Assembly (NCBI GenBank): GCA_002104945.1
Contig: MCFH01000034.1
Location: 124,001-188,000, forward strand
Direction: 5' to 3'
From: Piromyces finnis finn
Lineage: Eukaryota > Fungi > Neocallimastigomycota
Length of the DNA: 64,000 bases
Under the pieces are notes generated by a model, which had not been told where the DNA came from, made no database searches, and saw nothing but the letters and a program-made list of their open reading frames with translations. Of this stretch, positions 1-64,000 are shown piece after piece; position 1 is the stretch's first letter, and every line of letters starts with the position of its first letter. The position numbers were made by a program, and so were the translations under genes.

Positions 1-96
1 AAATAGATGAAATAACATTTTATATTTAATTAATTATAATTCAATTTTTTTTTATTCCATATTTTATAAATTAATTAATAAATGAATAATGCCTAC

Positions 97-1384
97 CTGT
101 TTCTTCCATAATTTTATTACTTTCATTTCTTCTTTGTTCATAAATTCTTGTACCTGCAACTTCTTTCAATAATTGAAGTCTTGCTGAATCTTTAGCTTTT
201 GTTAATGAAATAATCTTTCAAAAAGATTTACTTTATTAATACAAATATTACTTTATATTGTTTTAAAAATATATATAATCATAAATCATACTTTTCCTTG
301 AGGAACAATATAATATGGATTAGATTTTGAAAAGCCAGCACTTTCTAATAAATTCATTACATCAGATTTACTTGATTATAAATTTATATAAATAGCCCAA
401 TTAAAAATTAAATTATTTATAATTATCTTAAAAAAATAATAATGATAATAAAATAAAATAATAATGACAAATAATTTAATAATTACGTTGCTGCTTTTTT
501 ATCTAAAGAATATTCATCTTTTTTTAAACCAATAGTTCTTCTAATTACTACTTCTTCATTTCCTGTCTATATATATTATGTTAATTACTTTTAAATTTCA
601 AAATTAATTAATATATTATATTCTAATAAAAATAATTACAGGAAAACGATTATCGGAATTATCAAAAACAATTTCAACATAAGCTGATATTGTTACGGGA
701 CCTGTACCTCCCTAATAAATATTTATATTATTATTTAAAATTATTATAAAGACTTATTGCAATTTTTAATATTGTCTATTTAGTAATATTTTGTATATAT
801 TACATGAATTAATGCTTGTCTTTCTTCCTTCTGAAGATTAGTATATTCATCACTTAATACAAATCGAATTGCTACATTTATTAAAATTAAATTTCAAGTA
901 TTTATAAATTATAAATAAATAAATACCAGATACCAGTATTTTAATTACAAAATCTTTACTAAATTTAAAAAATTCTCGATACTAAAAGTCAAATTTATTT
1001 TATTATTATAATACCTGCAAAAAAGTTACTTTTTCCTGAACCATTTCTACCAACTATTTTTTATCATCATTATTATTAATTTTATTATATATATAATAAG
1101 TGTGGAATATATATTAAAATCTATTTATTCATTTTTATTTTAAATAGTAACATTTAAAGATAATACTAATTAACATTACCAATAACATTATGACCTGGAC
1201 TGAAATTTGAAATAACAGTCTGATCTCGATAAGACTTAAAACCTTGAATAGTAATCTTTTTAAAGAAAAATTAAAATATTATAAAATAAAATATTTTAAT
1301 CATTTCATTAATGTTCTACTTTTAATCATTTATATTAATAAATACAAAGAGGAAAAAAAATCCTAATACCTGTTTAATGTACAT
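97..1384 (-). CDS. SMC3: Cohesin subunit SMC3, 5' part (8 exons; gene continues past position 1)
   Basis: Manually spliced exons 1384-1370, 1255-1180, 1053-1015, 871-804, 711-640, 566-487, 370-292, 214-97, all GT-AG. They give [17 protein letters not shown]...[19 protein letters not shown] (Walker A)...[15 protein letters not shown]...[14 protein letters not shown]...[24 protein letters not shown]...[18 protein letters not shown], which are SMC3-type N-terminal motifs. Absent from the ORF track because the exons are short. Confidence 0.93.
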
Positions 1385-3126
1385 TTTTATTAATTAATAT
1401 TGTCGAAGTCGAATTAAAGAAATCTGGCAAAGAATTTCAAATTAATATATAAAATTGTAATAATAATGATAATTTGTTGACTATTTTTATATTATGATAT
1501 AATGAATTTTAAAAGCAATATATTATTCAATTATTTTTGAATAATAATATTTAAAAGTTGGACAATTAAAATTAAAATTTCTTTTTCAAATTTTTATTAT
1601 TCTTATTTTTTTTTTTTTTTGATTTTAAAGCATCAATATAATAATAAAGAGTTTGTTATGAAATGTTTTCCTCTTTTTTTTTTTTACTATAATTACTTTC
1701 AGAATATTTAAATTATTTAATGTAAAAAAAAAAAAAAAAAAAAAAAAAGCTACAATTATCAAATTTTTTCTTTATATAAATTTCTTTATATACAAATTTA
1801 TATGAAAAAAAGGAATATAAAGAAAGTAGGAAAAATTTATTAAATATTCAGAAGTTTATTTTTTTAACAATTATAAATTATATAGATTTAATTAAGAATA
1901 ATATATTGTCCTATTCAATTTTTAATTAATTTCAAAAAAATAAAATATATACATAAAAATTTTAAATTATATTTTTTTTTTTGAGATTATTATTATAAAA
2001 ATTAAAAATAATGATAAAATTATTTATTCTAATTATTAATAATTATATAATAATATTGAAACTATTATAATTGAAGCTTAATAACTAGAACGTTTAACTA
2101 GAAGATGGTTATTACCATATAAGTAATATAAACAAAGATAGAACCTTTATATTTTCAAAAAACTATACTTCAAAAGAACTATTACCTTTATAAACTTCTT
2201 TATTTCAATTTTCATTTTATTTTAAATATTACACTTTTTATTTTTCATTTTCCCTAACCCTATTTTCTTTTTGTTTTAAATGAACTATATTACCATTAAA
2301 GAAGTCTTCCATAATAATAAAAATCTTAAAATCAATTGTTCTCCATAAAATAACATTATTGAAGAAATTAAAAATTATAAATAATAATAGAACTTTTTCT
2401 TTAGTACTAAAATCAAATTGTTCTGGTTTAGCGAACTTTATTTAAGTTGAAATAACATTATTATTAATCGAAATATCATTATATGTATCATATTATATTC
2501 TGTCAGATTCCTTTTCATTAAAAAAAAAAGATATATTTTTTTTCTATCCTTTTTATTTTTACCTTTAATTGCTATTTTTTTTTATATTATATTTAATAGC
2601 AATTCTTCTTTTCATTCTATATATATATATGTTAATTATATTAATGATAGTAAATTATAAATTATTTATTATATATGTTTATTATAATACTTGTATTTTA
2701 TTCTATTTTATTCAATTTTTAATTGATATTAATTATAATTTTAAATAATTTCTATATAATAATGAGAATTACTTAATTTTTTATAATATTTTAATACTTC
2801 TCTTAATCTAAAGCATAGAACTATTCATTAATAAATTTTTTACATAGATCTATTAACTTTCTCTAAATCTAATTTTCAAATTTAATCAGTAAAATATATA
2901 TTAAAAAATTGATATTAGAACACAATAAATATGATAATTATTAACACACAATATATAATATAAATATATAAAATATAAAGATTATCATAATCTTTAAGGT
3001 TTATAATAAAGCATATTTAAATAATATATTTTGTTATAAACAATAATAATACTTAAAATTTTTTCTTTGCAATTCTTTAATAAGAATATGATAATGAATA
3101 TTATATAATTATCGATGATTTATTAC

Positions 3127-3249
3127 TTATCCTAGATTTTGGAAGGATTTAGCCAAAATTTCTGGCCAGGGAAAGTTTGACCTCTGGTAAAATTTTAACC
3201 AGACAAAAATCAGAAAGGCCAGAATTTCTAGGCTAAAAATCTAGGATAA
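3127..3249. mobile_element. MITE-like element (~123 bp) with 14-bp terminal inverted repeats
   Basis: Starts ttatcctagatttt and ends aaaatctaggataa (exact reverse complements). GC-richer island in AT-rich DNA. Related partial copies at 20161-20239 and 53315-53360. Confidence 0.6.
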
Positions 3250-6200
3250 TTAATATATAAAAAATATACTTGTATTAAATCCATGTTTTCCTAAAAAAAT
3301 AATAAAATTAATCTAAAAAAACATTAATTTCTAAATAATACTGTATTTCATATCAACTAATTTTTACACTTATAAAATTAAATCACAATTTCTATTAATC
3401 TTTCAATAATAGTCTCTGATGCTAGAGAAAGTATATTATATGTAATATTATATACAGATGAAAATAATAAAAAGATAATTTTTCTCCTTTTGTTAAATAA
3501 TTTTTTTTTATATTGACTCAATATTTACTTTTAGTTTTATAATTTATTCATTAATATATCGTTTTGTATATCAATATTTTTTTCTCTATTTATTTTATTT
3601 TTATTATAAAAAAAAAAAAAAGGGAAAGAAAGAAAGAAAAAAAAAAATAAAAATAAAAAAAAAAGCTTTATGAATTTTAATCATAAAATTTCCTTTTTAA
3701 TTAATAAAAAAAGGTGAAAAATGATTATATTTATGTTATTTAAATATATATTATAAAAATATTTCTATAATACTGTTAACAACTAAAATTTTTGAATAAT
3801 ATAATAGTTATAAAAAGAGCAATAACAACAACAACAACAAAAGAAAAAAAAATAGTATACTAATATCTCTTATCTATAGCAATATAATAATTATATAAAA
3901 AATTCTTTTAGAATTTTATTTTATTATATTGTTGAAAAAAAATATTTTCTACTTATATTTTCTTAATAGCATTAATATTTATAGAATAATTTTCAAAAAA
4001 AAAATAATTTTATTTTCTTTAATCCTGCTGCCGCATATAATATACATAATGAATGTGCCAATCATTTTAGTCATAAATTTTTGTTATTACTTTTTTACAA
4101 TGTATAAATACTCATTTAGTTTAATAAATAATATCTAGAATATAATATATAAAATGAGCTTCGAGAATTTAACTTTGTAATATTACTAAAAATATATAAA
4201 CTACTTTCTAATATTTCATTCAAATTAGCAATATTTTAAATATGAATATATATACTATTATACATATTTATTAGTAATAATAATACATATTTTATATGTA
4301 TAAAAAAAATAACGTTTATATATAAATATATAGTTATTTATTTTAAATTCATATATTTTAGTTATTTATAATTCAACTGATTATTATCCCTTATTATAAT
4401 AATAAAGTTATTCTTTAATAAATTCATAAATAAATCTACCTTTTTAATTGCTAAAGCAACAAAGAAAGACTTACTTTATATTTATATAAATTAAGTATTA
4501 AATTAAAACGGCTTTTTTATTGTGATTAAAGATTAAATTTTACTGTTTTGATTACTGTAAATTAATATCAATTTTCTATTTTAATATGGATTGTTACATA
4601 TTAATAATAATGAAAGAGTAAATAATTATAGATCAAAAAATGTTTTTTTTTTTTATTTTTGAATAATATTTTAATTTAACAATGTAGTACAGGGTTTTAA
4701 TTATTTTTTAACCAATACAATTTATATACAAATTAAAAATTTTAACTATTTTTGTTATTAATAGAATATTTGAACTATATCAAAATTTATTATGTTTTCC
4801 AATAATTCAAATTCTCCATCAATATTTATTAATTTATATTGTTATATATGGAAATTAAATATATTATATAAATTAACTACCGTTTATATATTATGATTCA
4901 TTTATTTTATTGGATGAATAATTTGATGGCGTTTTTTTCTGTCTTTTTTTTTGTTAATTATCTTTTTCATTTACTTTTTTAGTAAATAATAGAATATTAA
5001 AAATTATAAATACTAATAAGTAATATAAAGAAAAAAATATAATATATATAATTTAGATATTACATCTAATTTATTTATTTGAAATTTATTAATAAATTTT
5101 TATATTTTATTATTTTTTATTAAAAAAAAAAAATACATGTTAAATGAAATATATTAAATAGAATATTAATTTTAATATTTTTTTATTGTATACTTTTATT
5201 GAAATCTTTTTATTAAAACTATATTGTTTTTATAGTAAAATTAAAAAAAATAAAGTATTATTGATAAGCAATTTCATAAACGATCATTTTGTGTAATTTA
5301 AATACCAATTGAATATAATAAATATGAATATATAGAAATAACAAATAAAACTAGTATTTATAATAATTATTATGAAGATATTAATGTTAATATTCTTTAA
5401 AATAAAAAAACAATTATATATATTTAAACACATTTACAATTAATCAAATTCAAAAATATTTATACTCTTTCTTATTAATTTTCTTTTGTCTCAATTGATT
5501 TAATAAATATTTATATTAAATTTATAAAAATCATTGATTATTATATAAATTTTTTATATAAATATATATTTTTATAATATTAACATTTACCGTTAAATTT
5601 TATATTTTATAATTTGTTTTATTAAATAATTAATAATTTAATATAAAGTTTAATTTCTATTATTTTAGCACTATTTTCTTTTTCTTTTTTTTTTTTTTTT
5701 TTTTCACTATTTATCTCTTTTTTTTTTTTTTCTTTAAACATTTTTAAATAAAATTTTGATTTCTAGATTAATTTAATTTTATAAACTATAAACCTAAGTA
5801 ATCATTTTATTCAATATAATTCAATATTTGATATTAATATCACATATTGAAATAAAATATTATATATAATAATAAAATAAAAAAAGAAAAAGAAGTAAAA
5901 TTCAGTTTATTAAAATACTAAGCAAAAACTTAATACATTAGAAGAAAAGAAGAAAAGAAAAAAGAAAGAAAAAAAATTATTTAAAATAATATTAAAATAT
6001 TAATAATATAATTAAATTGTAAAATATATCACATATCATTCACAATATTTATTAAAAGTTATATGATTTTTACCTACCTATCATATAACTTTTAATAGTA
6101 TTTTTTAAAATTCATAAATATATTTTATCGAGATATTCATTATGTTTTATTAATAATACCATTCTACCCTAATCATACTATTTTGTAAATATATTTTATT

Positions 6201-6366
6201 AAAATAAATAAAGTCACTTTAAATTTGTATATATATCAATTTCACTTTAATACCAATGAATACAGTAATAGTTTAAAGTTACTACTGAAAAATAGAAAAG
6301 ATATAATATAATTAAAAGCTAAAACATATTTATAAAAATATATTTAATACAATATAAAATATAAAA

Positions 6367-9177
6367 ATGTTTTTATTTTCTTTCTTATTTTGTTTTATAG
6401 TAGTACTAAATAACAAATGTATATTACTGTTCATTTCCTCCATCGTTATATATTCATTCATAAAAAAAATACTATCAAAATTACAAAATTCTATAATTCA
6501 TAAAAATTGTCACAAATGTACCATATCAAAAATAATATCAATGATTCCACAGTTTATAAATTATAATTATTTATATAATATAATATTAATTTATTTATCA
6601 TTAGAAATAACAATCTCAAACTTTAATTTAATATCAAAATTTCCAACTTCAAAAAAATCTAATAATGGTATTTTTTTTGTAAATGCTCAATTAACCTCTG
6701 AACAAAAAGATTCTTTATTATACCTTCACCGAAAAACTCGTGATGCAGTTGGTGCAAGTAATATGCAAACTTTATATTGGAGCTCGACATTAGCTTCTGA
6801 AGCTCAAGTATATATATTTCATAAATTATATTATTATTAAATAAAATTTTAATACTAATATTTTTTATCTATATATCTATAAATAAATTATCTTATACAA
6901 AGGCATATGCAGAAAAATGCGTTGGTTTAAATCACTCTGGTGTCATGGGTGAAAATTTAGCTACAGCCACTTATAATAATGTTGAAAGATTATATCATCT
7001 TTGGGAAGATGAAAGGGAAATTTTTGAAGAAAGTGACTCATATCGCAAAAAATTTCCAGGATACCATAGTTTTGGCCACTACACACAAATTGTATGGGCT
7101 GCTAATACTAAAGTTGGTTGTGGTCAAGCATATTGTAAAAATTTATCACAACCATACAATTTAGTTTGTAGATATGAACTGTATGTATGATATATATATT
7201 ATTGATTTTAACAACGGAATATTTACCTTAATCTTTGTTTTTATTAAATATAATTAATATAGTGGTAATATTATTGATTTTGAAGTATACAGTTTTAGCA
7301 AAACAACTGTAGTTATACCAAATATTGCCAAGAATAGATCAAAAAGTTCACCAGAAAAGGTATCAAATCCGAATACTGATGATGACAGTACTGAAATAGC
7401 TAATAAATCCTTAAATAATAAAACAAATAATATTTCTACTAATGGAAATGCAGAAGGTTCACAAAATAATAGTGATGATCTTCTTAGTAATAATCAAAAT
7501 GGGGATGAAAATAAAAATGGTAATAACAACATTGATAATTCAAATAATGATTCTCAAGATAATAAAGATTCAACAGAAGAAGCTAGTGTTGGTGAAAGTG
7601 TTAATGTTGTTGCAAAAGATGATGGTAATGGAAATGTTATCTTATTTGTATTAGGTGGAACAGCTGCTAGTGGTGCTTTTGCTTTACTTTATGTTAAAAA
7701 GAAAAAGCCGGATCAATATAAAAAGTTATGTCATCAAATTTCAGTGCAACAAAAAGAACTCAGTAAAATTACCAAAAAAATAACCGTTAAAGTTAGCAAT
7801 AGTACTTCAACTTTAAGCAGAAAAATTATTGAAAGAAGTAAAAGTACAGCGACCTTAGGACGTCATTTTAAAAAATCATATACTTCTAATCGTAGAAAAT
7901 CATGTAATGATATCAAGATTAATTTTTCAGATAGTACAGGTTTTCCATATGAATTTAATATTAAAAATAATTACAACGATTTAGATATTGTAAGTACCAA
8001 TAAAATTTCTTCTAAGGAAAAAAACGAACCATCTGAATGGAATTTCTACAATAATTCCGAAAATAAAAAAGGAAGATTTAGTTTTGCCTCTTTGAGACCT
8101 AAATCATATCGTAAATTATCTTTTTCTTCCTTGAGTAGTAAGAAAAAAGATATTTATGATGACTATCCACCATGTAATAAAGCTATTCCAGTTCCTAAAT
8201 ATAACGTTGATATTATCGAAAAGATGAATAATTTAGATAAGTATGAACAATTTATAACTCAGAGTAAATCATCATCTGTAACAGATGCAATGGACAGTCG
8301 TCCACCTTTAAAAAGTTATCAAAGTTCAATTATGAGAGAAAGAAAAGGTAGTGATTCAAGAATTGATTATTATCAATCCAATAGAAACAGTTATTATAGT
8401 TACAGTTCAAATGATACAGCGCCATTATTAAACAAATATAAAGAAAATTCTGAATATAATAACAAAGTTGTGGTTATTGATCCTAGTATTCAACCTCCAT
8501 TACCTACAAGATATAAATCAAATACCAGAAATCGTTCCTATTCTCAATCATCTAATGTAACAAAATCACCATCCTTAAGACCAAGTCATAAATATCAAAG
8601 ATCAGATTCAGGAGTAATGTTCCCTCAACGTGGACGTAGCTTAAGTCAAAGTAGTAGCAAGTCACCTGCTTTAAAACCATCCTATAAATATCAAGAACCA
8701 GAAACGATTGTTATCCCACAACGTGATCGTAGTATGAGTGTTAGTAGTAATCATAGTCTTGGAAATAGTAGAGGAAGAAAAAAGTATAATAACTCTACAA
8801 AAGGTGAAACTTCTGAAAGTCCAAATCGTAACTATGGACACAGTCGTAGCAGAAGTCGTAGTAAAAGCCGTAGCAGAAGTCGTAGCAGAAGTCGCAGTAG
8901 AAGTCGCAGTAGAAGTCCACATTCTTATAATAAAAATACTAGAAGACCATCAACCCCATCACTAAAATCCTATCCTTCTCCAGAATTTACACCTGAAAGA
9001 TTGAAAAGAAAAGATTCATTAAACGGTAGAAAACCAAGATCAAATCATGGATCAATTAATCCCTTAAAACATCATCGTTCCCAATCCTATAATAATATCC
9101 GTCAAACAGATAAAAATCTACAATCCGATGAATATCACAATCTTGTTTTAAATGACTTATTAGAATCTTATAATTAA
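6367..9177 (+). CDS. CAP/SCP (PR-1-like) domain single-pass membrane protein with long Ser/Arg/Lys-rich C-terminal tail (3 exons; start codon uncertain)
   Basis: Exon 1 ends ~6806 (LHRKTRDAVGASNMQTLYWSSTLASEAQ). Exon 2 is 6903-7180 (AYAEKC...GENLA...GHYTQIVWAANTKVGCG...LVCRY, CAP signature). Exon 3 is 7263-9177 and open throughout: N/D-rich linker, hydrophobic VILFVLGGTAASGAFALLYV then KKKK, then the 7744-9177 ORF in the same frame. The true start lies somewhere in 6367-6680. Confidence 0.8.
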
Positions 9178-12100
9178 TAATCAAATTAATATAATAAATA
9201 TTGTATAAATAGACCTCTTTTAGATAATAAACATAAAAAAAAAATTATATATTTTTTAATATTTAATATGTAATTAATTCCTTTAATTTTAATTTATTTA
9301 TTCAAATCAAAATAATTAATATAATATTTAATAATATTTATATATGCTATATATGCTATTATATATATGAAATTTTTACATAATAGTAATTTATAATGAT
9401 AATGATAGCACATTATAATAATATTTTATTATTTTATTTCTAATAAATAATATATTTTGATATGATAAAGACAAAATCAAAAAAAAATAAAAGAAATATA
9501 AAAGGATAATAATAATAATAATAAACTATTACTCTAAAAGTTTTTATAATTTTTACATATTATAAAATATTATGGAATATAATACATAATTTTCTCATAG
9601 TGGATGTATTTGTTTTACTAAAAAATAATATAATTTATTATTTGTAATATACTCTAAATAATTTTTATACTTGAAATCATTATATATATATAAACATGAT
9701 ATAGGACTTTTACATTTTTCTAGCTATTATTAATGATATTCTATACAATGATCAATTTATATAATATTAACTCTATCATTAATAGATAAACATTATAAAA
9801 TATCGCGAAAAAGATGACATAAAGAAATATTAATATAGATTCTAATGATAATGTTATTTATAATGCACAATTAGTATTATTTTGAAAAGAGTTTTCGTTA
9901 TATAATTTCCGCTTATTATAATTTGCTCTTTACTTTTTTATTTTATTAACCTTTCTATATATCTTTTTTATTTTCTTTCAGTATTATTTTTATTATCCTT
10001 GTTTCATATATTTACTCTATTTCATAATTTCTATATTATTTTTAATTAAATAAACTTAAAATGTCCCTATTGATTAAAAATACTGAAAATAAAAAATTTA
10101 ATACATAGTAATAAATATAAACGAACATGGACATTAAATTATAATTAACCATTGTGAATTAAAAATCATAAAGTTTTTGTGTAACATTTATAAAAAAATA
10201 ATATTTAAAGTTTAAAAAAAAAAAGAATTTACTACATATAGCTATAAATTCAAATGGATATTAAAATTTTTAATTGAATAATAAACTTTTAATAGAATTT
10301 AAATAAAATTAGAATTTCTGTAAATTCATTCAAATTTCACTTTTTTAATTTGTATACTTTATGTTATAATTAATATTCATTAGCAAGCATTAAAACCAGA
10401 AAAGATAAAGTGTCTATAAAATGGTTATTATCACTTAAATAATGATTAACTAATAATATTTACAATTAAATAACAATTTCTATAATCTATAGAAAATTAA
10501 TAATAAGCAATTTTTTTGTTTATGAATAATTTAGTATAATTTCTATAAACAAAAAAATGCTTATTATTATGTATAATTAACTATATGAAGTATAAAAAAA
10601 CTATTAAAAAAGAAAAATATATATATATTAATTTAAAAATAGTTAAAATCTCATGTTCTGTTTTCTTTTGACCTTTTTAATGTCTTAATATTATATTCAT
10701 CATTTTAAATAAAACAGTTAAACAAAATTAAAATTTTTTAAATAAAAATTTTATAATTAATATTCTATTTTATAATAAAATTTAAGATATAAATTAAAGA
10801 AGGAACCAATAATTTTGTAGTATGTAATTAAATTAATATATTGATTGTTTACATGTGATAATATATAATAAAAAAAACAATTAAATAATATATTAAAATA
10901 AATAAATTTTATGTTAATTAATAACAAATGATTTATGAATTTATGGGTTTTAAAATAACAGAAACTTATATATATATAACTTTTATAGAAATTGTATTAT
11001 AAACGTCATATAAACAATTTTTTATTTTTATTTTATTATATAATGGTTTGAAATATAATTCTAATAATAAAATATGAAAATTTCTAGGTTATAAGCTTCT
11101 CATTCAATTTACATATACAATTTAATTTTTGTATAATATTCATTAATTTGTTATTTATTTGTTTATATAAACAATAAACATTAATACTTTTTTAAATACT
11201 TTATAACAAAACAATGTAATATACATTATTTAAAGTTCACTTTTTTTTGGTAAATATAAATAAATATATGAAAGATTTAAAAAATCATTTATATTATAAT
11301 ATATTGATAATAGTTTGTAATATATTAAATATTTCAAAAATTTTAAAAAATTTTCTATTCCATATTACACCAATTGTTATCTTGACTTTAGTAGAGTTGA
11401 TAAGTTTTAAAAGAAAATTATTTACTTCATATTATATAATAAAAATAAATAATAATAAAATTAGATTAATAATAAAATAACATTTATTTTGATTTTTTTT
11501 TTGCAAAATAAAAGTTAGTAATAGCTAATATTATTTATTACATTTTTATTATTCTATAATAATTTTTTATACTTTATACTATTTCCATTTTGTTTTCTGT
11601 ATTTTATAGGCTTCAATAAATGGACATTTTTAGAACACCAAAGAATACAAAAGAAAAATTCCAAGGCACTTTATTATTGAAACTATGAAAATACTATTAA
11701 TAAAACCATTAGTTTTTATATATTACTAATAAAAAATTTAGATAATTTATATCAATATTATTTGTAATGGAAATTTAGTCATATGATGGTTTTAAATAGA
11801 AATATGAACATAACATATATTATAGTATATACTAATATATATATTTAATACATAATTTCATTTTATATATATTTACATTTTATATTAGATATTATTGGTA
11901 AATCATATACATTGTAACACAATATTGATTAGATTTAAATCCTTATAGGATCAGATAACATCTAAAAATATATTTCACTTAGCCATCTATACCCATTTTT
12001 TTTAGTATTTGTAAAGGATGGCTTATGGAAAAAATGCCATCACCCTTCCCTAAAAATTCCTAATAATTAGTAATGAAACTTCAAAATAATGTAAAGTGTC

Positions 12101-13074
12101 AAATATAATAAGCATTTGTAAATTACTAAAATGTTTATATCATAATAATAACAATTATTAATTTGACATAACCATTATTTAGACTTTTTTTAATTAATAT
12201 TTTTAAAAGTATAATGGAAATACATATATTTTTTTATAAATAAATAATAAGTAATGACTAATATTAATCCTATCAAATATCAGAAATATAAGTATTAATT
12301 AAAAAAAAATAAAGAGAAAAAATAAAATTAAAATATATGTATTTATTAATGAATAGTTTTATTTCTTCTTGATATAAACAATAAAAAATAAAATAATATT
12401 TACTAATTTCTTTTTAAAACAAGTTTTATCCTTTAATTAATATAACACATAATATTATAATATTCAATAAATTTAATATATTTAAGTTTTCTAATTAATA
12501 TTTTATTGCTTACACAACCATTTTTAATAACAAAAATTTGTTTTAATATTAATTAAAATTGACTTCATTTTAATTTAAATTGTAATGTTATATATATTGA
12601 AATATATTGAAATATATGTAAAATAATATTTTTCCATTAATTTGATATTAATATTGAAGATATAAGCTTTTATAATAATTTAAATTTATATTAATAAAAT
12701 AGGATAAAATTAATATTAATAAGATTATTATAAATTAATATTAATAATAATTTTATATATTTGTAGAATAAAACAGAAAATATATAAAACAAAAGAAAAA
12801 GTATAAATAGACAGGCTTTTTTCTTTACTTTAGTAAATTTTATCTACTTTTTTAAAAATATTTTTATATAATTATCTTAAAAGCTTAATAGCTATTGTTG
12901 TTATTGTAGTTTAAAATAATAATAAATATTTCAAAACTATAAAAAAATATATACCATATTTTAAGATAAATACTATTTTATTAATAATATACCAATAAAT
13001 AAAAAACAATCTTTTTAAAAAAAAAATCTATCTGCATAAATTAAAAAAAATTTTAATTCATAATTATAAAAAAA

Positions 13075-13350
13075 ATGTCTTCTACTGAATCTATCTCCTC
13101 AAATACTAATTCTAATCAAAATACCCCAATAGTTCATCACAAGAAAAGTAATCGCTGCCACTTAAACGGTTGTAATTCTAGAGTTGTAAAGATTATTGGT
13201 CATTGCCGTTATTGTCAATTTTCTTTCTGTTCTACTCACCGTTTACCAGAAACCCATGAATGTGCCAATCTTGATTTCTGTAAACAAACTTCATTTGAAA
13301 AGAATTCTACAAAGCTCTTAAGAGAAAAATGTGTTAAGCTCAAGGTTTAA
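13075..13350 (+). CDS. Small AN1-type zinc finger protein (91 aa)
   Basis: RCHLNGC...GHCRYCQFSFCSTHRLPETHEC fits the zf-AN1 pattern ending in FC-x2-HR-x-PE-x-H-x-C. aaaaATG start context. Confidence 0.85.
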   Translation: MSSTESISSNTNSNQNTPIVHHKKSNRCHLNGCNSRVVKIIGHCRYCQFSFCSTHRLPETHECANLDFCKQTSFEKNSTKLLREKCVKLKV

Positions 13351-14495
13351 AAGAAAAGAAGAAAGATGAAGATTATTAATTAATATAAAAATATATACCA
13401 ATAATAATAAATTTTATTTTATTATTATATAATAAAAGAAAATTAAATAGCGGAACAAAAAAAATAATTAATACTATTTTAACAGAAAATAAAAGTATTG
13501 TTTATTCAAAATAGTATAAAATTGTTTTTTTTTTTTTTATCTGAAAAAAAATAATTAACTTTAATAAACGTAAAACATTACATATTTTAACAAAAAAATA
13601 ATAATAATATATTTATAATAACAAAAAATCTGGTTTAACACATTAAATATTTATGATACTATAAATATATTGTTAAATAATAATATAATATTAATTATAT
13701 TAATTAAAATGTAAATATATATAATAATAATAAATTTACTATCAAAAAATAAAAAATAAGAAATGAATAGTTTAATAAAATTGGTGTCGTCTAATAAATA
13801 TTGGTTTTCATTATTTTAATAAGCTTTTTTAAGAGTAAAGTTGGGTATTTGTTTTAAAAGAAGTTTAAATATAAGATTTTTTTATTAATTTTTATATATG
13901 TTTGTTTTAAGAAGTTGGTGTGAATGATTTAATAATCATTTAACTTTTAAAGTCTTTAAATTTTATTTATTAATTTTTATTTAATATAAAAACTATTTGC
14001 AATCTTTGAAAAAAAAGAAAAAAAAAAAAAACAATAATAATAATAGTAGTAGTAGTAATTAATGGCAGCAGCTTAAATAATTCTACTAATTAAAATAATT
14101 TAATATTTAGCAATAATGGTAAACTTGATTATTCCAGTGAATAAAACTAGTTTGTGAATGAAAAATGTCTTCATTGGGGAAAAAGTAATATTATAATAAA
14201 ATACTAACATTTAATAGCAATAAAATTTTACCATTGGTAGTTTCTTCTAAATAAATTTGTTCTTTCTACACAATTAACCTGCAATACAGATAAGTTTATG
14301 CCAATAGCCATAAAAATGTTTGAAAAAAACTTTAAGCAAGGACATAGATACATGCAGAATTTCTAAATTAAATCTAATTGAATAGTTACATACAATTTAT
14401 TTAATAATATTTTTAATATTATAAATATATCAAAAAAAAAAAATTCACATTGGAAAGTATAGTAGTGATACTGTTTGAAGTTTTCTTTTTTTTTA

Positions 14496-14972
<477 letters not shown>

Positions 14973-15016
14973 GTTAACATTTTAGAACATACATAATTAT
15001 ATCTGTACATACTTTT

Positions 15017-15233
15017 ATTTAATAAATACAACCCTTCCAGAAGTCAGGGTTTTATTCATATATTAGCTCTAGAATTACCACGGTTATCCAAATAGTAATG
15101 ATACTATCAAATAAACTATAACTGATTTAATGAGTCATTTGCATTTTCACAGTATAGAATTGTTTATAAATACATGGCTTAATCTTTAAAACAAGCATAT
15201 GACTACTAGCAGGCTATCAGGATCACCCAGATA
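15017..15233 (-). pseudogene. Decayed fragment of the 5' end of 18S rRNA (~215 nt)
   Basis: Reverse complement reads tatctgggtgatcctg...ctagtagtcatatgcttgttttaaagattaagccatg...ctcattaaatcagttatagtttatttgatagta...ttggataaccgtggtaattctagagctaata, colinear with the conserved eukaryotic SSU rRNA 5' end. It has an ~8-nt insertion, a small deletion and many C>T/G>A changes. No further rDNA follows. Confidence 0.9.
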
Positions 15234-16437
15234 ATCATCTTAATAATAAAAAAAAAAAAAAAAAAAAACGAAAAACGTTTTTTAAAACATATAATAATAT
15301 TCATACATATAAACTAATATTATAATCTTTTAAAAATAATTCTTATTTTTAAACTTTTTTTATTAAATATTAAATTTTCAAAATTTTATACTATTCCAAT
15401 CATTGATATATGAATTGCTATGTTAGCAGCTTTATAAATTAAATGTAAACTTAATAAAAACCCAAAGTATTTTTCGTACTTTGTATAATAATATTATTTT
15501 TTAAGCTTCAGAACTTATATATATTCTAAAATATTTGATAAAATGAAATTTAAAAAAAAAAAACTATTAATATAAATAAACTCGCGAAAAAAATATTTAG
15601 AATTTTCATTAGTAATAACAAAAAATCTATTTAAGTGAAATTGGTTTATATAAACAATTTATCTTTGCATATGACGGGAAAATAAAAATACATAAAAAAA
15701 AAAATAATAAATACTATTGTCTATGTTGTTATTATTTTAATATGCAATCTTTTTAGTTTAAATTTCTTATATTAAAAATATACCAACCCAACACAATTTT
15801 AATAGTCTTCGGATTTATATTAATAAAATAATACAAATACTTTATTATAATAAATAAATTAATTGTATTTACCTTTGAAAATTCCTAATTTTTTAGAAAA
15901 CAATTTTTCAATTTTAATTAGTAATACTATCCTACTAGTACTATTATTTCATTATCCTTTATACTTTTATTTATTGGTTCTGGAGCCTATAACTAAGGAT
16001 GGTATAATGGTATTACTAATATTAATTTAAAATGTTGATTAAAATATTGAATATTATATTTTAAAATAATCTAAATTTCCAAATAAATATTAATTTTGGT
16101 TTTGAATTTATGGAATTTTTTTTTTTTTTCTCATCTTCCTATATTAATATCATTAGTAATAGTAGTAATATTTTTAAATAATAAAAAATTTAAAGTACAT
16201 TCGTTTAATAATTCCAATTTATTACACAAAAAATTTATTTAAACAAGCTTGAATCAAATAATACTTTTTTTATCTGTAAAACGCATTTATTTTTATTTTA
16301 ATGTTGTTTTTTAATAAATAGGTTATATATAATAATAATGTTAAATGTAAGGATTGATCCATAATCCATTTATACATTAATTTATTATATATTTTTTTTT
16401 AATTACTTGTCATTATGTTAACATAAATATATATATA

Positions 16438-16474
<37 letters not shown>

Positions 16475-16660
16475 ATAATATAATACATAAATATATAAAT
16501 ATTGAATGTTATAAAAAATTGAATATATATCCATATATGCTTTTTATTTAAACATATATTTCCAAAATATATAATTTCTTTTTATATTATTATATTATTA
16601 TTCATAATTATATTTGATCAACATTTATAATTGCTATAATTGTCATTTATTTTCATATAT

Positions 16661-17257
16661 TTATTCATCCTTTTTACTAGTATTGTTTCTTTTTGTTAAA
16701 TTGTTTTTGTCTACTTCTGAATATTCTGGTAAGGTTTCAGTAGTCATTTGGCTACCAATTCTATTTGTTTTTAAATCACCAACTTCATCAGATAAAGCTA
16801 AACACTTCTTTTCCATAACATTGTACATTTCTTTTAATTCAAGATATTTAATACGATAGTTTTCCATCTTTAAAACTAATAAATGGAGTAAATATGTAAT
16901 AATAGCACAGAATAAAGTGAATATTAAAATATAAAAGTCTCTTTGAGATTTGTGAAGTCTTTTAGAAAAATCAGAAAGAGTGGCGTTATCTGTTCTATTA
17001 TCTGTGTAAGCCTTTCCTACTTGTTCCTTCAAATAGGACATGCGTTTCAAATTATCAACAAATAATAAAAGTATAAATACATGAAGTATTATATATACAA
17101 ATCTTATACGGTTAAGAATTTTATTTTGACCACGGGCAATCTTTTCAACAATTTGTCTTCTTAATGGGAAAGAAGGTAAAGAAAGAAAAGTGATTGTTAC
17201 ACAATGACCAATTAATAAATAAGAGATTGGACCGATAAATGGAGTAGAAGATGACAT
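16661..17257 (-). CDS. BAP31/BAP29 (Yet)-like ER membrane protein
   Basis: 198-aa single-exon ORF with three hydrophobic segments, the SQRDFYILIFTLF motif (family QRN-x-YI-x-GF-x-LF-like) and a C-terminal coiled-coil-like segment. Confidence 0.7.
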   Translation of the reverse strand: MSSSTPFIGPISYLLIGHCVTITFLSLPSFPLRRQIVEKIARGQNKILNRIRFVYIILHVFILLLFVDNLKRMSYLKEQVGKAYTDNRTDNATLSDFSKRLHKSQRDFYILIFTLFCAIITYLLHLLVLKMENYRIKYLELKEMYNVMEKKCLALSDEVGDLKTNRIGSQMTTETLPEYSEVDKNNLTKRNNTSKKDE

Positions 17258-17420
17258 TTTTTATTATGTAATGAAAATTGTTTATATTTTTTGAATTTAA
17301 TTTATTGTTCTTTTTTTTTTTTTTTTTTTTTTAATCTTGTTTTTATTTGTTTTTGTTTTTTTAGATTTATTTATTATTCTTTATAAAATTTTATAAAATG
17401 AATAAAAAAAAATTCAAAAA

Positions 17421-17453
<33 letters not shown>

Positions 17454-19731
17454 TAATATAATTAATAATTTGCATTACATGAAAAAAAAAATATTAATTG
17501 TAAATGTATTAATGTAAAAAAATAAAAAATTCTAATTAATTAAAAATAAATAATTAATTATGAACATATATGGAAAGTATTATATTAAAAAAAATATTAA
17601 AATGTGGCGTAGAATAGTTGAATCAATTTAAAAATAAAATTATTGTATGCCCTTTATAATTCTGATATCTACTACTACATAAAAATGTGAAAAAAATATT
17701 AGATACTATAATTATAATTATGAACATTTAGATTAGAATTTGCTAAATATAAAACCAAAATTCTATATAATAAATGATTAATTTTATTAAGAATCAAATT
17801 CAAATAATTTAAAAGCTTTATCATCAATAGTTTAATTCTAACCAAATGTACTATTTATAAGAATTAATAATACATTATTAATATTTTTCAAAATTAAAGT
17901 TCTCTTTTTACTTCCTAAAGAACTCTAACCAATTTTTTGAGACATTTTTGATTTAAATTATATTTTAATTAAACAATAAGCTATAAAATAAATGTTTAAA
18001 CTAGATATTCAAATATTTTAATTGTATCAATTTATCAATATAAAATATTTATATATAAATTAGTAATATTGTTAGAAAAAAAAAAGATTTTAACTAAATA
18101 ATTTTAATTTTATTTGAAAAATAATAAACTAATAACTGTTTTTACAATAAATTGATGATTTTGTTCTTACAATTTCTATAACTATATAATTTTTTATTTA
18201 CATTTAAAATTTTATTTAAATAATTAGCAATAGTGATTTATAATTTAATTTATAAATATTTATTACACATCTTATTCTTTATTATCTTAACATAAACAAT
18301 AACTATAAAATAATTTGAAAATCCTTTTATAATTATACATTTAATAGCATATTACGCATTAAACACATAAATAACCAAACTCGAAAAAAAACTATTAACT
18401 TTAACTATAATGCTTAGTAAAAAAACAAAATTACATAGTATGCATATTTCATATAATTAAAATAAAAAAAATAATAGAAATTCAATAAAAAAAAGTTTAT
18501 TTTGATTTTACATAAATAATATATTAATATAAATATATTTTTCCATTTAGAAATAATTTAATAAAAAATAATAAAATAGTATATATTATATTTATTTCTT
18601 TTTTAAAATGAATTATATAATAGTTATATAATTAATTTTTTTATATTTATTAAACAAAAAAAAGTATCAAAATATTAATTATAATAAAATTTAATAAAAT
18701 ATTAAATATTAAGTTAATTCGATAAAGCTATACGATAATTTTTTTTTTAAAAAAAATTCACAAAATTTAAAAAGTCAATTTTTTATTATGAAAATATAAA
18801 AGGATTATGTCAATTTTTAATTTTCCAAAAATTAAAATTTTATTTTGATAGCTATTCTAACCCTATATAACCAAAATAATCTATATAAATAATAAATTAT
18901 ATCTCAAATTTGCTTAGATTTTTCTTATTTATTTTGTTATTTTTAAACATAAAATTATATTCTTAGTTACTAATAATAATATTATTATTTTATGTATTTA
19001 ATTTTTAAATTTTATTAACTATATTCTATATTTTACACTTATTACTTTTTATCTTATATTCTATTATTTTTATTTCATTTTTCTTTTTTATATTAAATTA
19101 AAAGTATATTCAAAGTTATTTTAATAGATTAATAATTTAAATTAATAAAATAAGTGAATTATAGGAAATTCAATTAAGACTTAGATCTATATTATTTAAA
19201 TTAATTAAATTCCATATTTTTTTTTTTTTTTTTTTTTTTTGGTAATTCTTTTATTTCATTATAATAAATAACTAAATATTTTAAATTAATTTTTTTTTCT
19301 TTTAGTAGTTCCAATATAAAATTGTATTCAAAATTTAAATTGGTTGATTAAATTTCTTATTTTATCAACTATTTATGAATTGTTTAAAATACTAGCATCT
19401 GTTAAAAGTATTTTTATAAGGAAATAATTTTTTTCTTTGAAACTCGAATATTTATTATATATACGTAAATAATAAATATTAATAATACACCATCTTAAAG
19501 CATTTTTTTTTTCTTCATTTATAAAAAAGATAAAACATTAGAATTCTAAATACTAAATTTGATATCTTTTTGAGAAATTTTATTGAAATTTTCTATAATA
19601 TTCAATATTTCTGAATGATAGTTTTTAAAATAATATTTTAATATTAAAATATTTAGATTATTATTATTATTTAATTTTCCTTTATTTAAATTAATAAATA
19701 GAATATTAATTTACTTATTTCTTATTTAAGC

Positions 19732-19913
19732 ATTGTAGTTGGGAAATATCGTACAACGTCATGCATCTAATGTACATAAATTAAAAGAGCATCGAAGCTG
19801 AAGATACAATATGACAGACCAGGAGGGTCACAACTACCTAGCAATAGGAATGAGTCAACGTTTCTTTAAGAACCACCATTGGGGCTAACTCCTTTTGATG
19901 GGAGAAATGCACT
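19732..19913 (+). mobile_element. Truncated copy of a LINE-tail/SINE-like repeat
   Basis: ~180 bp highly similar to the reverse complement of 51436-51617. Contains gcatcgaagctgaagatacaatatgacagaccaggagggtcacaac, resembling the end of the LINE ORF at ~31120-31170. Confidence 0.75.
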
Positions 19914-20160
19914 ATTTTATATTATGTATTTGTTGCCTATTTTGTATTTTTACATATTTTGATAATATTTTAACAAATACAATAAATATTGATATATATT
20001 AAAAAGAATAACTATTATAAATACTTCATGTTTTTTTTTTTTTTTTTTTTTTTGAATAATAAATTAAACATAAAAATCTTTTGATTTTATTAATAAAACT
20101 TAAATGTTACACAAATTAAACAATTTAAATTTCAATATAATAACTATAAAATATCAGATT

Positions 20161-20239
20161 GAAAATTTCCTGACAAAAAGTCTGGCAGAGGTCAGATTTC
20201 TTCTGACTAAAATTTTGGCTAAATCGTCAAAAATCTAGG
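20161..20239 (-). mobile_element. Partial copy of the MITE-like family
   Basis: Reverse complement cctagatttttgacgatttagccaaaattttagtcagaagaaatctgacctctg aligns with 3131-3186. Confidence 0.6.
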
Positions 20240-20704
20240 TTAAGTACTAATTCATAATTTAACATAGAAATTGATATAACGAAATATACCAAAATACATA
20301 CACTATATAATATATATAATATCAAATTTGTATTAAAAATATATAGATTAGTAAAGATATGTATAATAAATATAGTATTATAAAAACTTGTAGTTATATA
20401 TTTATACTTTCGGAATTTAATCATTTTTTTTTATTAATATTTATATGAGGAAGAATGATAATAGTATTAAGTTAATTACATATTTTTATATATTTAAATT
20501 TGATAATGTTTAATACTACAAAAAAACAGCAATAAAAGATATTTTTATTTATAATTTTCTCTTTAAAAAATATCTAATGAACCTTATTTAGTAATAGAAT
20601 TATTTACATTTTGAAACTTTTAATGGCTATTTGATCGGCATATTGGCTTGATGATTATTTCCTTATAATAATAATGTATCCCTATTTTATAGTAAGATGG
20701 CGGA

Positions 20705-20707
<3 letters not shown>

Positions 20708-20746
<39 letters not shown>

Positions 20747-20748
20747 AT
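20708..20748. repeat. (AAAT)n microsatellite
   Basis: Direct reading. Confidence 0.9.
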
Positions 20749-23700
20749 ATAAAGCTTTTATTGCTTTTTTTTTTTTTTTTTTTTTTTTTAGTGTTGAATT
20801 ATATGTTAATTTATTCTAATATGCAACACTTTAATCATATTACATAAATATGTTTTTTAATTCCTCTCTAAAATAGTCATATTTTACTAAGTTTACGATG
20901 AATTATTGCATTAATAATAATAAAAAAAAATTATAAATAATTTTTAAAACTCGTATTATAAATAAAATAAAATTATTGATAAGCAGCCTTATCTACATAA
21001 CTGCCCAATTACTAATATATATATTAAATATCAAAAATTATTAAATTATGATATAAACATGTGGATTTTTTAAATATAAAAAATCCTTACATGTTATATT
21101 ATGTAAAATACCTTAAACACAAACTTGACTCTGTTAATAAGTATATTAAATCTTGTGTAACCTAAGTGTCCCCATGTAATATTTTGTGTAACATCGCTTT
21201 TGTCTCCCACTACGATACATACTTCTTTTGTGTAACATTAAATATTTCATAATTGAAATATTTAATGTGATAAAGCTATGTATTTAAAATCTCTATTCCT
21301 ATTAGCATATACTTAAAAGCAATAAATTAAAGATAAATTAAAGATGTTTACTTACAAAAGTATCATTAATTATAAAACAACTGATTTATTAAATAAATAC
21401 TTATGTTAAAAACTACATATTTTATTTCATGAAAAATAGATATAGCTAAAATGTATACTATATTATTATTATATATATATATATATAAAATTGTAACAAG
21501 TTTAATATAACTGTTTAAATATTTAAATATGTATATAAACTATATATATTTTTTTATAATTATGTTTATTATCTATTAAAGTTTGTTTTGTGTAATATTA
21601 TTAATAGTAAAAAATTTTAATATAAAATTATACATATGATATAATACATTATAATTAATTTACTTTATATTATTTATTATGGATTTATTATTTATTAATG
21701 TAATAGTTTGAATATAATAGAAGAAATTAAATAATTGAATCAAATAATATATAAAAATAAATAAATAAATAAATAACTTTTATTTTTAAAACAATTTAAT
21801 ATTCCATTTCAAATTTTTAAATTTAGGAACATTATTAATTAATTTTATTAAGAGTTGTTTAATTTAGGTTTATAATTATGTCAACTTTATTAATATATTT
21901 TATGATAAAGAACTACTTGCGTTACATTCTTCTCAAACTACATGTATTTATACATTTACATTGTGGCTTAAACATATAATCAAATACAATATATACAAAT
22001 ACGTTTTAATACATTTCAATACATTTGAATACATGTGGCATAACGTTTCACATATTCTAACAAATTTTGTACCCCAAAATTTACCCATTTTAGTATATTA
22101 ATAATTTACAGAAATCAATATATTAATTTTTTTTTACATGAATTTCTTTTAATATAAATTTAATTGGTGGTGTGACAATTTACATAATTTGAAACAGTAG
22201 TATATATAAACAAAAAAAAAGAAAAAGGACTATAAATTGAATAATAAGATTTGTCTCTAATTATTTTTGTCAATTTTTTTTTAAAAAGGAAATAAATAAA
22301 CAATTTACTATTTAAAATAGTTAATAGGGAAAGTATTTGCATATTTTTTTCTACTTTTTTAAGTTTTTTTAAAAAATATACCAATAAATAAACAAACAAA
22401 AATTTTATAAAAATATTACTATATATTATTTTTTAGATTATTAATCTATTAATTTTATATATTTTGTAAAATTATGGAATTATTATAAATATTATAATAT
22501 CTATTTCAATGTGGAGTAGCGGCTTTATTTAAATATTGGCTAGTTTCCATTTATATAGCCGTATTTTTTTTGAAAATATTTTTTTTATCCAATATTCTTT
22601 AATAAACTTTATAATTTTATAAAATTATATAAAAATTTCAATTAATATAGAATAATATTATTAATAATATTAATTATTAAATAATACTATATCGATATTA
22701 ATTTTAAAAAAGAGCTAATATTTATATGGAATATCAATATAAGGTGTGTACGTTTCACAAAAATTCCGGTATTCTATAATTCAAAATGATTATCTCAAGG
22801 AGTTAACATATGCTGATCAATGGATACCTATTTATTTTTCTGTTTTTAATGTATATACAAATTTCTTTTTATTTTTTATTTGCTGTATACTATATTGCTT
22901 ATTGCCAAATTTTATATATTAAGGGTTTTGTATAAAGAAAGCCGTTTATTTATAAAAAATTGTAATCCTTAGCTATTACTTATATATTCATGTCTAAATA
23001 GTGTGTAGCTAATAATCCTCTTTAATTTAATTAAGAAAATGTTTACTATTAATTATAATCAATTCTATTAAATTATACAAATATATTAATAAATAAGTAA
23101 TTGCATTTTAATATATATTTTTATAATAAAAAAAATATTATGTTACAGTTAATTTTTAATTTATTGTGTTTTTTTTTTTTAAATAAAAAAATAAAAAAAA
23201 TCTTTTATATCTTTTATAGGAGTATATTTTTTTTTAATTAATTTGTTTTAAAAGTCTATTAAATACTATTAAATTATAATAAATAGTTGTTACTAGAAAA
23301 TGATAGAAAATGACTTAGGGGTAATATTTAATTAAATTGAAATAAATATATTAATATTTATCAATAAACATATGAATAAATAATAAATAAAATAAATAAA
23401 TAAATAACATTAGTAAATAAATATAATAAATATTTATTTAAATTTTAGATAGATATGCTATTCCATGTTTATATGAAAATAAGCCGTTTAACAATATAAT
23501 AGTATTATTTTTAAAATATTAGTTTTTATTTATTATTATTTTTTTAAATACTTTTATTAAATACTAATGATAAATAATATATTATTTAATACTATTATTT
23601 TCTACAGCTAAAAAATATAAATATTATATTTATATTATAGTTTAGGATAAAAAATGGGCTTTTTTATTTTAGAAATTTCATATATGTTTAAACCAAAACA

Positions 23701-23954
23701 AAAAAAATATTGATTTTCCTTTTTTGTAAAAAAATTTTTTTTTTGTAGATCCAATAAATAATTTTATTTTTTTATATTAAATTTTAAAAATTTGGTTGAT
23801 CAATTTCTGTTTGTGTAACAACGGTTTTTTTTCTAGTTTTTTTAAATTAAAAATATCAGAAAACAATTTTTATATAAAAGAAGGAAAATTGTTTGTTTTT
23901 TAATTCACTATCATTAATAAATAATATATTTTATAAAAAATATTATTTTTCAAA

Positions 23955-25358
23955 ATGAAATTCTTAGCTTGTGCTAGTATTCTTAGTTTAGGTCTTTTTA
24001 ATTTTGCCAACGCTGCCTGTGCTGGTCCATTCGCTCAATGTGGAGGGTAAATTTAAAATTTATTGTAAAACTAAAAATGTTAACAAATAGAGTATGTTAT
24101 TAAAATTTATTTATTATTTATTATAATATCAAAATTTATACAATTTCATTTAAATAGAAACAACTTCGAAGGTGAAGCTTGCTGTGAACCAGGTTATGAA
24201 TGTGTTGCCTTTAACGAATGGTACTCTCAATGCCAACAAAGTAGTTCTGCTGTTGTTCCAGAAGTTACTGTTACTGAAACTGTCGTCCCAACTATTACTG
24301 AAGAACCACCAGTTAATCAAGCTGTTAATAACGCCACTACTCAATATTACAGTCCAATTACTGCTAGTACTCAAAACTTCTTCCTTAACGAAATCTACCG
24401 TAATCCAAGATTCATTGAAGAAGTTGAATCTTCAATTCCTTTATTAACTCCAGAATTAGCTGCTAAGGCCGAAAAGGTTAAGGATGTCCCATCTGCTGTC
24501 TGGTTAGCTTGGGAAGGTGCTCCAGGTGAAGTTGAAGGTCACCTTGTTAATGCTGGTCCATCTCAAACTGTTGTTTTCCTTCTTTACATGATTCCAACTC
24601 GTGATTGTAACAGTTTAGCTTCTGCTGGTGGTGCTTCTAGTCTTGATAAGTACAAGGGTTATGTTGATGATATTTCTAACACTATTCGTAGTCACCCAGA
24701 AACCAATGTTGTTATGGTTGTTGAACCAGATACTCTTGGTAACCTTGTAACTGGTACTAGTGAAGCCTGTAAGAATGTTCACACTTTACACAAAAACGCC
24801 TTATCTTACGCTATTGATGTCTTCGGTTCTATGAGCAATGTTAGTGTTTACCTTGATGCTGCCCACGGTATGTGGTTAATTGATTATGCTGATGAAGCTG
24901 CTGCTGTTATTAGAGAAATTTTAGATGGAGCTCCAAACGGTAAGATTCGTGGTTTTAGTACCAATGTTTCTAACTTCCAACCAATTTACACTGAATATGA
25001 ATACTACTTAAAACTTACTGAATCTCTTGAAGCTCTTGGTGTTACTGGTATGCACTTTATCCTTGATACTGGTCGTAATGGTGTTGATGTTTACGAAGCC
25101 TTTGAAAAGACTAAGACCTGGTGTAACTATATTGGTACTGGTTTAGGTGAACGTCCAAAGGGTAATCCAGATGCTAGTATGCCTTTAATTGATGCTTACA
25201 TGTGGCTTAAGACTCCAGGTGAAGCTGATGGTTCTGCTGTCGGTGACAGAGCTGATCCAGTTTGTGCTCGTGAAGATTCTCTTCAATTAGCTCCAGATGC
25301 TGGTTCCTGGTTCCACGATTACTTTGTTCAATTATTAACTAACGCTCCAGGATTTTAA
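23955..25358 (+). CDS. Secreted CBM1-linker-GH6 cellobiohydrolase (CelA-type), paralogue 1
   Basis: Exon 1 23955-24046 (signal peptide MKFLACASILSLGLFNFANA + CAGPFAQCG). Phase-2 intron. Exon 2 24158-25358 (GNNFEGEACCEPGYECVAFNEWYSQC completes CBM1; T/E/P linker; GH6 motifs YMIPTRDC, VEPDTLGN, YLDAAHG, DTGRNG, WCN, WLKTPGEADG). Confidence 0.95.
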
Positions 25359-25785
25359 ATAAATCATACTTTTTAATTTAATTTAAAATATGTATAAATA
25401 ATTTAATTTATTTATTTATAGAATATTTATTTAAATTTATAGAAATTTTAAAACTACAAAACTATCAAATTATAAAATATTAGTTTAAAATTATTTATTA
25501 ATAAAAAAAATATATATATATAAATAAGAATGAAGTTCATAATGTTTTATACTAAAAATAATGAATCTATATATTCTGGGTTTTATAGGAGTATTAAAGC
25601 TTTTGCAATTTTTATGAGTAATTATTTTTAAACACATTTCTTTTTAATAAATATTTTGATTTGAATAATTATTTTAACTAATTAATGTTTTAAACATGAT
25701 AGTAATAGGGTTATACTAGATAAATAATCAGTAATATTTTCATATGCATAATATAATCCTTTATTTAATCCATGACAATAACAAT

Positions 25786-26031
25786 CCCTCTTGGGAACGT
25801 GCCTTCATTTATTTAATAAATGTAGTTTCTCAAGGGGGTCTACTCATGCTCATGGTACTGAGAGAGTAGAAAGAATTAAATCCAAGTATTGCGCAATGGA
25901 TGCTTGGTGCCCTCTTAGGAACGTGCCTTCATTTATTTAATAATGGAGTTTATCAAGGGGGTCTACTCATGCTCATGGTACTGAGAGAGTAGAAAGAATT
26001 AAATCCAAGCATTGCGCAATGGATGCTTGGT
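25786..26031 (+). repeat. Two tandem ~123-bp monomers at the LINE 5' end
   Basis: Monomer 1 25786-25909, monomer 2 25910-26031, both starting ccctctt(g/a)ggaacgtgcc and ending ggatgcttgg. Repeated in copy 2 (31855-32076). Confidence 0.95.
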
Positions 26032-26674
26032 TAGTCTTTAAGGGAAAATTATTAGGACTAAGCTCATGGTACTGAGCGATTAAAAAACATTTTATTCATC
26101 GAATTTAAGTATTTGATGAATAAGTTGAATGTTTGACATTCAGGTAAGTTTGTATAGTATTTAATTAGAAGAGTAATACATTTTGTTGCTGTATTTTTTC
26201 TTTTATTCATGTATTCATGTAGTACTACTCTTCTCTTGTAAGAATCCAATGTAGTCAACTTTAGCATTTGCATTGTACTTTTATATTCATGTAGCTATTG
26301 TTGTATTGTTTCTTGTAAGAGACTGATTCACTCTACATCATGTAAAAATACTATTCACAAGCTTTCTGGTGTCGACATTCTTGATTCAAATTTTTTACCA
26401 ATTTAAATATTTAATGAAAAGTAAAGTCAAACAAGTTTAGTGTCAAAAAGCGATTCGAATTTACTAACAACAAACCAAAACTAGAATTTTTAAAGAAAAT
26501 TTACAACTAGAATTCAAAAAAAGAAACTTTAAACAAAGCATCGTAACAATTTTTGTACTATCCAGTACTTTTAAGAAGAGAGAGAGAGACAGATTTTTTT
26601 TCCATATAAGTTATATTTATAATTTTTATTAGTATTTATTTTATATTCAATATTTTTAATTAGAATTTATTATC

Positions 26675-29600
26675 ATGTCAGTCCTTTATATTAAAGACAA
26701 GAATTATATCAGACGTGGTACCCGGTCTTATGGTATCCCCTTAGATGATATTCGCTCCTTCTTTATCCGTGGTATTCGATCATGGTCAGTAAATATGCTA
26801 TGGGAAAAACTCGAGGTTATTCTAGAAGATAAATTTAATTCAGTTATTAGTGTTAAATATTTTCAGACTTTCAATGATCACTTTTTCTTAGTCAAGGTTC
26901 ATGGTTCATCGAAAGATTGTATTAAAATCTTACACATGTTAAAGAAGAAACTTTCAGTTACCTCAATTTCCTTTTCAGCTCGTAGTAGAAGGAATCACAA
27001 ATACACTTTTTCCACTCTCAAACGTAAAATTTTAGTTTCTAATAAACATCAACATTCTATTCAACAATCATTTCAACAATCAGTTCAACAATCTCATCAA
27101 CAATCCGATCTTCAACTAGATCTTCAACAAGATCTTCAACAAGTTTCCAATCATGAAAATATTCCAGATCTACAGCAAACACAATTTCAATCTCAACATT
27201 CAACAATTAATTCTAATAGCTCTATCAACTCTGATAACAGTTCAATAGTTGATAGTTCTTCAGTTTCACAGCCATCTAGTAATAGTTCTACTTATTCCTC
27301 TGATGCATCATCCATTAATAACGATGACTTTAATAATAATAATAATAGCAACGATTCTTCCTCATCCAACAAGCCTGATAACTTTTCTTTTTGTCTTAGT
27401 TGGAACACCAATGGGTGGAATCACGAAAAGAGAGATAGTATTAGCTATTTCACAGCTATTTTCAAACCATTATTTTTATGTTTCCAAGAAACTGGTAATG
27501 GTTCTGGATCGAATACAGATTATCCTTGTCGTGTTACTTTGCGAAACTATAGACACTTTTTCAAGAAAGCTGACGAATCAGTTCCGGGAATGAGAGGTTT
27601 ATATTTAGGTTTTCACAATTCATGTCAAGCCTCACTTGAAAACTTCTCTGGAAAGTATATTATTTCTATTTATACTTTTAGTCTCTGGAATAGATTCAAA
27701 TGCTCGATTGGTAATGTTTATATGCCTCATAGTCATCACAACATCTATGTTGATCATGCAAAGTTAGAAGTTCGCTTGTGGTTACAAACTCATTCATCCC
27801 ATCCATCGATTCTTGTTGGTGATTTTAATATGTCTAAAGTAAAATTATCCAACTGGTTATCAACTAATGGATTAGGAGATTGGGAAATTCTTCCGCTTAG
27901 AGGGTCTACTATCTCTTGGACTCGAGGTGATCAATCTTCCGACATTGACCATGCTCTTATTAATTCGAAGATGAAAGATCTTATTCACTCAGGATCATTT
28001 ATAAATAATTTTTATCCTGTATCAGACCATAAGCCACTTCTTATTAATGGTAAAATTTTTCCTATGGAAGATTTTTCTAATGACTTTAATGTTCCTAAGA
28101 AAATTCTGAAATGGAATAGATTAAAATGTATTGAGGAAAAGGAATCTATTCTCAGTCATAATAAATTCCAAATACTTTCAGCAAAATCCAACGATCCTAA
28201 TGTTTCTACAGATGAACTTTCCAAAGAGTTTACTTCAACTGCTTTTTCAATTGCAGACGAGCTCAGTATTACTTCAGCAAATAATGTTATAAAGTCTTCA
28301 TTTCATATTTCACAACAAATTTTTAATCTTCAAAAAATCAAAATGAAGTTGTATAAGAGATTTAAAAAAGAAAGAATTTATGATATAGATGAATTTATTA
28401 AAAGAATTAAAATCTACCGTAAACTCATTGATTACATCCACAAAAGATGTAATGAATTTAGGAAGCAAGAATATCTTCATTGGATTAAAACAGGATGTGA
28501 GTATATGAAGAGTCATAATCCTAAGAAGGCCTGGAAATGGATCAAGAAAACTGCAAAAATTGGAAAAGATTCTTTCTTTATTGCTCAACCAATTAAAAAT
28601 AAAAATGGAGAATTAGTTGTTGCTACGGAAGAACAACTAGATGTGTGGCATGATCATTTCGAAAATCTTGCATCAGACCCAAGTGGTGTAAGTCTTGATT
28701 TGGAGCATTGGTATGAAGAACCAACGAATAAACGTTTTTCACTTCCTATGCTTGATGAGTGGGATATCAACCAAGATATTAGTATTGATGAAGTCAAGTC
28801 AGCTATCCTCACTACTCCAAATTATAAAGCATCAGGTCCGGATGGTATTCCAATTGAATTTTACAAAGCATTAGTTCCATCAAGTAATGATTCTAATAAT
28901 GCTACAGATAATAATTCTTCTGGTAATACTACTTCAGATAATGATGCTCATGGTTTAAATTTTATTCTTAAATTATTCAACCGTATTTGGGATGGAGATT
29001 TCCCCAACTCATGGAATGAATCCAGTATTGTTTCTATTCCTAAGAAGGGTGATTTGACAGATTGTGATAACTATCGAGGTATATCACTTATCAATAATGG
29101 TATTAAGTTGATTTCCAAAATTGTCACCACTAGAATCTCAGAATATGGTTTAAAGAATAATTTCATTAGACCTGAACAATTTGGTTTTCGAAAAAAGGAA
29201 GAAAGTATTAGTCTTTTCATTTCAATCCAAGAAATATGCCGTAGACGTCAATTAGATAATAAAGAGACATATTTGGCCTTTTTAGATCTCAGGAAAGCAT
29301 ACGATTCAGTCCCAATCGGTAATATTCTCCATAAATTAGATTGTTTAGGAATCCGAGGTAAGAGTCTACAATTTATCAAAAATTTATATTTAACATCTAA
29401 GGCTAATGTCAAATTAGATGGACAATTCTCGAAATCTTTTGATGTGAAGAAAGGAGTCCGTCAAGGTTGCCCTCTTTCTCCTATTCTCTTTAATCTCTTT
29501 ATTAATGATATATTTAGAGAGTGCGAAGATCTAGGAGTCAGTTTAGGTGACACTCGATGCTGTGGTGGACTTTTTGCAGATGATATAGTTATTTGTGCTC

Positions 29601-31198
29601 CAACAAGAGGATGCTTAAAAAAGATGCTTAGAAGAGTTAATGAATGGGCATTGTATAATGAAATGGAATTTGGTATCCAGAAATGTTCAACGATGGTGAT
29701 TCGTCCTGAATCAATAGAAAATCAGAACAAGAGAGATCCAACATTTTACTTAGCAGGACAACCCATTCCAACTACTGATTGCTATACTTATCTTGGTGTT
29801 CCATTTGATAAGAATCTGTCCCTTAAACCAGTAATTAAAGCTCTTAATAACAAGGTTTTGAAAGGGCTTTTCTCAGTCAGTAAATTCTTAAGAAATCCTA
29901 ATATTCCTATTCCTTTCAAAAAACTAGTACTTAACTCACAAGTGATTAGCAGAGTTTCATACTTTGCACCATTACTTGGATCCAACAAAGCTAGGTCTAG
30001 GATTGCTCAGAAGCATGTTAACAAAGGAATACGATGGGTTGCCGGAGTTCATAAAGCTGTATCGTTTATATCTTTATACTCTATTTCAAAAGATTTGAAT
30101 ATTCCTCCATTGTCAGCCAAATGTGCGTTAGCTCAGGTTAGATGTTTTAACAAATGGAAAAACTCAAATTGTATTATCTCACACCTTGTCAATTACATTC
30201 CTAAATTTAGAAAATACACGTGGTGCAAATCAAGTAGGACACTTGATAAAAAACTAAAGAAGCATGGAGATGTTAAAGCAGTTAAAAACTTTTATTGGAA
30301 AGATCTCAAAGGGAATTCAATCAAAGCGCAATATTATGATGATAATAAATTTATTGAAACTAAAGATTTTATTAAATTATGTTATGAGTACCCAGAGTTT
30401 GCCTATGGCTTCTACTGGCTATTGAAAGCAAGAAGCGGATACAAGTTGGATGCTAGAGTTGCCAAAGCTGCCAAATTTGTTGATCCAGTTTGTCCTAACT
30501 ACTGTCCATGTTGCAAGTGTGGAGATCAAAGTATTAAACATTGGTTATTAGATTGTCCAACATTTAGAGATATCCGTATTAAACATTATGATTCCATAGT
30601 CCAGCTATTAAATTTTTTCAGTCAACGTAATTCCAATAGTCCTATCAATAATAATGAAATTGATAATATCAGTAGAGATAGTAATAACATTAATACTAAT
30701 AGTAACAATAGTAGTAATAACAATAGTAATAGTAACAATAGTAATAGTAACAATAGTAATAATAACAATAATAGAAATAATAATATTAGTAATGATAGCA
30801 ATAGTGAAGATAATAATTCTAATTTAGATAGTAATTTAGTTAATGATAGTAATAGTTCTAATAATCCGGTGAATATTAATGTGTATGATTATTCTAGTGT
30901 GTGCAGTAAAATATTTAAATTCCTTCTTGGGGGAAGAAGTTTTAACAATATTAATTACAATTCAAGGGAATGGAAAGAACTTTGTAAGCGTCAGATTCAA
31001 TCTGATACTAACGAAGGAACACCATTCTTGACGGTAACCGCGGAACTTCTAACCAAAATCATGCCTTTTGCTATTGGCCAGCAATGGTCAATGTTCAAAA
31101 GGTTTGAAGCAACATCCAAGAGCGTCAATGCTGAAGAAACAGTAAGACAGGCCAGGAGGGCCAGCGCAACCAATGGAGATCATAATTTTGTTCCATGA
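26675..31198 (+). CDS. LINE polyprotein: N-terminal domain + Q/S/N-rich linker + APE endonuclease + reverse transcriptase + CCHC zinc knuckle
   Basis: APE motifs SWNTNG, FQET, GDFN, IDH, SDH. RT motifs KASGPDGIP, YRGISL, QFGFR, FLDLRKAYDSV, GVRQGCPLSPILF, FADD (29573-29584), YTYLG. C-terminal CPCCKCGDQSIKHWLLDC. Confidence 0.95.
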   Translation: MSVLYIKDKNYIRRGTRSYGIPLDDIRSFFIRGIRSWSVNMLWEKLEVILEDKFNSVISVKYFQTFNDHFFLVKVHGSSKDCIKILHMLKKKLSVTSISFSARSRRNHKYTFSTLKRKILVSNKHQHSIQQSFQQSVQQSHQQSDLQLDLQQDLQQVSNHENIPDLQQTQFQSQHSTINSNSSINSDNSSIVDSSSVSQPSSNSSTYSSDASSINNDDFNNNNNSNDSSSSNKPDNFSFCLSWNTNGWNHEKRDSISYFTAIFKPLFLCFQETGNGSGSNTDYPCRVTLRNYRHFFKKADESVPGMRGLYLGFHNSCQASLENFSGKYIISIYTFSLWNRFKCSIGNVYMPHSHHNIYVDHAKLEVRLWLQTHSSHPSILVGDFNMSKVKLSNWLSTNGLGDWEILPLRGSTISWTRGDQSSDIDHALINSKMKDLIHSGSFINNFYPVSDHKPLLINGKIFPMEDFSNDFNVPKKILKWNRLKCIEEKESILSHNKFQILSAKSNDPNVSTDELSKEFTSTAFSIADELSITSANNVIKSSFHISQQIFNLQKIKMKLYKRFKKERIYDIDEFIKRIKIYRKLIDYIHKRCNEFRKQEYLHWIKTGCEYMKSHNPKKAWKWIKKTAKIGKDSFFIAQPIKNKNGELVVATEEQLDVWHDHFENLASDPSGVSLDLEHWYEEPTNKRFSLPMLDEWDINQDISIDEVKSAILTTPNYKASGPDGIPIEFYKALVPSSNDSNNATDNNSSGNTTSDNDAHGLNFILKLFNRIWDGDFPNSWNESSIVSIPKKGDLTDCDNYRGISLINNGIKLISKIVTTRISEYGLKNNFIRPEQFGFRKKEESISLFISIQEICRRRQLDNKETYLAFLDLRKAYDSVPIGNILHKLDCLGIRGKSLQFIKNLYLTSKANVKLDGQFSKSFDVKKGVRQGCPLSPILFNLFINDIFRECEDLGVSLGDTRCCGGLFADDIVICAPTRGCLKKMLRRVNEWALYNEMEFGIQKCSTMVIRPESIENQNKRDPTFYLAGQPIPTTDCYTYLGVPFDKNLSLKPVIKALNNKVLKGLFSVSKFLRNPNIPIPFKKLVLNSQVISRVSYFAPLLGSNKARSRIAQKHVNKGIRWVAGVHKAVSFISLYSISKDLNIPPLSAKCALAQVRCFNKWKNSNCIISHLVNYIPKFRKYTWCKSSRTLDKKLKKHGDVKAVKNFYWKDLKGNSIKAQYYDDNKFIETKDFIKLCYEYPEFAYGFYWLLKARSGYKLDARVAKAAKFVDPVCPNYCPCCKCGDQSIKHWLLDCPTFRDIRIKHYDSIVQLLNFFSQRNSNSPINNNEIDNISRDSNNINTNSNNSSNNNSNSNNSNSNNSNNNNNRNNNISNDSNSEDNNSNLDSNLVNDSNSSNNPVNINVYDYSSVCSKIFKFLLGGRSFNNINYNSREWKELCKRQIQSDTNEGTPFLTVTAELLTKIMPFAIGQQWSMFKRFEATSKSVNAEETVRQARRASATNGDHNFVP

Positions 31199-31435
31199 CA
31201 AAATTTTGATCTTTGGCTCGGTGTCCCATTGGAAGTCAAATACAATTATTATACTTTAGTATGATAGTGGCTTTCTTACTTTAATTAAAATTACTAGAAT
31301 ACATTATACCCAATTTTTATTCATTTGTGTTTATTTAAACATATTTTTTTTTATTTTTATTTTAATTTTAATTTTTTTATTACATGTATTATAATTTTAA
31401 TTAAATTAATAATAAAGTTTAAAATATTTGATGCC

Positions 31436-31492
<57 letters not shown>

Positions 31493-31681
31493 ACAATAAC
31501 AATAAATAATATTTGTATTTATAATATATATAAATAATATTATATTGAAAATCGAATTCTAGAATGAAAGTTTTTTTTTGAAATCAATAATCATTCGCAA
31601 AGTATAGTTTTATAGTTTTATTATAGTTTTTATTTGCTTTCGTAAAAATAAATAGTTTTTAAATTTATATATTATTTTTAT

Positions 31682-31854
31682 TTGGAAGTCAAATACAATT
31701 ATTATACTTTAGTATAATAGTGGCTTTCTTACTTTAATTAAAATTACTAGAATACATTATACCCAATTTTTATTCATTTGTGTTTATTTAAACATATTTT
31801 TTTTTATTTTTATTTTTATTTTTATTATTTTCTAAAGAAGCATGGAGATATTAA
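31682..31854 (+). mobile_element. Patchwork of LINE family 1 pieces at the 5' junction of copy 2
   Basis: 31682-~31815 repeats the LINE 3' UTR (ttggaagtcaaatacaatt...aaacatatttttttt). 31832-31854 (ctaaagaagcatggagatattaa) is identical to ORF-internal 36306-36328. Confidence 0.85.
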
Positions 31855-34800
31855 TATTTAATAAATGTAGTTTCTCAAGGGGGTCTACTCATGCTCATGG
31901 TACTGAGAGAGTAGAAAGAATTAAATCCAAGTATTGCGCAATGGATGCTTGGTGCCCTCTTAGGAACGTGCCTTCATTTATTTATTAATGAAGTTTATCA
32001 AGGGGGTCTACTCATGCTCATGGTACTGAGAGAGTAGAAAGAATTAAATCCAAGCATTGCGCAATGGATGCTTGGTTAGTCTTTAAGGGAAAATTATTAG
32101 GACTAAGCTCATGGTACTGAGCGATTAAAAAACATTTTATTCATCGAATTTAAGTATTTGATGAATAAGTTGAATGTTTGATACTCAGGTAAGTTTGTAT
32201 AGTATTTAATTAGAAGAGTAATACATTTTGTTGCTGTATTTTTTTCTTTTATTCATGTATTCATGTAGTACTACTCTTCTCTTGTAAGAATCTAATGTAG
32301 TCAACTTTAGCATTTGCATTGTATTTTTATATTCATGTAGCTATTGTTGTATTGTTTCTTGTAAGAGACTGATTCACTCTACATCATGTAAAAATACTAT
32401 TCACAAGCTTTCTGGTGTCGACATTCTTGATTCAAATTTTTTACCAATTTAAATATTTAATGAAAAGTAAAGTCAAACAATTTTAGTGTCAAAAAGCGAA
32501 TCGAATTTACTAACAACAAACCAAAACTAGAATTTTTAAAGAAAATTTACAACTAGAATTCAAAAAAAAAGAAACTTTAAACAATGCATCGTAACAATTT
32601 TTGTTCTATCCAGTACTTTTAAGAAGAGAGAGAGAGACAGATTTTTTTCCATATACGTTATATTTGTAATTTTTATTAGTATTTATTTTATATTCAATAT
32701 TTTTTAATTAGAATTTATTATCATGTCAGTCCTTTATATTAAAGATAAGAATTATATCAGACGTGGTACCCGGTCTTATGGTATCCCCTTAGATGATATT
32801 CGCTCCTTCTTTATCCGTGGTATTCGATCATGGTCAGTAAATATGCTATGGGAAAAACTCGAGGTTATTCTAGAAGATAAATTTAATTCAGTTATTAGTG
32901 TTAAATATTTTCAGACTTTCAATGATCACTTTTTCTTAGTCAAGGTTCATGGTTCATCGAAAGATTGTATTAAAATCTTACACATGTTAAAGAAGAAACT
33001 TTCAGTTACCTCAATTTCCTTTTCAGCTCGTAGTAGAAGGAATCACAAATACACTTTTTCCACACTCAAACGTAAAATTTTAGTTTCTAATAAACATCAA
33101 CTTTCAATTCAACAATCACTTCAACAATCAGTTCAACAATCTCATCAACAATCCGATCTTCAACTAGATCTTCAACAAGATCTTCAACAAGTTTCCCATC
33201 ATGAAAATATTCCAGATCTACAGCAAACACAATTTCAATCTCAACATTCAACAATTAATTCTAATAGCTCTATCAACTCTGATAACAGTTCAATAGTTGA
33301 TAGTTCTTCAGTTTCACAGCCATCTAGTAATAGTTCTACTTATTCCTCTGATGCATCATCCATTAATAACGATGACTTTAATAATAATAATAATAGCAAC
33401 GATTCTTCCTCATCCAACAAGCCTGATAACTTTTCTTTTTGTCTTAGTTGGAACACCAATGGGTGGAATCACGAAAAGAGAGATAGTATTAGCTATTTCA
33501 CAGCTATTTTCAAACCATTATTTTTATGTTTCCAAGAAACTGGTAATGGTTCTGGATCGAATACAGATTATCCTTGTCGTGTTACTTTGCGAAACTATAG
33601 ACACTTTTTCAAGAAAGCTGATGAATCAGTTCCGGGAATGAGAGGTTTATATTTAGGTTTTCACAATTCGTGTCAAGCCTCACTTGAAAACTTCTCTGGA
33701 AAGTATATTATTTCTATTTATACTTTTAGTCTCTGGAATAGTTTCAAATGCTCGATTGGAAATGTTTATATGCCTCATAGTCATCACAACATCTATGTTG
33801 ATCATGCAAAGTTAGAAGTTCGCTTGTGGTTACAAACTCATTCATCCCATCCATCGATTCTTGTTGGTGATTTTAATATGTCTAAGGTAAAATTATCCAA
33901 CTGGTTATCAACTAATGGATTAGGAGATTGGGAAATTCTTCCGCTTAGAGGGTCGACTATCTCTTGGACTCGAGGTGATCAATCTTCCGACATTGACCAT
34001 GCTCTTATCAATTCGAAGATGAAAGATCTTATTCACTCAGGATCATTTATAAATAATTTTTATCCTGTATCAGACCATAAGCCACTTCTTATTAATGGTA
34101 AAATTATTCCTATGGAAGATTTTTCTAATGACTTTAATGTTCCTAAGAAAATTCTGAAATGGAATAGATTAAAATGTATTGAGGAAAAGGAATCTATTCT
34201 CAGTCATAATAAATTCCAAATACTTTCAGCAAAACTCAACGATCCTAATGTTTCTACAGATAAACTTTCCAAAGAGTTTACTTCAACTGCTTTTTCCATT
34301 GCAAACAAGCTCAGTATTACCTCAGCAAATAATGTTATAAAGTCTTCATTTCATATTTCACAACAAATTTTTAATCTTCAAAAAATCAAAATGGAGTTGT
34401 ATAAGAGATTTAAAAAAGAAAGAATTTATGATATAGATGAATTTATTAAAAGAATTAAAATCTACCGTAAGCTCATTGATTACATCCACAAAAGATGTAA
34501 TGAATTTAGGAAGCAAGAATATCTTCATTGGATTAAAACAGGATGTGAGTATATGAAGAGTCATAATCCTAAGAAGGCCTGGAAATGGATCAAGAAAACT
34601 GCAAAAATTGGAAAAGATTCTTTCTTTATTGCTCAACCAATTAAAAATAAAAATGGAGAATTAGTTGTTGCTACGGAAGAACAACTAGATGTGTGGCATG
34701 ATCATTTCGAAAAGCTTGCATCAGATCCAAGTGGTGTAAGTTTTGATTTGGAGCATTGGTATGAAGAACCAACGAATAAACGTTTTTCACTTCCTATGCT

Positions 34801-37535
34801 TGATGAGTGGGATATCAACCAAGATATTAGTATTGATGAAGTCAAGTCAGCTATCCTCACTACTCCAAATTATAAAGCATCAGGTCCGGATGGTATTCCA
34901 ATTGAATTTTACAAAGCATTAATTCCATCAAGTAATGATTCTAATAATGCTACAGATAATAATTCTTCCGGCCGGTAATACCACTTCAGATAATGATGCT
35001 CATGGTTTAAATTTTATTCTTAAATTATTCAACCGTATTTGGGATGGAGATTTCACCAACTCATGGAATGAATCCAGTATTGTTTCTATTCCTAAGAAGG
35101 GAGATTTGACAGATTGTGATAACTATCGAGGTATATCACTTATCAATAATGGTATTAAGTTGATTTCCAAAATTGTCACCACTAGAATCTCAGAATATGG
35201 TCTAAAGAATAATTTCATTAGACCTGAACAATTTGGTTTTCGAAAAAAGGAAGAAAGTATCAGTCTTTTCATTTCAATCCAAGAAATATGCCGTAGACGT
35301 CAATTAGATAATAAAGAGACATATTTGGCCTTTTTAGATCTCAGGAAAGCATACGATTCAGTCCCAATCGGTAATATTCTCCATAAATTAGATTGTTTAG
35401 GAATCCGAGGTAAGAGTTTACAATTCATCAAAAATTTATATTTAACATCTAAGGCTAATGTCAAATTAGATGGACAATTCTCGAAATCTTTTGATGTGAA
35501 GAAAGGAGTCCGTCAAGGTTGCCCTCTTTCTCCTATTCTCTTTAATCTCTTTATTAATGATATATTTAAAGAGTGCGAAGATCTCGGAGTCAGTTTAGGT
35601 GACACTCGATGCTGTGGTGGACTTTTTACAGATGATATAGTTATTTGTGCTCCAACAAGAGGATGCTTAAAAAAGATGCTTAGAAGAGTTAATGAATGGG
35701 CATTGTATAATGAAATGGAATTTGGTATCCAGAAATGTTCAACGATGGTGATTCGTCCTGAATCAATAGAAAATCAGAACAAGAGAGATCCAACATTTTA
35801 CTTAGCAGGACAACCCATTCCAACTACTGATTGTTATACTTATCTTGGTGTTCTATTTGATAAGAATTTGTCCCTTAAACCAGTAATTAAAGCTCTTAAT
35901 AACAAGGTTTTGAAAGGACTTTTCTCAGTCAGTAAATTCTTAAGAAATCCTAATATTCCTATTCCTTTCAAAAAGCTAGTACTTAACTCACAAGTGATTA
36001 ACAGAGTTTCATACTTTACACCATTACTTGGATCCAACAAAGCTAGGTCTAGGATTGCTCAGAAGCATGTTAACAAAGGAATACGATGGGTTGCCGGAGT
36101 TCATAAAGCTGTATCGTTTATATCTTTATACTCTATTTCAAAAGATTTGAATATTCCTCCATTGTCAGCCAAATGTGCGTTAGCTCAGGTTAGATGTTTT
36201 AACAAATGGAAAAACTCAAATTGTATTATCTCACACCTTGTCAATTACATTCCTAAATTTAGAAAATACACGTGGTGCAAATCAAGTAGGACACTTGATA
36301 AAAAACTAAAGAAGCATGGAGATATTAAAGCAATTAAAAACTTTTATTGGAAAGATCTCAAAGGGAATTCAATCAAAGCGCAATATTATGATGATAATAA
36401 ATTTATTGAAACTAAAGATTTTATTAAATTATGTTATGAGTACCCAGAGTTTGCCTATGGCTTCTACTGGCTATTGAAAGCAAGAAGCGGATACAAGTTG
36501 GATGCTAGAGTTGCCAAAGCTGCCAAATTTGTTGATCCAGTTTGTCCTAACTACTGTCCATGTTGCAAGTGTGGAGATCAAAGTATTAAACATTGGTTAT
36601 TAGATTGTCCAACATTTAGAGATATCCGTATTAAACATTATGATTCCATAGTCCAGCTATTAAATTTTTTCAGTCAACGTAATTCCAATAGTCCTATCAA
36701 TAATAATGAAATTGATAATATCAGTAGAGATAGTAATAACATTAATAGTAATAGTAACAATAGTAGTAATAACAATAGTAATAGTAACAATAGTAATAAT
36801 AACAATAGTAGTAATAGAAATAGTAATAATAACAATAGTAGTAATAGAAATAATAATATTAGTAATGATAACAATAGTGAAGATAATAATTCTAATTTAG
36901 ATAGTAATTTAGTTAATGATAGTAATAGTTCTAATAATCCGGTGAATATTAATGTGTATGATTATTCTAGTGTGTGCAGTAAAATATTTAAATTCCTTCT
37001 TGGGGGAAGAAGTTTTAACAATATTAATTACAATTCAAGGGAATGGAAAGAACTTTGTAAGCGTCAGATTCAATCTGGTACTAACGAAGGAACACCATTC
37101 TTGACGGTAACCGCGGAACTTCTAACCAAAATCATGCCTTTTGCTATTGGCCAGCAATGGTCAATGTTCAAAAGGTTTGAAGCAACATCCAAGAGCGTCA
37201 ATGCTGAAGAAACAGTAAGACAGGCCAGGAGGGCCAGCGTAACCAATGGAGATCATAATTTTGTTCCATGACAAAATTTTGATCTTTGGCTCGGTGTCCC
37301 ATTGGAAGTCAAATACAATTATTATACTTTTGTATGATAGTGGCTTTCTTACTTTAATTAAAATTACTAGTATACATTATACCCAATTTTTATTCATTTG
37401 TGTTTATTTAAACATATTTTTTTTATTTTTATTTTTATTTTTTAATTTTTTATTACATGTATTATAATTTTAATTAAATTAATAATAAAGTTTAAAATAT
37501 TTGATGCCGTTAAAAAAAAAAAAAAAAAAAAAAAA
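31855..37535 (+). mobile_element. LINE family 1, copy 2 (near full length, disrupted)
   Basis: Near-identical to copy 1; lacks the first ~24 nt of monomer 1; poly-A at 37512-37535. Confidence 0.95.
32723..37271 (+). pseudogene. Frameshifted LINE polyprotein of copy 2
   Basis: tcttccggccggtaat versus copy 1 tcttctggtaat: a net 4-nt gain giving ccggccgg (34968-34975) splits the ORF into 32723-34978 and 34935-37271. The RT motif FADD has become FTDD. Confidence 0.92.
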
Positions 37536-37641
37536 TTTTATTTTTATTTTTAATTTTTTTTATTACATGCATTATAATTTTAATTAAATTAATAATAAAG
37601 TTTAAAATATTTGATGCCGTTAAAAAAAAAAAAAAAAAAAA
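37536..37641 (+). repeat. Tandem duplicate of the last ~85 nt of the LINE 3' UTR with a second poly-A
   Basis: tttttatttttaatttttttta...tttgatgccgtt + A20 repeats ~37430-37535. Confidence 0.9.
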
Positions 37642-39240
37642 GAATCTCATTCGACGAAGATCTTTCTTTGACTCCTATTCTATCTAATATGTACAAAAAA
37701 GTTCAGAAATCTTTATTCTCTTTTAAGAACTTCCTCACCAACAATTGTGTTCCTATTGGCTTAAAAAATATAGTAATTCATTCTTATATTTTAAGCAAAA
37801 TCTCTTATTATGCTCCTTTACTTGGTTCCAACAAAAATAGAACTAGAAGAGTCCAATCTCTTATCAATACTGCTGTTTTATGGAGTGTCAATAGCTTTCA
37901 CAATAAAAGTTTTAATAACAAAGATTTTGTTTTTGAACGAAATTCATTTATTAGTCTGTATGCTCTTACAAGAGATATGAAGATCCCTACCCTTTCAGGT
38001 ATTTATGCTGCGCAACAAGTGAAATGCTTTATTAAATGAAGAAAATCAAATTGTATTATTAAAGATCTCGTCCGATCTATTCCTCCCATGTCTCATTACT
38101 CTTGGGCCAAAGAATCTTGTTCACTACATAAGAAGCTTATGAAAATAAATATTAAAAGTATTAAAGATATTAGAGGACATTATTGGAATAATAGTAGCCT
38201 AAATAATGGAAGTAAAGCCCTCAGATATACTAACAACAAATTCTTTAATTCAAATCACCTAATGCATATCGGTCTCAACAAACCTCACTTAAATTTAGGA
38301 ATTACCTGGATTATTCGTATTCGATGCGGTTATGAAAATACTACCCGAATTGCTATTGCCAGTAATAGAGTTACTCCTGACTGCCCTCGTGTCTGTCCAT
38401 GTTGCGGATATGACGAACAATCTTTTTACCATTGGATATTAGAATGTTCTGCATTCTCTGAATACAGAGCTTCTTCACTTAGCTTTCTTGACGATCTTTT
38501 TACTCTTTTTTACAATAAATATAAGAATCAATTCATCACATACTTACTCCCCGAAACGGAAGTAAGAAAAACAATTTTTAACTATATTTTTACGTTCCTT
38601 CTTGGTGGAACTTTAGCTTATGATGAGCTACAAATCGATAAGGCGAAACAAAGACATTTGAATGAACAGCTTTACAGTTCATCGGGGTCTCATGTTCCAT
38701 ATGTAGAGGGTCTCGCGGCTTTTCTTACTAAAACAATCCCTATCATTAGTAGCTCTATGAAGCTACTTTTTGATAGGTTTAGTAAGACACCTAACGTAAT
38801 CAAGAGCGCCGACGTCGTACCGATATGGCAAAGGAACATTTCCAATGTTCCGTACACAGGGTTCAATGTTAGTATTTCCTCAAATTCGAATGAAAACATT
38901 ATGAACTCATGGGAGAGTTTAGTGGACACCACACTATCATACCTGATGTTACTTCTTTTTTTTATTTCATTTAATTTATTAGGTAGGGACCAATCCCACA
39001 CAGTACAAATAGCAGAGTTCATTGAACTTTTATGCAACTTAAATAATTATTTTATATTATTTTATATTTATATTTTTATTTATATATATTTTATTATTTT
39101 TATTTATTATTTATTATATCAATATCAATATGTATTATCACCTAATGTTATGTAATATCTCAAATTAAATAAATAAATAAAAGATGTGTATTCTCTTCCT
39201 AGTCTAAAAAAAAAAAAAAAAAAAAATAAAAAAAAAAAAA
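37642..39240 (+). mobile_element. 5'-truncated, nonsense-disrupted LINE of a related second family
   Basis: Translation FDEDLSL...SYYAPLLGSNK aligns with family 1 FDKNLSL...SYFAPLLGSNK. In-frame TGA at 38037-38039 sits where family 1 has W (FIK*RKSNCII vs FNKWKNSNCII). CPCCGYDEQSFYHWILEC knuckle. A-rich tail ~39206-39240. Confidence 0.85.
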
Positions 39241-39425
39241 TACTATTTTTATTATTGATAATTTATTTACTATTATAATAATATTATTAAAATCATTTTA
39301 TTTTTTATTGTCATTATTGTTATTATAAAATTTAAGATAAATAGTTGTATGAATTATTCTACATTTAAAATTTTTATTTTTTAAAGTGTTACAAAAAAAA
39401 TAATTTATTATATAAATATTCAAAA

Positions 39426-40964
39426 ATGAAATTATTTTTTATTAGTGTTTTTATTACATTAATAAAATTCACATTTTGTTCTAAAGATAAAGGTAAATAT
39501 CTTAAACTGAATAAAAGTGATGAAGAGGCATATTTAGTTGCTAAAAATTGTGAAGAAGTATATATATGTTATAAACATACTAAAGAGAATTGGATACTTG
39601 GAGGTGATATTTTAGAAAAATGTTATTATTGAGGTGAACTATTAGATGATAAAATTAATGTAGATGAAAATAGTTTCAATAATCCAGATAAATGCTCAAT
39701 TAAAAGATATACTTATGTTTCAACTGACGCTTGTTTTATGTCAAGTACTGGAAAAAATAAAATTATTAAAGGTTTTACTTCAGTACAATTATTACCTTAC
39801 TATGATATTGATATTATTAATAATCGTGTTTTAACTGAGATGGGATGGTGTATACATTCATATGAAATTATAGATTCTAACTGGTTGAGTTATATTGATG
39901 ATGATTTACGTATTAATCAAATTAATATTCCTGGTACTCATGATACTGGAACGTATAATATAGTGAAAATATGGTATAAGGATTCATCTGTTAGTGTATC
40001 AAATCTAGCAGTAGTTATAGTTGAAGCATCATTAAAAACTTATACTGCACAAACTCAAGATCTAAGTATTACAGAACAATTGGAAAATGGAATTAGATAT
40101 TTAGATATAAGATTAGCTTTAGATAGTGAAAATAGTCCATTTTATCTTTGTCATGGTCCTTTTGTATGTTATGATAATAATGGTCAACAATATCTTTATT
40201 TTAAATCAGTAATTAAATATTGTATAGATTTTTTAAATGAGCATAAAAAAGAAACGATTATTTTACATTTAAAGAGAGAAAATATTAGCAAAAAAATAGA
40301 AGATAAGAGTATTGGAATATTAATTAAATTAATTGGTAAACAAATGTATAGCAAAGATAAAAGATATTTAGATTATTTCTATGTTCCAAATAGTATTGAT
40401 GATAATTATACTAATGCTATAAACCAACTCTTGGTGAAATATGAGGTAGAATTATTTTCTTATCAAGATCTAAATTTTATTATAATGATAAAAGTATTCA
40501 ATCAACTTATCCAAAAAACAATTCTACAGCAAAAAAAAGAATCGGCAATTGGGTTTTATAGAGACATAAAAGATAAAGGAAATTGTAAAGATGATCCATT
40601 TGATAAATATAAAGATATATGTGAACCAATGGTAAAAAAAAATTTTCGTTGTCAAGATGATTATAAGCTTACTCCAAAATTGAAATGGTTGGTTGTAGCT
40701 GATTCACTGTTAGATGATAATAAATTTAATTATAAATATGATAATTATTTAGCACATACACTTAATTTTATGAATGTAGCATTTACTAATACCTTTCCTA
40801 ATTCTATTTCCTTAGCAGCCAAATATATGAATAAACATTTAACAGATTTTCTTAAAGCCAATCAAGTTATAAATGAATGGTTTGTTTTAGATTTTCCATC
40901 TATTAATGGTATTCGCGAAATTTATAATTCCAATTTTGGTGTAAATAAGCCACTATTATACTAA
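39426..40964 (+). pseudogene. Secreted PI-PLC X-domain (bacterial-type phosphatidylinositol phospholipase C-like) pseudogene
   Basis: Signal-peptide ORF 39426-39632 continues in frame past TGA into the 39738 ORF. Motifs WLSYIDDDLRINQINIPGTHDTG, QTQDLSITEQLENGIRYLDIR, LCHG, FLNEHKKETIILHLKRE. The PTLGE-x-x-GRII motif lies in a shifted frame with another stop. Confidence 0.8.
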
Positions 40965-41395
40965 AGTATAATAATTGTATTTGACTTCCAATGAGACACC
41001 GAGTCAAAGATCAAAACTTTATTATGGGACAAAATTATGATTTTCATCAGTTGCGCTGGCTCTCCTGGCCTGTCTTACTGTTTCTTCAGCATTGACGCTC
41101 TTGGATGTTGCTTCAAACCTTTTGAACATTGACCATTGCTGGCCAATAGCAAAAGGCATGATTTTGGTTAGAAGTTCCGCGGTTACCGTCAAGAATGGTG
41201 TTCCTTCATTAGTACCAGATTGAATCTGACGCTTACAAAGTTCTTTCCATTCCCTTGAATTGTAATTAATATTGTTAAAACTTCTTCCCCCAAGAAGGAA
41301 TTTAAATATTTTACTGCACACACTAGAATAATCATACACATTAATATTCACCGGATTATCATCCTCATTATTACTACTATTACTGTTATTTCTAA
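40947..41395 (-). mobile_element. Inverted 3' fragment of LINE family 1
   Basis: Minus ORF 41022-41351 equals the last ~109 aa of the LINE ORF, followed by the first part of the 3' UTR. A further decayed 3' UTR piece lies at ~41485-41575 on the minus strand. Confidence 0.92.
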
Positions 41396-42013
41396 AACTA
41401 TAATTATTGAATTTTTTTTATTATAAAACAACAAATATTTTAAAACCTTTATTATTATTTTAACTAAAACTATTTAAAAATAAATTTAAAATTTAAAAAA
41501 TAATTTAAACACAAATGAATAAAAAATGGGTAATATATTCTAGTAATTTTAATTAGAATAAGAAAGCTACTATTATCTATTATTTTTTAATATACTTATT
41601 GATATAATTACTATATATATTATAATATTATAATAGAATATTTAAATATTCTATTATATAAAAAAATAATTTTTGTACTTTTTTCTTTGGTTTTATGAGA
41701 GAATGTATGAATAAAACAATATGTATTTAAATTCTTTAACATTTTATTAATTCCCATTAAAAATAATCATTGAAAACTGTATTTAAAATAAATATTTTTT
41801 TTTTTTTTTTTAATTTTTTTTATTTATGTGTTATTATCAATATTAATCATTAATAAATGATTAATAAAGTTTACATATTAATTAAAGTTAATTATAAATA
41901 TCATAAATAATATAATTATTTAAGATACTATTATAATTTAGTTTTTAATATTTTTATAATATGTAAAAATAAAATATAAATAAAAGCTGTTAATATTAAA
42001 TGATTTAATTAAT

Positions 42014-43768
42014 TTAGAAAGGTGGGTTAGCGTTTTGTAATAATTGGACAAAGTAATCATGGAACCATTGACCAGCATCTGGAGATCCTGGAAGAGAATC
42101 TTCACGAGCACAAACTGGATCAGCTCTAGAACCAGTTGAGGAACCATCAGCTTCACCTGGAGTCTTAAGCCACATGTAAGCATCTAATAATGGCATACTA
42201 GCATCTGGATTACCCTTTGGATGTAAACCAAAACCAGTTCCAATGAAGTTACACCAGGTTTCAGTCTTACTGAAACTTTCAGTAATATCAACACCACTAC
42301 GACCGGTATCAACAATGAAGTGAACATCATTAACACCAACAGCAGCGAGAGAAGCAGCAAGCTTTTGGTGGTATTGGTATTCAGCGCTAACTGGTTGGTA
42401 GTTAGAAACATTAGTACTTAAACCACGAATCTTACCGTTTGGAGCTCCATCTAAAATTTCCTTAATAACAGTGGCAACCTTATCAGTAACACCACCTAAC
42501 CATTTACCGTGAGCAGCATCAAGGTAAACACTGACATTACTCATAGCACCGAAGACATTAACAGCGTAAGATAAAGCGTTTTTGTGTAAAGTGTGAACAG
42601 TCTTACAGGCTTCACTGCTACCAGTTACAAGGTTACCAAGAGTATCTGGTTCAACAACCATAACAACCTTTGATTCTGGGTGACTACGAATAGTGTTAGA
42701 AATGTCATCAATGTAACCCTTGTACTTTTCAAGACTAGAAGCACCACCAGCAGAAGCTAAACTGTTACAATCACGAGTTGGAATCATGTAAAGAAGGAAA
42801 ACAACAGTCTTAGAACCAGCAGCAGCAAGGTGACCTTCAACTTCACCTGGAGCACCATCCCAAGCTAACCAAACAGCAGTTGGAACTTGCTTGACCTTTT
42901 CGGCCTTAGCAGCTAAATCACCACTTAACTTTGGAATTGAAGAATCGATTTCTTCAATGAATCTTGGATTAGCATAGATTTCGTTTAGGAAGAAGTTTTG
43001 GCTGCTTCCACTGCCACCTCCCATTTGTGGTGGTGATTGTGGAACATTAGTGTTTTGGTTACCATTAGCTGGAACAGTCTTGGAAGTGATATTGTTACCA
43101 TTACCTGGGAGAGTTTTTGAAGAGAAATCATTGTTACCATTACCTGGAAGAGTCTTTGAAGAGAAATCATTGTTGCCATTACCATTAGCTGGAATAGTCT
43201 TTGAAGAGAAATCATTGTTACTATTACCGCCGTTAGCTGGGATAGTTTTACTACTATTGGTAATTGGTAAAGTCTTAGCATTAGATTGTCCATTATTTGG
43301 AATAGCTTTTGTGGATTGGCCATTATTATTGTTGTTCCAGTTATTGTTACCATTGTTATTCCATTGGTTATTGTTATTGTTTTCCCAATTCCAACCATTT
43401 TCATTATTACCCCATTGGTTATTGTTCCATTGGTTGTTGTTATTATTATTATTCCAACCATTGTTATTCCATTGATTATCAGCAGCTGAATTGTTTGAAA
43501 CTGAACCAGATGGATCTTCTTGACATTGAGAATACCATTCATTCATAGCAACACATTTGTAACCAGATTGACAACAGGTTTCTCCAGTGAAGTTGTTACT
43601 ATATATATTTTTTATATTAGAAATATTTAATTAACTTATTTTTAATATAATTTTATTTACTATTTTTTTTAATTACCCTCCACATTGAGCATATGGACCG
43701 GCACATGCAGCATTAGCATATTTAACAACACCAGCACTAAGAATACTAGCAAAAACTAAGAATTTCAT
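42014..43768 (-). CDS. Secreted CBM1-linker-GH6 cellobiohydrolase (CelA-type), paralogue 2
   Basis: Exon 1 43768-43677 (MKFLVFASILSAGVVKYANAACAGPYAQCG). Exon 2 43598-42014. Long N/W-rich plus SKTLP-repeat linker. Full GH6 motif set. Confidence 0.95.
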
Positions 43769-44791
43769 TTTTGAATAAGATTAAGGTATAATATAATAAA
43801 TTATTATTATTATATAAAATAATTAATTTATTTTAATTAATAATGAAAAAAAAAAAAAAGGTAAAAATTCATCTTCTTTTATATATATATATTTTTTTTT
43901 TCATGTTTTATTTTATTTCTATAAACCACTTATGTTTTATTATAAAATTAGATTATTTTATCAATATATTTTTTATTTTTTTTTAATAAATGCTTGATAA
44001 TTAATATTTTTAACTTTTTTTTTTTCTTTTGTAAATATTTGGTAATCAAAGTATAATTTTTAAATTAGCATATTAATTTGTAAATGCTTAATTTTATTTT
44101 ATAAAATTTATAAAGTAATTATTGTTAAATTTATTAAAATAAAATAAAGTAAAAAATAAAAAAAGAATCTAAAAATGTTAATACTTTATTTCTATAAATA
44201 TAGTAATGATACATTTTTAAAAATAAAAATATTTTCCTTTTATTCAAGTCAAAGACTATAAATTTATAATTTATTAGATATCATTTTTTATTTATAACGT
44301 AGATTATAAAAAAAGCATAAAAACATTATTTAATTATACAATAGAGACTATTTCCAATAAAACTTAAAAAAAAAAAAAAATATTCCTAATAATTATATAA
44401 TAAGATTATTTCTTACTTTTTATAATTTGTCAATAAAATTAAATTATTTGTGACAATAATACAATAATGTATCATAACAATTACATTATATTACATATAC
44501 AAACATAATTAAAATATTATTAAAATAATTGATAATTATTGTGGAAAAAAAAATGTTAATAATTTAAATACAAATAAATTCATTTTTTTTATATAAATAT
44601 ATTTATTTATATTGTTATCATATATAAATAATACAATTATAATAAAATACTAATTTTTACATATGCATATTTTTCTTAAACTAAAAATTTAAAATATTAA
44701 ATAAAAGATAGAATAGTATGACTTTTTACAAAAATTTATATATTAAAAATGATTTTTGAGTTTGAATAAATTAAATTTAAATTTATCATAT

Positions 44792-46283
44792 TTAAAATCC
44801 TGGCTTGGCATTCTTTAATAATTGAACGAAGTAATCGTGGAACCATTGACCAGCATCTGGAGCACCTGGAAGAGAATCGGAACGAGCACAAACTGGATCA
44901 GCTCTAGAACCAGTTGAGGAACCATCAGCTTCACCTGGAGTCTTAAGCCACATGTAAGCATCTAATAATGGCATACCAGATGGGTTACCTTGTGGACGTT
45001 CACCAAAACCAGTACCAACAAAGTTACACCAGGTTTCGTTAATACTGAAGGTAGATGAAACATCAACACCATTACGACCGGTATCAACAATGAAGTGCAT
45101 ATCACTTACACCAACGGCAGAAAGAGAAGAAGCAAGCTTTTGGTGGTAACCATATTCAGCGCTAACTGGTTGGTAGTTAGAAACATTAGTACTTAAACCA
45201 CGAATCTTACCGTTTGGAGCTCCATCTAAAATTTCTTTAACAACAGTGGCAACCTTATCAGTAACACCACCTAACCATTTACCGTGAGCAGCATCAAGGT
45301 AAACACTGACATTACTCATAGCACCGAAGACATTAACAGCGTAAGATAAGGCGTTTTTGTGTAAAGTGTGAACAGTCTTACAGGCTTCACTGCTACCAGT
45401 TACAAGGTTACCAAGAGTATCTGGTTCAACAACCATAACAACCTTTGATTCTGGGTGACTACGAATAGTGTTAGAAATGTCATCAATGTAACCCTTGTAC
45501 TTTTCAAGACTAGAAGCACCACCAGCAGAAGCTAAACTGTTACAATCACGAGTTGGAATCATGTAAAGAATGAAGACAACAGTCTTAGAACCAGCAGCAG
45601 CAAGGTGACCTTCAACTTCACCTGGAGCACCATCCCAAGCTAACCAAACAGCAGTTGGAACTTGCTTGACCTTTTCGGCCTTAGCAGCTAAATCACCACT
45701 TAACTTTGGAATTGAAGAATCGATTTCTTCAATGAATCTTGGATTAGCATAGATTTCGTTTAAGAAGAAGTTTTGGCTGCTTCCGCTACTACCGTTGTTG
45801 TTAGAAACTTGGTTATTGTTGTTGTTCCATTGGTTGTTGTTGTTGTTATTGTTGTTCCATTGATTGTTGTTGTTGTTGTTATTATTGTTCCATTGGTTGT
45901 TATTGTTATTGTTGTTTTCCCATGGATTGTTCCATTGGTTGTTGTTGTTATTATTATTATTGTTGTTGTTCCATTGGTTGTTATCAACTGCATTATTTTG
46001 TGGTGGAGTAGATGGTTCAGCAGCACCTTCTTGACATTGAGAGTACCATTCGTTAATGGCAACACATTTGTAACCAGATTGACAACAGCTTTCACCACTG
46101 AAGTTGTTACTATTTGACATAAATCAATAAAATATAAATGATATTAGAAAATTTACAATATTAACTTTATTAATTAATTATGATTACATACCCTCCACAT
46201 TGAGCCCATGGACCGGCACAAGCAGCGTTAGCTAACTTGAAAAGACCAACACTAAGAATACTAGCACAAGCAATAAATTTCAT
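44792..46283 (-). CDS. Secreted CBM1-linker-GH6 cellobiohydrolase (CelA-type), paralogue 3
   Basis: Exon 1 46283-46192 (MKFIACASILSVGLFKLANAACAGPWAQCG). Exon 2 46109-44792. Asn-rich linker with QW motifs. Full GH6 motif set. Confidence 0.95.
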
Positions 46284-48085
46284 TTTCAATTTTAAAAATA
46301 ATACAAAAATAAATTTTTATTATATAATTTTATGTCAAATAAAATATTTATAATAAGTTCAAATTTTTGATTGAATAAAATAATTGATATTTTATATCAA
46401 ATAAAATATATTATTTTTGAATGATTTTTGTAAATTGTGTTTTTTTTTTCTCTTTATATATTATTTTTTTTATTAAAGAATTAATATATCATATAGTATT
46501 ATTAAATATTAAAGTTTCAATTTTAATTTATATTTATTATATAATTTTAAAATAAATTAAATAATCCCTTTCTAACGAATAATATTATTGATCTGCGCAA
46601 AATTTTAATTTATATTCTTACTATTTTCAATATTAAAATCAAGTTTTTATGATAATAAAATTCTACTATTATGATATTATGATAGTCATAGTACTTAATA
46701 TTTTAGTATTTTTTTTTCAAATAATACATATATTAATTTAAGACTATTCCGTCAACATAAATATTATTGTACATGCATATATAACTAGTTATAAAAAACT
46801 CAATAAATATAAAATAATTATAAATATTTTTATATTCAATATATATTAACATGATCTTTTTTAACTTTTTTTTTAATATGTCAAGGAAAATAATTTTATT
46901 ATTTAAAATTAATTTTAATTTTTTGTAATAAATATTTACATAAAAATTATGTTCCAATTTAATCTTTTAAAATTTTAATTTTTAATAATTCATTAAAACT
47001 TTTTTAAACTAAAAACAATATTAAAATTAATATAAAATAAATTAAAATTGTTTCTGATATTTTGCCGTTTATTACTTATTTTCCCAAATATTACTTGAAA
47101 CATAACTATAATTATTATTTATTGGTTTAGGTAATATTTGTAATATTTATTACATAGTAAAAAATAAAAATAAAAAAAAAAAAAACATAACAACGTTATA
47201 AGACCAATTAAAAAAACAACTTTAATATCCTTAAAATAATAAATAGCAACTTATTATAATTAGAATGCTTTACCATTAATTAATGGGTTACATAATGTCT
47301 AAATATCGTAATATTCAATTATGTTAAAAGAAAGAAAGAAGAAAACTAACAATTTATTTTTCCACTTTTTTTTGAAAAACAAAAGGTTGTATAATGAATA
47401 TTACTTTACTTAATTATATTTTTATGTTAATTAAATATGTTATATATAATTCTAACATTATTTCTTAAATAAAAATAACACTTTTTGAGAATTATTTGAA
47501 TAATAAAGTAATATTAATAAAAATATAAAGATTATTTAAAAAAAGTTAATTCAATTATTTAATTTCCTCTTTTTTTTTTTTTCCCATAATGAATCATTAA
47601 CTATATATTAAATAGTTAAAATAGATAAAATTTAATTTTTTATTAATTTAAATGTTTCAAAAAAAGATGCATTAATGGTTGTATTTTAATGTGTAAAAAT
47701 GGATTAATTTAGTTTGTAATACTTTTATATTATTTAAATTTAATAAATATAAACATAAAAGCTTGGTTTATAAAAATTGGAAATATTTACAAATTTAAAA
47801 ATTCTAAAATTTTAAATATATAATTATTAATTATTAATGAATATGAACTTGAGATTTTTATTAAATATTAAATAATAATTATATTTATTTTATAGAATAT
47901 TACATAGAATTATTCTATCTATGCATTACCACATTAAAAATATTATGTCATTAAAAAAAATAGAAATAATATTTAAGGATAATATTATAATAATATAACG
48001 GATATCTTGAGATTAATTATTAAATTATAAATTGTTAATAAGACAAAATAATTTTAAATTGATGTTATGATATTATGATATATAT

Positions 48086-48242
<157 letters not shown>

Positions 48243-48469
48243 TTAATATTAAAAAAAAAAATACTGTAAATTATTAAAAAATGTAGATCATTTAATGATA
48301 TAATAATTTTTATTTTTAAACTCAAAGGTATTTTTTGTTTTATTATTAAAATTGAGAAATTGATTATTATTTTATTTCAATGAAAACAGTTATATTTATA
48401 TATTTATATCATTTATAAATTTTTATTATCTCGAATTTTATATTAATATCAAACATTAGAATTAATAAA

Positions 48470-48593
48470 AGTTACAACAATCAACTGTTTTAGTCTTTGA
48501 TCTATTACAACCTAAATCATTTTCTACCATGTAACCAAATTCATAGTATACCAATGGGCATCCTCTTTTAACTGCATTTTTAAATGTTTCCTT
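48470..48593 (-). pseudogene. Possible Sel1-like repeat coding remnant
   Basis: Reverse strand reads KETFKNAVKRGCPLVYYEFGYMVENDLGCNRSKTKTVDC, resembling the Sel1 pattern KAAEQG-x-x-x-A-x-Y-x-LG-x-MYENG-x-G. No start or flanking exons found. Confidence 0.35.
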
Positions 48594-51410
48594 TTTTTTT
48601 TATTAAAAGGGATATTTTTTTTTTTTTTTGTGAAATATATATGAATTAATTTTATTTTAATTATTAATTATTATAATTAACATTTAGGTGGTCATGATGT
48701 AGTACACATTATATTTATATAGATATTTTTTTTTTTTTTAAAAAAAAGGGAATTTTTTTTTTTAATTTGTTACATCAAAATTTATAAATTATATGTTGTT
48801 ATAAATTTAATTTTTACCCATATTGTTTTTTTACCATTTATTATAATATTATTACAAAGTCATTTTTTTAATTTTAATATTCCATATATTATTTTAATTT
48901 ATATTTCTTTTGGTTTTTATTATTCTTTAAATATATAATATAGAAGATTATTATTATTGCAAATATTTTTATGATAATATTATACTGAAAAGCTATATTT
49001 TTTTAATATACATTATTTTATTGCTTTCATTTATGTATTTTATATTATTATACAGAGTATAATAAAATAAAATGAATAATTATAATGAATAATTAAATAA
49101 TAAAATTACTAGTAAAAATAGTATTTATATATTTATTATATTTTATATATTTCCATATATTGCTTCTTAATATATTAATTTATAATTATATTAGCTTCTA
49201 AATGAAAATTAAAAATATTTATAGAAAAATTCCTTTCTGCTTTTTATAATTCTTATTATGTTTTAATATGTTTTTATTTTTATATTATGATATATACTTT
49301 GATATTAATTATTTTAGTAGATTTCTAAATTCCCATAAAATATCAATCACAAAATAAAAGTTTATTTCATTATGGTAGTATAAATAATATTAAAAGTATT
49401 ATATATATTTTTTATAATAAGATTGATATTATATTCCAATAAATTTTTTATTTTATTATGAAATAAGGTTAAAACTTTATTATATACAGAGTTTTTTTAC
49501 AGGATACATTTTAAAGACAATAAAGGAAATAAATATTAATTTATCTTAAAGCATTAATATAATTGTTATAGGAAAAATTAAATTTTTTATAATACCTTTC
49601 TTTTATATTATTTTCTAATATAATATATAATCTATAATATTATATATTAGTTTAATCCTATTTTTGAGTAATGTACCGAAGTTAGTAGAAAAAAAAGGCA
49701 TATTTAAATTAAAACTAAAATATTTCAAAAATTTTCTTTAACTTTTTAACAAAAATCTTAGTCATATATTAAAATAATGTCATTTTTGTCTTATTTTTTA
49801 CATCCTTATTAGGAAAAACTAAATATCATGTAGTTAACTAATTTGGCTATTAGTGACGATGAAAGAATGATAAAATGAAACCAAAGAGACTGAGAAAAAG
49901 TTAAAGCTGAAAAATATATTAACTATTTAAGTATATATAGAAATATAGAAAATTGCACTAGTAAAATTTTTCATTGGTATCATATTCCAAAGTTCTTGTA
50001 TATTATATATATTTTTTAAAAGATTATATATAAATATATATTTAAATAGTTTCCTAATACTATCATTTTTTAGGGTAATTTTATATATTTTCAGATATAT
50101 ACAATAATTATATTTTATAGTTTATAATTTTAAGTCTTTATTTTTTCCACCTTTTTATTATTTATGTCTTCTATTGTCAATTTTATGATTAATATATAAT
50201 GAATATTTTATGTATTAATTATTTCCTTTAATAATATTTTATACATATTTTAAAAAAGTTATTTATTATTTCTAATTAAATGTCAATACATTTAATTCTT
50301 AATTAATCCTTATAGAGTGTGTAGTAGCGTAGTAGCATATAGTATTATTTATTACATAAAATACTATAATATATTATATATATTACTTATTATTTAATAT
50401 CCTAAAAGTTTAATTATTATGTAGAACTAAATTAACTTAATATTATTAAAAACAGTAGTTATAAATATATTAAAAGAATAATTTATTAAAAAAAAGTAAC
50501 TTATATTACAGATAAATCATAATAAATTAAAAAAATTAAAGTTAATTGTAATATAGAATTATTAAGTGTGCAAAAGCAAAATTGGTCAACAGCAACATAT
50601 GAATTTTTGTAATAAAATTTATGTATTATTATATTAATATATTATATTAATATATATAAATTTAAAATATAAATTAATAGATATTATTACGACAAGTATA
50701 ATATAAAGTAAGAGATAGAGTTAAAACCGAAAAAGAGTATAAAAGTCAATTGATTATCAATCAATATATCATGTATATTCCACACTATAAAAAATTATCT
50801 AAGAGATTTATTATTTATTAAAACAAGAAAATATATATGTATGTAAAATATATTAATTAAATATAATTATAATTGTAAATATTAAATATTATATAACAGA
50901 ATTTTGATGAATTAATGTTATTGTCTAACAAATAGTCTCAAATATTGAATATTTATTTATTTTCATTTACTACTAATAATTTTTTTTATGATACAAAACC
51001 CCGAGCTTTTGATATTAAAGTAATTTATATAGGGTTAAGGTAATAATAAATAAAATAATTAATAGAAACTTTTGGAATAATAAATAAAATATATCAAGTT
51101 TATGATATAATAACAATAAATAGTAACTAAAAGATATCTTAAAATGATTATTAAATGGAATATATTTTTTCAACAGAGTTTCCTATTAATATATTAAATA
51201 AGTAATAATATTATGATAATTTATTTATTCTAAAAATGAATATTACTTTATTAAAATATCTATTAAAATATTTATAAGAATTAAAAATATTAATTAAATA
51301 ATTAAAATAAAATGTTTATAAAGAGTTGTATTTATTATTTTTTTTAAAAAAAAAAGTATAAAATACAAAATCATATGCAAAATCATAACCATTTTTATAA
51401 ACTTTGCATA

Positions 51411-51915
51411 TTTTTTTTTTTTTTTTTAACTTCCGAGTGTATTTCTCCCATCGATCAGAGTTAGCTCCAATGGTGGTTCTTAGAGAAACGTTGGCTCATT
51501 CCTATTGCTAGGTGGTTGTGACCCTCCTGGTCTGTCATACTGTTTCTTCAGCTTCGACGCTCACTTAATCCATGTACATTAGATGCATGTCGTTGTACGA
51601 TATTTCACAACTACAATACTAAGCCTCTTATAGTCAATTTGATCACGTGTCAACCGCCCCCTAATGTTTACACTTAAATTGATTAAGGAATATTATGTGT
51701 TTTTGGCATAGCCTAAGTCACCACTTATTAAGTTCTAATTTGGAATGTACCATGTAAACTAGACCCTCTCAGGCCGGCTAGACGAGTGTTATTATCATAG
51801 TAGTAAATTAGAAAGTTCATTTATACTTACCTGAATATCATAACCCAACCCATGGCAAACCCAGTGGGAAAATCCACAGGCACTGACATCTGCGGGGTCG
51901 AACCAGAAGCCTTTC
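51411..51915 (-). mobile_element. Candidate SINE / non-autonomous non-LTR element (~500 bp) with LINE-like tail and poly-A
   Basis: Poly-T at 51411-51427 (poly-A on minus). 51436-51617 is shared with 19732-19913 and resembles the LINE ORF end. GC-rich non-coding head with B-box-like GGTTCGACCCC at 51904-51894. Confidence 0.55.
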
Positions 51916-53314
51916 TAAGAATATAATAGGAAGATATATATATGATCATATAAATAAAAGTAATGTGTTTAAGCATTTTTTTTAATATAAAATATACATT
52001 CTTTAAATCTTGTCAGAAATAACTTTACACTTAAATTTATTTATAAAATTATATGGATTTTATAATCTTTTATTTATTTATATTTATTTTTTATAATATA
52101 AATATTGTAAATTTCTTAAGTTTTTTTTAAAAATAACCAAAGAATAAAAAATGCAGTACAATATTAATTTATAATTTTATAAAATAAATACATAAAATAC
52201 ACATTAAATATTATATTGGAATGTATTTTATTTTTACAAATATGAATAAATGAATTTAAGTTTTATTAAATATTACATTTTTATATAAGGCTTAATATAA
52301 TATATATGCAATTCAATCTATAACCATATATATAAAAGTTATAAAAATTTTTAGTTATTTACATGTATAATTTTGTTTATTATATAAAGTAAAATGATAA
52401 AAAAAGTTATTTATAATACTATATTTTTAAATTAAATAAAGACATTCCTTTTTTTTTTCATTTAAATATGCAAAAAAAAGACTTTTATAATCATGATATA
52501 AAAAAAGCAATGTAGGAATAAAAAATATGAATCTATATTATATTCTAAAAAATTTTTCAGGAGGTGGACTTTATTATATATAGTTTTATATTTAATCTTT
52601 TTATGTTGTATAAATACATTTATTAATAAAAAAGTAAATTAAATTCTTAATAAAAAATTTAGAATTAAAAATATAATATCATATGACAAAATAAATACAA
52701 TAATTTTGTTTATTCTTTTTTATTGGTTTATTTTCTGATAATTACAGGAAAAAAAATCTTTTTTTTTAAAGATTTAATTTTTTAAATTATTTAATTTTTT
52801 ATTAAATAGAGTTTAATATATATTATTGGTGTAAATTATTATGAAGTTATGTACTTATTTAATTAGTAAATTATTCTATAGAGTACAAATAATGATGATA
52901 TTAACTTTAAGTAATATAGAAATTGGTGTATGTTTTCCTTTCTTATTATGTTAGCAGTACTTTATAGAATTAAATAAATAGTTATATTTAATCCTTTATT
53001 CTCTATAAAATAATAATTTATTTTGAGTTTATGTAATATTATTTTTTTTATTATTTATTTTTTAAGATAAAAAATTTATAATATAAAATTATACATATAA
53101 TAAAACAAATTATAAATTATTCTTAAATTAATTCGTGTAACATTATATTTATTATATAAAAATAGAAATTAGTTGTAAACTCAAAGTTGAAAAAGTGATA
53201 TACTCTTTTAATAACTCTAATATCCCATTGATAATTGGTGATATAGATGGAAAATATTTAAATTTTTATTTACAAAATTACAAAATAAATCAATATGATG
53301 AATTAATTATTGTT

Positions 53315-53360
53315 CTAGGTTTTTTTTGATTTTAGCCAGACTTTTAGCCAGGAAATTTTC
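53315..53360 (+). mobile_element. Short internally deleted copy of the MITE-like family
   Basis: ctaggttttttttgattttagccagacttttagccaggaaattttc matches both ends of the reverse complement of 20161-20239. Confidence 0.45.
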
Positions 53361-55470
53361 AAAAAAATGGAAAAACTTTAGAATAATTATTAATTCAGCA
53401 TAATTATTTCTTCTTATTTGAAATAAATAGTATCTTTTTTTTTTCATTATTTAAATTGCTATCATATTCATAACATTTTAAAATATTTATATTAATAATA
53501 TTATAATATTATATAATATTATAATTATAATTAATGTTTAATATATATATGAATTAATACATCTTTATTGTATTTACTTTTATTTAAAGTATATAATTAA
53601 TAATAAGCTTTTTTTTAAAAGTTTTATGTTTAATTGAATTAAAAAAAATTGTTTTATTTTTTTTTATTTAAAACATTACTAAAATATTAATATATTTCAA
53701 ATTAAAATTATGTCCTAATTTGGAAAGTCAATACATTTTAAATATATGAGAAAATTAAATTTGTCAATTAAATGAAAAGAAAAAAAAAGTAATTATATAA
53801 TAATTATTTAATAAATTAAATAAATAAATTTTTAATTAAAATAGAAATTAAATGTTACATATTTTTATTTATAATTTCTCTTTTTTAATATAAAAAAATT
53901 TAAGTTTAAAAATGATAATTATGTTTTTTTTTTTAGAAGAAAAAGGTAAAATGAGTAAATAAAAAAGTAAAAGTAATTTTTTTCGATATTTACGAAGTTT
54001 ATCTGGGTTGTAATTGAAAGATTATTATGTTGTTCAATAAAAATTTATTATTGGATTTTTTTAAGTTCTTGATATAATTTATATTATGTGTTAAAAAAAC
54101 AATCTAAAAATTTAAATTATAATGATATGAAATATAAAATTAGAGAAATAAACAAACAAATGGATGTATGGATAAATCAGTATTAGTAAATATAGTGTAT
54201 ATATTAATATTAATTCTATTTCAATTAAATATATTTATTTACCTTTTTATTAAATCATTTTCTTTTTTCTTTTAATAAATTTAATACTTTTTTATTTTAA
54301 AAATAAAAACAAGAAACTTCCTTTTTTAGATATATTATATATGATATATGTATTAAAATTTTTAAAGTGTTAAAAGTAATAAATAATTAATTAAATAAGA
54401 AAACAAATAGATTGATAAACAAACAAATAAACGTTCAAATAAAACGATTAATAATAAACAAATGATTTAGAGATAAAAAATGAATAGTTTAATGGCAAAA
54501 TTATGCTAGTAGAAATATATTATACTTAAAAATAATGAAATCGAAAAAAACTAAATTATAAAAGTCAAATATATATATTTATGGTTATTAGAATGTTGTG
54601 TGGAAAAACCATAAATAATTATTGTTTTTTTAGATAGCTTTTTTTTTCTAAAAATATTTATTATATTTTAAGGTTTGATTTAAATGTAATATGGATAATA
54701 TAAGTTATTAAAAAATTAATTTATTTATTATTAATGTTTCATGTCTAATTAAAAGAAAAAGCAAAAACAAAAACAAATATAAAACTTCTTTTTTTGAACA
54801 AATCAAAATAAAGAAATTTATTACTGAAAAGAAATTTAAAATAAAAAAAAAAGATATAATAAATAATTATAAAAATGTATTTAAAATATTCCTTAGTTAA
54901 ATGCTTTTATGATCATTTGTAATTGAATAAATATTTATTTAAGAATATTGATAACTATAGTTAATAAATTACATAAACTTTTTTAAATAAACATTTAAAT
55001 TATTTACAAATATATTACCAATAAGTTAATGGTGGTAATTAATGTAATTAATAAATATATATTTTTTAGTTTTAATCAATAAAAATCTATTATTGAATAT
55101 TGAATACCTAGAACATATAATATATTTATAAAGATAATATATTTATTGATATATTAGTTTATTTCTAAACTTTAATATTATATAATTTCAAGTATTTAAA
55201 TTATGGATAAAATAATAATATTACAACAATAAAGAAATAAGAAGAAAATATTCTTTTCTTATTTATAGCAGCAATATTTTATCCTAATGAAAATGCATTT
55301 TTAATTGAAAAGAATACAATATTTAACATGATTGTTTATTAATTAAATTTAGTATTCACTGACTTTAAAATAGAATTTTTTTATACTATCTTGTTGGATT
55401 TTAAAAAAAGATTTGTTCCAAAATACTACATTATACATAATATAATTGAATATTAATATATTTTAATATA

Positions 55471-55522
<52 letters not shown>

Positions 55523-56582
55523 GAAAAATACAGATTAATAAAATTAAAAAAATAATTAATGAAATAAGAGAAACATATTTATAATTAACTTAACAATATA
55601 TTATAATTTATTTATATTAATAAATTATCCTAATTTGATTAATCTTAACTTTATTTAATATATTTTTGTTTAGAAATAAGAAAAAAAGAAATTAGACTGA
55701 ATTAAATAATATATATCAATATATTATTTTAATATAAGTTTGAAATGTAATAAAGGTATACAGCTTTTTATAATTTTTAAATATTTATATTTCTTCGAAG
55801 TATATATAAAGAAAAGAATCACTTCAATTTTTTTCTTTTATACTTTTAATATTTATTAAAGATTTTTATTATAAATTAGACTTATATACCTTTTTTTACA
55901 TTTACTAGAGAAGTTAAATTTTGTTGGGGAATACTTTTTAATTAAAAAAAAAAGGATATAAAATAATTTATCATTTAAAAAAAAAAGAAATTATAAATAA
56001 CAATACGAATAATATATATTTATTAAAATTATAATAATAGAAAACAACATTAATACTCAATAAGAGTTATTTGATTTATAATTTAAGTTTTTTATAAAAA
56101 ACAAAATAATTAGTGTGTAGATATTGATACATTATAAAAAGTATACTCTATTTTTAAAAACTATTTATATTAAATACCAAAAACTTTTTTAATTAGTAAA
56201 TAATACATTTTCTCCTTTTTTTTATTAAAAGATTGAGAAATTATAATTTTATAAAGCAAAGTGAAATTTTTATAATTTAAGAATAAAAGGTAAAAAAAAA
56301 TATTTAATTAGTATATATATTTCTTTTTCTTTTAAATATGTAAAATTTTAATATTAAATGTACATAAAGAATAGTAAATTAGAATTTTTTTTTTTAAAAA
56401 GGAAATATTCAATTTGTTATATGAGTATATTATATAATAATAATAATAGTAGTAATAATAATAAAAAGGAATATGATATGATAAGAAAGAATTATATAAA
56501 TAAATGTATATATATATATAAAAGAATTAGAAAAGTATAAAATATAAAAGTATTATCATAAAAAAAGTTGCATTATTTAGTT

Positions 56583-56584
<2 letters not shown>

Positions 56585-56662
<78 letters not shown>

Positions 56663-56664
56663 AT
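56585..56664. repeat. (AAAT)n microsatellite just upstream of the PKS start
   Basis: Direct reading, about 20 units. Confidence 0.95.
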
Positions 56665-56722
56665 ATATTATTAATTATATATTTTTTCAAAAATATGTAT
56701 TTTTTTTAGATAATAAACTAAA

Positions 56723-59700
56723 ATGGCTACTGATATTGTTTACAATATTATTAAAACTATCGAACCAGAAGCTGTTCCAGAAAAGTTTGAAGAATTCAAT
56801 CCAAAAGTAAAATTTTCAGAATTAAATATTGCTCCAGAAAAATATGTTGATATTGAAATTGCTGTAAGCAAAGAACTCAACCGTCGTTGCTATATTTCAA
56901 TTTATTTGGCCGACAGTACTCCAGAAAAGTTAGAACAATTCATTGGTTATGCAAAATATGTAAATAGCTCATTTAACAAAAAGCTTGAATCACCAAAATA
57001 TATGGTACCAATTGCCGTTATTGGTATGGGTATTCGTTTACCAGGTGGTATTAATACTCCAACCAAGTATTGGAATGCTTTAGTAAATGGAAAAGATTGT
57101 ATATCACCAACTCCAAATAATCGTCATCTTCACCATTTCTTAAGACCAAACTGTCCACATAACGAATTAGGTCCATATGATCATTATGTTCATCGTGCTG
57201 GTTATTATGATGTTGTTCCAGATGCTGCACCAATTACTGATTTTGATCCAACTTTCTTTAACATTTCTCCATTAGAAGCAAAATTTACTGAACCAAAGTT
57301 TCGTTGGGTCTATGAAACTGTTTATGAAGCTTTCCAAGATGCTTGTATCGATATTTCTGAGTTAAATGGTTCTCGCACTGGTATTTATTGTACTGTTGGT
57401 GGTACATTTGATTACATTGGTTTAACTAAGGCTTTCGTTAGTGGTCAAACTATGACAAGTCAAACTATGCATGGTTCTGCTGCTTCTAGTTGTGCTGGTC
57501 GTATAGCATTTAATTATGGTTTCATTGGTCCATCTGATACCGTTGATACTGCTTGTTCCAGGTAGATAACTTTGATATATATTATATAATATTAATAAGA
57601 GAAATATTTAAAAATTGAAATATCACTTATTAAATAAATTATAAAATTTAGAAGGATAAATAAATTATTAAAAATTTAATGGGTTATTGTAGTTTATAAA
57701 TACAAAGATTAATTTATAACTAACAGTTAATAATATTTTTTTATGATTTTGAATAATTATATATTATTTTATTTTAAATAAACTATAGTGGTTTAAATGA
57801 TGTCAATAATGCTTGTAAGTCTCTTTCTTGTGGTGACACTGATATTGCTGTAGCATCTGCTGTTCACCATCAATATGTTAGTACTCAATTCCATGTTATC
57901 TCTGTTGCTCACATGGCTTCTCAAACTGGTCGTTGTGCTACCTTTGATGCTTCCGCTGATGGTTATGCTCCAGGTGAAGGTTGTATCAGTCTTGTTCTTA
58001 AGCGTTTAGATGACGCTCTTACTAACCATGATCGTATTTATGGTGTTATCACTGGTATTTCTACTTCTCAATCTGGTTCTAGACCATCTATTTCTTCTCC
58101 AGCTATCATTCCACAAGTTATGAATATCAAAAATGCTTTACAAATTGCAAATGTTACTCCAGAAGAAGTTGATTATGTTGAAGCACACGGTACTGGTACA
58201 CCATTAGGTGATGCTATTGAGACTGAAACATTAAATAAAGCTTTTGGTGGTAGTCATACTGAAAAGAAACCATTAGTTGTTGGTAGTGTCAAAACAAATA
58301 TTGGTCACACCGAAGAAGTATCAGGTTTAGCCGGTTTAACTAAGGTTATTTTATCCATGTCTCACCGTATTATTCCACCACATCTTCATTTAAATACTTT
58401 AAATCCAAAAATTGATCTTTCTGTTATTCCAATGTCTATTCCACAAAAGAAGAGTATTTGGAAGTGTCCACGTGGTAAAAAGAGAATTGGTCTTGTTTCT
58501 TCCTTTGGTTTACAAGGTAGTGTTGCTAATGCTGTTATTGAAGAATTCAAGCAACCAAAGAGTAGTGATATTCGTTACGAACAAGGCTATGATCTCTCTA
58601 TGTATCATATATTAACTATTAGTGGTAAGAACAAGAATGCTATTATACAACAAATCGAAGAATATATTCGTATCTTTGAAGCTATGAATGAAGAAGATTC
58701 TATAGCAGATATTTGTTACAGTAGTAATATTGGTCGTCAACACTTTGCTTACCGTTGCTCTGCTAGTGGCCGTAACGCTCCAGAATTAATCGAATCTTTA
58801 ACAGATTTATTGCAACGTATGACTTCTGTTCGTCGTTATCTTCCAAAATCTTCCGCCTTTGCTTTCACTGGTCAAGGTGTTGCTAAGGTTGGTATGGGTA
58901 AGCATTTCTATCAAACTCAACCAGTTTTCCGTAAGGCTATGGACAAATGCGATGAAGTTACTCGTCGTCTTCTCGATGTTTCTATTGTCGAAGTTCTTTA
59001 CAATATCTCAAATTCTCCAAATGGTGTCGAAGAAGGTGAAAAGGCTCTTAAGAAATCTTCAGTTGCTCAACCAGCTTTATTTGCTTATGAATATGCTATG
59101 AGTCAACTTTGGATTAGTTGGGGTGTTGAACCATCAATGGTTCTTGGTCATTCACTTGGTGAAATCGTTGCTACAACTATTGCAGGTGGTATTGACTTTG
59201 AATTAGCTATGGAATTTATTGTTCAAAGAGCTTCTTGCATGGAAAAGTATGGTGTAAAACCAGGTACAATGGTTTCTGTATTTACTACTCAAGATGTTGT
59301 TGAAGAAGCAATTGAAGAATTTGGTTTTGAAAATGTATCTATTGCTGCTATCAATGGTACCACTCAAATTGTTATTTCTGGTAATACTGATGAAGTTAAG
59401 GAATTAGAAGAATACTTCACACAACAAGAAATTAAGGCTAAACAATTAAATGTTACTGAAGCCTTCCATTCTGCTCTTATGGATCCAGCTATTGAAAAAT
59501 TATATGAATGGATTAATACTAAACCAGATGAAAAGTTCCGTCAACCATTAAAGTATGGTCTTATTTCTAATGTTACTGGTGAACTTATTGAGGCTGGTGA
59601 ACGTCTTCCAAAGAATTATTGGGGAGAACATGCTAGAAATGCTGTTCAATTTGTTAAGGCTGTTGAAACCCTATTAGCTAATAGTGAAACTTTATTAAAT

Positions 59701-62700
59701 GTTATTGAAGTTGGTCCAGCTAATGTTTTAACTAATATGAGTTCTCGTATTTTACGTGAAAAGAGAATTGACAAATTTGCTACTCCATTCTTCGTTGCTT
59801 CTGCTGCTCCTCGTGTAGAAGAAGAAAGGGGATTATTTGAAGCTGTAACTAAGGTTTATAATGTTGGTATGAACATTAAATGGAAGAACTTCCACCACCG
59901 TGAAGATATTAATACACATGTTTGTCCAATCCTTAAGAAGGTTAGTATTCCACTTTATCCATTCCAACGTTCTCGTTACTGGGCTGGTCCGGATACAACC
60001 AAATATGATATTCCATTTGCTATGGGTATAGATCCTTGTGAAATTAATAGAATAGCAAAGGAAGTTGGTTACAAAATGGAAGGCTTTTCCAATGAAGGTA
60101 AAAATGAAAATGATGAAAATGGCGAAGTAGAAGATGAATATAACAATGAATTTTCTAATGAACAATTTAATCGTTTTGAAACACCAACTGTTGTTGATCT
60201 TGATATGAATAGTAATTCTGGTCAAAAGTCTGCTTCTGAATCAAACATTATTATTACTGTTCCATTAAGTACTCAATACATTCGTTTCTTAAGAAGAAAG
60301 CATCAAATTTCTTCAACTGGTTTCAGTCCAGCTACTTCCTATATTGATTTTGTATTCTATGCTTTAAAATACGCTTATCCAAACGAACAATTTAAGATTG
60401 ATGAATACTTCATTACTAACGGTCCATTAAAGCTTACTGATGATCAAGAAGTTGTTTATATTATGATTAAGAAGGGTGAAGAAGTCACTATTTATTCACA
60501 AAGTCGTGGTAGTCCACAAGAAGTTAGAGGATCTGTCATGATATCTGTAGTTAATAATCTTGATAATGAAGAAGCTACTTCCAAGCTTGATTTTGATATT
60601 AAAAAGGATTATGTCGAAAAGTATTTAACTGTTGAAAATGCTAATAAATCACCAAACTATGGTGAAGGTAAAGAATTATATCAAGAATTAGATAAGAGTA
60701 TTGTTTATGGAAGCTTCTTTAGATCAGTTAAATCTTTCTACTCTGGTAAAGATGAAAATGGTCATGATTTCCTTGTTAGTCATATTATGCATAATGTTTC
60801 AGATAAAGATGAATCTCTTGTTAATTCTGGTGCATCCCAAGTCGGTATATTAGATGCTTGTATTCATTGTATGGGTGGTGATGGTATTATTAGCAACAGA
60901 AATAATACTAACAATGAAAAGTCTAAAGATACTTTCCTCCCAACTTCATTTGAAGGAATTATTAAATATAAGGATATTCCAAATGAAGTATATGTTCTTC
61001 ATCGTGTAAAGAATGTTAACGAAACCTCAAAGTTTACTGAATACTTTGTTTTCAATACTGAAGGAAAGCTTGTTTTCTCTACTGATAATTTCCAAGTCAA
61101 GAAATTCGATACTACTCAAATTTCTAAAAATAATGATTTCGTTTTATGCAATGTTGAATGGACTGAATATCCAGTTAAACCAATTGTTAACGGTGGACTT
61201 CATGTTATTGTAATTAAGGATAAGAAGGGTTATGCTGATGCTTTTATTAAAGCATTAAAGGATCGTAACATTACTGAAAATGTTATTGGTATTGATCTTC
61301 CATTACAAGATAATTCCAATTCCACATTTGTTAATTGTTACCGTGCCATTAAGGCAAAGAGTACAGCTGAAGGTATTCTTGCTCTTTACAACTTTTCTTT
61401 ACTTGACCTTGAAGAATACACTACCAAAGAAACTGGTGATGAATTAGTAAAGAAATACAAGGACTTTTACATTAATTCTCTTGAAACTACTCAAGCTTTC
61501 GTTCGTACAACTAGTGAAATGAAGCTTAAGAGAACTATAGCATTTGTTACTATGGCTTGTTCAGCAATTAATTCATCTGGTGCTAACGTTAATCCATTAG
61601 GTTATCTTGTTCTTGGTATTTTAAAGAATGCCAATCACGAATTCTTAGATATTCATGGTTGTTCCTTTGATCTTGAAGCTGGCACTCCAATTGATATTGC
61701 TACTAACCAATGTATTGATGAAATTCTTGGTGGTGTTGACCGTTATGATATGCCATACAATATTGCTTATAAGGATGGTAAGCGTATGACAGCTGTTCTT
61801 ACCTATGATAGAAGTTATGATAGAGCTATTACTGAACCAGTTAGTGGTAATCTTTTAATCACAGGTGGTTTAGGTGATGTTAGTATGGATGTTATTGAAA
61901 ATTTGTTATCTGATAAGGAAACTAAACTTGACCACATCTTCCTTTTGGGTAGATCTAGTAAAACTAGTACTAAGGTTGAAGATAAATTAGATCGTATTGA
62001 AAAAATTAAAAAGGCCAATAATAAGAAAACTGAAGTTGAATACTATTGTTGTGATATTTCCAATGGAGATTCATTAAATGACGTATTCAATGATATCCGT
62101 AAGCGTCAAGGTTTACAAATTAATGGTATCTTCCATACCGCTGGTACTAATGATGATACTTTATTCTTAACTCAAACTTACGAAAAGTTTGAAAAATTAG
62201 CTCCAGCTAAGGTTATTGGTACTCATAATATTATTAAGTACACAGAAGATTTTAAGGATGAATTAAAGTTTATCATTTTAACTTCTTCTCTTACTGCCCT
62301 TTCTGGTTTAACTGGTCAAACCAATTATACTGCTGCTAACATGTTTATTGATGCCATTGCTAGATATTGTAGAAACCATGGAAGAAATAATGTTATGTCT
62401 TTAGAACTTTGTGGTTGGTCTGGTGCAGGTAATGCTGATGTTTTATCTTCAAGATCTGAAGTTTTTGTTCTTGACAAAATTGGAGGTGGCAATATGTTTA
62501 AATTATTATTTAAGCTTGGCGGTCAAACTAAGGAAAGTTGCTGTGTTGGTTTCCCTGATGTTAGTCATGAAAATTGTGATGAAGCCATTTTCCACGATTA
62601 TCTTTACCGTGTTAATTTACGTCCAAAGAATCGTCCAAGAACTGATCTTACTACTTTATCTCATCATAATCTTGGTCAACATGATATTGAAATTTCAGAA

Positions 62701-63921
62701 GAAGATAAATCTCTTAGTGTTCAAGATATTTTAAAGAAAGAAATTCGTAGAATGTTAATGTACAATGAAGATGATGAAATTGACGAAATGCAACCACTTT
62801 CTGAATTAGGTATGGATTCTATTATGATGATGGAATTCCGCCAAGTTATTAAAGCTGTCACTGATATTATGATTCCACTTTCTATTATTTCTTCACCAAA
62901 TGTTTATCTTTCTAAGATTTACCAATACCTTAATAATAAGGCTGGTAGTGATATTACAGGTGGAAGTAAAACTCAAAAAAGTATGAGTAGTTCTTCTGTA
63001 AGTGAAAAAAAGAAATCCAGTGTTGTTGCTAAGAGAGAAGAACTTAAGGCAAAAAGAGCTCAGAAAAAATCTAAAGCCGCATCTTCAAATGAAATTGAAG
63101 AAGGCATGAAAGATTATGGTGAATGGCTTATTCGTTTAGATACTAATAATAATATTACTAACTCATTCTTCCTTTTCCCAGCTGCTGGTAGTTCTATCAG
63201 TATGTATGGTAATTGGAACAGTTACATGAAAAACTCAGCCTTATTTGGTGTTAGTTATCCAGGTCATTTAGTACGTTTAGATGAAACTCCAATTGATGAC
63301 TTAAAGACTTTAGTTAGTGCTATTGCTAAAGAAATTATGGAAAATATTAAGAATGGTAATATTCCAAAGGATCAACCACTTTACTGTTTTGGTCACTCCT
63401 TAGGTGCTCTTGTTTCATATGAAGTTGTAATGCTTCTTCAAAATGAAAGAAAGAATGGTAATCCAAATGCCCCAGTCTTTGCTGGTCTTATTGTAAGTGC
63501 ATCTCCAGCTCCAATTTATCCAAGACCAATTCCTCTTCGTAAGGTTAATGGTAAACCAATTCACTTTACTGATTTATCACCAGAACAATTCCCAGAAGAA
63601 TTAGCTATTCTTGGTGGAGCTAACAAAGAAAGTTTACAAAGTAAACAATTCCAGAAGTTAATACCATCTATTGCAGCTGATTTCAAAATTACTGATAATT
63701 ACAAACGTATTACTGATAAGGATCATCAATTAGAATGTCCATTATATGATATTGGTGGTGTTTCTGATCCAATGGTTAACCCAGATTCTAGAAAGAATTG
63801 GGAACTTGAAGTAACTGAAGAAACTCCATTAGTTCGTATTACTTTTGAAGGTGGTCATTGGTTTATTCAAGAAAATATGGAATCTGTTCTTGAACGTTTA
63901 AAGAAGGAACTTAAACTTTAA
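56723..63921 (+). CDS. Type I polyketide synthase, ~2323 aa: ACP-like(no Ser)-KS-AT-DH-KR-ACP-TE (2 exons)
   Basis: Exon 1 56723-57561, GT-AG intron 57562-57788, exon 2 57789-63921; splicing restores DTACSS. KS HGTGT and NIGH. AT GHSLG (59146-59160) and EAFH. DH H-x8-P (60301) and LDACIH. KR TGGLG, AGTNDD, NYTAAN. ACP LGMDS (62809-62820). TE FPAAG, GHSLG (63391-63405), GGHWF. No ER or MT motifs recognised. Confidence 0.95.
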
Positions 63922-64000
63922 ATAAAATTATTATAATTCATACATAATCTATTATTAAACTATCAACTATTAATTAATATTTAAAACCAATTTCAAAATA

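Follow-up and report, generated by a model that had tools for sequence, protein, structure and literature searches.

The reason why most APE-type LINEs need an abundant separate ORF1 protein is still debated. In L1 this protein (ORF1p) consists of a coiled coil, an RRM and a CTD and is made in large excess. The RRM domains of ORF1p reportedly fall into the types I and II of Khazina and Weichenrieder, and the plant BNR lineage has an RRM-only ORF1. L1Tc/Ingi elements feature an N-terminal 2A peptide, an RNase H and C2H2 motifs; RTE elements are not known to have a knuckle or a poly(A) tail and have a 3′ end of short repeats. In ORF1, the place of zinc knuckles can be taken by RRMs (PMC5203782; PMC4120745), and N-terminal ORF1-type PHD domains have already been published for single-ORF CR1/L2 elements (PMC4120745). 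The locus described here lies in a stretch of 64,000 nucleotides of contig MCFH01000034.1 of Piromyces finnis (the window) and combines a small basic N-terminal domain, hereafter the head, with an endonuclease, a reverse transcriptase (RT) and a zinc knuckle in one polypeptide. All features given below are located on the plus strand.

The 13-bp sequence tgacaataacaat was read directly at both flanks of the element (25773–25785 and 31491–31503) and represents its target-site duplication (TSD). A 14th base, an ‘a’ (25772 / 31490), is possible and indistinguishable from the A tail; the 5′ duplication (25772–25785, 13 bp certain) is identical to 31490/31491–31503. Two tandem monomers of 123 bp (25786–26031; TRF: period 123, 2.0 copies, 95% match) open the 5′ UTR of 889 nt (25786–26674) and are probably an internal promoter region. 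The coding region is followed by a 3′ UTR of 240 nt, which extends from the stop codon to the A run (31199–31438), and by a poly(A) tail of 52 nt (31439–31490, 100% A by TRF). The perfect 13-bp TSD and the 52-nt poly-A that an earlier note had read from the letters are both present in the sequence. The TSD of the window is no chance match, since four further full-length copies share the start base of the element and each of them has its own duplication of 11–13 bp. The number of monomers varies between copies and so do the points of 5′ truncation. LTRs are absent, and the 3′ A tail, the variable TSDs, the 5′-truncated copies and the many dispersed copies are the features by which a LINE is recognised.

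The element contains a single ORF of 1507 aa (26675–31198, stop included), whose frame is closed by a stop five codons upstream of the ATG. A separate ORF1 was not found in the 889-nt 5′ UTR, where the largest plus-strand ATG ORF comprises 30 aa, and the genome has a second subfamily whose 5′ UTR likewise contains no ORF of more than 30 aa. The uninterrupted frame and the missing ORF1 had both been claimed before and are borne out. A 2A ribosome-skipping site that would separate the head from the body was considered and rejected, as an NPGP-type motif is absent from the ORF; two unrelated matches (P0088 and P0090) do have the 2A motif.

A genome-wide census of copies, as suggested in the earlier note, yielded at least 150 near-identical copies in the P. 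finnis genome, about 90 of them with the full open frame (of the 150 scored copies, about 90 are open for 1490 aa or more). Six further copies are 99% identical across about 5.7 kb. The scored copies are scattered across many contigs and the N-terminal 125 aa are identical in 149 of the 150. At 30 loci 31 synonymous and no non-synonymous changes were counted, a biased ratio that we did not use for an estimate of purifying selection because the loci had been preselected for an identical protein. The assumption of a recent and possibly active insertion is supported by the TSD, the A tail and the near-identical copies, which indicate an intact, recently active single-ORF LINE. The family, which inhabits an anaerobic gut fungus, is a very young one of autonomous poly(A)-type LINEs with a high copy number.

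The enzymatic body begins with an AP-type endonuclease (aa 241–452, 27395–28030; Pfam Exo_endo_phos, E 2.3e-7), whose 31.2 bits exceed the Pfam cut-off of 24.5 bits, a match that appears only when the segment is searched alone. The same domain was detected in 21 of the 25 family members, and the family profile matches the L1 endonuclease 2v0s (E 8.9e-8) and not the TRAS1/R1 endonucleases. The reverse transcriptase core follows at aa 788–1043 (29036–29803; Pfam RVT_1, E 1.2e-35); its only relatives in the PDB are L1 ORF2p (E 4.6e-33 for the human protein) and R2. Over the region from the endonuclease through the RT the family profile aligns with human L1 ORF2p at E 5.6e-48. A zinc knuckle of the type CX2CX8HX4C (aa 1277–1294, 30503–30556) has its C, C, H and C invariant in 23 sequences and gives a weak zf-RVT match. 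These Pfam domains and the invariant knuckle agree with the APE-RT-CCHC order deduced earlier.

An extra module of about 100 aa had also been postulated after the knuckle, and this claim has to be withdrawn. The segment is the conserved end of an ordinary LINE C-terminal domain, which is interrupted by an Asn-rich loop (aa 1316–1404, 30620–30886; 71% N+S+Q, pLDDT below 50): relatives that lack the loop have the same LLGG motif and helices. The helical end with its FLLGG motif (aa 1405–1484, 30887–31126) is conserved in relatives, and the distance from knuckle to LLGG amounts to 121 aa here, 49–50 aa in the second subfamily and about 40–50 aa in distant relatives. Among 48,161 chains the model of this region finds its two best structural matches in the C-terminal parts of R2 and of human L1 ORF2p. 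A decayed RNase H was rejected for this segment, which is helical and keeps the LLGG; the RNase H of P0045, a member of the wider clade, lies after it. Between head and endonuclease a second low-complexity region, the Q/S/N-rich linker (aa 126–236, 27050–27382), contains 61% N+S+Q and microsatellite-like 12-bp repeats, and it is absent in the second subfamily, whose endonuclease begins at aa 143. Both spacers had been noticed from the letters; these Q/S/N-rich regions represent expanded loops of a kind typical of the lineage.

The head itself (aa ~10–105, 26702–26989) is a basic domain of ferredoxin-like or RRM topology as judged from an AlphaFold2 model, the alignment and fold searches. The model, based on an alignment of 25 sequences, has a mean pLDDT of 82 with core blocks of 87–96 and consists of β1 (26–32), α1 (39–56), β2 (57–65), β3 (68–76), α2 (79–92) and β4 (97–102); it thereby reproduces all six elements (aa 26–102) of the β-α-β-β-α-β pattern that had been proposed by eye. 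A small hairpin before β1 carries R14, G15, R17 and G20, which are invariant or nearly so in the alignment. The N-terminal 125 aa have a pI of 10.3 with 25 K+R versus 9 D+E, so the domain is as basic as previously described. After β4 a basic tail follows (aa 103–125, 26981–27049; charge count), which is predicted to be helical; together with five linker residues (aa 103–130) it has eight K+R, no acidic residue and a pI of 12. Its RRNHK motif is kept in the closest relatives, and the tail is a candidate stretch for nucleic-acid binding or nuclear localisation.

Head and endonuclease belong together wherever the head was found. The head is conserved and always endonuclease-fused in the rumen-fungal relatives; in all, about 24 relatives (18–45% identity) show this arrangement. 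It is also fused in the second subfamily, where the identity is 32% (E 7e-5) for the head and 44% for the body. Among 1.84 billion proteins, a full search with HMMER revealed no relatives of the head outside the LINE family, and all head fragments of sufficient length found by this search continue into the endonuclease. In distant relatives a sequence HMM of the head was not significant, and a word-based search with the head alone returned nothing. A profile-profile comparison of the head with the heads of the wider clade gave P 4.2e-4 over 65 columns; on this alignment the head is probably present across the wider clade as well and homologous throughout it.

The earlier designation of the head as RRM-like or ORF1-like has to be divided. 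The RRM topology is reproduced by AlphaFold2, but homology to any ORF1p did not emerge from the HMMER search or from Pfam, where none of the 25 family members matched RRM (at E ≤ 1), Transposase_22 or another ORF1 family. The head domain alone gave no RRM family match at E ≤ 10. The β1 consensus (L/I)(I/F)FIHxL resembles RNP2 by eye only. In fold searches the RAM domain of Lrp/AsnC, ACT and NikR domains score equal to or slightly above RRMs, L1 ORF1p is not among the top structural matches, and a search of the ESM Atlas with the head gave scores of 0.82 or lower throughout, below the level that is meaningful for this tool. As modelled, the fold is generic, which counts against the reading of the head as a nucleic-acid-binding module.

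In the RT tree the family lies on the opposite side of a split (SH-aLRT 95) from the I-like and the CR1/L2-like matches; it is neither I-like nor CR1/L2-like. Pfam detected no RNase H in the ORF. P0045, the one clade member with an RNase H, has it after the knuckle; in I-like matches the order is RT, RNase H and then knuckle. A metagenome scan for P0045 gave a 23% match at best. RTE elements are recognised by a single short ORF, a missing knuckle and a 3′ end of short repeats, but here a knuckle and an A tail of 52 nt are present; of the Ingi/L1Tc features the NPGP-type motif and RNase H are absent and the knuckle is CCHC. The C-terminal CCHC of the L1 clade is found, a feature common to many clades, and the separate ORF1 of that clade is not. 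Of the relatives with a solved structure, human L1 ORF2p comes nearest, with 117 bits in the RT only. Membership of L1 proper is unsupported because this score is too low and is equalled by an unrelated fish LINE.

Whether the architecture has already been catalogued must be considered against this background. The element could belong to a described non-LTR clade with a single ORF and an N-terminal extension, for example one of the L1 or RTE group in Repbase, so that only the fold assignment would be new. We regard this as a serious possibility, though less than probable. The host genome has presumably been public since 2017, which we count in favour of it, and public metagenomes contain a wider clade with the same arrangement. 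Single-ORF APE clades such as Ingi, Vingi and RTE are known (PMC3894237). On the other hand, full-text searches yielded no description of LINEs from Neocallimastigomycota or of an RRM fused to ORF2, and no relative bears an informative protein name, including those from a search seeded with P0038. A one-ORF LINE with a fused N-terminal domain is in any case unusual and not unprecedented. As an observation on the public data, contigs of gut fungi contaminate archaeal and bacterial genome bins from the rumen.

We are inclined to see in the element an intact autonomous APE LINE whose fused head binds nucleic acid and does part of the job of ORF1p in cis, and we hold this for somewhat probable. 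Mobility would proceed by target-primed reverse transcription, as the anatomy and the independent insertions suggest: the endonuclease would nick AT-rich DNA and the reverse transcriptase would copy the polyadenylated RNA, leading to a target duplication of 11–14 bp. The low-complexity linker would join the head and its basic tail to the APE-RT-zinc-knuckle body. The head could then serve as a built-in nucleic-acid-binding module that seizes the RNA of the element when the protein emerges from the ribosome, acting in cis with one copy per enzyme and presumably covering part of what ORF1p does in a two-ORF LINE. It is the charge of the head (pI 10.3) that suggests RNA binding. Trimers of ORF1p coat RNA; the functional analogy with ORF1p may be only partial because one fused domain per enzyme cannot do so. 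Alternatively, an ORF1-like function could be supplied in trans by another element.

Other functions of the head can be conceived. Ferredoxin-like ACT/RAM domains are usually oligomerisation or regulatory modules, and the head could be such a module and/or carry a nuclear localisation signal in its basic tail, in which case the RNA would be left to the RT and the zinc knuckle; we rate this as unlikely. Just as unlikely, in our estimation, is a role in targeting DNA or chromatin, by which the head would guide the enzyme to the places of insertion in the manner of the zinc-finger/Myb domains of R2 or the PHD of CR1/L2. The head is basic, and Lrp/AsnC-type proteins occupy the top rows of the structural search, but they do so via the effector-binding RAM domain and not via the DNA-binding part. 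N-terminal targeting domains on single-ORF LINEs have been published (PMC4120745). However, the five insertion sites (that of the window and L001–L004), which are few for an AT-rich genome, have no motif in common beyond AT-richness, the copies are distributed over many contigs, and the fold corresponds to no known DNA-reading fold.

The strongest version of the favoured nucleic-acid-binding reading, in which the head is a true though highly diverged RRM with the role of ORF1p in cis and the family part of an undescribed old clade in gut fungi and metagenomic microbial eukaryotes, appears doubtful to us. If it applied, one polypeptide would perform RNA capture, nicking and reverse transcription across that clade, and the approximately 90 intact copies in one genome would represent a natural minimal APE-LINE for probing the need for ORF1p. 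Even apart from this version, a LINE family has been amplified to at least 150 near-identical copies with just a small basic domain of RRM topology on its enzyme, and anaerobic gut fungi are documented as carriers of highly active LINEs. If the head binds the RNA of the element, one-to-one capture in cis can suffice, and the element would lend itself to mechanistic studies as a compact one-protein APE-LINE.

Among the known systems R2 invites comparison as a single ORF with N-terminal nucleic-acid-binding domains, but its endonuclease is C-terminal and restriction-like and the element is site-specific, in contrast to the N-terminal APE and the dispersed insertions found here. Ingi, L1Tc, Vingi and RTE are of the APE type without an ORF1 (PMC3894237); Ingi/L1Tc and RTE differ in that the present element lacks 2A, RNase H and C2H2 and has both a knuckle and a poly(A) tail. 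The PHD-headed CR1/L2 elements (Metcalfe & Casane 2014, PMC4120745), exemplified by P0101 with a PHD at 94–141 followed by APE and RT, share the placement of an ORF1-type domain atop a single APE-RT ORF. Their domain is a PHD and not ferredoxin-like, they are without a C-terminal knuckle, and they stand across a well-supported split of the RT tree. With the RRM domains of ORF1p the head has in common that the 5′ end of a LINE codes for a basic β-α-β-β-α-β domain, but those domains reside in a separate ORF and their sequence similarity to the head is undetectable here. L1 shares the APE-RT-C-terminal domain order with CCHC, the poly(A) tail, variable TSDs, 5′ truncation and, in the mouse, the 5′ monomers; where L1 employs a separate ORF1p, the P. 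finnis element has a single RRM-topology domain fused to its enzyme.

The LINE at window positions 25786-31490 (forward strand) is flanked by two copies of the target-site duplication (TSD) tgacaataacaat, one directly abutting its first base (25773-25785) and the other directly following the A tail (31491-31503); one further 'a' on either side is indistinguishable from the tail. The tail consists of 52 uninterrupted A (31439-31490), and the 889-nt 5' UTR opens with two 123-bp monomers (25786-26031), both located by Tandem Repeats Finder. The sole long ORF, of 1507 aa, is encoded at 26675-31198 on the forward strand. It is not preceded by an ORF1, since ATG ORFs on the forward strand of the 5' UTR reach 30 aa at most and the frame of the long ORF closes five codons 5' of its ATG. 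The TSD pair, the 52 A and the ORF scan confirm the LINE with TSD, poly-A, 1507-aa ORF and no separate ORF1 that the earlier note had described. A perfect splice-donor-like string, cag/gtaagt, is present in the 5' UTR at 26141-26149.

The window's genome comprises 56,455,805 bases in 232 contigs and is very AT-rich. A DNA search (1389 first-look candidates) yielded six more near-full-length copies of 99% identity. When the first 125 aa were used as a protein query, 150 of 434 candidates were scored; these 125 residues were 100% identical in 149 of the 150, and in about 90, by our count, the frame stays open over at least 1490 aa (1493-1527 aa), length differences that would fit a varying length of the low-complexity spacers. 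Four other full-length copies share the element start and have their own TSDs of 11, 12, 13 and 11 bp. One of these four (L002, G000:C199:717-9403) is nested in another family member's 5' UTR, and its 12-bp TSD, tgtatagtattt, is the sequence found at window 26151-26162. Further copies have lost their 5' end at various points and vary in the number of monomers. Near-identical copies with their own TSDs and varied 5' truncations are what recent and repeated rounds of target-primed reverse transcription leave behind.

Directly downstream (window 31855-37535, reaching about 37641) lies another copy of this LINE, 98.2% identical and with an ORF broken after 756 aa. It is preceded by a 150-bp 3' fragment of the LINE (31682-31831), which indicates a local pile-up of insertions between 31682 and 37641. 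A 419-bp 3' fragment (96% identical) is found inverted on the minus strand at 40941-41359. Just upstream of the element, at 24588-25358, is a fragment ORF of a GH6 glycoside hydrolase (cellulase; Pfam Glyco_hydro_6, E 6e-57), and some 430 bp separate it from the LINE. Two tracts of 34-35 T, reading as A on the minus strand, at 16440-16473 and 55487-55521 may be tails of other retroposed sequences.

The enzymatic body consists of an apurinic/apyrimidinic-type endonuclease (APE; aa 241-452, Pfam Exo_endo_phos, 31.2 bits against a cut-off of 24.5 when the region was searched alone), a reverse transcriptase (RT; aa 788-1043, RVT_1, E 1.2e-35) and a zinc knuckle CX2CX8HX4C (aa 1277-1294), the four ligands of which are invariant in 23 sequences. 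Of the solved structures, only human L1 ORF2p (E 4.6e-33) and those of R2 proteins are related to it. The family profile aligns with L1 ORF2p over the whole stretch from endonuclease to RT (E 5.6e-48) and matches the isolated L1 endonuclease (E 8.9e-8); the TRAS1 and R1 endonucleases gave no match. In an AlphaFold2 model of aa 1225-1507 (overall pTM 0.62) the knuckle region has a pLDDT >90, the following Asn-rich stretch is disordered and three helices are predicted at aa 1405-1484 (block pLDDT means 73-97). The C-terminal helical segment opens with an LLGG motif, located 49-50 aa after the knuckle in a second subfamily of the same genome, about 40-50 aa in distant relatives and 64-192 aa in the subfamily of the window element. 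What had been taken for an extra module of ~100 aa is therefore where the C-terminal domain normally ends, and the Asn-rich stretch before it is a loop that has expanded.

There are many relatives with 40-69% body identity, almost all of them from rumen or gut metagenomes, and wherever their N-terminus is complete they carry the same basic N-terminal domain (head). R14 and R17 are invariant in the head alignment and G15, G20, I31 and W37 nearly so. AlphaFold2, run with the alignment of relatives, modelled the head with a mean pLDDT of 82 (87-96 for aa 21-100) and predicts a short hairpin (aa 12-14, 17-19), a core of b1 (26-32), a1 (39-56), b2 (57-65), b3 (68-76), a2 (79-92) and b4 (97-102), and a further helix (112-125). 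All six elements of the beta-alpha-beta-beta-alpha-beta pattern read from the sequence by the earlier note are thus reproduced, and an RRM-type topology of the head is supported by the model. The identity of the head as an RRM, or as a homologue of ORF1p, is not established. None of 25 family members matched RRM, Transposase_22 or any other ORF1 family. Foldseek with the head model returned nothing at E <= 0.001 and generic ferredoxin-like folds only, which leaves the fold no more closely defined. HMMER, run in full over 1.84 billion representatives, gave no more than 11 matches, all fragments of the same LINE family; those of sufficient length run on into the endonuclease.

The second subfamily (L045, G000:C2:1109782-1116843, and L044, L046 and L047) is likewise a single-ORF LINE with a poly(A) tail, several intact copies and a 1478-aa open frame. 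It has the head-APE-RT-knuckle layout of the window element without the long Q/S/N spacers, at 44% identity in the body, 32% in the head (E 7e-5) and 27% in the C-terminal segment (E 3e-6). More distant relatives (P0038-P0049, 26-32% identity) group with the fungal family in a single clade of the RT tree (SH-aLRT 98), and in each a beta-alpha-beta-beta-alpha-beta-like stretch was recognised by eye directly ahead of the endonuclease. Plain HMM searches between the head and these distant relatives gave no significant match; a profile-profile comparison gave P 4.2e-4 over 65 columns. In one distant member, the metagenomic P0045 (1704 aa), an RNase H has been added downstream of the zinc knuckle and the LLGG segment, a position shared with some plant L1s but not with I-group elements. 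In the I-like matches from the same search the RNase H lies between RT and knuckle, and the endonucleases match those of TRAS1/R1; the CR1/L2-like matches begin with PHD or 2A heads and lack the knuckle. A split in the RT tree (support 95) separates both groups from the fungal family. Domain order, heads and this split indicate that the family is neither I-like nor CR1/L2-like. Nor is it L1 proper, because its score to L1 ORF2p (117 bits) is the same as that of an unrelated fish LINE. None of the relatives is informatively named. Close relatives deposited under Methanobrevibacter or Gammaproteobacteria metagenome-assembled genomes (P0126, P0127, P0140 and P0154; MBR5953920.1, MBR5953921.1, MBR5954469.1 and MCR5564920.1) are almost certainly mis-binned anaerobic-fungal DNA.

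The intact APE-RT-knuckle ORF, the poly(A) tails, the variable duplications and the many young copies are the observed basis of the mechanism proposed here. Transcription would start from the monomeric 5' UTR and translation would give one 170-kDa protein, which presumably captures its own RNA in cis, enters the nucleus, nicks AT-rich DNA and performs target-primed reverse transcription. In the favoured reading the basic head and tail would help in RNA capture. The head is strongly basic, with a pI of 10.3 for aa 1-125 and of 12 for aa 103-130 (basic tail plus five linker residues), and a nucleic-acid-binding role of the head is plausible. Alternatively, the head may be a targeting module, or it may serve in oligomerisation or import.

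The observation of the earlier note is confirmed and its interpretation is partly supported. Full-text searches of the literature turned up neither a fusion of an RRM-topology domain to APE-RT nor any account of LINEs of Neocallimastigomycota. Single-ORF APE clades are known (Ingi, Vingi, RTE), and loss of ORF1 has been linked with N-terminal 2A peptides (PMC3894237); the window element has no 2A. PHD fingers are found as ORF1-type heads of single ORFs in CR1/L2 subgroups (PMC4120745), and the plant BNR lineage has RRM-only ORF1 proteins (PMC5203782).
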